NCBI GenBank assembly: GCA_052327205.1
Contig: CM126232.1
Location: forward strand, 21,948,001 to 22,012,000
Source: Somniosus microcephalus
Lineage: Eukaryota
Direction: 5' to 3'
Length of the DNA stretch: 64,000 bases
Translations under genes and position numbers: made by a program
In this document: positions 1 through 64,000 of the stretch, one piece after another
How positions within the stretch are numbered: the stretch's first letter is position 1
Layout of the letters: each line of letters begins with the position of its first letter
The notes under the pieces: generated by a model
The model's input: only the letters and a program-made list of their open reading frames with translations
Databases searched by the model: none
Told to the model about the DNA's origin: nothing

Positions 1-274
1 AATGTTTCGTTCCATCTTCTTAAAACCAGCAAAGGAGTTAACCCTTTCCACTGACAGCTGTTTAAGTTCACCAAGCAACAACTTTAATATTGCTGAATGA
101 AATTTAAAGATAGTGGACATTATTAAATTTAAGTTTCTTAATTTTAAGTTAATATTTCCCCACAGTGACAGAAGGAAAATTATGATCTGATAAATTAACC
201 CCTTGGGCTCTAAGCAGAGTCACAATGGATTATCTTCTTTCTTTTGTTATATGGAAGTTATCTTGTAAACTAAC

Positions 275-1449
275 TGCAGCACTTATGGGAATTGGATAGT
301 GGAGCAAACACGAGAAAACTTGGAACAGATACAGGCGGGGGAGGTACCCCTGTGGATTACCAACCAACAGTTAAAAAGGACCCTGACTCGCGGACATGCT
401 GGGGCGGGTACGTCCAAATGTCTCTTAAGTAGCCTCAATATGACAGTTTGTCAATTCCGAGCCATGGTACGGGTATACCCCATGCAGGTCGAATGCAAAC
501 TAGAAGGGGGGAGGGTTCCTGGGTTTAGTTTTGGTCATCCCGGTGATGATACCGGAGACACAAGGGCGGGAGGAATATCAGGTACAAAATATTGGTGCAC
601 TAAAAGATGGCATACATATATCTTCCCACAATATGTTACCTTACGCAGTGATGGTGAAAGGAAATCGGATGGGTACCAAGCTGGAAGGATGTGTCACCAG
701 ACATGCCATCATGTGCCCGCATGCAATCAGCCAAAGCCTGCAAGCCCAATGTGGTTTCAATAACACAGGCATGGAGATTAACTGCACCATGGAGGCATTG
801 GACGCAGTCTCAATGCCCACCCAGGTGGCATACGCCGGCAAAGGCGAATACTGTGTAACGACCAACTTGGAGACGTTTGAGTATGCCAATCTAACTTGCG
901 ACATCCCCAGTCCAGAGTTCTGCTTCACACCAGCAGTTCCGGTACGGATTGGACACAAGGAGTTGGTGGACATACACCAGTTTAATATTACCTCTCCAAG
1001 TGTCTGAAGACATCAAGTATGGATTATGGAACTACATCAACACCTTTGGGTATCCTATACCCCCATTGCCCGAACACCTGAGGCAGATGCAGAAGGAGAT
1101 ACAGCTCTCCCAAAAGGTGTACTATACTCTGCAACAACTGAACACGGATTTGAAGAAAGACATCGACGCGATCAAGGTGACCACATGGGTGGATGACATT
1201 TGGGACTGGGGACTAAATAAACAGATCCATCCGCGGATCCGACTGATTTCACATGTATTAGTCGTGGTGCAGTTAGTAATTGTCCTGACCTTGTTATGTA
1301 TGACATGCAGGAAATGTAAACGGACTCGGGCGAAACAAATGGTTAAAACTGCTAATGCTTGTACTGCTCCTACTCCAAGCGTTTCAGATGATGACTTCAA
1401 CAACTTGTTGGAAAAAATCAAGTGTATGAATAATGAAGCAATCGTATAA
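275..1449 (+). pseudogene. env: Endogenous retroviral env (TM/fusion subunit), foamy-/loki-like F-type, frameshifted
   Basis: Three overlapping ORFs (299-763, 531-1007, 949-1449) join by frameshifts in a G6 run at 506-511 and at ~991-993. The joined protein has G-x-x-P-x-W, LVIP...VQNIG...H...PY...LEGC...C...CG...C (spacing like spumavirus TM), a heptad repeat (LRQMQKEIQLSQKVYYTLQQLNTDLKKDIDAI), a Trp-rich MPER (TTWVDDIWDWG), a TM helix (LISHVLVVVQLVIVLTLLCM) and a Cys/basic tail. Confidence 0.8.
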
Positions 1450-1452
1450 TGA

Positions 1453-1575
1453 ATCGGGGAATGCCTAAATATTAACTTTACTCATCTAATGCACATCTGG
1501 TGCCTCGACGGGTGGCCACCCCGACAGGATTCACACCAGACCATATGCAACAAATGTGCGGCCTACCTGCAATAG
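1453..1575 (+). pseudogene. In-frame continuation of env: Cys/His zinc-finger-like (PHD/RING-like) remnant
   Basis: After TAA TGA (1447-1452) the same frame reads IGECLNINFTHLMHIWCLDGWPPRQDSHQTICNKCAAYLQ*. Confidence 0.4.
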
Positions 1576-1585
1576 CCAAAGGCCT

Positions 1586-1770
1586 GGGGCGGGGGGGGGG
1601 GGGGGAAGGTGGGGAGTATAGAACAACTTGCGGGGGGTTACAGGAAAACCTTCATCATTCGTGCAATTTCATCTGGGAAAACCTATATGTGTTTCTGACA
1701 TACTATAAACCCACCAGCTTATCACACTATCATAGCGCAGAGAGAGCACAACCTCCAACCCCGCTTTTAC
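1586..1770 (+). mobile_element. Possible polypurine tract and truncated 3' LTR of the env-bearing element
   Basis: Purine/G-rich tract 1586-1616 directly after the ORF end, then unique sequence cut off by a SINE fragment; no second LTR in the window to confirm. Confidence 0.3.
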
Positions 1771-1836
1771 GGCCAATGAAGTATTTTTGAAGTGTAGTCA
1801 CTGCTGTAATGTAGGAAACGCGGCAGCCAATTTTGC
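1770..1836 (-). mobile_element. Deu-domain SINE fragment
   Basis: Reverse complement matches the core of the full copy at 8798-9222 (aaattggctgccgcgtttcctacattaca...acttcattggc). Confidence 0.7.
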
Positions 1837-1844
1837 TAGTCATT

Positions 1845-2180
1845 CAAAAGTGTGAAGGGTTTCGATAGAGTTCGCCCAGAGAAACTCGATCGCCGCGACA
1901 TACTAGAGGAGGGTCAGTAACCAGAGGACACAGATTTATAATAATTGGCAAAAGAACCAGAGGGGAGATGAGGAGAATTTTTTTTTATGCAGCAAGTTTT
2001 GATGATCTGGAATGCATTGCCTGAAGGGTAATTGGATAAATACTTGAAAAGGAAAAATTTGCAGGGCTACGGGGAAAGAGCAGGGGGGAAGTGGGACTAA
2101 CTGGCTCTTTCAACGAGCCGGCACAGGCACGATGGGCCGAATGGCCTCCTTCTGTGCGGTCAGAGTCGATGATTCTATCA
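1845..2180 (+). mobile_element. CR1 LINE 3' fragment
   Basis: accagaggacacagattta...ctggaatgcattgcctga...gggccgaatggcctccttctgtg 3' end shared with many copies in the window. Confidence 0.85.
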
Positions 2181-2694
2181 CAGGGCATTCTCAGCTCCGC
2201 CAACCAAATAACTTAACCTCGCTAGGTGTAAACAACAGATCGAGCGAAGTGCAGGAACCGCTCTGGGAAGGATGGCGACCAGGGCACTGTTAATCCTTTG
2301 AGATTAAAAACATCCCGCGGGCAGCACTCGCTCGGATTGGGGCCTTTGTGGACTGGCAGTGACAGGTCACACCTCCGGAACATTCTGTGCCTGAAGCCAA
2401 TCGGAAATAATTCCAGGAATGTCGATAAGAGACAATCCAAGGGGATTCCAGGGGGAGTGAGCTCCTCTGTGCTGTCGGGGGGGGGTCGCTGCCATTAATG
2501 GCTTATGTCTGTGCGTGGCAACCGCTTTATAAAAACAACTCCCCCTGAATCGATCCATGGCCCGAAACACGACAACAGAGCCATCGGCTCACATACTGAG
2601 GCAGAAAGTTACACTATTGAGAAGTACATTTAAAACATGATCATGGAGAACCTCTTTATGCAAAAGGATGAGAAACACTTCATCCACTATCGCA

Positions 2695-2895
2695 GACCCT
2701 TCCCTCTGTTCTTTCCTCCTTCCCCCCCACTCCCCATTCCCAGGCTCTCTACTTGCTTATAAACTTTTACGTTTCTTAACTTCTTCCAGTTCTGAGGAAG
2801 GGTCACCGCCCTGAAACATTAACTCTGTTTCTCTCTCCACAGATGCTGCCTGAACCCTGCTGAGTGTTTCCAGCATTTTCGGTTTTTATTTCATC
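2695..2895 (+). mobile_element. Penelope-like element 3' fragment
   Basis: gaagggtc...ctgaaacattaactctgtttctctctccacagatgctgcctga; the same tail follows the GIY-YIG remnant at 47667-48146. Confidence 0.7.
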
Positions 2896-3074
2896 CACTT
2901 GCCTGCCTGGCTGATTATTCCAAAGACGCAAGAGGGCGTTCAAAATGCAGTTGTATCTGCAGTTGGGAGAGTTGGAGAAGGGTGCGCTTCAATGGGATTG
3001 GAAGGTAGCAGGAGGAGGAGGCCATTCAGCAGCAATTCAAGTCAAGGTAACGAGTGATCAGGTGAATCGCCTAC

Positions 3075-3223
3075 CTGAAGATGTTCCTGTAGTAGTTGAG
3101 GGGGCCCACCAGCGCTCCAGGCCGAAAGACGCTGTAAACATAGGCCTCTAACTCTTCCTCAGTCAGTCTGCTGCTTTTATTCTGGATTCCTTTTCGTTTA
3201 ATCATATACACGCTCTTCAGGGC
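3075..3223 (-). pseudogene. EPHX3: EPHX3 exon 6 (intact frame)
   Basis: ttcctag|ALKSVYMIKRKGIQNKSSRLTEEELEAYVYSVFRPGALVGPLNYYRNIF|gtaggc, 149 nt, phase 0 to 2. Confidence 0.9.
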
Positions 3224-3348
3224 CTAGGAAACACGGCGACAGATTTTAAGCGATATTTTTTTTTAAAAGAAAATAAAAATAAACAAAACAATCAAGGCGC
3301 AGTTGGTGAAGACAACGGGAAACTGGGGTGTAGAGGTCAGCAGGGACC

Positions 3349-4750
3349 TGTGCTCGCTGACCTACATTGGCTCCCGGTTAGGCAGCACCTCGATTTCAAA
3401 ATTCTCATCCTTGTTTTCAAATCCCTCCGTGGCCTCGCCCCCCCCCTTCCTATCTCTGTAATCTCCTCCAGCCCCACCAACCCCCGAGATATCTGCGTTC
3501 CTCTAATTCTGCCCTCGAGGATCCGATTATAATCGCTCAACCATTGGTGGCCGTGCCTTCTGTTGCCTAGGCCCCAAGCTCTGGAATTCCCTGCCTAAAC
3601 CTCTCCACCTCGCTACCTCTCTCTCCTCCTTTGAGACGCTCCTTAAAACCTACCTGTTTGACCAAGCTTTTGGTCACCTGTCACAAGGATGTGTGCTGAG
3701 CCCCCTCCTCTACTCCCTCTTCACCCACGACTGTGTGGCTGTTCATGGTTCCAACACCATCATGTTTGCGGATGATACCACAGTAGTAGGCCAGATCACC
3801 AACAACGATGAGTCAGCCTACAGGGAGGAAGTCCAGCATCTCGTGAAGTGGTGCGCTGGCCGATAACAACCTGGCCCTTAACATCAAGAAAACCAAAGAA
3901 ATCATTGTGGACTTCAGGAAGTCTAAAGGCGGAAGTCACACTCCCATCCACATCAATGGGGCTGTGGTGGAAAGGGTGGACAGCTTTAAGTTCCTCGGAG
4001 TCCACATCACGGAAGACCTCTCCTGGTCCCTCAATACCTCCTCTCTGGTGAAGGAGGCCCAGCAGCGCCTATATTTCCTAAGGAGGCTGAAGGGATGTAA
4101 TCTGTCACCCCGATCCTCTCTAACTTTTACCGCTGCACTATAGAGAGCATCCTGACGAACTGTATCACAGTATGGTATGGCAGCTGTAGCTACTATGACC
4201 GGAAAGCCCTGCAGCGGGTAGTCAAAACTGCCCAACGCATTACCGGCACCCGGCTACCGACCATAGAGCACATATACCAGAAACGCTGTTTACGAAGGTC
4301 ACGGTCCATCATCAAAGACCCTACCCACCCCAGCCACAGTCTGTTCGCCCTCCTGCCATCTGGGAGACGCTACAGATGCATTTGCACCCGTACGACCAGA
4401 TTTAGGAACAGCTTCTTTCCCAGGGCTGTCATCCTACTGAACTCCACAAATAAACTCTAAAGCCTGCACATCTGCCAATGCACTTTATTAAGGTTATGTT
4501 TATGTTAATGTATTACAAGCCAAATGTATATTGAATGTTTAAATGTCTTAATCTAAATGTACACTCTCGGGAGCTGCAAGCCTACATTTCGTTGTACTGC
4601 ACTTGTGCACTAACAATGACAATAAAAGTTGATTTGATTTGATTTGTCCTTATGTGACTCGGTGTCAAATTTTTGTCTTAAAATACTCCTGTGAAGCGCC
4701 TTGGGACGTTTTACTACGTTAAAGGCGCTATATAAATCCAAGTTGTTGTT
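3349..4750 (+). mobile_element. L2-clade LINE 3' fragment (3349-3682 plus 4647-4750), split by a Rex1 insertion
   Basis: LADLHWLPVRQHLDFKILILVFKSLRGLAP is a typical L2 ORF2 C-terminus; tail ...aaaggcgctatataaatccaagttgttgtt; long flanking direct repeat. Confidence 0.85.
3683..4646 (+). mobile_element. Rex1/Babar non-LTR retrotransposon, 5'-truncated RT fragment
   Basis: QGCVLSPLLYSLFTHDC...FADDTTVVG...DFRK...VERVDSFKFLGVHITEDLSWS...AQQRLYFLRRL; ends aataaaa plus (gattt)n. Confidence 0.85.
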
Positions 4751-4807
4751 GAAGGCAACGGGAAACTGGGGCGTAGAGGCCAGCGGGGACCAGGCTCGCT
4801 TCCCAGT

Positions 4808-5255
4808 CCATTTAGGACTGAGAGGAGGAGAAATTTCTTCACTCAGAGGGTGGTGAATCTTTGGAATTCTCTACCCCAGAGGGCTGTGGAGGCTCAGTCG
4901 TTGCGTATATTCAAGACAGAGATCGATAGATTTTTGGATATTAAGGGACTCAAGGGATTTGAGGATAGTGCAGGAAGGTGGAGTTCAGGTAGAAGATCAG
5001 CCATGATCTTATCGAATGGCGGAGCAGGCTCGAGGGGCCAAATGGCCAACTCCTGCTTCTATTTCTTATGTTCACATATCACACAGCACGGAAGGAGGCC
5101 ATTCGGCCCATCATGTCTGTGTCAGCTCTTTGTAAGAGCGCTCCGATTCGTCCCACTCCCCCCACCTGTCCCCGTAGCCCTGCAATTCTTTTCCTTTTTA
5201 ATTCCCCTTTGAACATTACTGTTGAATCTGCTTCCACTATGCTTTCAGGCAGTTT
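4808..5255. mobile_element. Two tail-to-tail CR1 3' fragments (4808-5078 +, 5080-5255 -)
   Basis: [19 protein letters not shown]...FKTEIDRFL ORF2 end on +; LPESIVEADSTVMFKGEL on -. Confidence 0.85.
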
Positions 5256-5422
5256 CAAGTCAATTGGTGACAGGATAGGGCTTGGCCTTGAGCCCGCTCC
5301 ATGACACAATGGCCTGCCCCACACACTATTGGGGCGTGAGGAACATGAGGCACTGAGGGCAACCAGGGTCCGTGGGACCCGTCACCCAGCAAGGCCTGCA
5401 GCAGAGGAGGGGAGCAGTTTAC

Positions 5423-5520
5423 CTTGAAGTCGTCCATATGCAAATGAAACTCTGGAAGCTTTGGCACTTGGAAGAAGAATATATAGCTGGACTTCAGCAG
5501 CTGGGACAGGCTCAGGTAGT
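5423..5520 (-). pseudogene. EPHX3: EPHX3 exon 5
   Basis: gttcag|DYLSLSQLLKSSYIFFFQVPKLPEFHLHMDDFK|gtaaac, 98 nt, phase 1 to 0. Confidence 0.85.
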
Positions 5521-5524
5521 CTGA

Positions 5525-5635
5525 ACAAAACAACTTGCATTTATATAGCACCTTTAATGCCACAAGGCGTTTCACGGGAGCGTTATCAAACAAAATCTGA
5601 CACCGAGTCACGAGATATTAGGACAGTGACCAGGC
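5525..5635 (-). mobile_element. L2-type LINE tail abutting the exon 5 acceptor
   Basis: Reverse complement ggtcactgtcctaatatctcgtgactcggtgtcag...gctatataaatgcaagttgttttg matches the L2 tail at 4647-4750. Confidence 0.75.
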
Positions 5636-5659
5636 CTCGGAGAGGGTGTCGAGGCCTTG

Positions 5660-6125
5660 ACGAGGGTACCAGGGATGAGGGACTTCAGTTATGTGGAGAG
5701 ACGGGAGAAGCTGGGGTTGTTCTCCTTAGAGCAGAGAAGGTTAAGAGGAGATCTGATGGGGGTGTTCAAAATCATCAATGGTTTTGATCAGAGTGAATAA
5801 GGAGAAACTGTTCCTAATGGCGGAAAGGTCGGTAACCAGAGGACACAGATTTAAGGTGATTGGCAAAAGAGCCATGGGTGACACGAGGAGACATTGTTTT
5901 ACACAACGAGTACTGATCTGGAAAGTGCTGCCTGAAAGGGCGGTGGAAGCAGATTCAATAGTAACATTCAAAAGGGAATTGAATACTTCAAGGGAAAAAC
6001 AATGTACAGGGCTACAGGGAAAGAGCAGGGGGCTGGGATTCATTAGCTAGCTCTACCAAAGGGCTGGCTCAGGCCTGATGGGCCGAACGGCCTCCTTCTG
6101 TGCCGAATCATTCTATGATTCTATA
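5660..6125 (+). mobile_element. CR1 LINE 3' fragment
   Basis: TRGHRFKVIGKRAMGDTRRHCFTQRV...LPERAVEADSIVTFKREL plus (attctatg)n tail. Confidence 0.85.
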
Positions 6126-6200
6126 GTTTGACAGTACATCCATCCAGCCACGCGCTGTCCTCCCATCATTACTGGAAACTAACAGAAGCCTTCAGCTCAC

Positions 6201-6329
6201 CTTGGAACACCACTGGGTGTGGCGCGTTCATGATGATCAATCTCTCCACCAACTCCGGATTGCAAATCGCCAAGTTCCAAGCGAGGACACCACCCCAGTC
6301 ATGTCCCACCAGAATACAGCTGCGGTGCC
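6201..6329 (-). pseudogene. EPHX3: EPHX3 exon 4 (nucleophile motif)
   Basis: ttttcag|GHRSCILVGHDWGGVLAWNLAICNPELVERLIIMNAPHPVVFQ|gtgagc, 129 nt, phase 1 to 1. Confidence 0.92.
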
Positions 6330-6939
6330 CTGAAAACACAGCAAACCCTTCCGATTGGTGAGTTAGGCTCATTTGTAGAGCGAGAGGTCAGTCCAACTCG
6401 GAATGTGCTCATTGTATTCACAGACTTTGCACCAAGTAGACCACACAACAGGGCTAAAGCGCGAGGACACAACCCCTGTACTGATCAGTCGCTGAAGACT
6501 CAATGTACTGTTTGTGTTGTTGGCCAAACTCAGCCAGGATGGCAATAAGGGGACTAGAATCGGCCTCAGCACCCACTGATTGAGGAAGGGGAAATCAGCC
6601 AAAGCTCCTGATGTATCCTACTGAGATTCAAAACTGAGATTGATGGATTTTTGTTAGGCAAGGGTGTTAAGGGCTACGGAACCAAGGTGGGTAGATGGAG
6701 TTAAGGTACAGATCAGCCAAGATTTAACTGAATGGTGGAACAGGCTTAAGGGGCTGAATCGTGTTCCTACGCTCCCCACCTTTGCAAGAGACAAGACCGC
6801 TACAAATGCTCATTAGTTGCCTGATATATAGCTGAGGAAAGTTGCGACGATGGATAAATTCAGGCGAAACCCCAACCCTGATGAGTGCGCAAATGCCCTC
6901 AGCTCTGGCGAGTCAGACCACTGCCACGTGTCAGCGTAC

Positions 6940-7098
6940 CTAGAGCGTCGATAATGTCCTTCACATCCGTCAGCAAACACTCCAGCTTGTAGTCATCGCG
7001 ACCAGGGGGTGTGTCGGAGTCCCCGTAACCGCACCAAGTCCACCGCCACCACTCGGTACTCACTTTATAACTCCCGCAGCTGGTAACGCCACGAGTAC
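6940..7098 (-). pseudogene. EPHX3: EPHX3 exon 3 (stop plus frameshift)
   Basis: tcgcag|YSWRYQLREL*SEYRVVAVDL[+1]GYGDSDTPPGRDDYKLECLLTDVKDIIDAL|gtacgc; 159 nt where the flanking phases require 158. Confidence 0.9.
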
Positions 7099-7659
7099 CT
7101 GCGACAGAAGACAGCATCCGATGAGGCAGTAACCCCACTGCCGAGGCAGCAGCTGCAACAAGGAAGGACACGCTACACATTTCGGCAGTGACAGGACTTC
7201 CACAGGAGCCACGATCAGGGAATCAGCACGGACTAGAGATCCGACCTTGGACTTCCACAGTCCTTATGGTTCAGCTGTTCCCTGGAGTAACTCAGAGACA
7301 GACGAGAAGTCCAACCGAGGTTTTACAGCCCTTGATTACTCAACTTTACAATGCACTTGACGTAAAGGTTTACACCAACTTTCACTGTTATCAGTTCATT
7401 TTTGGGGGAGAAAGTCCAGAACAGGCTCATGTGGAACATAAACACCAGCATCGACCTGTTGGACACAATGGCCTGTTTCTGGGCTGTAAATACTATTGAA
7501 TAGGCTGCAACTTGGCCACTGGTGCAAATATAGTCAAGAGAGCCACACAACACCCCCTCTCCCTCCCCAGGGCATCCTGAGGATGTGAACATTATATAAA
7601 ATCAAGTTCTTTCCTTTCATTAATGAGAAACCAATAACAAACTCAAAATACAATAGGGC

Positions 7660-7797
7660 TGATGTTCCCTCTAACTTTATTTGGCCCGCACGGCCCCTTT
7701 AATGGGCGGCGTGGCCCATTCAAAATTCCACGCACGGGCGGTTTTTCCATTTCCAGGCTAGCTCACGGGCTGCATGGGAGCTCCAGGGAACATTGCA
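7660..7797. mobile_element. Short non-autonomous DNA element (hAT-like MITE); related copy at ~35733-35886
   Basis: Terminal inverted repeats atgttccct...agggaacatt; shared core cccctttaatggg/ccccttaaagggcccgc. Confidence 0.5.
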
Positions 7798-7892
7798 TCG
7801 GGGGGGGGGAAACAAAAGACCGAAAAGTCAAATATAAAATATAAACACCAGAGGGTCCAGATGCAATAAAAAGCAGAGGGGGCAGTATTTAC

Positions 7893-7978
7893 CAAAACTC
7901 AGGAAAGCCATGGAGTAGCAACATCAGCTGCTTGCTTCTCTCCCCAGCTGCCACATAGTGAAACTGCAGCCCTGAATC
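7893..7978 (-). pseudogene. EPHX3: EPHX3 exon 2
   Basis: ctctctag|DSGLQFHYVAAGERSKQLMLLLHGFPEF(W)|gtaaat, 86 nt, phase 0 to 2. Confidence 0.92.
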
Positions 7979-8189
7979 CTAGAGAGAGAGAGAGGAGAGA
8001 GGTCAGTGACTCTCGCACAATACAACTTGCACTTACGGCACCATTGCCAAGGGTTTCAGACAGAGTGACTTCCATCTTTGGCAATTTAAATCAACATAAT
8101 CCCTGTAACTATTGGTAGGAAGAAATTGCACATGTATCATGCACATTCTGGCAAGACGTCAAACCGAGGCCCTGTCTGCCCTCTCAAGT

Positions 8190-8625
8190 GGCTGGACCTA
8201 CACTGGCTCCCGGACCAACAATGCCTCAATTTTAAAATCCTCACTCTCGTTTACAAATCGTTCCATGGCCTCACCCCTGCCTATCTCTGTAACCTCTTCC
8301 AGCCATACAAGCCTCCCAAGATCTCTGTGCTCTTCCAACTCTGACCTTCCAACTCTGACCTCTATTTCCATCGCTCCACCATTGGCAGCCGTGCCTTCAG
8401 CTGCCTGGGCTCCAAGCTGTGGAATTCCCCACCCTAAACCTCTCCGCCTCTCTCTCCTCTTTTAAGATGCTGCTTCAAACCTACATCTTTGATCAAGCTG
8501 TTGGTCACCTGTCCTGACACCTCCTTCTGTAGCTCGCTGTCAAAAATGTTCTTGCTGATGTTGCTCCTGTTAAGCGCCTTCGGACATTTTGCTACGTTAA
8601 ATGCGCTATATAAATCCAAGCTGTC
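8190..8625 (+). mobile_element. L2-clade LINE 3' fragment
   Basis: DLHWLPDQQCLNFKILTLVYKSFHGLTPAYLCNLFQPY plus gcgctatataaatccaag tail. Confidence 0.85.
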
Positions 8626-8797
8626 ATTGAATCACATCAATAGCAACTTTTGAACGAGAAATGGATATATGCTTGAAAAAAATGCAGGGCTATGGGGAAA
8701 GAGCAGGGTGAGTGGGGCCAATTGGATGGCTCTTTCGAATAGCTAGCACAGCCACGATGGGCTGAATTGCCTCCTGTGCTGTAAGATTCAATGAACA

Positions 8798-9222
8798 GTG
8801 TCAGCTGTGGCTCAGTTGGTAGCACATCCGCCTCAGCCAAAAAGTTGTGGGTTCATATCGCAATCCAGGGACTTGAGCACATGTAAAGCTAGGCTGACAC
8901 TCCAGTGCAGTACTGAGGGAGCGCTGCACTGTCGGAGGTGCCGTCTGCTCTCTCAGGTGGATGTAAAAGGTCCCATGGCACTATTTTGAAGGAGAGCAGG
9001 GGAGTTGTCCCCGGTGTCCTGGCCAATATTTATCCCTCAACCAACATAACAAAACACTGATTAACTGGTCATTATCACAGTCTTGTTTGTGGGAGCTTGC
9101 TGTGCGCAAATTGGCTGCTGCGTTTCCTGCATTACAACTTCAAAAGTACTTCATTGGCTGTAAAGTGCTTTGAGACGTCCGGTGGTCGTGAAAGGCGCTA
9201 TAGAAATGCAAGTCTTTCTTTC
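8798..9222 (+). mobile_element. Full-length tRNA-derived Deu-domain SINE (SacSINE1-like)
   Basis: tRNA-like head gtggctcagttggtagcac...gggttca; Deu core gtcctggccaatatttatccctcaaccaac...ggtcattatcac...gctgtgcgcaaattggctgc; L2-like tail. Confidence 0.85.
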
Positions 9223-9384
9223 AGGTCACCATTCAGTGGCCAAGTTAGGGAGGACAGCCTTCAGTGCGCATGCGAGTGTCAGAAGCGGACTGCAAATCCC
9301 AGAAGGCAGCGCGCGAGCGGGGCATGCGCACACTTGCCGGGATTTACTTCGCAGGCGCAGTGAGGCTGAGTTAGGCGGCGGCAC

Positions 9385-9600
9385 CTTGATCCGGACCCAG
9401 GGACGGCTCGCTGAGGCAGGCGGGCGGGCTCTGTCGAGGCCTCGCCCTCGCTTCCTGACCACCACCCAGACCATGCGCAGCAGAAACAGGCCGCCGGCGA
9501 AGGCCGTCAGCGTGTAGACGGCGAGCCAGTAACAGGCGGTGCCGGCGGCTAGCGCCATTCGGCTCGGCAGCACCAGCCGGCGCGACAACAGCTACGCCAT
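9385..9600 (-). pseudogene. EPHX3: EPHX3 exon 1 (stop at codon 3, two compensating deletions)
   Basis: MA*LLSRRLVLPSRMAL...WLAVYTLTAFAGGLFLLRMVW (membrane anchor); the conserved PPACLSEPSLG lies in another frame; ends VRIK|gtgccg. Confidence 0.85.
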
Positions 9601-9700
9601 TTTGATTCTCGGTGGAGTCCCACCCCCCTTCGCCCTCTCCCATTGGCTCCCCCCTCCCTTACCAGTGTGACCTAGCATTCTGATTGGAGGGCACTGCTAT
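9601..9700 (-). promoter_or_regulatory. EPHX3 CpG-rich proximal promoter with two CCAAT boxes
   Basis: CCAAT on the minus strand at 9642-9646 and 9683-9687, upstream of the ATG at 9600; CpG-dense 9260-9640. Confidence 0.5.
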
Positions 9701-9862
9701 CAGTCAGCGCTGAGTGGCATTACAGGTGAGATGGTGGCCAGGTGAAGGGGGGGGGGGGGGGGGCAGTAATGGTACCGAGTAACACAGAGGAAGCAAAGGG
9801 GCTCCCCTAGCAAGCAATCCGTCAATTGAGTAGAGGTGACGAAATCGCAAATATTGCTGTTA

Positions 9863-12800
9863 ACATAGAAACATAGAAACTTGGAGCAGGAGTAGGCCAT
9901 TCAGACCCTCGCGCCTGCCCCGCCATTCAATTCGATCATAGCTGATCATCCAAACTCAGTACCCTGTCCCTGCCTTCTCCCCATATCCCTTGATCCCTTT
10001 AGCCTTAAGAAATATATCTAACTCCTTCTTGAATATATTTAATGAATTGGCCTCTACTGCCTTCGGTGGTAGAGAATTCCACAGGTTCACCACTCTCTCG
10101 GTGAAGAAATTCCTCATCTCTGTCCTAAATGGCTTACCCCTTATCTTTAGACTGTGACCCCTGTCATCGAGAACATCCTGCATTTAGTCTTGTTAGAATT
10201 TTATAAGTTTCAATGAGATCCCCTCTCATTCTTCTAAACTCCAGCGAGTATAAGCCCAATCGACCCAATCTCTCCTCATACGTCATTCCTGCCATCCGAG
10301 GTATCAGTCTGGTGAATCTTTGCTGCACTCCCTCCATGGCAAGAATATCCTTCCCCAGATAAGGCAACCAAAACTGCACACAATACTCAAGGTGTGGTCT
10401 CACCAAGGCCCTGTACAACTGCACCAAGACATCCTTGTTCCTGTACTCAAACCCTCTCGCTACGAAGGCCAACATACCATTTGCCTTCTTAACCGCCTGC
10501 TGCACCTGCATGCTTACCTTCAGCGACTAGTGCACAAGGACACCCTGGTCTCGTTGCACTTCCCCTTCTCCCAATCTATTGCCGTTGAGAATAATCTGCC
10601 TTCCTGTTTTTGACACCAAAGTGGATAACCTCGCATTTATCCACATAATACTGCATCTGCCATGCATCTGCCCAATCACCCAACCTGTCCAAATCATACT
10701 GGAGTTTCTCAGCATCCTCCTCACAGCACACATGCCCACCCAGCTTTGTGTCATCTGCAAACTTGGAGATATTACATCTAGTTCCCTCGTCTAGATCATT
10801 AATATATAGTGAATAGCTGGGGTCCTAGGACCGATCCCTGCAGTACCCCACTAGTCACTGCCTGCCACTCGGGAAAAGACCTGTTTATTCCAACTCTGCT
10901 TCCTGTCTGCCAACCAGTTCCCTATCCAAGTCAGTACCTTGCCCCCAATCCCATGTGCCTTTACACGCTAATCTCTTATGCGGGATCTTATGGAAAGCCT
11001 TCTGAAAGTCCAAATACACCACATCCACTGGTTCTCCCTTATTTGTTCTACCAGTTACATCCTCAAAAAATTCCAGTAGCTTAGTCAAGCACGATTTACC
11101 TTTTGTAAATCCATGTTGACTTTGTCCGATCCTGTCACTGTTTTCCAAGTGCTCTGCTATTACATCTTTTATAATGGACTCTAGCATTTTCCCCACTACC
11201 AATGTCAGGCTTACCGGTCTATAATTCCCTGTTTTCTCTCTACTACATGTGGGGTAACATTAGCTACCCTCCAATCCATAGGAACTGTTCCAGAGTCTCT
11301 AGAATTTTGGAAGATGACCAGCAATGCATCTACTATTTCTAGGGCCACTTCCTTAAGTACCCTAAGATGTAGATTATCAGGCGCTGGGGATTTATCGGCC
11401 TTCAATCCCGTCAATTTCCCTAACACCATTTCCCTACAAATACTGATTTCATTCAGTTCCTCCCTCTCATTAGACCCTATGTTCCCCGACATCTCTGGGA
11501 GGTTATTTGCGTGCTCCTTTGTGAAGACAGAACCAAAGTATATATTTAATTGGTCTGCCATTTCTTTGTTCCCCATTATAAATTCCACTGATTCTGACTG
11601 CAAGGGACCTACAGAATCACAGAAACCCCACAGTGCAGATAGAGCCTGCACCGACACATATCCCACCCAATCCCCGTAACCCCTACACCAACACATATCC
11701 CACTCTATCCCCGTAACCCCACATATTTAATCCCCCTAACACGAAGGGTCAATTTATCATAGCCAATCAACCTAACCCGCACATCTTTGGACTGTGGGAG
11801 GAAACCGGAGCACCCGGAGGAAACCCACGCAAACACGGGGAGAATGTGCAAACTCCACACAGTCACCTGAGGCCAGATTTGAACCCGGGTCCCTGGCGCT
11901 GTGAGGCAACAGTGCTAACCACTATGCCACCGTGCTGCCTTTACTTTACCAATCTTTTACTTTACGCTTGACTTTACCAATCTTTTTCTCTTCACATATC
12001 TATAAAAGCTTTGAGTCAGTTTTTATGTTCGCTGCAAGCTTACTCTCATACTCTATTTCCCCCCCCCCCTCTTAATTAATCCCTTTGTCCTCCTTTGCTG
12101 AATCCTAAACTGCTCCCAATCCTCAGGTTTACTGCTTTTTCTGGCCAATTTATATGTCCTCTCCTTGGATCTTATGCTATCCCTAATTTCCCTTGTTAGC
12201 CATGGTTGAGTCACCTTTTTTGTTTTATTTTTATGCCAAACAGGGATGAACAAATTCTGTAGTTCATCCATGCGATCTTTGAATGTTTGCCATTGTCTAT
12301 CCACCATCAACCCTTTGAGTAACATTCCCCAATCAATCCTACCCAACTCGCGCCTCATACCATCATAGTTTCCTTTATTTAAATTCAGGACCCTAGTCTC
12401 CGAGTCAACTACTTCACTCTCCATCTTAATGAAGAATTCTATCATATTATGATCGCTCCGCTCCAAGGGGCCTCGCACAAGATTGCTAATTAATCCTCTC
12501 TCATTACATAATACCCAGTCTAAGATGGCCTGGTCTCCAGTTGGTTCTTCGACATATTGGTCCAGGAAACCATCCTGTAAGCACGCCAGGAATTACTCCT
12601 CCACAGTATTGTTACTAATTTGGTTAGCCCAATCTATGTAGATTAAAGTCACCCATGATAACTTCTGTGCCCTTATTGCACGCGTCTCTAATTTCCCATT
12701 TAATGCCATTCCCAACCTCCGCATTACTGTTTGGGGGTCTGTATACCACTCCCACTAACGGTTTCTGCCCCTTAGTATTTCTCAATTCTACCCATAGATT

Positions 12801-13790
12801 CCACATCATCAGAGCTAATATCCTTCCTTACAATTGTGTTAATCCCTTCTTTAACCAGTAATGCTATCCCACATCCCTTTCCTTTTTGCCTATCTTTCCT
12901 AAATATCAAATACCCCTGGATGTTGAGTTCCCAGCCTTGGCCATCCTTGAGCCACGTTTCCGTAATCCCAACCAAATCATATTCATTTACCTCTATTTGC
13001 GCAGCCAATTCATCCACCTTATTACGAATGCTCCTCGCATTAAGACACAAAGCCTTCAGGCTTGTTTTTTTAACGCTCTTAGACCTATTAGAATTATTAT
13101 TTACTGTGGTCACGTTTGATTTAAACCGTTGATTTCTCTGACTGCCACTTTTGTTTATCTCCTTCCTATCTTTTGCTTTTATCCTTGTTTCCCTTTCCTC
13201 TGTCTCCCTGCTCAGGTTCCCAACCCCCTGCCATTTTAGTTTAAACCCTCCCCCAGAGCACTAGCAAACACTCCCCCAGGACATCAGTTCCAGCCCTGCC
13301 CAGGTGCAAACCGTCCGGTTTGAACTGGTCCCACCTCCCCCAGAACCGGTTCCAATGTCCCAAGAACATGAATTCCCTCCCCGTTGCACCATTCCTTTAG
13401 CCATGTATTCATCTGAAATATCCTTCTATTTCTACTCTGACTAGCACGTGGCACTGGTAGCAATCCTGAGATTACTACCTTTTTGAGGTCCTATTTTTTA
13501 AAATTTACCTTCTAACTCCCTATATTCAGCTTTTAGGACCTCATCCCGCTTTTTACCTATATCATTGGTGCCTATATGCACCACGACAACTGGCTGTTCA
13601 CCCTCCCCTTCCAAGATGTTCTGCAGCCGCTCCGAGACATCCTTGACCCTTGCACCAGGGAGGCAACACACCATCCTGGAGTCTCGTTTGCGGCCACAGA
13701 AACGCCTATCTATTCCCCTTACAATAGAATCCCCTATTACTATAGCTCTACCCCTCTTTTTCCTCCCGTGCTGTGCAGCAGAGCCACCCC
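9863..13790 (-). mobile_element. Near-full-length CR1 LINE (3' part of ORF1 esterase, ORF2 EN+RT), degraded
   Basis: ORF1 SGNH-like AIVIGDSIVRG...CLPGARVKD...VVHIGTND; EN CLNARSIRNK...GITETWL, GVVYRPP, IMGDFN; RT QHGFTKGKSCLT...VYLDFQKAF; C-terminus [10 protein letters not shown]; (tttctatg)n tail at 9863. Confidence 0.95.
11611..11939 (-). mobile_element. HE1 / V-SINE nested in the CR1
   Basis: Reverse complement ggcagcacggtggcatagtggttagcact...gggttcaaat...gtgtggagtttgcacattctccccgtg...gggtttcctccgggtgctccggtttcctcccacagtccaaag (V-domain). Confidence 0.92.
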
Positions 13791-14854
13791 TACAAAATTA
13801 TTTATTTTTTGCAGAATGTTAAATTTCTTAAACTATGATAAAAATTACAATAAAAAAAAATGAAGTTTGTTCATGAGTGCAGTTTTTATCTTAACCCCTA
13901 ATCTTTATTTTCGCTCTCTAACATTTTCAAAAACTGCAGATAATTAGTGCTTTTCATTTCCTGGTTTGCTGTCTGTGAGAATTCTTCAATGTGATTGGGT
14001 GCTTTGACAGCTGGATGACGATACTGCTGCACTACACTAGGAATCCCCTATCCACAGTGCTACAATCAATTACATGTCTGGCAGCCTAAAGTTTTCTCGC
14101 GATCTCTCTGGGCAGCTTTCTTCGCCGTCATATCGCTACTGACCACAAATTATGGGCCATTGTTCCTGTGTTAGGCAAGAAAAAAGGACTAGTTCCATGA
14201 TGACTTTGTCATAAGAGATAGCGTCGGTGTCCTGTGAAAGTTGCACTGTAGCCTAGCCGTTAGCGCACTTTCCCTTTTATCTTCTTCCCATCTCTCATTT
14301 CTTGATCCTTATTCCTTTTTAATTCACCCACCACTTGAATCTCCTTGATTTGTTGATCTCACTTATTTGCCCTATCTGAGAATCTCAACGATCATGAGGT
14401 GCGGGAGCTGTGAACTCCTGCTGAAATCTGAAGCCTTAAAAGGTTACGAAGTTGAAGTTCATAGACACAGACACGAGACGACACGGAGTCGTTCTTATCA
14501 AGAAGGACCTTCAAACACTAGTACGATAGCAAAATACTGCAGATGCTGGAAATCCGAAACAACAGAAAATGCTGGAAAAACTCAGGAGGTCAGGCAACAT
14601 CCTTCAGACGCTAGAATTGTTTTTTGCTGCATAACCTTGACTGCAAGTTGGAAAGTTACAGTCCGTACAAGAAATATCAAAAACCATGATAAAGTATTGT
14701 AACTTGCACTCTCAAGTTTCCTTGAGGGAGAGACACACATGATAGGATATGCTGTAAACCAAATACTGGTAATTAGTCTCACTGATTATAGTGTAAGAGC
14801 AGAGTCCATGAGTAAGAGTGAGAATCTGCAGTAGATTAGAGAGTAATTTAACCT

Positions 14855-15130
14855 CCCAAACACACGACCTCTAGCACCGAGGACAAGGGCAGCAGGCGCA
14901 TGGGAACACTTATCAAATCCAAGTTCCCCTCCCAAGTCACACATCCTGACTTGGAAATATATCGCCGTTCCTTCCTCGTCGCTGGGTCAAAATCCTGGAA
15001 CTCCCTCCCTAACAGCACTGTGGGACCACCTTCACCACACGGACTGCAGCGGTCCAAGAAGGCGGCTCACCACCATCTTCCCAAGGGCAATTAGGGATGG
15101 GCAATAAATGCCAGCCTTGCCAGCAAAGCT
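14855..15130 (+). mobile_element. Non-LTR retrotransposon 3' end (further copies 21695-21950 +, 52460-52590 -)
   Basis: FLVAGSKSWNSLPNSTVG...KKAAHHHL ORF end plus tail gggcaattagggatgggcaataaatgc. Confidence 0.75.
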
Positions 15131-16289
15131 CATCACAATTCCAAATTAAAAGAGAGTTTTCAGGGAGAGGGTGGAGAGATTTCCTCAATGTGTTCTATGT
15201 AACCAGAACGTGTTATGAATTTCTTTAACATACTGAATGGAGAAAATGTTCCCCATCTTTGTCGTAAGTGGCAACTTGTGTAATGGGATGGTGCTTACAC
15301 CATATCCTTGGTTATGAAGTCTGTTTTATGCAATATTTATTTTAAACTAGTTTACAGGATGTGGGCAACATTGGGAAGGCTGCATTTATTACCCATCCAT
15401 ATTGCCTTGAGAAGGAGATGATGGACCTTTAGTGCGGGATGATGTTCCTATGATATAGGGCGAGATAAAGAAAGGTGGGAGCAGGCTCGTGTGGAGCATT
15501 ACCGGCATACACGGTTAGGCCGAATGGCCTGTTTCTGTACTGTAAAACTCTACATAATATTGTTACTCATATCTAAAACGACTTTCCCAATTATCTTTTC
15601 TCCTCTCCCAAGCACTGGACTATGCTCGAGTAGTTCCACAGGTGGTAGCAGCCCTCCAGTACGTAGCCCAAGTGGCCAGCGCTTAACATGCACACCTGGA
15701 CAGTGACCGGCGGTGGGCTATTCAACCACAAGGCATCGGAGCCAAGTTGACTCCGCCCACACAACTGTGCTTCCAACGGGCTCTGGCAAGCAGCAATCAA
15801 CCCTTGCTGATTCCGCCCCCTGCCATCGGACAGGGCTTCTGCTGATCACTGTGCAGTGACCTCTGCTGCCAAGTGTATGTGTGGACATAGGAACATGCAA
15901 TCAGGACAGGATCTGGCTGAGCTGCAATGTCCCCATACTAAATAGTTTGTACACAAGAATAGCCCCTTGGGCAGGTTGGTAGAGCAGTGATAGCATTTAC
16001 TATCAGAGTTAATGTTCAGTAGAGGAGTGGAGAACAGGAAGGGGACAGAGGGATAACATTTTAAAGTGTCAATCCTGATTTAATAATGCTCGTATTCAAT
16101 GGAATCTAACTTCTCATTCTCTCTCCTCCCAGCACATTTGATTTTTTTTTTTTTAATTAGATGATCAGGTTGGGTATGTCACCTCAGTTCATTTTTTAAT
16201 GCAGCCCATTCACACCATTTAAGTCGATATTAATAATGTAGATCGAGAAAAATCATTAATGGACCTAACTTTACCCCACCACATTGTTA

Positions 16290-16582
16290 CCTAGAAACAT
16301 AGAAGATAGGAGCAGGAGTAGGCCATTCGGCCCCTCGAGCCTGCTCCGCCATTCAATGCGATCATGGCTGATCATCCAAATTCAGTACCCTGTCCCTGCT
16401 TTCTCTCCATATCCCTTGATCCCTTTAGCCTTAAGAAATATATCCAACTCCCTCTTGAATATATTTAATGAATTGGCCTCTACTGCCTTCTGTGGTAGAG
16501 AATTCCACAGGTTCACCACTCTCTGGGTGAAGAAATTCCTCCTCATCTCTGTCCTAAATGGCTTACCCCTTATCCATAGACT
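16290..16582 (-). mobile_element. Young CR1 3' fragment
   Basis: Nearly identical to 9870-10155 ([63 protein letters not shown]). Confidence 0.92.
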
Positions 16583-17133
16583 GTTCAAAGCTAAGCAGGA
16601 AACTGGAGAAATGAAAAGACGAGACATGCATTTTGGTGTCGATTCTTTTGCACAAAGCGAGGCAAGAGCTGAAAGCTGGGGGCACACCTTTAAAATTCAT
16701 GGCGTTCAGGAACAGGGATGGATTTCCTGAGGCTTTGTTTCCAAAGTAAGTGAAAGGTACGGTTTCTGAGCTAAAGAATACTTTGAAACAATCCTCATCC
16801 ATTCAAGAACCATGGGCTTTCTAAATCAGTACAATCGATGACAAACTTTCTTGCCCCCACCCCCCAAAAATCCAATCGTGATTGCATAAGGAGGGTTAAT
16901 TCAGTAGAGAGGATTAGGAAATTTCCGCTTCCATCAGCCAGTGTAATCCATCCAAACTTCACTTGTGAAGTGGCGGATCAGACTGGCCTATATGAATTTT
17001 TTAAAAAAGGTCACAGCAAATCCCAAAACTTGGCCTTTGCCAAGTTTCCATTTGATTTCCACACTATATGTGGCACAATTCAGTCACATTATTCCAAACC
17101 GGAATTATATTCATTCCATATTCAGTAAAAATG

Positions 17134-17139
17134 TTTATT
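17134..17139 (-). terminator. Candidate distal BRD4 poly(A) signal AATAAA
   Basis: tttatt on + at the edge of a repeat-poor, U/UGUA-rich block (17.1-20.5 kb). Confidence 0.4.
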
Positions 17140-20100
17140 TCAACAATAACTGCACAAAAGCCTTAGTAATTCAAGTGGAAAAATCGAGTAATTTCTTTCT
17201 ACAAATGTCTTAAGTGTTTAATACAAGCATTTTCATATTCAACATAATTAGAGAACTCGGGCACTCGAGTACATGAGTGACACTGTCATTTTGTTTTACA
17301 TTAAAAAAGGCTGACTAACCCATTTAATAACTAGTTTACATCACATTATGATGCTTTCAATCAAACAGTCCACAAAACAAACACTAAATAGTGTAAAACG
17401 TGCCCTGCCTGTAGAGCACACACAAACAGGAGAGAAAAGGACTGTAAATATCTCTGGCAGGTAGCCAAAAATGAAAGTATTGCATTGTATATCGAACAGC
17501 CCATTTAATCTCTCCAAGTGGGGGGGGAAAGCACACAAGAAATGAGGAGCAAAATACAAATAAAACCACATTACTGGAAAAAAACCAGACTGTAGAGTGT
17601 AATCTGTAAACATTTGCACATCAGAAAGTTTTAAATGTGTATTGATCAAAATAAAATGAACGCATCACCTCAGTGTCTCAGACTCAAATCCTAATCTATA
17701 ACAATGGACAATATTTAGCAAATTCAAAATACAGTTTGAAACAAATTTAAAAAGGCTACTGTGTCTAACGTCTTAATACAAATATTTTGTTCTCGGCTTA
17801 CATATATAAATTATTTATATACATATTTTTTCCCCCACACCCCAAAAGTTGTGCATTCGGGTTTTTTTTTTAAAAAAACACTTGCAATCCATTGTGTGCG
17901 AAGTACATAGATATTGGTTTAAAACATACTTGGAATCATACCGCTGTGCGCAAAGTACCCACTGAACCCTGAGCGTAGAGAATGAGCAACTCCTGCAGAA
18001 GACTGTGCTGCTTTTAAAAAAGCTCGTTCACAGATTGCTCCATAGTCCCAAATATCACTGGTGGCTCCCACACTCCTTGTTACCATGTTTATTTGCAACT
18101 GCTGCTCAGGCACCCCGAGATCAGACATTTTGTGTAACACTGCCCCAGCCAAAGATGTCTTGGGGATGTTGCGAAATGAAAAGGCAACATAATTGGAAGT
18201 GTTTCCCAGATCTTGATGTTACTCATTCACATTAATGAAATGTAACAATGGCACGCAGTGGGTAGTCGCACCCAGTCCATCTCTTAACAAGCAGTTTTAA
18301 ATAGCATGTACAGTATAGGGAGAAATGACTGAGACATCACAAAGTGTACAGATGTATCTCCCTTTATAACATTTAGTATTGTTGGGCAGTTCAGGGAGTA
18401 CCATGCGAGCAGAGGGTTGTCGAACACAGTGATAATTGCTGCATTTGACCAGTCCAGGTTTCCAGAAAGCATAACATTTCTACTGTGTTGGATGAATAAA
18501 CCCACATTACTGAACAGCATTTTGCAATTACTAGTCATTTTTAATTATTAGCTATTTGATTTTTTTTTTTTTCCCAACAGCCAAATCCAAAAGGTTTTAC
18601 TACCCAAAAATATCCAGCTTAAAAAACTTAAGGCAATTGCATCTCGGTTTTGCCAATAACTGGTTAAACAAAGAAAGGGCAGAAATGTTTTTATCCAAAC
18701 TAAACTGGAGACATAATAGGATTCAGCCAACTCCGGTGATGGGGGTTGAAGCCACTTTAAAATGCAACAGTTGAACTGCACGAGGGACTAGCACAAAAGC
18801 CCTAATTTCCTCGACCTCCTCAGTTATTTAAAAGGCTAACCGCTGGCCACAGTGTGGGGCAGATGTTTGCTGCACTGAAGTGCTCCATACAGGTCCTTCT
18901 GTGAGTGAGGTGAAAGACGAAGTGACATTTGCCATCAAGACCGCACAAAATCTTTCTCCTCCCACCTCCGAGCGAGGGGCACTAGTGGAAGAAAATCTCA
19001 TTGCCAACACTTTTTAAGTGTTGTATGATATAATCCTCAACGCCAAGTGCACAAGGCGGGGGGGGGCAAGAGGGAGGTTTCTACACCAAGGTATAAACCG
19101 ATAAATGCGGCACACAAAACATTATTGGAGGTCTATAAAGCAACTTCAATTCCAATAAATCATCAGACATTACGAGAATGCTGAATACCTTTAAAAGCAG
19201 GAGTTCCTTGTCTTCATCGGCTGGCAGGCCACATAGAAAGTATAAACCAATGTTTCCATTAATTCACGTGAACCTTAAGCTGCAAATATGAACAGATCTT
19301 GTTCTGTTTCAGGAGTTATCCACGCATGAGGCAATAGCACTAACAGCCCAATCCAAGCCACCAGCCCCACAAAAAGAAAGTCAGAAATCCAAGTACAGAT
19401 AGAATCGAGTTTGCCTGGGCTTCACAGGTTGGATTGCCAGTTTTCAGGCCACATATGGTCTTGGACACCCCAGTTCAGGTACAGCTAAGCCCTCGGTTTA
19501 ATTATTGCTGATACTGTTTTAAGACAAACGCTAAATAAGCACTTGTTCAACACAGTGCTGGCCTTTGAACAAATGATGCTATTTCAGCACTGGTCACAGA
19601 GGGGCTGTTACAAATGGTTAGGTCAAGGATGAGAAGATTGCACGAATTCAGACTAGAGAGCAAAATGCACGTTTATGTTTACATGGTGCTGTGGGAGCGG
19701 TAGCCACTCCTGAAGGGATGCCTTACAAGGGTGGTGAAAATTGTATAAAAATCAGATTAAACTTCAGTGAACTTGTCTTCAAAACCCACGGGTGGCCAAT
19801 GCTCAGACTTGAGCAGTTTCAATAATTGACTATGGTCGGTATTCAGTTCGTTGCCACAGACCATTTCACACTGCATATTTTTATGGGGGGGGGGGGGGGG
19901 AAATTAAATACCGCCCAACAGGAATCCTATTTCACACCAATAAAGCACATCTAGTCAACTGTGAAGGAATCAGTGCTCTAAAGCGAGTCAACTTTTTTTT
20001 CTGGGGTACAGAAAATCTGGGAATCTAGGAGTAATGAAGATGAGGGACTGATTTTTTAAAAAAGTACTTAAAGTAAATATTAGATGTTCTATGACTGTTT

Positions 20101-20544
20101 CCAAAATGCAGGATTTCTCTGGTTTCAAGACACTATTTTAGTTAACAAGTTTAACTCCCAGCTACTTACATTGTTAATGCAAATGTACGGCAAACGTTTT
20201 ATCGGTTCGTCAGGAGGAAGCCAAAACAGGGCATACAAGTCTGGATAAACAGCACAATAGTCACCGCAAAATTTTATCACTTTTTAATGCCACAACGTCC
20301 ACTTATTGCTCCACATGAACCTCAGCATTGATAAACACGGTTGAAAACTCAAGCTAAGTTGTGCAAAGCACCTCCCAAAGTTGGCAAGCCATTTATGCAA
20401 TCGCAGCTGTGTTGTCTTTTTGAGGCAAAGATTCTCCGAGCCCTCTGTCCCAAACCCCTCGAAACAGGAGCCTCCAAAAGTTGCAGATGCAACTTGTCTC
20501 TGTTGAGCATCACCAAATTCCAACGCTGATTGAAAAAGTTGACT

Positions 20545-21010
20545 AGCATGATACCGGGGGCGGAGGGAGAGACTATGTGGCGAGACTAGAGAAGCTGGGA
20601 TTGTTCTCCTTAGAGCAGAGAAGGTTAAGGAGAGATTTAATAGGTGTTCAAAATTATGAAGCATTTTGATAGCGTGAATAAGGAGAAACTGTTTCCACTG
20701 GCAGGAGAGTCGGTAAACAGAGGACACAGGTTGAAGATAATGGGCAAAAGAACCAGAGGCGAGATGAGGAGAATTAAAAAATATATATATATATATTTAT
20801 GATCTGGAATGCTGTGCCTTAAAGGGTGGTGGGAAGCGCATTCAATAATAACTTTCAAAAGTGAATTCAAAATTTAACTTTGAGGAAAAAATGTGCAGGG
20901 CGATGGGGAAAGAGAAGGGGTGTGGGCCTAATTGGGTAGCTCTTTCAAAGAGCTAGCATAGGCACGATGGGCCGAAGGGCCTCTCCTTCTGTGCTGTACG
21001 ATTCTATGAA
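20545..21010 (+). mobile_element. CR1 3' fragment
   Basis: gaagctgggattgttctccttagagcagagaagg...gggccgaagggcct...ctgtgctgtacgattctatg. Confidence 0.85.
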
Positions 21011-22878
21011 TGACGAGGTGTGCTCGAATTGTGAAATTTACCTGGTGACATGAAACGTCCCAAATTTAATTCTGACATGACCCAACACTTCAGACAAAAG
21101 GGGGGTGTCCTGATTTTACACCAACCCGCTTCCGAATAGGAGGCCTTCAGTCAGAGCTGCCCGACTCCACAAGCTGCAGAATGAACTGACTGAAAGCATC
21201 AATTCAGATTTAGAAGATGCAAAAGTGTCAGTTTTCTTTTGAAACCACATTGTATTTTGTTGGGAGGGAACTGAATTTTTACAAAATAAATCAGTTTCTG
21301 CCCACCCCACAGAAGAAACCAACATTCCAACGCTGCCCGTGACCAGTTCATTGAAGCAGTCTCGAACTTACTCCGAACAAGGCGAGAATTACAAAAATCA
21401 GTTTATAAAGGTGCTTTGTTTTCTAGAGTAACTAAAAACATACCTTTGAGGATCAGTTTCTCCACTTCAAGTTCAGCTACCCAGTACAAGAAAATAGTTA
21501 AACAATTTTAAACATGTCCCCTTTCTTTCAAGTAAAAGCACCCTATGTATGATATATTAATACACGAGTACATCATTAAACTGGTGCGCGAGTACACAAG
21601 GTTCCTGCATAGAGACTGTTGCAATGGTAATTGCTTCAGCTATTCTGGGGTCTTCAGTTCCTTCCCCAGTGAACGCCGTTTTAGTACATTTCTCCAGGGC
21701 AGCAGGCACATGGGAACATCACCATCTCCAAGTCACACACACACCATCCTGACTTGGAAGTATATCGCCGATCCTTCATCGTTGCTGGGTCAAAATCCTG
21801 GAACTCCCGCTCTATCAGCACTGTGGGAGTACCCTCACCCCATGGACTGCAGCAGTTCAAGAAGGAGGCTCACCACCACCTTCTCAAGAGCGACTAAGGA
21901 TGGTCAAGAAATGCTGGCCTTGCCCACATCCCATGAAAGAATAAAATAAAAAGTTGGATACCATCATACTTCTGTTGCGATTGTGTGAACATTCACGGAC
22001 ATTTTCCAAGAACTTTGAGGAAAATGCAGAGGAGCCTTCGTTTCACTCGGTGTCATCCCTGTTAACTGGTGTAGAATCCATTGAACCATAGTTTACAGCA
22101 CAGGAGGCGGCCATTCGGCCCATCGTGTCTGTTCCAGCTCTTGGCTAGAGCAATCCAAAACAAATTCCAATATCCCTCTCTCCTCTATGGGCGTTGTACC
22201 TTTCTCTGCTTTCCATTAATTTATTAGCACACGTTTCAGGCAATTTGGAGTTTGGGAACCATCTAGAGCATTATCTGGCGCGGCCCATTTAAAACGTGCA
22301 TTCCTTGTCCTCATAGCCGCAGGAGTTCGCCAAGAAAGATCCAACAGAAAAAGACATGCGCGGTTTTACTACAGCTGTAGGGGCTCCTTTTCCCATCGTA
22401 TTTTACATCAGGTGGCAGAGAAACTCCGTCAATAAAACAAATAGATCGCGACTGAAAATATTGCTGGGTCCAACTCCTTCAAACTCCTCAGGTTTACCAC
22501 GTTCTGTCATCTGCCAGTCTGGCATTTCTGTCCATCCACTCAACAGCACGTATCAAAGAGCTATTCACAGCTGATCGGTTTCCTGGCAAGTATCTGAAAG
22601 CCTTAACTGTCACGTAAAGATGTGTGTTCCTAGCAGCAATGCTGACAATTTACAGGAAGTTGTGTAAAAACTGAATTCTAAGTAACACTTTCTTCACCCC
22701 ACCCCCCAAAAAACATGTATTCTTGCCTTTATTTAAGATGCATCATCTCTATGCTAAACAAATATCAGCACACACTCCAAAACAGGTGGCAACTAGGTAT
22801 CCGTCACTCCAGCAGAACACCATGGAACAGCGTCTCTGGTTTAAGAAAAAGACACCAGTGTATTGTATAAAAGGTGTG

Positions 22879-22884
22879 TTTATT
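22879..22884 (-). terminator. Candidate proximal BRD4 poly(A) signal AATAAA
   Basis: tgAATAAAcacac about 1.6 kb past the stop, ending a repeat-free AU-rich UTR. Confidence 0.55.
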
Positions 22885-24478
22885 CAATAATCGATACAGA
22901 CCAAATGCAATTTTTCTGCCTCTCAGTAAAACCGACTTTAAACCGAGGTATTTGCCAACACTGGATCCGCTGGTACTGTATAGTGGGTATTTTGGCACAT
23001 TAAAATATGTTCATTTTAAAAAAGGAAAAAAGGTTAAAAACAGCTGAAAAAATAAAATTATATTTAAAGGCAAAGACGAGGAATGGTACATTAATTTAAA
23101 TTTTGCCATATAATAATAAAACAATCACTCGTCTAATTCTTGCTGCAGAGTTTAACTAGGAGAGCCAGCATTTCACTTGATGCTTTTAGCAAATACGAAT
23201 GAGACACTTGCACGGAAACAGCTTGTATATTTTGTACACCCTCTGAAGGAAATAAAACAGGAAAGCCCAGAATCGACCATTTAGGATAAAACTCACACAT
23301 CTGGGCCTCCCAAGAGTATTGAAAGTCTGCTACATGAATAAAGTTAAGTGTTTAATTACAGAAAACATTCAACGAGTTAAGCGTCGCACACCAACTATAC
23401 CCACTATACAGCATCGGTCGAACACTATTTAAGGGCGGCTGGAACCTCTGGTTATTTGCAGAAAAGAAAGTCAGCTCTCGTATCTCTACTATTCAGAGGG
23501 ACAACAGTACAAAACAGTTTCAGCAGTGCCATTCAACATTCGTATCTCCTGAGGTAACGAGACAAACAATTTCACCTACTTTGGTTGGTAGTCCAGCTTT
23601 GATCCCAAACACTGCAGAAAAAGAAAGTAAAACAGGAAAAAAAAACACAAAAATGTTTTAGATGGGACTGCTGTTTAAACTCATAACCTCCGACATACGA
23701 TTTTTTTCCCTTTTTTTTTTGTATTGTCATAACCATCACATGGCTTGTCAGAACATACTGAGCCTAATAACTGAAAACTCTGTAGATGAACACAATCCGC
23801 AGACAGCAAACTACGCACTGTAAAAAAAAAAATGAACACAAAGTCGCACTGCTTAAATAGTCCATCCAGATTATACTGTTGTAACTTAGTAAGGGCCCGG
23901 TTTTCCCAATTACAGGGGAATTCACCCAATTTTGTTTTTTTTATATATATCATGGCATCGCCCTGTTCTCCTCTTATTAGCAGTGAAGGAGACGCACTAG
24001 ATTTATGAAACCAACGCAGCGAAACCGTTCAGCAAACAGGGCCCTCACACTGCAACAGTGAAACCCTGTTTGATTGGATACATCAGAATGTTATTGTGTC
24101 TTTTCTTACATAGTGAAGGAGTTTGGCGAGGACAGCCTTGCAGCTCATGGGTACACCCTCCCCCCTTTACAGTAGTATCTTTCGGAAAGCTGGACGCACA
24201 CGTATGTGCATGTGTTTTCTAAACAACATCGAGAAGGGTTTTTTTTTTCGTCTATTTGTTCATTCCTATATTGTGGGTTAAATGTAAGGCAGACTTCTGT
24301 CCATCCGTGTCCGTCCATCCATTCAAGGCATTGACTGAACGATTCGCTCACTCACTGGGTCACACATGCAGAAAGACCGTGCACCAAGAACCTGGCCGAA
24401 ACACTACGGTGCCACGTAACTCATGGAAAACAGTTTCGTAGTACTTTCAAGAGTCAGGATATCCAGAATCGGGAGCCC

Positions 24479-24547
24479 TCAGAAGAGATTCTCTTCGAAT
24501 ATTGCCATTAAGTCGCTCTGAAAATTCATGTCAATTGTAGCCGCCAT
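24479..24547 (-). CDS. BRD4: BRD4 last coding exon
   Basis: atttag|[22 protein letters not shown] (TGA at 24479-24481). Confidence 0.97.
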   Translation of the reverse strand: MAATIDMNFQSDLMAIFEENLF

Positions 24548-27500
24548 CTAAATCACAGTAAAAAAAAATGTAAGAAAATGTCCTTCCATGTACCGTTTAC
24601 ACAATTTCATTCTATACTGTTAGTAATTTAAAACTGGAATTTTCCCTGAAATTTCAAATGATGGCGTACACTAATGTGGCATACCACCAAACCCAATTTT
24701 TACTAACCAAAGGTATGTTTTTTTTTAATGGGACAAAGGCGGGTACACGGAGTTAGGTCACAGATCAGCCATGATCTCACTGAATGGCAGAACCGGCTCA
24801 AGGGGCTAAATGGCCTACTCCTGTTCCTGTGTTCATAAATGGCGCGGGATTCGCTCAGAAATTTCAAAGCAGTAATTTCACAATCTGGGGCATCTTGCTT
24901 CTTCGGAGAAGGCCGAACGGGTTGTATACACCAGGTTACTCCGGACTGCTCTCCCAAGCACAACAGAGCCCAATGCAAGAGGTCTGCCTGAGAACAGTGT
25001 GGGATGCATTAAGACCAAGAGAGGGGATTGATTTCATGACCAGAGGCAAAAAGTACATTTTGATAAACAACCACCTGAATAATGACCATTTTCCCCAGAA
25101 TTTTCTTTGCAACAAAACACTACTGACTTCTTCAGAGAATCCTGATGCAGAGAGGATGTTTCCCCTCGTGGGGAAATCTAGAACTAGGGGGCATAAGTTC
25201 AGAATAAGGGGGCACCCATTTAAATCGGAAATGAGGAGGAATTTCTTCCCTCAGAGGGCCGTGAATCTTTGGAATTCTCTTCCCCAGAGAGCTGTGGCGG
25301 CTGGGTCATTGAATATATTTACGGTGGAGATGGACAGATTTTGGAATGGTAAGGGAGATAAAGGTTATGGGGAGCGGGCAGGGAAGTGGAGTTGAGGCCA
25401 AGATCAGATCAGCCATGATCTTATTGAATGGCGGAGCAGGCTCGAGGGGCCCAAACGACCTACTTCTGCCCCTACGTCTTATGTTCTTATGAATCCTTTA
25501 GTCAGCCATGAAACTACTGAAGAATCATTTATTATGAAACAGTCTGAAGTGTCCTGCAGAACTTGATCAGTTCTTCAAAAAAAAACATCCATCCCACCCA
25601 TTTCAATGCACACGACAAGTACAGTCACTGGCAAGCTAGCGTCACTGGTTTGGAATGGAGGCACTATCCCATCCTTATTCAAAGTTAGACCTCCCAGCCG
25701 TTCCCTTATTCTTAGTGACACACCCCTGGCCTATTGTCCATATCACTTTCTAAGTCAAGCCACATCAATGTCTAAATCGGCCATTTAGGACTGAGATGAG
25801 GAGAAATTTCTTCACTCAAAGGGTTGTAAATCTTTAAAATTCCCTACCACAGAGGGCTGTGGAGGCTCAGTCGTTGAGTATATGCAAGACAGAGAGCGAT
25901 AGACTTTTGGATACTTGGTGAATCGAGGGATATGGGGATAGCGTGGGAAGGTGGAGTTGAGGCAGATGATCAGCCATGATCTTATCAAGTGGCGGAGCAG
26001 GCTCGAAGGGCCAAATGGCCTACTCCTGCTCCTATTCCTGATATTCTTATGTAAATCAGGCCCTGTGAGGTGAAAAACAATCAGCATCAACTATGCAGGC
26101 ATTTTTTTCTCCTCCGCACCGTGGAAGCAGCTGGCGATCTATGCTTGTGGTTTGGTGGGATTGGGAGAATATTTCAATGGGACAACGCAGGCGTGAGCTC
26201 CTCCCGCCACACGATTGCTTACTATGCTGCCACGGGTACAGTACAACCTGAAATTTTTAAAAATAACCGCAGCAGGGTTGTCACAATTTTTAAAAATAAG
26301 TTGTGGGAATTTGCTCCACAGCTTGAAGTAAATCGCGTGCGTACTCTCCCCTCTCTCTCTCTTTAGCTACGGTTTTAAAACTAAGCATCTGAGGGGAAAA
26401 TGCATAAATCTGAAGCCACTGCAAGCTTGTGTGAAAATGGAATAAAAGCTTTGTTAAATGCGTGATATAAAGCAATCTGCACTTGTGCTAATTCTGAAGA
26501 ATCATTTCACGCCTTCCTTCACATTCATTTGATGAAAATCAACATGGTTGTTCTGCAGGATTTCATTTTTAATTCGAAGTGCTACCCGAAGATAAATATC
26601 TCAGGCACGGAGCTTGGCTAAGCTGAAGTGCAGATTTTAATCTTCCCCGTTGGTGCATTTTGAGAGAACAATTGTCAGCAGCAGCCAATTAAAAACACAA
26701 ACCTTCAAAGAATTATTTTCATGATCTCCTATAGGTACTGACGCGTCCTAGGATACTATTTCATGGGCGCTGGAAGCCTTCCGTCGCTCTGCTAACTGTG
26801 CGTGACAGATGTGTGGAAATACTTGGGGAGGAGGGCTGGAGGGGGAGGCAGTGCTCAAATGTTCTTGTTTGTATCTGAATACTTTAATAGCAACTTTCAA
26901 AAGGGAATTAGATAAATACCTGAAAAAGAACAAAAATCAAGTCGATGGGGAAAGAGCAGGGGGGAGTGGGCTTAATTGGCTCTTTCAAAGAGCCGGCACA
27001 GGCACGATGGGCCAAATGGCCGCCTTCTGTGTTGTAAGATTCTATGAACTTTTCAGTATATTTCCCCAGTGGCCAACGGTCTAGTCAGTGGCCCAGATTT
27101 TTCTATAGCAGGGCATCTAACGGCAGCTGTCAGCTAGACTTGCCCTTGCACGTTTAGGTTGAAAGGCTATTCGACCACGGAGATGGTGGAAAAGTTGAAC
27201 CCTATCCCGTCCTTACACAATGTCCACATAGGTGCACCTTCCAGGATAGGTCAATGGATAACTATCTGGAACAGGAACTCAGGCTAATTTTTTCCCCTAT
27301 TCTTCCTAGCTCAGGGGCACCCAATCCCAACTGCAGTCGCCCTATTGCCACCCACTCTGAGATTGTTCTCAGTTTGTGCTGATTTAGTCAATCAAATCTG
27401 GCTCTGAGGGATTGGGAGTCCAGCTTGGGATTGGCTCCCATCTGAGAGATGCATTGGGAACTTACCGCTTCCTTCCGCCTTCGCTCCTGCTCTCGCTTCC

Positions 27501-30500
27501 TTGCTAGCTCTCGCTGCTGATCCAGCATAGACTGCGAGGTTGGCTGAGAGCTCTGCTGCTGCTGCTGTTGTTGTTGCTGTTGCTGATGATGTTGCTGCTG
27601 CCTCCTCACCTCCTCATGAGCTCTCCGAGCACACTCCAAAGCATCCTCCTCGTCTCGACCTCTGCAATCAGGAGCAAAGCATGGTCAAAACCAGCAGACT
27701 GGAGGCAGGGCCACGTCTGTTGAATTTTCACTCACTTTAGTCACAACAGTTGTTGTGGACATCAGGTTAACACATACCTGACCAATACTGTAAATACTGG
27801 CCCAGAGTTTGCTGTACCGGGGCATCTAACTGCATCTGCCGTCAGCTAGACCTGCCCTTGCATATTTAGGTTTATAAAGTATTTGCGTAGCAAGTGGCTG
27901 AAAGTGCGAGCTGATAAAGTCGCAGCGAGGGAAACAGGGCATCTGGGACCCGAGTGAACAGGGCAGGCAACTGTGCATCTCCTTAACTAATCAGATTGAA
28001 GGACTGTGACATTTGTCGGGAACAGTAGCATAGTGATTATGTTACTAGACTAGTAATCCAGAGGCCTGGACGATGATCCAGAGGTGCGAGTTCAAATCCC
28101 ACCGTGGCAGCTAGGAAATTTAAATTCAGTTAATTAAATAAATCTGGAATAAAAAGCTAGCATCAGTAATGGTGACCATGAAACTACCAGGTTGTCGTAA
28201 AAACCCACCTGGTTCACTAATGTCCTTTAGGGAAGGAAATCTGCCGTCCTTACCTAGTCTGCCCTACATGCGACTCCAGGCCCACAGCAATGTGGTTGAC
28301 TTTTTCAAGAAGGAGTTGGATATATTTCTTAAGGCTAAAGGGATCAAGGGATACGGAGAGAAGGCAGGAATGGGGTACTGAATTTGGATGATCAGCCATG
28401 ATCTCATTGAATGGTGGAGCAGGCTCGAGGGGCCGAATGGCCTAATCCTGCTCCTATCTTCTATGTTTCTATGTTAACAGTTAAAGAAAGTGTGAATTAG
28501 AGGGTGAATTCAATGTCAAATCAGGTACAGAAAGAGAAATAAAAAAAAGATAGATTGGATTGAGCGAGAAAAAAAGACAGGAAAGAAAAAAAAGTATTAA
28601 TTTAAATTTCACATTTTTAAAATCTCCAACAATTAAAACCTGAAGGAATGAGTCTCCACACTTAGAATATTTAATTCTCAGTGCCAGAGAGGTTGACTGG
28701 CAGTAATTAACACATCACATCATTAAAAAGGCACTGGGACTGGAATAGACAAGACTTAACTTCGTTGCGAGTTTAGTACCACACAAATACAGCAACATCA
28801 CACATTTCAATGTTGAGGCAGACAGCGCAATGCTGATTTCGGGAAACCATCAGCCGAGCGGTGCACTCTGACAGCAACCTTTGGATTTTTGAGTTTAACC
28901 GCGCATCTGCCCCTCACCTGAAGTTGCTGTACATTTGTGCATAAACAGTAGTGAGGGCCATTAGTCTCACCGTTATTTGGGCCAACATATTACAAATCTC
29001 CAGGTGCCTCCTCCTGGTGCACCCTCTGATAAAGGGCAGCAGGACCGTGCCGGGCCTGAAGGGGCAGCACAAGCCATCACAAGTACTTAATAACCCACGG
29101 CAGCAAAGGAAGCTGATGAGGCAGAGATCTTCACCACCACCCCCCTCGATGGCCGCTCCTTGCTGCCCCTCAGCACCACACATGGTTTTCCTCTCTGATC
29201 TGCAAGTCTTCCTGGCAGCACATTGTGCTCAAAATTTCTTGTGCCACCAAGGGCTTGGGCGACAGGTTCAGAAATCATTGGCAATAAGCACACGCAGCCA
29301 AACATAGGCGCTATACGTTAAGGATGTAACCGAGGCAAAACATCGGCTTGATAATTCGAAGAAACTAAAAAGCTAAACTTGCCTTTGCCTCTCCTGCTCC
29401 ATTCGGAGACGCTCTTTTTCTGCCGCCTCCTGTTGCATTTTACGGAACTCCTCCTGTGCTTTCAGTGCCTTTTCTCGTTCCTCTTTCTCTCGCGCCGCTC
29501 GCCTGAACTGCTCAAAGCTGTCACTCGACGATTTTGCCGTGGACGAGGGAGTGGAAGGAGTCTTCTTCACCAGGCTTGCCCAAGAGCCCATGTTCTTGAT
29601 CTTGAGATCCTAAAGCACACATCCACAAAGAATGTAGAACGCCATGGAGGGTACAAGGCACAATGAACTCAAGGACGCTTAACAGGTGCGAGAAACTAAA
29701 AAGGTAGTCAGGGGAAAAACAGGGGTTTGCGTACAATTTAAGGGTACTAAAGAGAAGTAATTTCAAAAACTTAAGTTGCAATTGCGTTTGCAAACTGTTA
29801 TTTTAGAAAAATAACAAATATCAGAAGACGTAACTGTCATAAATTGTGCCATTCATGTAGAAATGACTTACGAAATATACTGGGCGGCCTGCTGGTGGCG
29901 CTGTCCAGGGAGAGTATAAATACTCGGGCACGGGCCCAGCTTGCTCAGGGACATTTTGTAAACAGGAACTAGTGAAGGATAACTAGACTTCCATGTTGTG
30001 AAACAGTCGATTGAAGCCTTGTTTAATACTCTGACCCAGTGCCCAGTAGTTTTCTTACGTCAATAACGACAATTCATTCTTGTATAACTAAGCGTCTTAT
30101 TCATCCAGTTGCATGGACTTGAAAGACCACTGGTCGGGGATGGAGAAGAAACCAAAAAGCAGGGAGACACAGCAGGAAAGTCAACACATTGCAAAAGATA
30201 AATAAAAGCTCCACGGCGATATTAGGAGGTAAAAGCCACCTCGATGCTGCACTGTACAGATCATAAAGTCCCAAGTTCTGGTCTGTGCTGTAAGCTTATC
30301 GGGAGCAGGGACGTTTGGAACAGTGTAATCAGCCTCATAGCCCCTGGGCTGGGAAAGGAAATAAAAAAGCCAGGGATTCCGATTGCTCGTTAGCAAATTC
30401 TGCTCAAAGGTTAGCGGGTGATACTGTCAGGCGAGGACAGAGCTGGGCTCTGCCGTAATGGGCGGAGAGCTCACCAGCCAGGCTCAATGATCAATCAGAC

Positions 30501-33500
30501 ATCACTTGCGTAACGACACTGCAGCAAGAGTCAGTGCCGTCAGGGGCGGAGAGGAGCACAAAAAAAAAGGGAGCATTGGGGAGAAAGAAAGGATAAGGGC
30601 ACACCAGCTAATGCATGACCTCACTCACCTTTTTGGGAGCGACAGGGGTTTTGGGCGTTAGTTGTTTCTGCTTGTCTTTGTCCTGAGGAGAAGGCTGCGT
30701 GCTGTGTTCTGGAGGTCGAATCACTGGCCCAGCAACTTCCATGTGTTTCATCTCTGGTCCTGTAGGAGAAAAGTGCCCAAGATGGTTCAAATTTGTCCTG
30801 CATTTTACTATTTCGAGGATAGAACACGGAGAGACCCAGCAGAACTGGTTTTGGAAGGTAGCTGAAGGAGCATTTTCTGGCTTATCCGAGCACTGCACTA
30901 GAATCCTAACTCAATTTACTGGAAGGGACTTTTATGTTGGGAGGTACGTGAACAGTACAAAAGGCCACAAAGCCCACATGTTCCGAAAGGCCTAAGCCTT
31001 TTATTTTTTAAGTTCCAGATGGGGTAAACCATTTCAGATTAAACTTAAAAAGGCACACAGCTTGGCTGGACCATCGCTGTATCCGATCCACCTCCAATAA
31101 ACGCCTAAACTATAATGTGAGTGAATATATAAAAGGTCTGGAATAGTTAGAACATTGGAGGCCAGTTATAAATCTTGTGTATGCATACATTTGTTGTCGT
31201 ACTTCATCCTGTCACACTTTTTGGTCACGCTTTTATGTCAACATTTAAGTTGCCTTAGAATGGAAATTTTGTACGTGATTTATAAGGATGATACCAGAAC
31301 TGAGAGTTCATACCTATCAGGAAAGATTGAACAGGCTGGAGCTCTTTTCTCTAGAAGAGAGAAGGCTGAGGGGGTAACCTGATAAGAAATCTTTAAGATT
31401 CTGAAAGGGTTTGATAGGGTAGACGTAGAGATGTTTCCACTTGTGGAGGAGATCAAAACTAGGGGCCATAAATAGAAGATAGTCACTAATAAATCCAATA
31501 GGGAATTCAGGAGAAACTCCATTACCCAGAGAGTAGTTAGAAAGTGGAACTTGTTACTACAGGGTGTAGTTGAGGCGAATAGCATAGATGCATTTAAGGG
31601 GAAGCTAGATAAGTACATGAGGAAGAAAGAAATAGGATATGTAGGAGGAGTGGGACTAGCTGAAGTGCTCTTTCAGAGAGCTGGCACGGGCTCGACGGGC
31701 CGAATGGCCTCCTTCTGTGCTATAACCATTCTATGATTCTCTTGGTAGGGTTAGATGAAGAGGGGTGGGAGGAGGCTTGCGTGAAGCATAAACCAGTTTG
31801 GGCCGAATGGCATGTTTCTGTGCTGTACATGCTATGTAAACAGTTGACTGTAACTATGTAGCTGCAGACTTAGGCCAGCAGGCAGCGCTGTGGAGTGAGT
31901 TTACTCGGCATCTTGCATTTAAAATAACCTATCGATCACCGGACCGTGGGCAATGTTGCAGGCGGTTTACCAGGCTCTAGCCAAAAATACCAGACCCACA
32001 ATGTCAGGATTGAAAGGGTTGTGATATACGGTTTGCAGCTGTTTCTGGCCCTGGACAACACATGTCCCTCCAGCTTCATTGTGAAGCAGTTGAAACTGCT
32101 GGTCAGTCATATAGGAAGATACCAGCCTGGAAAAACATTTACAAATGAACCTACACAGATACAGCAGGGCTTCGATTTTTTTTAAATGAGTGTTGACAGT
32201 TTTGGATTACCCAACTCCCTCAGCCACCGGTGGCATGGGGATTGAGAGAAAACAGGCCAAAGTCAAAAACTTTGAAATGCCAAACAGCAATGTGATAAAT
32301 GAGCAGATAATCGGTTTGTGATAGGTCAGGACACTGGGGAGAACTCCCCTACTCTGGGAAGAAAAAAATCTAGCATTTATATAGCGCCTTATCACTGCTG
32401 AAGCTTTGCATGGAGAATGAATTACTTTGAAATGCAGCGACTGCTTTGTTGGAAAACGTGGCAGCTACTTTGCACACAGCAATGTCCCACAAACACCAAT
32501 GAGATGAATGACCATATAATCAAATAAATTATTTGAGGGAAAAACATGAGTTAGGGCAACAGGAATAGGCCACTCAGCCCTTTGAGCCTGTTCCGCCACT
32601 CAATTAGCTCATGGCTGAACTGTATCTTAACTCCATTTACCAGTCTTGGTTCCATATACCGTAATACCTAACAAAAATCTATGAAACTCAGTTTTAAAAT
32701 TTCCAATTGATGTCCAGCCTCAGCAGCTTTTTGGGGGAACAAAGTTCCCGATTTCCACGACCTTGTGTGGAAAAAGTGCTCCCCGACAACACCCCTGAAT
32801 GGCCCAGCTCTAATTTTAAGGTTATGCCCCCTTGTTCTGGAGGAAGATCATAACTAAAGCATCTGAAGAACTCCCTGCTCCTCTGGAGAGTGCCACGTGA
32901 TCTCAAATGTTCATTAATGTGCAAGAACTATGTTGTTTACTTACTGTGCCCAAGATGTGGAGGAGGTTTGCCTCCCTCCCTCTGCTTTGATGGCTCCTGC
33001 CGCATCGAAGGGCTAAACGGCTCATTTCGGATTGCCGGTGAAGAGTGGCTCTTCTCTTCTTTCACGCTCACCATCGGTTGTGATTGCACTATTGAGGGAG
33101 TTCGGGGTTCCTGTAAGACAATACATTTTCCTTAGACCACGGCAATCCAACCCACGTCGATGAGCTGAAAGTCGCCACACTACTGAGCCGTCAGGCCCGT
33201 GAAGTGAATTAGTGCAATCTCAATCTGTTCCTCATGGGCATAAGCCTACAGCACAATGGGTGTCCAGAATGGCACTAATTGGCAGTATCAAACAGCACGG
33301 AACTGATGCTGTGGGAAATTAGGGTGGAGGGGTACCCTCTGAGCAGAACATTAAAAACTGTATAGAGAAAACTTTGCTCTGTATCCTACCAGGTTGTACT
33401 TGACATGGGGTGCTGGACTAGATGCCAAAAGTGAAGTGTTCCATTCCCCAGTTCTAACCTCCCTTACCGTTAATATATATCCAGCCAAACCAAACCCCGA

Positions 33501-36500
33501 ATACAGCATATTTCTGAAAAACGATGGCAGAATCCCTTTCTAATGCTCGCAAGGCAGGGCAGAGAGTTTGCATACAACATCATGCTCCACGCACTGTGCG
33601 CCCAAGTTTCCGATAGGCAAGTTTCTCCCAGGCACAGCACCAGTTAAAAGTGCAAAGCAGGGAGCAAGATTCAGAGGGTAAGTCACGCCGGGCCATCAAA
33701 CTGAGAGCAAAATGGGAGGTGGCCATTTAACGAGGTATATAGAACAGTGGGAGGTCTGGAGGGGTGGGAATTAGAGTTAAAAACATGGATGGGTAGCATA
33801 TACATGTAGTCAAGGCAAGTAAACTGGCAATTTCTGTCAAGTTGAAAGGTACTCTAATTGCTAATGGATAATCTGTAAATTCCTCGTCAGTGAATCTTTT
33901 GTTGTTGCCCAGATACTATATTTACACCCGACATTCTGAACAACATGATGTATGAGAATTTTCAGTTCTTAGCTGATTATTACACATTTAGTTACAATTT
34001 AACGGATAGGTTTAGAAGTTAAGGGTCACGGCCACTCCCGAGAAAGTAAAACCCCAACTCGCTACAGAAAAGTATCTGAATTTTGTCTCTCCACCATCAT
34101 TAGAAGTTTACACAATGATTAAAAGTGCGCAACAAAGTATACAATTAAAAATCCTAACCAGGATAAGTGAGCACATTTTTTTTTAAAAACAGCAAACGGA
34201 CTAGGAATTGACTGCAATTCGATTGTTTCCCTGCAGTCGGACACTTGAACTGTTCCACTCAGCTGCGACTGAAGGCTTCATGAGCACAGAACCGCTTCAG
34301 GGAAAATGCAGCAGATAGCTATAGCAACAGCTCCGAGGGGAGATGGTTCCCAAGTGGCAGCCATTTCAAATCGTGGTAGCCAGGTTGTGTGGGGGATGGG
34401 AAGAGAGGGAGAGGACAGATCGACAAACTGGGTCCATTTTCACCACAGCCAGCCTGTTGAGTTGTACAAGTTGGAAAAGGTCCGGCAAAGCTTTCGCTAA
34501 TGATTATATATACAGGAAACTTTTTTTTTATCCGGCACGGACGGGACCGACGTGGTGCAGGTTCATCAAAAATTCCGGATAGCCGAACGCTATAGTAAAA
34601 GATAGAGCTGAGAGCTCCGTATAAAGCAACAAACCCTGCAGCTTCAGAACAATGGCCACAAGTTGCAAGCGTCTCTGTAGCTTAGCAACAGCTGCAGCCA
34701 CACCCTTGCACAGCAACAAATGGAGGAAGGCAAGTAATAAAAGTTACCTGCACCTACTCCTGAATTTTGCCGGTTAACTGAGATTTCCGGTTATTTAGGT
34801 GCCGGTAAATCGAAAGTTTCCTGTAATGTGATCACTGCTGTACCCGACACTCACAATGTACCAGTGTTAATAGATCCTTCACAAAACAATGCTTCATAAA
34901 GGCTCCCCCAATGCTTCAGCTGGTTAGGGCAAAAAAAATAGGTGAACCGTACAAACCCCAGGTTTGATCCAGAGTCTGTGCTGATCTCAGCGGGGGCAGT
35001 GGCAGGGGAATAAGACTGGCTCGGGTTCCTGCTCCTAATCACTATCCAGTGAATCCTGCCGAGAGTGCGCGTACGCGGTCGGGTCAGAACATGATCTAGG
35101 CTCCGGTGCAATGTTTCCCGTGGTTGAATTGTCTGGCAATGTTCACTTGTCTAGGCACACATGATTTGAACTGGGTGCATTATTCCCCACCTCCTGCATC
35201 CATTAAAATGCATCTATGCACCAGGGGGGGGAGGGGGGAGGGAAAGAGGGGGGAGAAGGTTGGGAAAAATAAAATGCTTTCAAAAATAATGATGCACTTA
35301 CCAGACACGCGAGTAGAATGGACTATACGCTGCGCCCTGTTGCATTGTACTAAAGTCACAAATACCAATTTTGTTTACCTGTTTCTTAGTCTGTACAGTT
35401 CTTGGTGGTGACTGGACGAGCGATGGAAATTGTGGCAGCGGTGGGGAATGCATCAAGAGTGGGGAGGACACATCTGCCATATGAGCTGAGGGGGGAAAAA
35501 AGGATCAAAAATCAAAACACAGTCAAAAACAATTTTCCATTGAAACAATCAGTGCGCGTGAATTTTGACTCAATTCTCTCTGGATTACAGGTGAGGTTTG
35601 TGCATGGTGGGTACGTTTTCTGCTGTATTTATTCTTTATATGTGCAAGAAATCTACAGCAGGATGGACAGCTTGCAACCAGTCATTTTTACAATAGAATA
35701 AGCCCTATTTTCACACACAAACATTGATAGCACCAACGTTCCCGCTAAGCTGCCAGGCCCGGGGCTGGCTTTTCAAACTTGAAATTTCACGCATGCACCA
35801 GGCTTTGAATGGGCCATGCAGCAGCCCCTTAAAGGGCCCGCGCACCCCCCCAAAAACATTAGGGGGGGGGGCGGGGGGACACTGGGTAGCACACCCCACT
35901 TCAAGGAAACTCTGTTTCTATCTCCATAGATGCTGCCTGGCCTGCTGAGCATTTACAGCATTTTCTGATTATATTTCAAGGAATCATCGTACGGTTCAAT
36001 GAATCATCGAGCAGAGGCGGCCATTTGGCCCATCGTGCCAGCTCTTTGGAAGAGCTATCCAGTTAGTTCCACTCGCCCTGCTCTTTCCCCACGGCCCTGA
36101 ATTTTTTTTCCTTTTCTAGTATTTATCTCATTCCCTTTTGAAAGTTGCTATTGATGTATTCAGATATACAAACAAGAAAATTTGAAGAGATGCCTCCCCT
36201 CCAGCCCTCCTCCCAAGTATTTCCACACATCCGTCACGCACAATTGGCAGAGTGAGGGAAGGGTTTTGTAAGACTCCTTACCTGTGGAGTAGGGGTCAGG
36301 CTTTGGCTGTCGTGGCGAGTGGTGATGCTGGATGACTTGCTGGGGTTTCGCCTGCTGGGGAGGCTGGTGCTGCGGTTGCTGTGGCTGGGGTTGCTGAATA
36401 TGGGATGGAAACTGCATAGACTGCATGTGGAGCGGCCTTGGTTGATGTTGCTGCTGCTGATGTTGCTGCTGCACCTGCTGCTGGGGTAGAGCTTGAGGCT

Positions 36501-39500
36501 GTGGATGGGGTGGAGGCTGTGGATGGGGCGGAGGCTGGGTGTGCGGCGGAGGCTGGGGGTGAGGTGGAGGTTGGGGGTGAGGCGGAGGCTGGGTGTGCGG
36601 CGGAGGCTGGGGGTGAGGCGGAGGCTGGGTGTGCGGCGGAGGCTGGGTGTGCGGCGGAGGCTGGGTGTGCGGCGGAGGCTGAGGGTGAGGCGGCGGCTGG
36701 GGGTGAGGCGGCGGCTGGGGGTGAGGCGGCTGGGGCTGGCTGTGGACTGGCTGGGGTTGGGGCTGGGACGAAGTCTGGACTGTTGAGAGGAGCGGAGTCT
36801 GATTCTGGGCCTTCTGCAGCTGCTGCAGGTACAGATGCATCTGACTGGGATGTAGGGGAATTGTGAGACGAGGCGGTGGTTCTTCCTCTTCCAGCATTGC
36901 TGGCGGCTGCGTCATCTGTGGTGGCTGTAGTATAGGCTGTGGGACCATGGGCGGGGACTGTGCAAGGGGCCGTGGCTGTTTCGGAGGTAGTGGTGCGGCT
37001 TTCCCGCTGGGTCTGGATGGCTGTTGAGGCAGACTACTGTGCAAAGCTAGAAGGAAAAAAAATCACAAAAGGTGAGACTTATGGGTTTTTTCAAACTCAA
37101 GTTCAGTATACAGTAGAATCTCATCACAAGATAGTTATGGATGTGGAAAGCCATTCGGCCCATCTAAATTTAGCCACCTAGAAAGGTCCTTGCGTCTCCG
37201 GCCTCTTGCAGCATCTAGCTATTTCTTAAATGATGCCAGGGTTTTTAATCTATCTCGATCTGGAATTCTAGTCTATACATTGATCACTCCCTGTATCAAG
37301 AACTATTTCCCGACATCAGCTCTAGATTTACCCATTACCAGGTTGAATGCGTGTCCCCCTTGTCCAACTCTTGCAATTTAAATTTAATATTTGGAACCAT
37401 GGATTTATCTTTTCCATTTCCTCAACCATCTTACACACCACTGCAAGGTCACCCCTCAGAACAGTTCCTCTCCAAGCCGAAGAGCCCATGTTTCTTCAAT
37501 CACTCATCATAACGCAACCCTTTGTCATTGGGGAACAGTTTCTGGCTTTTCACTGCATTGCTAAATTCTCCCTTCATACCCACTCCATCCCAACCTCTGC
37601 AAAGCAGAGGAACTAAACCTTAGTAAGCAGTTCTCTATTCACATTTCCCCCAAGAGACTCTGACCAGCATTGGTTAATGGGTGTGAGAAACAGCAGTACG
37701 GTGTGCAAAGGGTAAGAAGCCCATATATACAAAATCAACAGGGTAGATGCCAGTGCGCTGGTTAAGGCACGTAAATATGTACCTATCAATGACATTGCTA
37801 CATTTAGTTAGCACATGGGCACCAATACACTATGGTGAAAATAAAGGAAAAAATCATACTTAAGCCACCACACGCCTGGGTGTTTTTCCAGAGTTCAAGT
37901 GGATATAGCACAGAAATTCTACCCACCCAGCACGGAACCTTCACTGAATCCCAGTGGGAGAAAGAATGGCTACAATGCAGCTTCACAAAACCTCGAGCTT
38001 GATACTGTGCTTTACCAGAGGGCTGGCAATGAAACTGCCTGTGTGCACGCACCTGGAGGAGACACTACCGAATGCTGGGTGAGGTGAGGGGGCGAGTGCT
38101 GTTCAGGCGGTGGCGGCAAATGCGTCTGCAGCTCGCTCTGGTGAGGAAGGTGCATCATCGGCTGGCCAAAGTGGGGCATGGCGTCATAGGCATTGGTCAA
38201 CATCTGCGGTTCCATGATCGGAAGGGACGTCGGTACAAACTGTGGAGGTGATTGTTTCATCGGCGGTGGCTGCTGATGGTGGTGGTGGTGCTGCGGAGAG
38301 AAGGAAGAAATTCTTCATTAGAGAGCGTGCCCGAGTAATGAATGTTGTAATCGATAAAAGTTTTAGAAGGTTACTCATTTAATTTTAAACCCTGATCAGA
38401 CACACTAGGCTTGTGCTACCATTCAGGATGCTGAATGTATTTTCCAGTACAGGAAACTTTGCGCTATCCGGCACCCATGGGACCGAGCTACTGCCGTTTT
38501 TTTAAAAGCTCCGGATAGACCAGCGTCAATGTTATCAGATAGGAGCTTTTCATCGCAGTATCTGACCACAAACACTGTTGCTCAGCAACAGCTTGTAAAC
38601 ACTCGGCCCAGTAGCTTGGAAGCGTCTCTGAAGCTGTTGCTAAGTGACAGACGCTTTCCAGAGCCTGCCTGTGAAAAGAAAGCTAGGAGAATAAAAAAAA
38701 CACCTAACCAAAGCGGCTGCTGATTTCTGCCGTTAGATCAAAGTTGCCGGACATTCAACTTCCGGATAGCACAAAGTTTCCTGTATTAGGTTATTGAGGT
38801 CAAATTCTAAAATTTTCCCTCCAGCCCTCCTGGTCACCGCATCCAACATCTAATTGTAACCAATCTGTTCCCAGGCCTCATCCAATGCCACTTTGAGCCA
38901 GCTGCTGGCATACTGAAGTGACCCGGACAAGACAACTCCACTCCATTCCATACGCCTCTTCCTTCCCCCCCACCGAAGCAGACAGCAACTGGCCTCCAAC
39001 TTGCACATGTGCACAGTGAATGGGGATTGACCCCTCCCGAGGCCTGAAGGATCAAATCTGCACCTCCCAACTTCTCTGGTGCAGCAAACGGGCCAGTGCA
39101 TCGTACAATTGCACTACTCCAAAAACGGTCGGATTTATAACTTCGATATAGTGCGCACGGTGTGCTCAAATTTTGAAACCTTGGCCTTGGAGGGGGTTAT
39201 GTTGGAAAAGAATATAAACCTTGCTTTTAAAGATAAACTGAAACAGCAGCCATGGTGACAGTGGAGGCCACTGCAACCGTCTCCCCCAGCCTCATGGGCT
39301 TTCTTTGAGGGAGGGAGGGGAGGGGGGAGAAGATTAGAATCAGCAGGGTTCATGCTTTTACCCGATGTCCTTTAGGGAAGGTGGGGGCGGGGGGGAATTA
39401 GTTGGGTCTGGAGTTTAAATTGTTGTTGGCGGCTCTGTAGTTGAGACAGGCTAAACACCAGTCCAATTGGTTTCCCACATGACATGCTGAATAATCTGTC

Positions 39501-42500
39501 TCAATGTGCTAGATTCCACCCCCCCCCACAGTTCCAAAAGCAAGGATCTTGACGTAACCAACGGCAACACCGAAGTAACCGTTCCAGATTTATTAAGTTC
39601 AGCAGCGGGGAAGACTGGTGTCATTAGCCACCAGTCTCCACGCGTCTGGCAAATTTCCTTTGATGGTGCAGCTGACTGGCACGAGACACTGGCGTCAGGA
39701 AGCCACAGCGCCAGTGCATCAATAAAACAAAACAAAAAACTTACCAACAGGCAACCAAGCTTAGCGGAGTCCCAGCTTGGAAATATTAATCTTTTCAAGT
39801 GACAATTTGATAAACCTTTAAAATAAAATCTTTACAACAAACTGAGCTAATGAGAGCTCCGTTGTGTAAATCAGATGGATTCTATAACACCAGCGTTCTG
39901 CAGATATCTACTGGAGTGATTGTCTAATTTGGCTTGTATTCCCTGTGTATAGAAGATTTAGGAGTGATTTTCGAGATATTTTAAATGTTAAGGATTCGAG
40001 GGGGTAGACACAGAAACTATTTCCTCTGCCAGGGGGGAATCAAGAACGAGGGGACATAATCTTAAAATTGGAGTCATGCCATTTAGGAAGGAAATCAGGG
40101 AGCACTTCTTCACACAAAGGGAAATAAAAAATCTGGAAAACTCTTCCCCCAAAAGGCTGTGGATGCTGGGGAGTCAATTGGAGCTTTCGAGACTGAGATT
40201 TTTGTTAGGTAAGGGTATTAAGGGAAATGGAGTCAAGGCGAGTAAACAAAGCGGAGATACAGATCAGCCACGATCTAATTGAATGGCAGAGCAGGCTCGA
40301 GGGATAAATGGCCTACTCCTGTGTTCCTAATTTAAAAGAGGATACGAGCACTGCATTTCCAAAAGGTTCCAATTTACAGATTTCTGATGATGTGCAGTCA
40401 CCAGCAGAGCTGAAATACACTTGGGAGGGAGGAGCTGGTAGGTCTCAAACTTGTTTATTTTAAACCTCTTCACTTGGAAAAGAGTTAACGTTTGCTGAAT
40501 TTTACCTTTGACAAGTGGCACAATTATTAACTAAAAAGCTTTGTGATTTTCTACATTTCTCAAACCCGCATAATATCAAGCAATTGAGAAACAAAGAAAA
40601 TCATTCTTTCAGCATTTTACCAAGGCTTCAAATGTTTGAATGCCTCAAAAGGGCGATATGGAAAAATCTGATGTTTTCTTTCACACTAGATTACAATTCT
40701 CCCTCCTCCCAAAATGTAGGACATTTCTCCTCTGTTCTGCCTCCCCCCCCCTCCCCGCACCCCAGCACTATTGTTTCTGCACCATACCCGGCGAGACTGC
40801 AGCAGGCAACCTGTTCACGAGGCCTTCGATGGCATCGCTCGAGCCCGGCATTAAGAGGTGCATGGGTACGACCAGAGGAGCCCCAGACGTCAAATTTCCT
40901 TCCCGAGACATTAGCCCAGTGCTGCGGTTGCTGAGATTGTGAGCAGCCTGTTTGGGGGGGGGGGGGGGGGGGAGCGATGCAATCCGTCGCCTCTATGACG
41001 CACCATACTCCAGAAGCGTCCCCCCCCCCCCCGGCTAAAATTAAGTATCTTGAGGATAAAGCCACTGTGTTAGGGCCTTGCTATTATACCTTAAGCAGAA
41101 AGGCAAGCTGTGAGATCATGCTCACAATTCCCCCACATCAAGAGCTCCCAATCTCGGGTCAATTCTTGGGGGAGCTATAAATGGGCCAGTTTTTAAACAC
41201 ATCAGGAGAGCTGATTGTCTGCCTTTCCTCTTGGATAAGAGATTGGTGTTCATTGCTCAGGAGCGACAGGTCAACCTTGGACTGCCTGGGAGGGGGGCAG
41301 GGGCAAGAAAGAAACTGCAAATGGAGTGCCTTGGAAATGTATTTTATTTATTTTATTGCAGATTTTAAATGTAGCAACTGAAGAGATGCTCAAACCCCAG
41401 CCCACAAGTAAACAAACAGCACGCAGTCTCAGCCCGTTGGTTATTCCTACCTTCTTCTGCTCCCGTCCAGAGCGACTCTTGTGGCTGCCATGTTTGGCTT
41501 TAGGTGGCATCTCTGCAGAAGAGAGTTGAAATTGAGATGTGCTGGCTGACGGACAACCACATCTAATCCATACTGTACACAAAAGAGCTCCAGGTTGACT
41601 TTTTCTCTTTAAACAGCTCTAACAGAGGACCTGCGCACAGCAGATTACAGCAAGAGTTGTGTTTATACCCAAAAAAAAATGTAGAGTAGGAATTAAAAAA
41701 TTTTTTAAGTAGGGCTAAAGGTTACAAATTTTCTTCCTTTTCTTTAAATTACTCCCCCCCCCCCCCCCCCGCCGTTTTCATCCACCGCCTAGTTGAAGAT
41801 CTCCCCTGTGGCTTGTCCCTGCTCCCCCTGGGGATCTGAATTATGCCTCCATAATGGAACAATCAACCCCAGTCCTCCAACAGCACTTGGTCCTATTCTC
41901 CATGGGAGAGCAACTAGTCTATCATAGAAATATCTACAATAGAAGCCTCTTAATCAGGATCCCCCCCCGATTAGCAAACATTCGCTGACATGAATCTTGT
42001 CATTCATGTGGAAATGACTTATGAAATAATACTGGGTGGCCTGCTGGTGGCGCTGTCCAGGGAGAGTATAAATACTTGGGCATGGGCCCAGCTTGCGCAG
42101 AACATTCTTTTACAGGAACTAGTGAAGGACACTAGATCTCCATGTTGTAAAACAGTTGATTAAAGCTTTGTTTAACGCTTAGACCAAGTGCCTAGTAGTT
42201 TTATTACATCAGTCTCATTAGCCAGTCATTATTCTATTAAAATATGTGCTGGCTGGCCCCTCAGTGCTCAAGAATTAAGCTCAGTGACCCAACAGTTTTC
42301 TGATTCCCATTTTAGAATATTATTCTTGTGCTTTGGGTGCTGCCCCTCCCCAATATAGTGCTCCTTCCTTTCTCTGTTATGAAGGGACACGGGCAACCTG
42401 ATTCCGGGTTTTGTAACCAGCTGCAAGGATGTGGACGGCAGTGGCTGATGTCATTTTCGCTACCAGCAAGAAGGTGGCTTGTTTACAGTCAACATGTTCC

Positions 42501-45500
42501 CTTTGTTCAATGCTGTGGTTAAGTAACCATCACGCGGGTAATTGTGAATGTAAACCCGTGCCCGACAATCCTCTGGGCTCCTTGCCCCATCTCTTGCAGG
42601 GTTTTACTTACTCTGGCAGTTCCACGCCCTCTAAACTCGCTCAAGCTGGCTCTTCTAAATTCAACAGCAGGCAGTTAAGTAACCAACTCAACTGTGCAAA
42701 CAGTATTTTCTCTGCGCCGTGAAAAACAACGAGCATTGAGAGTCACTGTATCTTGTTAGCTACACACAAATGAGACGGCTTTTGTCCATTGTGCTTTCAG
42801 CTGCTGATCCAATGATGAGTGAATCACAGGATCACCATTTCCCCCAAATGATATGCAAGAGGAATTTTCTTTTTGTGCAAGAGGAATGGCTGTCCGAGAG
42901 CAGATGTTCCTTTTTAATTAACATTCTCATTAACAGGGCACGTGCTATATAGTACTGTACCGTGGGTTAATAGAATTACAATCAAATCTATTAACGGATT
43001 GCTTCTGGCACAGATAAGATGGCGACTTTCAAATGCAGGTTCAACACAACATTATAAACAAGAGTCAGGTCCACGGGGGTTAAAGAAACACGGGTGTTTA
43101 CAGCTCCGTGCACACGAGCTGTATAAAAAAATAATGCGTCTGTCTTTGTTTCCTCCGCCTCCCCCCCACCCGAAGAGGGCACACCTGCACAGGCTCGCCA
43201 CATGAATCAAGGTATTGCATTATCCTGCAGAAAGGATCTAGTCAAATGATGAACTCAAAACTTCCTCCAAAGCAGCACATTTCAACACAAGTCCTGTTAC
43301 ACATGCTGAAAATTCAGCAACAAAATGAGTGATGCAAAACTTAACACTATGGGTAGTCCCTTGACTGCTATAAAAAAATACTTGTGGTCAAAACACAAAA
43401 CTGGTTTACATCTGAGTAGCCAGCAATACGGGTGGAGGCAACATTAAATTGTTTGAGGAAGATGCTCATCTACCCTGCCCCCAAGTGAAGTGCTTCAGTC
43501 ACAAAAAAGTTTGCAGTCATCGCCTCCCTCTGACCCATGTCCAGGGCCCAGCTTTCCATTAACTGATTGCCTCAAATTGCTTGCACAAGCGCCTTCGGCC
43601 ATCAACTTCAGTATAAGGCAGGGAACTATAAAATCTAACCTAGGAACGACGAGTACCAATCCTCATCTTAAAAACTTAAAAAGAATGAGGTCCGCATGCA
43701 CAGATAGCTTCCTAGTTGGTAAACACCATCACATGGACAAACATTCAGAAGTTCACAAGTCTATTACAACATCTTGCATTTATGTAGCGCCTTTAACTTG
43801 GTAAAACATCCCAAGGCACATCACAGGAGCGTAATCAGACATAGCTTGATACTGAGCCATAGGGGGAAATATTCGGACAGGTGACCAAAAGCTTGGTCAA
43901 AGAGGGATTTAAAGGAGGAGATGTGGATAGGTTTAGGGAGAGTGGCTTTTAAAACAGGCAATTGAGGTGGCTTTTCAGATTAACAACTTGTTTTCTCAAC
44001 ATGAGCCACCTCTTTTTTTCCACAAAAGCATTAGTACAGGAAATTCTCGATTTACCGGCACCTAAATAACCAGAAATCTCTCTTAACCGGCAAAATTCAG
44101 GAATAGGTTCAGGTAAGTTTTACTTCATATTAGTTGCCATTCCTGGAACTGTGGCTGTGTAACCGGGGTTCTTGCACTTGTTGCTAAGCAACAGGGACGC
44201 TTGGTCTGTGGCCGGAGTTCCTGCACCTGTTGCTAAGCAACAGGGAAGCCTGGATTTGTTGCTGTGTACGGAGCTCTCGTACCTTTTAACTATACCTCTC
44301 TGCAATCGGGACTTTTTGATAAACCGGCACAACGCCAGTGCCGGATAAAAGAGAGTTTCCTGTACAAAGTAACCCTTTAATAGAAGTCAAATTCTTGATT
44401 AAACTAGTCTTGTTTGTTGAAGCTATCAAAGTTTCTGAAGTATTCCAGCCTCAGCTATAGGTTCACAGCACCAAATTCCCGATTCGTCATCAATAGTTTC
44501 TTTAATCCTTTAACTGCACCCGCTCCCCCCCCCGCGCAAACAAGTTGAGAAACCGAAGCAAAGGGCCAAGCCCCCCCCAGTGAAGGACGCCAGCAAGGTT
44601 GATGGAAAACAGATAAGCTAAATCAGTAGGTAGTAATTAGGTGGCAGGAGTTGATATTCAACGAGGAGGAGAAAGGGAAGAAAAACGACGATAAGGATCA
44701 ACGACAGAAGAACATAGGGAGAAAGAGCAAGAAAAAGTGATGTCTGGCAACCATCCTGTGGCATAGGAGCATCCTATGTCGGCCTTGGTGTCTAGAGAAT
44801 GATGTCACTGAACTCCAGCAGTTCTGAAGTCACAAGATTACAAATGAAGAAGGCCATTCGGTCCAACTAACTTCACAAATTCAGAAGGACCCTCAAGACC
44901 CCCTCGCTACAGCGTCTAATTATTTCTTAATTAAGTGGAGTACTGCATCCAGTTCTGGGCAACACACTTTAGGAAGGATGTGAAGGCCTTCGAGAAGGTG
45001 CAGAAAATATTTACGAGAATGATTCCAGGAATGAGGAACTTCAGTTACGTTGATTGTCTGGGAGAAGCTGGGGCTGTTCTCCTTGGAGCAGAGAAGATTG
45101 AGAGGAGATTTGATAGAGGTGCTCAAAATCATGAGGGGTCTGGACAGAGTAGAGAGAAACCTTTGCCCATTGACAGAAGGGTCGAGAACCAGAGGACACA
45201 GATTTAAGATGATTGGCAAAAGAACCAAAGGCGACGCAAGAAAAAACTTTACGCAGCGAGTGCTTAAAATCTGGAATGCACTGCCTGAAAGGGTGGTGGA
45301 GGCAGATTCAATCGTGGCTTTCAAAAGAGAGTTGGATAAGTATCTGAAGAAAAAAAATTTGCAGGGCTACGGGGAAAGGGTGGGGGAGTGGGACTAGCTG
45401 AGAGTCGGCACGGGCTCGACGGGCCGAATGGTCGTCTTCTGTGCTGTAATCATTCTAATGATTTTACGTGCAAGGTTTTCACTTGTACTACTCTATCCAG

Positions 45501-45517
45501 TCATCCTTGTATTGTTG

Positions 45518-45583
<66 letters not shown>

Positions 45584-48500
45584 GGAACTTCCGATATATC
45601 GATCCTAAATTTGCCGTTTACGAGTTTGTGTTGCCTGCTTTTGAATGGTGCTTTCACTGATTACCAGTAATTCCCCTGCACCCCATCTCCCATTTAGTAA
45701 AATGTTTTAGCGAATTCACTCAAGTGGTAGGATCTGGAAAAGCAAAAAAAGAGATCACAAATAAAGAAGTTCTTCATGAACTACACTCAATTTGAAGAAA
45801 TTAAAGCAGTGCAAGCAGTACAGGCTAAAAATATCTGGCACACCGTTCAAACCTAAAGCTGGAGATTCTATATTTTGCCAGTCACTGAAATTTAATTTTT
45901 AAATTAGGTAACAAAATATTTCACTGCAAATCAGTGCGATGGGTGTGAAAGCCATTAACAAATGCTGCACGGACCGGATAGAGGCCACCCTTTGTAAGTT
46001 TCATTAGCAAGAATAAACGTGACGAGTACTTATTTACAAGAGGCACCATTTTCTCTCAGTTGCGTTTTACCTTCGTGGGTCATTTTCAAAGCAAGCAGCT
46101 GCTCAGATCTTGCTCCTTCAGTACAGCACCAATGCAGTACAAACTTTAGTTCCCTCCCACACCCTCCACCCACCCCACCCCCCCCCAGCCATCTTTAACA
46201 ATTAACTGCACTGCAGTGAAGCTTCAGCGAAGCACCGATCAAACCTGTGATATGCAGTAGCCGTTAATTGTGTTTCTGGTTACACCTGCAATAACTGTGT
46301 TACAGTGACTAATCATTTTTTGTGAACCTTATCATTAATCGGTGGCAATGAAATGCACTAGACAGCTCCCCCAGTAGCTGGTATGTGCAATGCCTGCTGT
46401 GGCACTGAGCAGACTAGGAGGGTTTCAGGATTCACACGTCCCCCCCCCAGCTAAGACAACAGCTGGGAGCCTACAATTTGCCTCAACGCTCCTGGGCTAG
46501 GGAGGGCAAAGAGGAACCGGGGCTCCCCACTTTGGTTCGTGCACCTGCGTGGGCGTCGGGGTTGATGACGGGATCAATTCATAGTTGAGATCAAACATTA
46601 AGAACGGCCACTTGGAGGAATGGCGGCCGCACTCGGGACAATGCACCACCAGAGCCAGCGTCTTCAGATGAGATGAGAAGAAAAGAAAATCTGAACACAA
46701 GAAAGGCTAATTTCATTATCCCCAATTAACAGTTTCAGATCCCAATTACACTGACCAAGTTGCTTTTATATCCATTTAGTGGCAGCTAGTGTGCTCAAAT
46801 CCTGATGCATGGGGTCTCGGGCAACATTTTGGTGTTTTTTTTTTTTACTGGGCGTACCCCACCGTTGGCCTTAGAAAACCCATCAAGTTTACTTTGATGT
46901 TGTTGCTGGTTGCATAAGACCTGTGCGTCGGGAGTAATAATATGGCACATCGGCCAATATAAAAGGCAGCTTCCGTGGCTCAACACCATCAGAGCCATTC
47001 TGCATCACAAAGGTGTCCAAAGGTGGCCATCAGTGAACCAGCAAAATTCAGCAGGCAGAACCTTCAATTTGTCTTTTAAGCAGTTAAATCACGTCACGGA
47101 GCAGCAAGCCGGCCACACCTCTATTTACATCCTACTCATGGAAGAGTCACCGGAGTTATAAATTGCATTTCACAATTCCCCAGCCAATCTCCTTCATACA
47201 CATTTGATGGGGCTCCATTACAATGCAATTACTCTCACGAGCTAGAACTGGAGAGGATCTATTCTGCGTAGTTTAAGAAGCAGAATTAATTAGACCAGGC
47301 TACTTCAAACCGATCATTTCAGGTTCACAATTTATCTTGGTCGTTGCGTCTGATTGCTTCACGTGGAGTTGCAGATTCAACGTCGTTAATTCACTGACGC
47401 TTAAATCATTCTGAAAAGCGAAATAATTTTTCCCCCCACATTCCTGAAGCTTTTTGAGTGGATCAACTGTTTCTTTTAACTACTCTTGCTTTTTTGTTCA
47501 GACAGCTCTTTAACTTGGTAAATTGCAAGCCATTTATTAGTGACAGTTGTAGGAAAGTTGATGAGAGGGTTGTCCCAGGAGGAGATGGAGTAGAATAGGC
47601 TTATACTCTCTGGCGTGAAGAATATTGAGGTGTGATCTCATCGAAACATACAAGATTCTGAAAGGACAACAGAAGACGCTGGGAAAAACTCAGCAGGCCA
47701 GGCAACATCCGTGGAAAGAGAAACAGAGTTAACGTTTCAGGTCGAAGACCCTTCTTCAGAACTGAGGAAAAAAAGCAGGAAATGAAACAGATTAACAGGC
47801 CAGTTAAGGGGCTGGGAAACGGGGGGAGGGGATGAAAGAACAAAAGGGAAGGTCGGGGAGAGGTGAAGAGACATCAAGAGATACGCAAGACGAGGCCAGA
47901 TGGTAATAGGACAGGTAAAGAGACAAAAGATGGCTCTAGATGAAGTGTGAAATGCTCTGGCAGAGTGAGAGACAGCTGCCATGTGGGAGAGAAAAAAAGG
48001 AAAAGGCACAAACCAAAGGTGTGGATAAAAAATATATAAAAATATAATAGGGGCCGAGGTTATGATCTGAAATTGTTGAACTCGATGTTGAGCCCGGAAG
48101 GCTGTAAAGTGCCTAATCCGAAGATGAGGTGCTGTTCCTCGAGCTTACAAAGGGCTTGACTGGGTAGATGCCGAGAGGCTGTTTCCCCTGGCTGGAGAGT
48201 CTAAAACTAGGGAGCATCGTCCCGGGATGAGGGGGGGGGTGTCGGGCTTTTCAGACGGAGATGGAGACATTTCTTCACTTAGAGGGCGGTGAATCTTTGG
48301 AGTGCTCTACCCCAGAGGGCCGTGGATGCTCACTCGTTGAGTATATTCAAGGTTGAGAACGGTAGATTTTTGGACTCGAAGGGAATCGAGGGATCTGGGG
48401 ATTGGGCGGGAAAGTGGAGTGAGTGCACGTGCGCTAAAGGCGTGTTAACAGCATTCGGTTCATTTTTAGGGTCCTGGAAATAAATTATTGCCCCTTTGGT

Positions 48501-51500
48501 TATAGTCGGCCCTCAAGTGTGATACCACCCTCCTAAAACAGGACCTGTAGAAGTCTTCAAATAATTCTCTATGGTAACTACAAGAATCTGCGTTATTCTC
48601 TCCAGTAAATAAGGGAAGTTATCTTGTTCACTGCACTGACATCCTGGATTAATTTATTTTATAAGGCCGCTCCCTCCCATATCAGTGTCCATGTGTGCAA
48701 ATTAGTTTTCATTTTCAGTTTCCTCCACTAGATATGCTCACTCATGCTTTGCTCAGTAATGCCCTGATTTCCACACAGTCTCCAATGTTGCTGAAGTCAA
48801 GCAATTCTACATAGAGATGCTGGATAAATGATGGGCCAGTTATTCTATTTTTCTTAAATAACTCCCAAATAGCAGTTAGTTGCATTGTAAAAGTGTGGAC
48901 GCAGTTTGGCTGCTCACCTGGGAGCAGTTTGTTTAATGGGGAGAAAAATTTACTGCCACACGCACACGCAGTGTCCCAGGGACATCATTTGCGTAAAGGG
49001 GGCAGGTATCCCCATCATTTACAATGTTCCCAGCTTACCGCCTTGTGGGGTGGTAGGAATATTGGGCGGCAGCTGATCTGGCCGAAGAGGTGAATTGCTT
49101 TAAAATATTAGGCCAATGTCTCGGTTGCCGTTGGGAAATTGGCATCAGATCCCCATTTCTTCTTTTTGTAAGTATTCCGGCATCACACAGGCATATTTTC
49201 CCTTGGCCACAAAAAAAACTTGGGATTTCAGGCGAGTTGATTTATAGGACATTCTTGTATTATTTTGTCATCTTCTCTCCTCTCCCAAAGGCACCGAGCC
49301 ACGTTAGGGTACAGATCCAGAGGTTCTGTCAGCCTTCAGACTCAGTCCAAGGTATCCGCTTTTGGCCCAGGTTGGCTATTTGCCTACGGAGAACAACACA
49401 GCAAGCCCAACCTGCCGTCACCAGACATCCAGCATGTGGTAACACAAGAGATTCTCTTCAAATTAGAGCTGATGAAAGCCTTCCCCCAGGAGCTAATTGC
49501 AACTGGGCAACCTGGAAGTGCCTTAACAGACTTAGGTTGCTCAATGGTGTCACTAAGCAAATGGGGATATTCAACCAGCCCGACAACTTGTGAATGTGGA
49601 ACTGAGGCACAGACTATGCAACATCTCCTGCAATGCCCATCGTTAGAGGAACCCTGCACTGTTGCAGATCTTGCCGAATTCACCAACAAGGCGCAAAAAT
49701 GTGTCCAGTTCTGACTGGGCTATGTATAGACTGTCCGTGGACACGATAAGACGACGACTTGGTGCTGCAAATTGACATCAGCAATTGTACTGTGTACAGT
49801 TTTGGTCTCCTTACCTAAGGAAGGATATACTTGCCATCGAGGGAGTGCAACGAAAGTTCACGAGATTGATTCCTGGGATGGCGGGACTGTCGTATGAGAA
49901 GAGGTTTAGAAGACTAGGCCTGTATTCTCTTGAATTCAGAAGAATGAGAGGGGATCTCATTGAAGCATACAAAATTATTACAGGGCTTGATAGGGTGGAT
50001 GCTGGGAGAGTGTTTCCCTTGGCTGGGGAGTCTAGAACCAGGGGCCACAGCCTCAGGATAAAGGGTAGGCCATTTAGGACTGAGATGAGAAGAAATTTCT
50101 TCAGAGGGTGGCGAATCTTTGGAATTCTCTACCACAGATGGCTGTGGAGGCTCAGTCATTGGGTATATTCAAAACAGAAGTCGATAGATTTCTGACTAGT
50201 AAGGGCATCAAGGGATATGGCGATAGGGCCGGTGAATGGAGTTGAGGCAGAAGATCAGCTATGATCTCATTGAATGGCGGAGCAGGCTCGAAGGGCCGAA
50301 TGGCCAACTCCTGCTTCTATTTCTTATGTTCTTATGCAACTTAGAGTTTGTTGGGGGTGGGGGAGGAGGAGAATAATAAAGAAATAGGAAATGGGGGGAG
50401 AAGAGGAGAATGGTGGGAGAACGGAGGGGAAGGGAAGAGGAGAAAACAGCTGGCCTGACCATTATAGAGTGACCCCCGTGCAGGGCTCATTATTGTTTAA
50501 CTGTGACTGTCATGACCCTGTCACTAGCCGCCATCTTTCTGTATGGAAGGAGAGGTACGCCCTGCCTTCAGAGGCAGTGAAAGCTATCGCTCGGAGTCAG
50601 GTACACCGCCTACAATGTAAGCTCACGTTAAAAAAAATTTCAGCAAAGGTAGAGTGTCATCCCCCAGTGAGGGAGCCAAAGTCTTTCGTAACCAGAAAGG
50701 GGAATACAGGGGACAAAAAAGTGGCACGCTCATCCCTTCCGAAGAAAGCTCAAGTAATATGTTATTACCTCCAAGGTCAAGTCTCACCATCACCAAATAA
50801 TAGCAACTTTAACTTACTATGGAACATTTTTATTGGTCTGATGAGAGTGTTCTTCATGCAATTACACCAAGGACACTCGCTGCACGTTACTGGCAACCTG
50901 GTGTTAAATAGTGACAGCATAAATTAACCTGGTGCCAGTTTGACAGATGGTTTAGATTACCTTTACCTGAAGAAGAAACTTTTGCACAGTTGCCATCTCC
51001 ACAGGTTTTTCTTTTAACTTTAGTTTGCCTTTTGGTTTTCTTTTTAAAAAAAACCAGCTGCCTTCTTAAGGCACTGGCTTAGTCTGTTGATGGGATTAGC
51101 ACCTCGGGTTTAGCACTGAAGCCACGCTCCGGGAGCTCAGCATATAATCTAGGTTGACACTTCCGTACAGTGCCGAGGGAGTGCTGCAGTGTCAACGGTG
51201 CCATCGTTCAGATGTGCTATTAAATTAATGCCTGGTTCATGCAGACATTAAGGATCCCATGGCTCTTTTCAAAGAACAGCAAAGTTCTCGGGGTCCTGGC
51301 TAACATTCTTCCCTCAACCAACTGCACTAGAACGATTAGTTGGTCATTCATCTCATTGCTGTTTGTGGGACCCCGGCATATGTAAATGTCTGCCATGTTT
51401 GCTTACCCGGCGAAGTAATTCACTTTGTGAACCATTTGAGAGATGATATTTAAATACAAGAGATTTCTTTAGAAGAGCACAAACCCAACCCAACTCACCC

Positions 51501-54500
51501 TGCTCTCTCGGAGACTGGAGTAGTTATAAGTAATGATGCATTTTGGCAGAGGAAACAGGGAGAGGCAATATACACTTAATGGCATAGTTTTGAGAGTGTG
51601 CCGGGTCAGAGGGACCTGGGAATTAATGTGCATAGGTCCCTGAAGGTGGCAGGACATACTGAGAGTGTGGTTAACAAAGCATATGGGATCTTGGGCTTTA
51701 TAAATAGAGTACAAAAGTAGAGAAGTTATGCTGAATCTTTAGAAAGCTGGTTAGGCCACAACTGGAGTACTGCGTCCAGTTCTGGTCACCACACTTTAGG
51801 AAGGACGTGAAGGCCCTTGAGGGGGTGCAGAGGAGGTTTACCAGAATGGTTCCGGGGATGGGGGAATCTTAGCTACAAGGACAGGTTGGAGAAGCTGGAT
51901 TTGTTTTCATTAGAGCAAAGGAGGTTGCGGGGTGATTTGATGGAGGTGTACAAGATTATGACGGGTTTGGATAGGCTAGACGGGGAAAGGCTGTTCCCAC
52001 TAGTTGCTGGTACAAGGACTAGGGGACAGATTTAAGATTTTGGACGGGGGGGGGGGGGGGGGGGGGGGGGACTTTTTTTTAATTTTTTTTTAAACGCAGC
52101 GAGTGGTGAGGACCTGGAACTCGCTGCCAACGGAAGTGGTGGAAGCGGAGACACTCAATGTTTTCAAGGGGAGACTGGATAGGCACTTGAGGGAAATAAG
52201 CTTGCAGGGCTACGGGGATAGAGCAGGGGAATGGGACTGACTGGGTTGCTCTACAGAGAGTCGGCACAGACTTGATGGGCCGAATGGCCTCCTTCTGTGC
52301 CGTTATTACTCTATGACTCTAATGAACCATCACACCGCTTTTGGAAAGTAGGTTGGACTTCTTGCGGATAGGGGCGAGGGAGTATGCTGCTGCACCTCCC
52401 TCAGCTTGGCAGAATCAAAAATTGAGACGCTGGCTGAGGAACAAATTAGATTTTTTTAAAAAATTTTTTTAAATTCATTCACAGAATCTGGGCATCGCTG
52501 GCAAGGCCAGCATTTAATGCCCATCCCCAATTTCCCTTGAAAAGGTGATGAGCCGCCATCTTGAACAGCTGCAGCCCGTGTGGTGAAATGGGTGCCAAGT
52601 ACTTTCCTTTCTCTATCTCTGAAAGTAGACTGTACCTCATCCTCCATATGTGCATAAGATGGTTTGAGAGTCACAAAAGTAGTGATTCTCCCCAAAACTG
52701 CCCACAACATGCTGCTCCATCACCAATATTTTGATTATACTGACCAAATAGGAACTCCAACAAAAATAATGTTAACATTATAGATGTAGACAAGCACTTG
52801 TGTTGGATACAATAGTTTTCACTCATGAGTGAAGACCTACTGACATTCTAAAAGTTAGGAATCCCCACAAAAGTAAATTTGTACGTGCCAAATTCCAAAA
52901 TCCCAAGACTATTTTGTGTCTTTTGGGTCAAATCGTCGCCAAATTTCCACTGAATTACTGGAATGTTTACCGTCAACATTTCCCAGCAGTAGCAACCACC
53001 CTCTTACCCCCACCCCCAACTTTATAATTTCTTTACAACACAAGTTTTTGTAGTGCTACACTTAGTTTGTGACAGGATGGACCAAACTGATTCAACCTGC
53101 CAAGTCAGGACAGCAAATAGCAGAAGTTTCAGTAGTTCTAGACAAGGGGATGCAGGCTGAAACTACCAAGAGATCATCAAGCCCATCAGGAAGTTCTTCA
53201 CACTAGGAGTGATCACTGCCTGGATTGGACTGCTTGGTAGGGTAACTGCGATGGAGATACTGGAACTGTAGTGAACAGCTGGGTACCGAGGTGGGGATGT
53301 GGAGAAAGGCCTTTCTGGATGAACGAGCTGTGGTCACCTTCCTCATCTATGTCTTATCTTGTGATCTCTATTCTCAGATTTTTTTTTCATTCAAGCGACA
53401 TGAACGTCACTGGCAAGGCCAGCATTTATTGCCCATCCCTAATTTTCCTTAACTGAGTGGCTTGCTAGGCCATTTCAGAGGGCAGCTAAGAGTCAACCAC
53501 ATTGCTGTGGATCTGGTGTCACATATCGGCCAGACCGGGTAAGGACAGCAGATTTCCTTCCCTAAAGGACATTAGTGAACCAGATGGGTTTTTACGACAA
53601 TCCGTTCATTACATGGTCACCATTACTAACATTAGCCTTTTTTTAAATTCTAGAATTATTAATTAACTGAGTTTAAATTCCCAAGTTGCCATGGTGGGAT
53701 TTGAACTTCATGTCTCCGGATCATTAGTCCAGGCCTCAGGATTGCTAGTTCAGTAACATAACTGTACTGTTGGATCTGCTGTGCTTTTTCAACACAACCT
53801 TAGAATGAAGTGCAGTGGGGATAGAACACTTAGGCAAACGTGATGGAGTTTCTCGTCTCATTACTTTTGATGAGACCCGGTTTCAAATTACCTGCATTTT
53901 GGATGTATAGACAACTTACCTGTCCACCTACCCCATGAGGTACAACACATTGCTTAGAGGTTTGTAATAAGTTTCTGATTCAGGGACCTAAATGGACCTG
54001 GACAGTCTATAACCCAGCAAGCAAACACATTCTTGTTTGTAAACTTGTTTTATTTGAGAACTGATGAAAAGTAGAAAACTATACAAAGTAAAAAAAAAAT
54101 ACATGTATAATTTAACCCCAAATATAGAAAGTCAACATGCATTGGGTACATATTAAACTAGAAAAGTAGAAAGAGTAAAAAATATATCTTTATATATACT
54201 GCAAAAGCTGCATTTCTGGTAACACAACGAATATCCAGTTAATAGTCTGTTTTGAGAGGGACAGTGATAACAGTGGCAATGGCTAATGATAAGCCATCAG
54301 CTAAAGGTCTTGTTAACTTCATTTAACCACGACCCCTTCCCCCATATATCCAGGCAATCATGGTAAACAGCATTTGAAAGAACTTCTGGCATCTCCGAAT
54401 GGCTATGACTGGAGGTTGCAGCTAGGAACCCTCCAAAAATGCATTCACTCAAAATATATGTTCCAGTACTCAATAAAATCAAGCTTTATTGCAAACCAAG

Positions 54501-57500
54501 CCAACTCTAAAGCACTTCAAACATCTCAGAGCATTTAAATGATCAGAACACTGCTACAAACTCAGTCTTGGAAAGGTTGGTTATGATAGTAACTTTGCCT
54601 CAAAACTGATCGAAAGGCAGATCTTGCACAAACTTGGGGAATCGTCAGATACCTCAAGAGATCATCTGAAAGAATCCCAAATCCGACGCGTAGTCAGACC
54701 ACTTTTACGACCCAACATGAGTACTGCACTGCATACTCATCACGGTTGGGCAAAGTGACTTGGAAAAGATTTGTCTAAGAACGTCAATTAAAATCGCTCA
54801 AGAAATGAGCTGCAGCCATGCTGTGTCTTCCAAGACCCAACGTTACTGTGTTTTCTGCTCGTTTGTCAACAGTTGACACCAGTTACACTGCAAGATCATG
54901 ATAAATGAAGCATTCGCATGTTTAGGATGACACGGCCATTTGAATGTCTTGAAAGAAACCCTAGCATCTTGAAGAAAAAGTAGATAAACGGTGGAATAAT
55001 ATCACACCACACATGGACTGCAAGCTTGGACTCACCTCCCTAGTTTCCCCAAGTTAAGTTGGACCAAGCCAAGCCACAGAGTTGGATGTGACTAGACCAT
55101 GCCACACTGCAGAGAGGGGAGGAGAGTTCAACTCACCAAATGGTATCACAGCTTCAGCACTCCTCTGAGGGCTGATCAAGGCTAAAGAGGTCAGTAATTG
55201 GGGAAAAAACAACGGTCTAACCTTTGATGTCTAGTGACAGCATCAACATTCGTAAATCAGGGTTTAGCATGCCCCAGATACAGAGTATAGCGGAGTCTAT
55301 TTTGCTCCAGTTTCAAAAGAGCATCCCTTTCATTGCACTGGTGTGATTTTGCCCTCTTATTTCTCACAGCAGGAACCCCCGTGATACAGAAGCAATTTTG
55401 TGCTGTGGATTTGTTCCCATTAAGGGTTGAAATTTCTGAAACTCACTTCATGTATGATCCTTACAGCTAGCAGAGAGGCTGCTTCCATTGATCAGCTCAA
55501 ATAAGTTTTAAACTCAGGTCCCAGAGGTGAAACGACAGTTTCCCAACATACTGTGTGCCACCAATTCAGACTGTCCATGAATATTGGCATAGATTTGGCA
55601 ATCGAACATCCATTACCAATGCTAGTAGTGCAACGTTCAGAACTTAAGACAGCAAAGCTTGCTGATCAAACATGCGCTCAACCTTTCACATCAACAGATA
55701 ACAACTGCACCACCTTTGCTCGGAGAATGTCAAGTAATCTGTAGAAATGTCTTAATATTTGTTTTCTTTTCTTCCCAAGGCTTCAAGACAATATCAGAAA
55801 GAAATGGCCATTGTGTTGCCTGCTAAAATGGTCAGTTAATCATAAAACTGCCTGAACCAGTGAAAAAGAACCTTGCCTTATGTCGGTCTTGTGTTGCCTC
55901 AAATGGGGGCGCACAACATGGACACAATGTCGTGTCAAATAAATACTGCTTCCCAGTTGAACAATTTCTCACTTTAATGAACACATAAACTAACAAAAGT
56001 ACAACGTAAACACCTCATTTAAGCTGCAGGTAGAGCTGACCACAGACTAAGCAACTCAAAAGAAAGATCTTGAGACTTTGGTGATAAACAGGATAAGGTG
56101 CGGCTCAGCTCCAGTTGTTTTACAGCTGTTTTTTTAAAAAAATATATACCAGAAATACAGCTTTCAATCTCATTTTAATAACTGCCAAACACTACGTGTA
56201 GACTTTAACTAGGGGTGTCTCTTGCATGCAATGCGTATAAAAAAACAACTCCAATCAATCAATCCCTGTGACCCCAAAGTCAAAGTAAAATACAAAAATG
56301 TTTTAAAAGCAAAAAAAAGGTTCTTTTCCACAATTACAAAACATGCAAAGTCAAAATAAATAAGATATACAATTGCATACAAAAAGTTAACAGTTTTGGA
56401 ACACTGAATTGTTTTATCACAATAAAATTGGTGTACATTGTCCAGTTTTTTTTTCCAAAAAAAACACAAATTTCATCTGTTTTAGCTTACAAAAATTTTT
56501 TTTTTTTTTAAAAGAATAAAGAAAAGTAGCCAACGAGTGCTGAAGTTTTGACTGAGGGGCCAGCTATGCCATTCCAAAGACAGAAGAGAAAGCTTCTGTT
56601 CTGTTGCTCAAATTTAAAAGGACTTTTAAAAAACACAAGTTCGCTGCTTACATTTGCCTCGTCTACCAAAAGTTACTTCTGGCTAAATGCAATGAGTCAT
56701 TCCCAAACCCACATAAAGCTAGATTTTAACGGGGACGCGATGCATTATTCTCAAACTTGCTCCAAACCAACTCCAAGCAAAACGATTATAATGCACTATT
56801 CTCAACAAAATGTCACAAATCATGCTCCAAAAACTGGACAGTGATGCCCCGTTCCCAATCTCACACCAATTCAGAGAAACAATACTGTAAAACAGCACCA
56901 ATCCCAAATCCACACCAATCGGGATCCTGAAAAGACTGCACAGCACCAATCCCAAATCGGAGATCCTGAAAAGACTGCACAGCACCAATCCCAAATCGGA
57001 GATCCTGAAAAGACTGCACAGCACCAATCCCAAATCGGAGATCCTGAAAAGACTGCACAGCACCAATCCCAAATCCACACCAATCGGGATCCTGAAAAGC
57101 CTGCACAGCACCAATCCCAAATCCACACCAATTGGCATCCTGAAAAGACTGCACAGCACCAATCCCAAATCCACACCAATTGGGATCCAACCATATTAAG
57201 GATTTATTCATTTACTTCTAATGACGTGTTCAATTAGTTACGAAATAAAGCCAAGAATAGTAAATCTGGTCAAAGTCTATTGTAACTTCTCTTCTAAAAG
57301 TGCCTCTTATTCCTCCTCCCCAGGCTCCAAAAGTACAAGGGTCTAGGCCCCACAGTCAAAAGCACCGTCAGTATAAGCATACCAACAATAAAGCGAACCA
57401 TAATACCACTGCTTATGCCCCAGCAGAAATGACGGTGGAGAAAAGTCTAAAACCTGCAACTTAAATATTTAAATTGATGTGCCGTGTATTTTTTTTTATA

Positions 57501-60500
57501 TAAACGGGTCTCTCATTAGAGCGCCAGTATTCAAAATCGTACCAAATCATGCAAGTCATACAAATGATGTACAAATTGTGGACTAGTAAGGCATTTAAGA
57601 AAAAAAGCAGGAGCAAGAAGTTTAGGCACACCAAAATCCAAAGCCAGAAAGATTTATGTGCTAGTAACCAAAGGTATCAAATTTACTAACAAAAATGTTA
57701 GTGAATGGCATCAAGCCTGACTTTAGTAAAAGCTTTAGAAATCAGATACAGGATACTACTACAGTGGGTGGGTCCTACTGTGACAAGTAAGTGAGGTCGT
57801 AACTTCCAACAGGGGAAGCAATCAGGGTAACTAACCTATGATCAGAGTCCAGAGCAACAGGGTTGACTGGACCACTATTAACAGGAGACTGAACTTGGGA
57901 TTTGTCCTGGCTGATCTTGCCCTCCAGAGAGGCAGCGAGAGTACAAGTCCCAATTAGATTTAACGAAGGTATACCTTTCTGCATCACCCTACCAAGTATC
58001 CTTGATTGCAAGCAGGTTGGCACCTAGGCAAGTAACCATAGGCTGTACCATGTAGGCCTCCCAACAGAGATCATGGAAAAGAAAATATGGATTTTGGGGT
58101 CTGGGAGAGACAGAAGTTCCTATGCCATTTTAGACAAGGCCAGAGTAGTAAAGTGCTAGATAGAACCAGTTTTTAATAGCACTCATAGAATTCCCATCAA
58201 ATGTTGCCAACTAGGATTTCAATGAAACGTAATGGAAGACGAAGAATTTACATACAGCTACAATGTAGACATTTCCCCCCCACTCGAATTCCAATGAAGA
58301 GTGATGTCAGGTTATGTGTAGAGATCGTTTTTAGTTGAAGAAGAATGAACTACTTGTGGTTTACAGGTCTGTCGCAGATGGTCGTAGTGGTAGGGACAAT
58401 GAGGCGATTTAAGTTTATTGCATATTAAAGCATATTGCCTTAAATACAATGCGAGGGACTATAACAGGATGAAGTACACAATGGGTGGCACAGTTCCCTA
58501 AATCACTCGTCCCCGTGGCATTCAAGCCATTTGGTGTTGTCACTCAGTAACTTGCGCCCAATCATGCGTTCTTCATCTTTTGAGGATAGTCAACAGGTGA
58601 CAGCAGCACCAACGGCTGCAAGAGGAAAATGCAGGGAAGAGATAGCTACAGTATGGCAATTTCAAATCAGATGGGTTTGTCACCACTCGCCACTAACTGG
58701 AAGCTGATCTGGAGAACAAAAAACAAGTACTCTTCGCTTCAACTCTACCAAGCAGGTTTAATTCTTAATTAAGGCTTTCCTTTTAGAGCTCTGTGGGATC
58801 TGCCACAAGGAAAAATTCTACACCTGGTCCTGCGCATGATATAGTTCCACAAATCTCGCTGAGAAATCAACAGTTGAATGTGCTGTACTGAAACTTTAAG
58901 GACCTCTATACTATAACTAATTGCTTACTCTGATCAACAAGTCCTTAAAGGTTTTAACCCTTTTATATTATGGATTGCGCTATTTCTGCTCCTGTGTCCT
59001 CTTCACTAATATCCAGATATGCAATAACTTAACCTAAACTACACACATGGTCTACGAACCGTGAAGCTATATTGTACGTCACACTTGCTCAAAGTTAAAA
59101 CAGTTGCAGCAGTGGAATATTTCCTAGTTGACTAACTTGAGTCAGCCATTTAGATAGCAGTACCGATTTCATCTTAATTCGATATATACCCTGATTGACT
59201 GTGATCTGGCCAGTGGACATTAATAGCAAACTCTGGCCCCAATGGCCGAGCAGGCAAAGCAAATGCCTGGTGCTGCACTAAGAAATACTGGACGGTTCCA
59301 GGTTTGATTTTTGATCTGTGGTGAATTAGTTGGGATGCTACCATCAAACTCACATTAGGGGGAAGCAAAAGTCTGCAGCATTTCTGTTGAATTACTAGCA
59401 GTGACGCCTGCTGGAAATTAAGCGAGCATGTGCACATGTGGGGGAAATGGGGTGTTCTGGGCGAGAACCAAATCAGGCTCAGTCTGTTGCCCTCGGTAAT
59501 CAAATTACCTAACAAATCACATGATGAATGGCCGCTTGAGTGACATGCCAGAGAGCTGCTGGCGCTGAGGAACTGTACACCAGTTAGAGGTAGTGGCCCT
59601 AGTTGAGATTATCTTTCAGGTTTTGTGAACGGTACAGAATAAAGAATGATACTCAGTTGGGATAGTGCATATATACATTCGACTCCTGATTAACTTGAAG
59701 GAAGTAATTTAAGTAGACCAGCAAAGTGAGAATTTTGTATTTAAAATTTGAATTAAGAAACTTTTAATTAACAGACTACTCAGCTATTTAAAATTTATTA
59801 TATCCAGTCTATTCAATTCAATAAAACAACTTGAAATCTGGGATGATGTTCTGGCAAAACCCATTCCTCCAAAACTGAATACACTGCACTCAGCACCAGT
59901 CTTACACAAGGCTGCACACCGAGTTGGTGGCTCGTTCACTAAATTTCAGGTGACTTCCAGAAATTGCTCCACAAATTGACTTGATTTTTCTTAAACTTAA
60001 ATCAAGATAATCAGCAGATTTGATCAAAAAGTTGCCCCGACACAAAGGGGCAATTGTCCAGCTCACAAAAGACTGTGTGGCACGATATTTACTGGGACGG
60101 TTAAAAAAAAAAGCCTCCAAATACTTGGAAGTGTATTTTTATTTGGTACTTTCACTAAAGCCAAGGAGTTATCTGGTAATCCCGATGAACCAAGGAAGTT
60201 TGGTAATTCCAAAAAGGGAGCTTTCGGACCTTTCTACTGTATGTACACTTCCCACAACTTCCGAATATGACCGTGACCCATCCCCTATGTACAAGGTTGC
60301 CCCTGTCTCTGTATCATACCACAGCAGGAATCATTCAGAACATGTAGTATTCAGCTGGCTGACCTCTCAGTTCCAAACTCTGCACTCTGTGGCTATTACA
60401 CCATTCAATCTATGGAAAAGTACAGCTTACAACTAAAAAAAAAATTCACTCCTCTGAAAGACAGCATCTCTGTAAGAAATCACAGCATCCGTCAAAGGCC

Positions 60501-62425
60501 ATACATATCATAACACATTTGTGATAATGGAGTGCATAATACAAAAATAAAATTGTCGACAGTTATCTTGGATGTATTAAATACATACACAGCAAGAGCA
60601 CCTTAGAACAGTTCTGTTACCAAATAATGAATTATCAACTGGTGTCTATAATGACATTCACCTACTGTAAACTGAAGCTCCATTTTATAAGTTGATTAGA
60701 AACCTATTGTCCAATTTATCTGATCAGCTGCATCATATAAATAATTAATATGCGACAGATTATTTCGGTACTTGGGGAGGTTGGGCGGGGGGGGGGGGGT
60801 GGGGGGAAGAGAGAGAGGGGAGAAGCTCACCAAGTCTAAGTTGAAAAGTTCTAAAATTTGAAATGATCAAACAAAACTGCAAAGTAAGCATAAAGGAAAC
60901 TTGACTGCAATAACCTCCTATACAGTAGGCCAAGTCAAAACAGCTGGATTTCATGTTGTTTATGTGAACTATTCTCCTAGGGTCACTGCAAGCAAAAATA
61001 CAGAATGCAGGAGAGGGAAGAGTTACAAGGCTGTAATTCAGTCAAGGGATTCTGCAAGAGTGCAGCTCACGAGTCAAAGAGCCCAGACTGAATTATAGCT
61101 TTTACAGTAAACACCCATTTTTATAGGATGCAAGGCAATAGAGAGAGGTGATCACTGGACAGAGCAGAATGGTTCTGTGTCCAAATATTGTACAATGGCT
61201 CTTGGTTGTTATGGGTGGTGACAATTAGCTAGGAAGGTCCGACATGGTCATAGATGCACAATGGGCATTTTCTGAAGATGCTTATGGGGACACATCTCAG
61301 CAGGGAATTACAAGACCATAATTTTATAGGCCAGCAATGAACCATGTCAAATTGCACAAGCAAAGTTTGAAATATCTGATCCCCAAGATTAATTTACAGC
61401 CTTGCAACAAACTAACCTGCGGGCATTTTCTACAATATTAACAATTTTACAAAATAACGTAGCTTACTTGCTGTTATTGCGGTAGCCTCGCTGAGTCGAT
61501 GGCCGTGAAGATGGAAGCGGTGGAACGCAGGACCTAGATCATTTCTGCCAATTGTGACAGCTGAAGGGATACCATAAGGTCTGTAGCCCACCAGGGTTTT
61601 GTTTTCTCTCCTTTTGCTGTGGTTTTAACCGCTTATGTAAACTATAGTTAAAAAGCACACATGTACCTGATTGCGCAAGAGTCCTCACGGAGTTGGGGAA
61701 TATCTTGAAACCTGCCCCAGTGACCATGGAACGCATCGTTAGCGCCAACCATGTGAAACGCTACACGAACAGCGCACAGGTGCAACACCATGTTTTGTGA
61801 ACAGCACTCCTCATGTATGTTCTGACCAGAAATCCTTCATAAATTTTTAGATAGGTGAAGCAAATTTCATTTGCTGGTAGTCAAGCGTTGATCTTTCGTT
61901 AAGACGAGAGGTAGAAAAAAAAAACCAATCCTGTTCTTTCCCCCAAGAAGAAAAACCATTTTATCTCTGTTGAAGCTGCTTTATAATTTAAGTGCAACTC
62001 GAGCTCTTTTTATGGCTTTCAATGGTCATTGTCAGCATTATTGCACTTTTTTTCTATGCAGCTTTAACAGACTAGCGCTAGAATTTCTTCCAGACATGTC
62101 GATCTTTTAACACCAGAAACTATTGGCAAAGGGCTCCAACTCCATTAATCTGGCAAACTGTGTGTATTGCAGTTGTATTTAGAAGTCACTGGTTGCCGCT
62201 TGGAAACTAGCGTGTGTGGAGAGTAGGTGGGGCAGAGGGGAAATGGACAGTGCCAGCGCCAGGCTAGAAACAGGCTCAATTACTGAAAGAATTGACGCTA
62301 ACCTGTTTCGGAGTCGTTGCTCTCAGAGGAGCTGGAGTCACTGCTACTGTCTGACTCAGAAGAGCTGCTGCTGCTTCTCATTCTTGAGGGGCCTCCCACA
62401 TCCATGCTTACGTCATGCTTCTCAG
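24479..62425 (-). CDS. BRD4: Bromodomain-containing protein 4, long isoform, 3' ten coding exons (5' part outside the window)
   Basis: Exons 62303-62425, 41451-41512, 38053-38290, 36282-37046, 35379-35485, 32945-33110, 30629-30759, 29383-29609, 27466-27661 and 24479-24547 splice in matching phases into one stop-free frame ending in the BRD4 CTD/PID motif; the His run and Pro/Gln-rich region distinguish it from BRDT. Confidence 0.97.
25140..26052 (+). mobile_element. Two CR1 3' fragments (25140-25490, 25780-26052)
   Basis: [23 protein letters not shown]...NLWNSLPQ...; both end in gatcagccatgatctt...ggcggagcaggctcga tails. Confidence 0.88.
27466..27661 (-). CDS. BRD4: BRD4 penultimate coding exon
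   Basis: ttgcag|(R)[56 protein letters not shown]|gtaagt, 196 nt. Confidence 0.95.
27798..28985. mobile_element. Non-autonomous DNA-transposon-like element interrupted by a SINE and a CR1 tail; short related end at 27088-27160
   Basis: Ends tggcccaga... and ...tttgggcca are inverted; the 5' end is duplicated at 27088 (gggcatctaac...cagctagac..gcccttgca..tttaggtt). Confidence 0.5.
28020..28475 (+). mobile_element. tRNA-derived SINE (28020-28300) fused to a young CR1 tail (28301-28475)
   Basis: B-box gagttcaaatccc; body matches the reverse copy at 53380-53765; then [22 protein letters not shown] and a (tttctatg) tail. Confidence 0.8.
29383..29609 (-). CDS. BRD4: BRD4 exon (GC donor)
   Basis: ctttag|[75 protein letters not shown](R)|gcaagt, 227 nt, phase 0 to 2. 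Confidence 0.93.
29826..30062 (+). mobile_element. Short solo-LTR-like element, copy 1
   Basis: Inverted ends (a)gacgtaa...ttacgtca, TATAAA 29915-29920; highly similar to 41986-42211. Confidence 0.6.
30629..30759 (-). CDS. BRD4: BRD4 exon
   Basis: ctacag|(R)[43 protein letters not shown]|gtgagt, 131 nt. Confidence 0.95.
31280..31840 (+). mobile_element. CR1 3' fragment(s)
   Basis: gggtttgatagggtagac...atgtttccacttgtgg...[19 protein letters not shown]. Confidence 0.8.
32545..32840 (-). mobile_element. CR1 3' fragment
   Basis: Reverse of the CR1 tail (aggaataggccactcagccc...gagcctgttccgcca) and of agaacaagggggcataaccttaaaattagagc. Confidence 0.75.
32945..33110 (-). CDS. BRD4: BRD4 exon
   Basis: cttacag|[55 protein letters not shown]|gtaagt, 166 nt. 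Confidence 0.95.
33140..33345 (+). mobile_element. Ancient LF-SINE-like remnant
   Basis: tggcactaattggca and taccctct motifs recall the LF-SINE core; heavily diverged. Confidence 0.35.
34513..34823 (+). mobile_element. Tc1/mariner (pogo/Tigger-type) MITE
   Basis: TA|CAGGAAACT...AGTTTCCTG|TA terminal inverted repeats with TA target duplication. Confidence 0.85.
35379..35485 (-). CDS. BRD4: BRD4 exon
   Basis: cctcag|(A)[35 protein letters not shown]|gtaaac, 107 nt. Confidence 0.93.
36282..37046 (-). CDS. BRD4: BRD4 large Pro/Gln-rich exon
   Basis: ttctag|(A)[22 protein letters not shown]...LEEEEPP...[11 protein letters not shown]...[20 protein letters not shown]|gtaagg, 765 nt. Confidence 0.96.
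36498..36730 (-). repeat. Coding 18-bp tandem repeat, PPPH(P/T)Q x12 plus a partial unit
   Basis: cagcc(t/g)ccgcc(t/g)cac(c/a)cc units visible in the sequence and the translation. Confidence 0.95.
38053..38290 (-). CDS. BRD4: BRD4 exon (His run)
   Basis: ccgcag|[79 protein letters not shown]|gtgcgt, 238 nt. Confidence 0.95.
38450..38783. mobile_element. Tc1/mariner-type MITE, related subfamily
   Basis: TA|CAGGAAACTTTGCGCTATCCGG...CCGGATAGCACAAAGTTTCCTG|TA. Confidence 0.85.
39930..40330 (+). mobile_element. CR1 3' fragment
   Basis: [14 protein letters not shown]...; tail gatcagccacgatctaattgaatggcagagcaggctcgaggg. Confidence 0.8.
41451..41512 (-). CDS. BRD4: BRD4 exon, first exon specific to the long isoform
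   Basis: ttctgcag|(E)[20 protein letters not shown]|gtagga, 62 nt; human counterpart EMAPKSKKKGHPGREQKK. Confidence 0.93.
41986..42211 (+). mobile_element. Short solo-LTR-like element, copy 2
   Basis: TG...TTACATCA ends, TATAAA 42067-42072, ATTAAA 42159-42164; aligns with 29835-30062. Confidence 0.6.
43770..43945 (-). mobile_element. L2-type LINE tail
   Basis: cttgcatttatgtagcgcctttaac...ggacaggtgaccaaaagcttggtcaaa is the reverse of the L2 3' end. Confidence 0.75.
44037..44362 (-). mobile_element. Tc1/mariner-type MITE (inverted relative to the 34513 and 62615 copies)
   Basis: TA|CAGGAAA...AGTTTCCTG|TA; body is the reverse complement of 62615-62949. Confidence 0.88.
44935..45460 (+). mobile_element. 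CR1 3' fragment
   Basis: [22 protein letters not shown]...[30 protein letters not shown]...[13 protein letters not shown]. Confidence 0.92.
45520..45581. repeat. (TG)n microsatellite, about 31 units
   Basis: Perfect dinucleotide run. Confidence 0.98.
47590..48420 (+). mobile_element. CR1 fragment split by a Penelope insertion
   Basis: ...gatctcatcgaaacatacaagattctgaaagg | insert | aaagggcttgactgggtagatgc...[11 protein letters not shown]. Confidence 0.8.
47667..48146 (-). mobile_element. Penelope-like element 3' end (GIY-YIG C-terminus)
   Basis: Minus strand [28 protein letters not shown], then the typical tail ctgaagaagggtcttcgacctgaaacgttaactctgtttctc. Confidence 0.85.
49300..49760 (+). 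mobile_element. Vingi/Ingi-type (I group) non-LTR retrotransposon 3' end
   Basis: [21 protein letters not shown] [frameshift] LSKWGY...[21 protein letters not shown] knuckle; short (gac)n tail. Confidence 0.7.
49785..50335 (+). mobile_element. CR1 3' fragment
   Basis: [37 protein letters not shown]...[13 protein letters not shown]. Confidence 0.93.
51070..51465 (+). mobile_element. Diverged Deu-domain SINE
   Basis: gtcctggctaacattcttccctcaaccaac...ggtcattcatctcattgctgtttgtggga aligns with 8798-9222. Confidence 0.7.
51530..52320 (+). mobile_element. CR1 3' fragment
   Basis: ...ctggagtactgcgtccagttctggtcacc...[31 protein letters not shown]. Confidence 0.9.
53380..53765 (-). mobile_element. 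Full-length tRNA-derived SINE
   Basis: Reverse complement of the 28020 copy, with a 3' tail shared with the LINE at 14855-15130. Confidence 0.8.
56893..57188. repeat. Minisatellite of 48- and 39-bp units (48,39,39,39,48,48,partial)
   Basis: Two unit variants: cagcaccaatcccaaatccacaccaatcgggatcctgaaaagactgca (48) and cagcaccaatcccaaatcggagatcctgaaaagactgca (39). Confidence 0.95.
61468..61560 (-). CDS. BRD4: Candidate BRD4 alternative cassette exon (93 nt, in frame)
   Basis: tcccttcag|(A)[30 protein letters not shown]|gtaagc; symmetric phase 1-1, no stop. Confidence 0.45.
62303..62425 (-). CDS. BRD4: BRD4 Ser-rich (SEED) exon after the ET domain
   Basis: ttgtacag|(A)[40 protein letters not shown]|gttagc, 123 nt. 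Confidence 0.93.
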
Positions 62426-62614
62426 CTGTACAAAGAGAATTATCAGGTAAGTAAAATGGACAGAGTAATCCGCTAAAACCTCAACATAACTATATTACAA
62501 CTAAACTTGCTTCACTTAAGCTCTTAAGTGTAACTTAATGTAACTTATCACCTTAGGGCTTTGTTGATTGCTATTGATCAAAATTTTCATTAGCACTTGT
62601 GCTCGAGGCAATTA

Positions 62615-62949
62615 CAGGAAACTCTTTTTTATCCGGCACCGACGGGACCGGCGTGGTGCTGGTTTATCAAAAAGTCCGATTACAGAGAGTTATAGTTAAA
62701 AGGTACGAGAGCTTCGTACACAGCAACAAATCCAGGCTTCCCTGTTGCTTAGCAACAGGTGCAAGAAGCCCGGCCACAGGCCAAGCGTCCCTGTTGCTTA
62801 GCAACAAGTGCAGGAACCCCCGATTACACAGCCAAGAATCAAAAAACGGCCACTAATATGAAGAAAAACTTAACTGAACCTACTCCTGAATTTTGCCGGT
62901 TAACCGAGATTTCCGGTTGTTTGGGTGCCGGTAAATCGAGAGTTTCCTG
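62615..62949 (+). mobile_element. Tc1/mariner-type MITE
   Basis: TA|CAGGAAACTC...GAGTTTCCTG|TA. Confidence 0.88.
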
Positions 62950-64000
62950 TACTTCATATTGTAGATTATATATCAAGCTGAGTCACAGTACTTGTAGAGT
63001 CTACATTTGTTTTTAGAATGGTCATTTTACCGTACAATCAAGTTCTGTACTTCAGACCTCCTTAAATAATTCACAAAAGAATCAGCCATATTGAAGTTTA
63101 CCTACTTAAATGTAGTTTTTTAATATAAAAGTTAAACCATGTGTCATGCTCATTATTTACTGCACAGCACATTACGCCTCTCGTCAATGCGCTCACAATT
63201 CAGTGCACAGCACATGAAGCTAGTATGGCTCCATCTCTCATTGTACAGCACAAGTAACCTGTATCATGTCATTCCTGTCCCATCAACGCAAGCAAACTAA
63301 CATATCCTCAGTCTCTATGAACTCTCAAAACTCTGGCATGTTTGACCCAGTTAATATTTTTTCCCCAAGCTTAAGTGGATTGGGAATAAACAATAAGGAA
63401 ATGATGGCACGTGTAACACCACCCATCACTTACACGTGCCAATTAGGGTAAATCTCTTTTGCAAATGAGCGTTAATTACAGGATATGCGCACAACCTAAA
63501 ATGTCAAACAGGACCGTGCTTTGATGATCCTTCCCTTGACTTCCCTGCCCTTGACTAACAACTTGACACTATTCATAGGTGAAGTATAACAAAAGAATCT
63601 CTCTCTCAGGCCACTCCAAATTCAGGAGGCCTCACGAACAAGATTCTTAGAAGAGTTAGCCTAAAGTCACATGACAGGTCAGTTATTCACATGAAATTGA
63701 AAGTGAATGATTTAAGTAACAGATCAGATTTCTGGTGGAATGTTGCTCAAAGCATTCACTCAGAAATCAGAGGGATGGCATCACATTGCTCCTGAACACT
63801 TCCTCAGACGGGTAAGGGGATAAGATAGCCTGTTCCCTATTAAGGCCTGATGAACACTTTATTATTTGGGCAAGTACTCTCCTGCATTAGAGTAAGATGA
63901 GGAAGAATGAGAGGGGGCTCGAGTGGAGCATAAACGCTGGCATGGACTGGCTGGGCCGAATGGCCTGCTTCTGTGCTGTATATTCTATGTGGTTTTTTTA

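Follow-up and report, generated by a model that had tools for sequence, protein, structure and literature searches.

The window, a 64-kb stretch corresponding to C31:21948001-22012000 of a 6.4-Gb genome, opens with the remains of a retroviral envelope gene. The env remnant at 275..1449 is spread over three overlapping frames of the plus strand (269-763, 504-1007 and 895-1449), all of which match consecutive pieces of one natural 512-amino acid open env frame, L022:6879-8414, with E values of 4e-30 to 3e-107. Amino acids 124-212, 201-369 and 367-498 of that frame are matched at 64%, 73% and 59% identity, respectively, and the frame switches lie near 505-541 and near 994-1004. The original prediction that three open reading frames are joined through two frameshifts was borne out by this collinear match to a single open frame. 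The first piece (275..508) corresponds to the ectodomain that follows the fusion peptide and first heptad, both of them missing, and it includes a conserved Cys-helix and VPLW motif. The second piece (507..1004) is a beta-rich, Cys-rich core of F-type domains with four N-glycosylation sequons. The third (994..1449) comprises the second heptad, a Trp-rich membrane-proximal region with the stretch TTWVDDIWDWG, a transmembrane helix at 1243-1299 (mean hydropathy 2.7), a cytoplasmic tail and a stop codon. The Cys-rich ectodomain, heptad region, Trp-rich stretch and transmembrane helix that had been predicted were all found. The predicted lack of a CX6CC motif and an ISD was also confirmed; neither CX5-7CC nor an ISD of the LQNR..LD type occurs in any of the three frames.

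Homology to env begins abruptly at position 275, where the gene is truncated at its 5' end, and what is left lacks the signal peptide, the cleavage site, the fusion peptide and the first heptad. Positions 1..274 (plus strand) are non-coding proviral leader DNA joined to the truncated env at an internal deletion junction around 275. This DNA is 89-91% identical to that of the related copies L052 and L053 and 86-90% identical to that of L024, L031, L032, L033 and L038. A separate transposon to the left of 275 was considered and dropped, since several copies have the same DNA in the interval from primer site to env. The leader DNA extends upstream, beyond the window, to the primer site and the 5' LTR, which is split in two (C31:21936671-21937266 and 21942367-21942594), with a Gypsy-type pol between the halves. 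The last 15 bases of the primer site, TGGTGTCAGAAGTGGGAT, complement the 3' end of the genome's own tRNA-Leu(CAA). Upstream of the window, the leader DNA is interrupted by another Gypsy-type element, the repeats of which are 99.6% identical. The two Gypsy-type elements nested in the provirus occupy L021:125-3360 and 5208-8787, and the second has a 744-amino acid open frame. Downstream of env, positions 1450..1767 (plus strand) are 3' untranslated proviral DNA, 82-90% identical to that of L027, L035, L054, L055 and L056; homology to the relatives ends at 1767, just short of the polypurine tract. A search of the 64-kb window revealed no 3' LTR, and the LTR that follows in L055 had no match downstream there. 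No retroviral gag or pol is left between the primer site and the window env. Of the retroviral layout, the window copy retains the 5' LTR, the primer binding site and the 3' part of env. Lacking gag and pol as well as a signal peptide, a cleavage site and a fusion peptide, the window copy is a dead, internally deleted provirus and is unable to make a fusogen. Elsewhere in the window, a 300-amino acid Pro/Gln-rich open frame lies at 36160-37062 on the minus strand; a PDB search with it gave no match, and we take it to resemble an exon from a gene of the BET family, BRD4 for example.

The family to which the window copy belongs is large. The middle frame had at least 150 scored matches in the genome (52-100% identity, E ≤ 2.4e-47, among 16,585 candidates), and RT, RNase H or integrase sequences were located upstream on the same strand in 15 of the 25 other copies fetched. 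Family copies carry RT, the RT_RNaseH tether, RNase_H, integrase, LTR pairs and a primer binding site, the features that define Retroviridae. The LTRs of a pair are 96.9% identical in L033 (685 bp), 92.2% in L032 (575 bp) and, over a stretch of only 159 bp, 98.1% in L023. The existence of LTR- and pol-linked copies in the genome upheld the retroviral origin proposed for this env. A co-opted cellular gene, or an F fragment captured from a negative-strand RNA virus, might be suggested by the structural comparisons described below, in which most rows are paramyxovirus and pneumovirus F proteins. However, the two frame switches, the 5' truncation, the upstream LTR and primer site, the copy number and the pol linkage refute this for the window locus, and we give it practically no chance.

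A Leu(CAA)-type primer site is present in the window's own element (L021) and in L028, L032, L033, L048, L049 and L053. That of L037 differs and is presumably of the Ser type. The tRNA-Leu(CAA) was called by ARAGORN only when introns were allowed and was missed otherwise. A tandem array at G000:C19, around 72.8-72.9 Mb, consists of units of about 1160 bp with an intron-containing tRNA-Leu(CAA) gene (one unit was checked). A CCHC knuckle was detected in Gag (zf-CCHC above cut-off in L023 and L085). In L085 gag and pol are in frame and separated by a TAG codon, and pol likewise follows the gag stop in L090 and L093. The Env proteins of fuller copies and homologues have an RxKR site and, after it, a fusion-peptide-like stretch, then two heptads, a Trp-rich membrane-proximal region and a transmembrane helix, and that of L023 has a signal-peptide-like start. 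Near-identical env copies of the window subfamily also form a dense cluster within tandem-repeat DNA at G000:C40, around 20-53 Mb, which suggests segmental amplification.

A whole-library protein search returned 42 relatives of the family env. Eight of the ten that were looked up could be named, and they come from the sharks Heptranchias, Pristiophorus, Heterodontus, Mustelus and Chiloscyllium and the frogs Pelodytes and Xenopus. The named proteins closest to the window env are all from sharks, with Heptranchias first (67%), followed by Pristiophorus, Heterodontus and Mustelus. A word-indexed protein search with the env returned only two chimeric Heptranchias gene models. The shark gene models P0004, P0005, P0017 and P0030 join pieces of the family env to zinc-finger, p24, F-box and cadherin genes, and these fusions are likely annotation chimeras or exonised fragments. 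In two distant homologues, P0013 and P0033, the N-terminal region is Ig-like (UniRef label; V-set E 0.045). An ESM Atlas search with the N-terminal piece of the L023 env gave no usable match, and an Ig-like head was not seen for that subfamily.

Pfam identified no family in the three window frames, the L022 frame had no foamy (PF03408), F0 (PF00523) or TLV_coat match, and a phmmer search of PDB with one family env returned no matches. A profile built from 34 env sequences of the family had the foamy TM structure 8rm1 as its top PDB match (E 0.004), and the region of the second window piece is the source of this match. The structure model of the natural env frame had a pLDDT of 67 and a pTM of 0.43, with pLDDT values mostly between 70 and 96 in that same region. 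Foldseek searches with the model produced 49 matches at E ≤ 0.001 (best E 2e-7), and all 31 rows listed are foamy Env or the F proteins of measles virus, hMPV, RSV, PIV, CDV and henipa-like viruses, with whole-chain rmsd values of 7-37 Å. The best ten VIA rows are likewise foamy Env or paramyxovirus/pneumovirus F, with modest Z scores of 8.2-6.3, values that are near background for helical proteins. In BFVD the fold matches extended to F-like proteins of lispiviruses and baculoviruses, to feline foamy Env (2e-4) and to WEHV-1 Env (6e-4), the top match being unnamed, and the second ESM Atlas match was a weak one to an F0 cluster (0.94). The arrangement characteristic of class Ib, a furin site leading into a fusion peptide, two heptads and a transmembrane helix, was found in the fuller copies and not in the window copy. 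Taken as a whole, we predict with moderate confidence that the family env is a class Ib fusion protein, that is, of the paramyxovirus/pneumovirus F and foamy type.

The family profile was also compared with the Env proteins of reference genomes from IMG/VR. Pfam identifies L198 as foamy; L220 carries a cyclin-like gene along with a 1229-amino acid env frame, and the env frame of L109 is 1134 amino acids long. We take L220 to be WDSV-type and L109 to be snakehead-type from their layouts rather than from a database label. The hhalign value was 96.8% against L220 (E 2.7e-10, 446 columns), 85.9% against L109 (343 columns), 29.7% against the foamy L198 and 0.14% against a gamma-type env control. 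The L220 (5962-9648) and L109 (6131-9532) envs have no Pfam family and align along the whole F-type core of the family profile. The fold check proposed with the original prediction came out as anticipated in that foamy TM and paramyxovirus/pneumovirus F ranked first, but the best retroviral env profile was WDSV-type. A best match to an epsilon-type env had been named in advance as contrary evidence; it removes the foamy/loki family label and leaves the F-like fold in place. The accompanying statement that gamma- and epsilon-type envs carry CX6CC and an ISD does not hold for all epsilon envs, as PMC9967133 describes WDSV and WEHV Env as lacking the gamma-type hallmarks.

The backbone of the family was placed through its pol products. 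The window copy has no pol; its env clusters with those of L027, L035 and L036 (support 99), the RTs of which fall with teleost Pols, and its RT placement is inferred from these neighbours. In the window's subfamily the RTs are degraded and sit on long branches. In RT trees of 82, 41, 45 and 24 rows, the family RTs and teleost and shark Pols formed one clade with a support of 97-99. One of the trees left out nine near-duplicate or short rows, and others used 23, 45, 24 and 17 of about 100 RT rows. In the best trees this clade is sister to the gamma- plus epsilon-type viruses (92-97) and stands apart from the foamy references and from the genome's own foamy-env-linked RTs, the trees containing no lokiretrovirus, ERV-L/S, fish foamy-like or CmiERV sequence. 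Foldseek searches of BFVD with an RT model did not rank the named relatives usefully. The shark/teleost RTs form a distinct, deep lineage that would, by the best tree, be sister to gamma plus epsilon. The basal and possibly poorly catalogued lineage suggested originally agrees with this clade, which is close to no named reference, and the lineage may already be present in published supplements.

Were the family a divergent foamy virus endogenous to cartilaginous fish, this would account for foamy TM being the best PDB match by both profile and fold, for PFV being the best PDB match of the integrase, and for the AU test (24 RT rows) retaining a sister position to foamy viruses (p 0.22). However, other parts of the element point away from it. 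The family RT plus connection scored 280 bits with MLV and 192 bits with foamy virus (the RT core alone gave nearly equal scores, 149 and 143 bits), the best RNase H matches were MLV and XMRV, and L028 has a weak MLVIN_C match. Foamy Gag has no CCHC knuckle and foamy pol lies in a separate frame, a layout seen in L192 and L198, whereas the family Gag has the knuckle and L085 continues in frame into pol after the gag stop. The family primer site is Leu and not of the Lys type found in the foamy references L192, L198 and L229; the foamy-type Lys site TGGCGCCCAAC is not matched by the family copies listed above. The MLV-like RNase H and the hhalign value of just 29.7% with foamy env point the same way. 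Moreover, the RTs of the PF03408-positive elements of this genome group at 100% with the foamy references, on a long branch, and are only 33-34% identical to the family RTs. These true foamy-type env relics, 11 matches in all above the PF03408 cut-off, include C6:254047848-254049259, C29:10142574-10143242 and C1:403469771-403470547. We consider a foamy identity highly improbable.

That the family could be the first chondrichthyan lokiretrovirus is hardly credible. Its signal peptide, RxKR site, fusion peptide, coiled coil and transmembrane helix do match the description of loki Env in PMC7947760, and the weak F0 cluster match in the ESM Atlas is compatible with it. However, the family RT nests among canonical retroviruses, and in the AU test a position sister to all of them was weakly rejected (p 0.044; 24 RT rows, in trees without a loki sequence). 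Its motif is LPQGFHNSP, while PFGYSNSP and PFGYANSP stand in two non-canonical passages of the loki supplement, taken here as loki data. The RNase H is MLV-like, whereas that of loki groups with foamy. A basal amphibian/coelacanth RT clade was considered as a loki candidate and dropped on account of its PQG motif. Of the foamy/loki-type F-like env originally predicted, the foamy-TM/paramyxovirus-F fold persists as a prediction, while the foamy or loki identity is contradicted by RT, Gag, RNase H and primer site.

A third possibility is an ordinary epsilon-like (class I) shark ERV with an epsilon-type env and nothing more. The WDSV-type env is indeed the best profile match, the clade adjoins gamma plus epsilon in the best tree (95-97), and epsilon-like and SnRV-like ERVs of the elephant shark, reported in PMC4422223, are absent from the RT trees. 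Nevertheless, the AU test on 24 RT rows rejected a grouping of the clade with the WDSV-type RT of L220 alone (p 3.5e-6), and it did not reject sisterhood with the snakehead-type (p 0.24). The RT plus connection also scored slightly higher with the snakehead-type reference (289 bits) than with MLV (270 bits) or the WDSV-type (241 bits). The F-type fold and the env swaps would hold even if the RT lineage were already catalogued. An explanation limited to an ordinary epsilon-like ERV is unlikely, if well within consideration.

The distribution of env types over the RT tree suggested that envelopes have moved. Twenty loci were fetched by RT similarity to L037, five of them picked for a nearby TLV_coat match; 15 had a gamma-type env, one an F-type, three a second F-type, and in one none was found. 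The second F-type family can barely be aligned to the first (profile iE 8e-9 to 3e-4). This very divergent env was observed at L087:1555-3662 (minus strand), L106 and L108, with RTs 65-69% identical to that of L037. The RT of L037, which bears an F-type env, is 65% identical to that of L081, which bears a gamma-type env, and L023 and L028 share 43% identity in RT but 65% in env. AU tests rejected the F-env RTs as a single clade (p 7e-4 with 23 RT rows and p 6e-50 with 17), the env tree weakly rejected the RT grouping (p 0.04, 17 rows), and the gamma-env RTs as a single clade were not rejected (p 0.11, 23 rows). Because the env and RT trees conflict and RTs that are 65% identical bear a gamma-type env, envelopes were likely exchanged between RT lineages. 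At least one replacement of F-type by gamma-type, or the reverse, and one F-to-F transfer would follow from these trees. The direction of the swaps, as losses or gains, depends on the root; an F-type env ancestral within the RT clade would be the simpler reading, since F-type occurs on both main branches. A large, young-looking gamma-env ERV family (e.g., L081, L090 and L092), with many long open pol frames, belongs to the same RT clade. F-type, a second and distant F-type, gamma-type and true foamy envs are all present in a single genome, with the RT background of each known.

Our preferred explanation, which we regard as very probable, is that the window holds the broken 3' env of a deleted provirus of a multi-copy ERV family, the env being a predicted class Ib protein that was likely exchanged between RT lineages. 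The proviral anatomy, copy number, pol linkage, sequence motifs and tree topologies are what the data show. The ancestral Env would have entered the secretory pathway through its signal peptide, been cut by furin at RxKR and then trimerised. On triggering, its fusion peptide would insert and the two heptads would zip into a six-helix bundle around the beta-rich core, as in F. The distinct shark/teleost RT lineage would have carried this F-type env, and recombination of co-packaged genomes may have replaced it at least once by a gamma-type env and also shifted it between sublineages.

The locus itself is an ordinary, dead fragment; its significance lies in the bearing of the family on the origin of retroviral Env. 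By profile, this shark/amphibian env family connects foamy TM with WDSV-type and snakehead-type Env, and its predicted F-like nature puts class Ib on backbones that are neither foamy nor loki. This suggests that retroviruses make wider use of the F-type fusion machine than has been supposed. We propose tentatively, rating the chance as somewhat below even, that F-type (class Ib) may be the ancestral retroviral Env, kept in foamy viruses, lokiretroviruses, SnRV, the walleye epsilonretroviruses and the shark/teleost lineage, and that gamma-type would be a later replacement through repeated swaps, one of them inside the shark clade. If so, class Ib occurs inside Orthoretrovirinae and the walleye Env is old rather than recent. 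Which Env came first becomes testable through reconciliation of Env on RT trees.

Three published positions bear on these proposals. PMC11468914 places foamy Env in class Ib and the Env of orthoretroviruses in class Ia, PMC9967133 takes WDSV Env as recent and the epsilon ancestor as gamma-type, and PMC7947760 and PMC9040795 set out four scenarios for the origin of Env and prefer independent gains. Lokiretroviruses are reported from lampreys, bony fish, amphibians and reptiles and from none of three chondrichthyan genomes, the latter according to one row in PMC7947760. A vertebrate ERV analysis is announced for a separate report in 10.1101/2023.10.26.564294. No claim of an F-like WDSV or SnRV Env and no such swap was found in the literature searched, which covered parts of PMC6001957, PMC8922424, PMC4977317, PMC10699275, PMC11521997 and 10.1101/2024.03.17.585361, among others, and few subscription papers.

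Among known systems, the Env of the epsilonretroviruses WDSV and WEHV, represented by L220, is collinear with the family env over the 446 columns. The alignment starts at a Cys/Gly-Leu strand ahead of the cleavage site and takes in RxKR, the fusion peptide, the Cys-helix-VPxW segment, the beta core and the Trp-rich membrane-proximal region, as far as the transmembrane helix. ISD and CX6CC are absent in both, and the named WEHV-1 Env is among the model's fold matches. The WDSV-type L220 differs in that env identity is 19%, its env has a long tail, its primer site is of the His type, it has the cyclin gene, and its RT does not group with the family RT. The SnRV-type L109 shares an env profile match of 85.9%, the highest RT score among the references, the gag-stop-pol layout and a CCHC Gag; however, identity is 14% in env and 36% in RT, its primer site is Arg, and it lies outside the clade in the best trees. 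Foamy Env, a class Ib fusogen in PMC11468914, supplies the top solved structure and a common beta-core Cys pattern, but it has a leader peptide where L023 has a cleavable N-terminal signal-peptide-like start, and the family is non-foamy in its Gag, RNase H, primer site and RT. Lokiretrovirus Env, as described in PMC7947760, shares the F-like layout and RxKR, whereas RT position and motifs and RNase H type differ and L022 has no PF00523 match. A precedent for the proposed exchange is offered by the type-D betaretroviruses, which PMC9967133 presents as a retrovirus lineage that gained a gamma-type env by recombination; here the exchange would be between class Ib and gamma-type within one fish RT clade.
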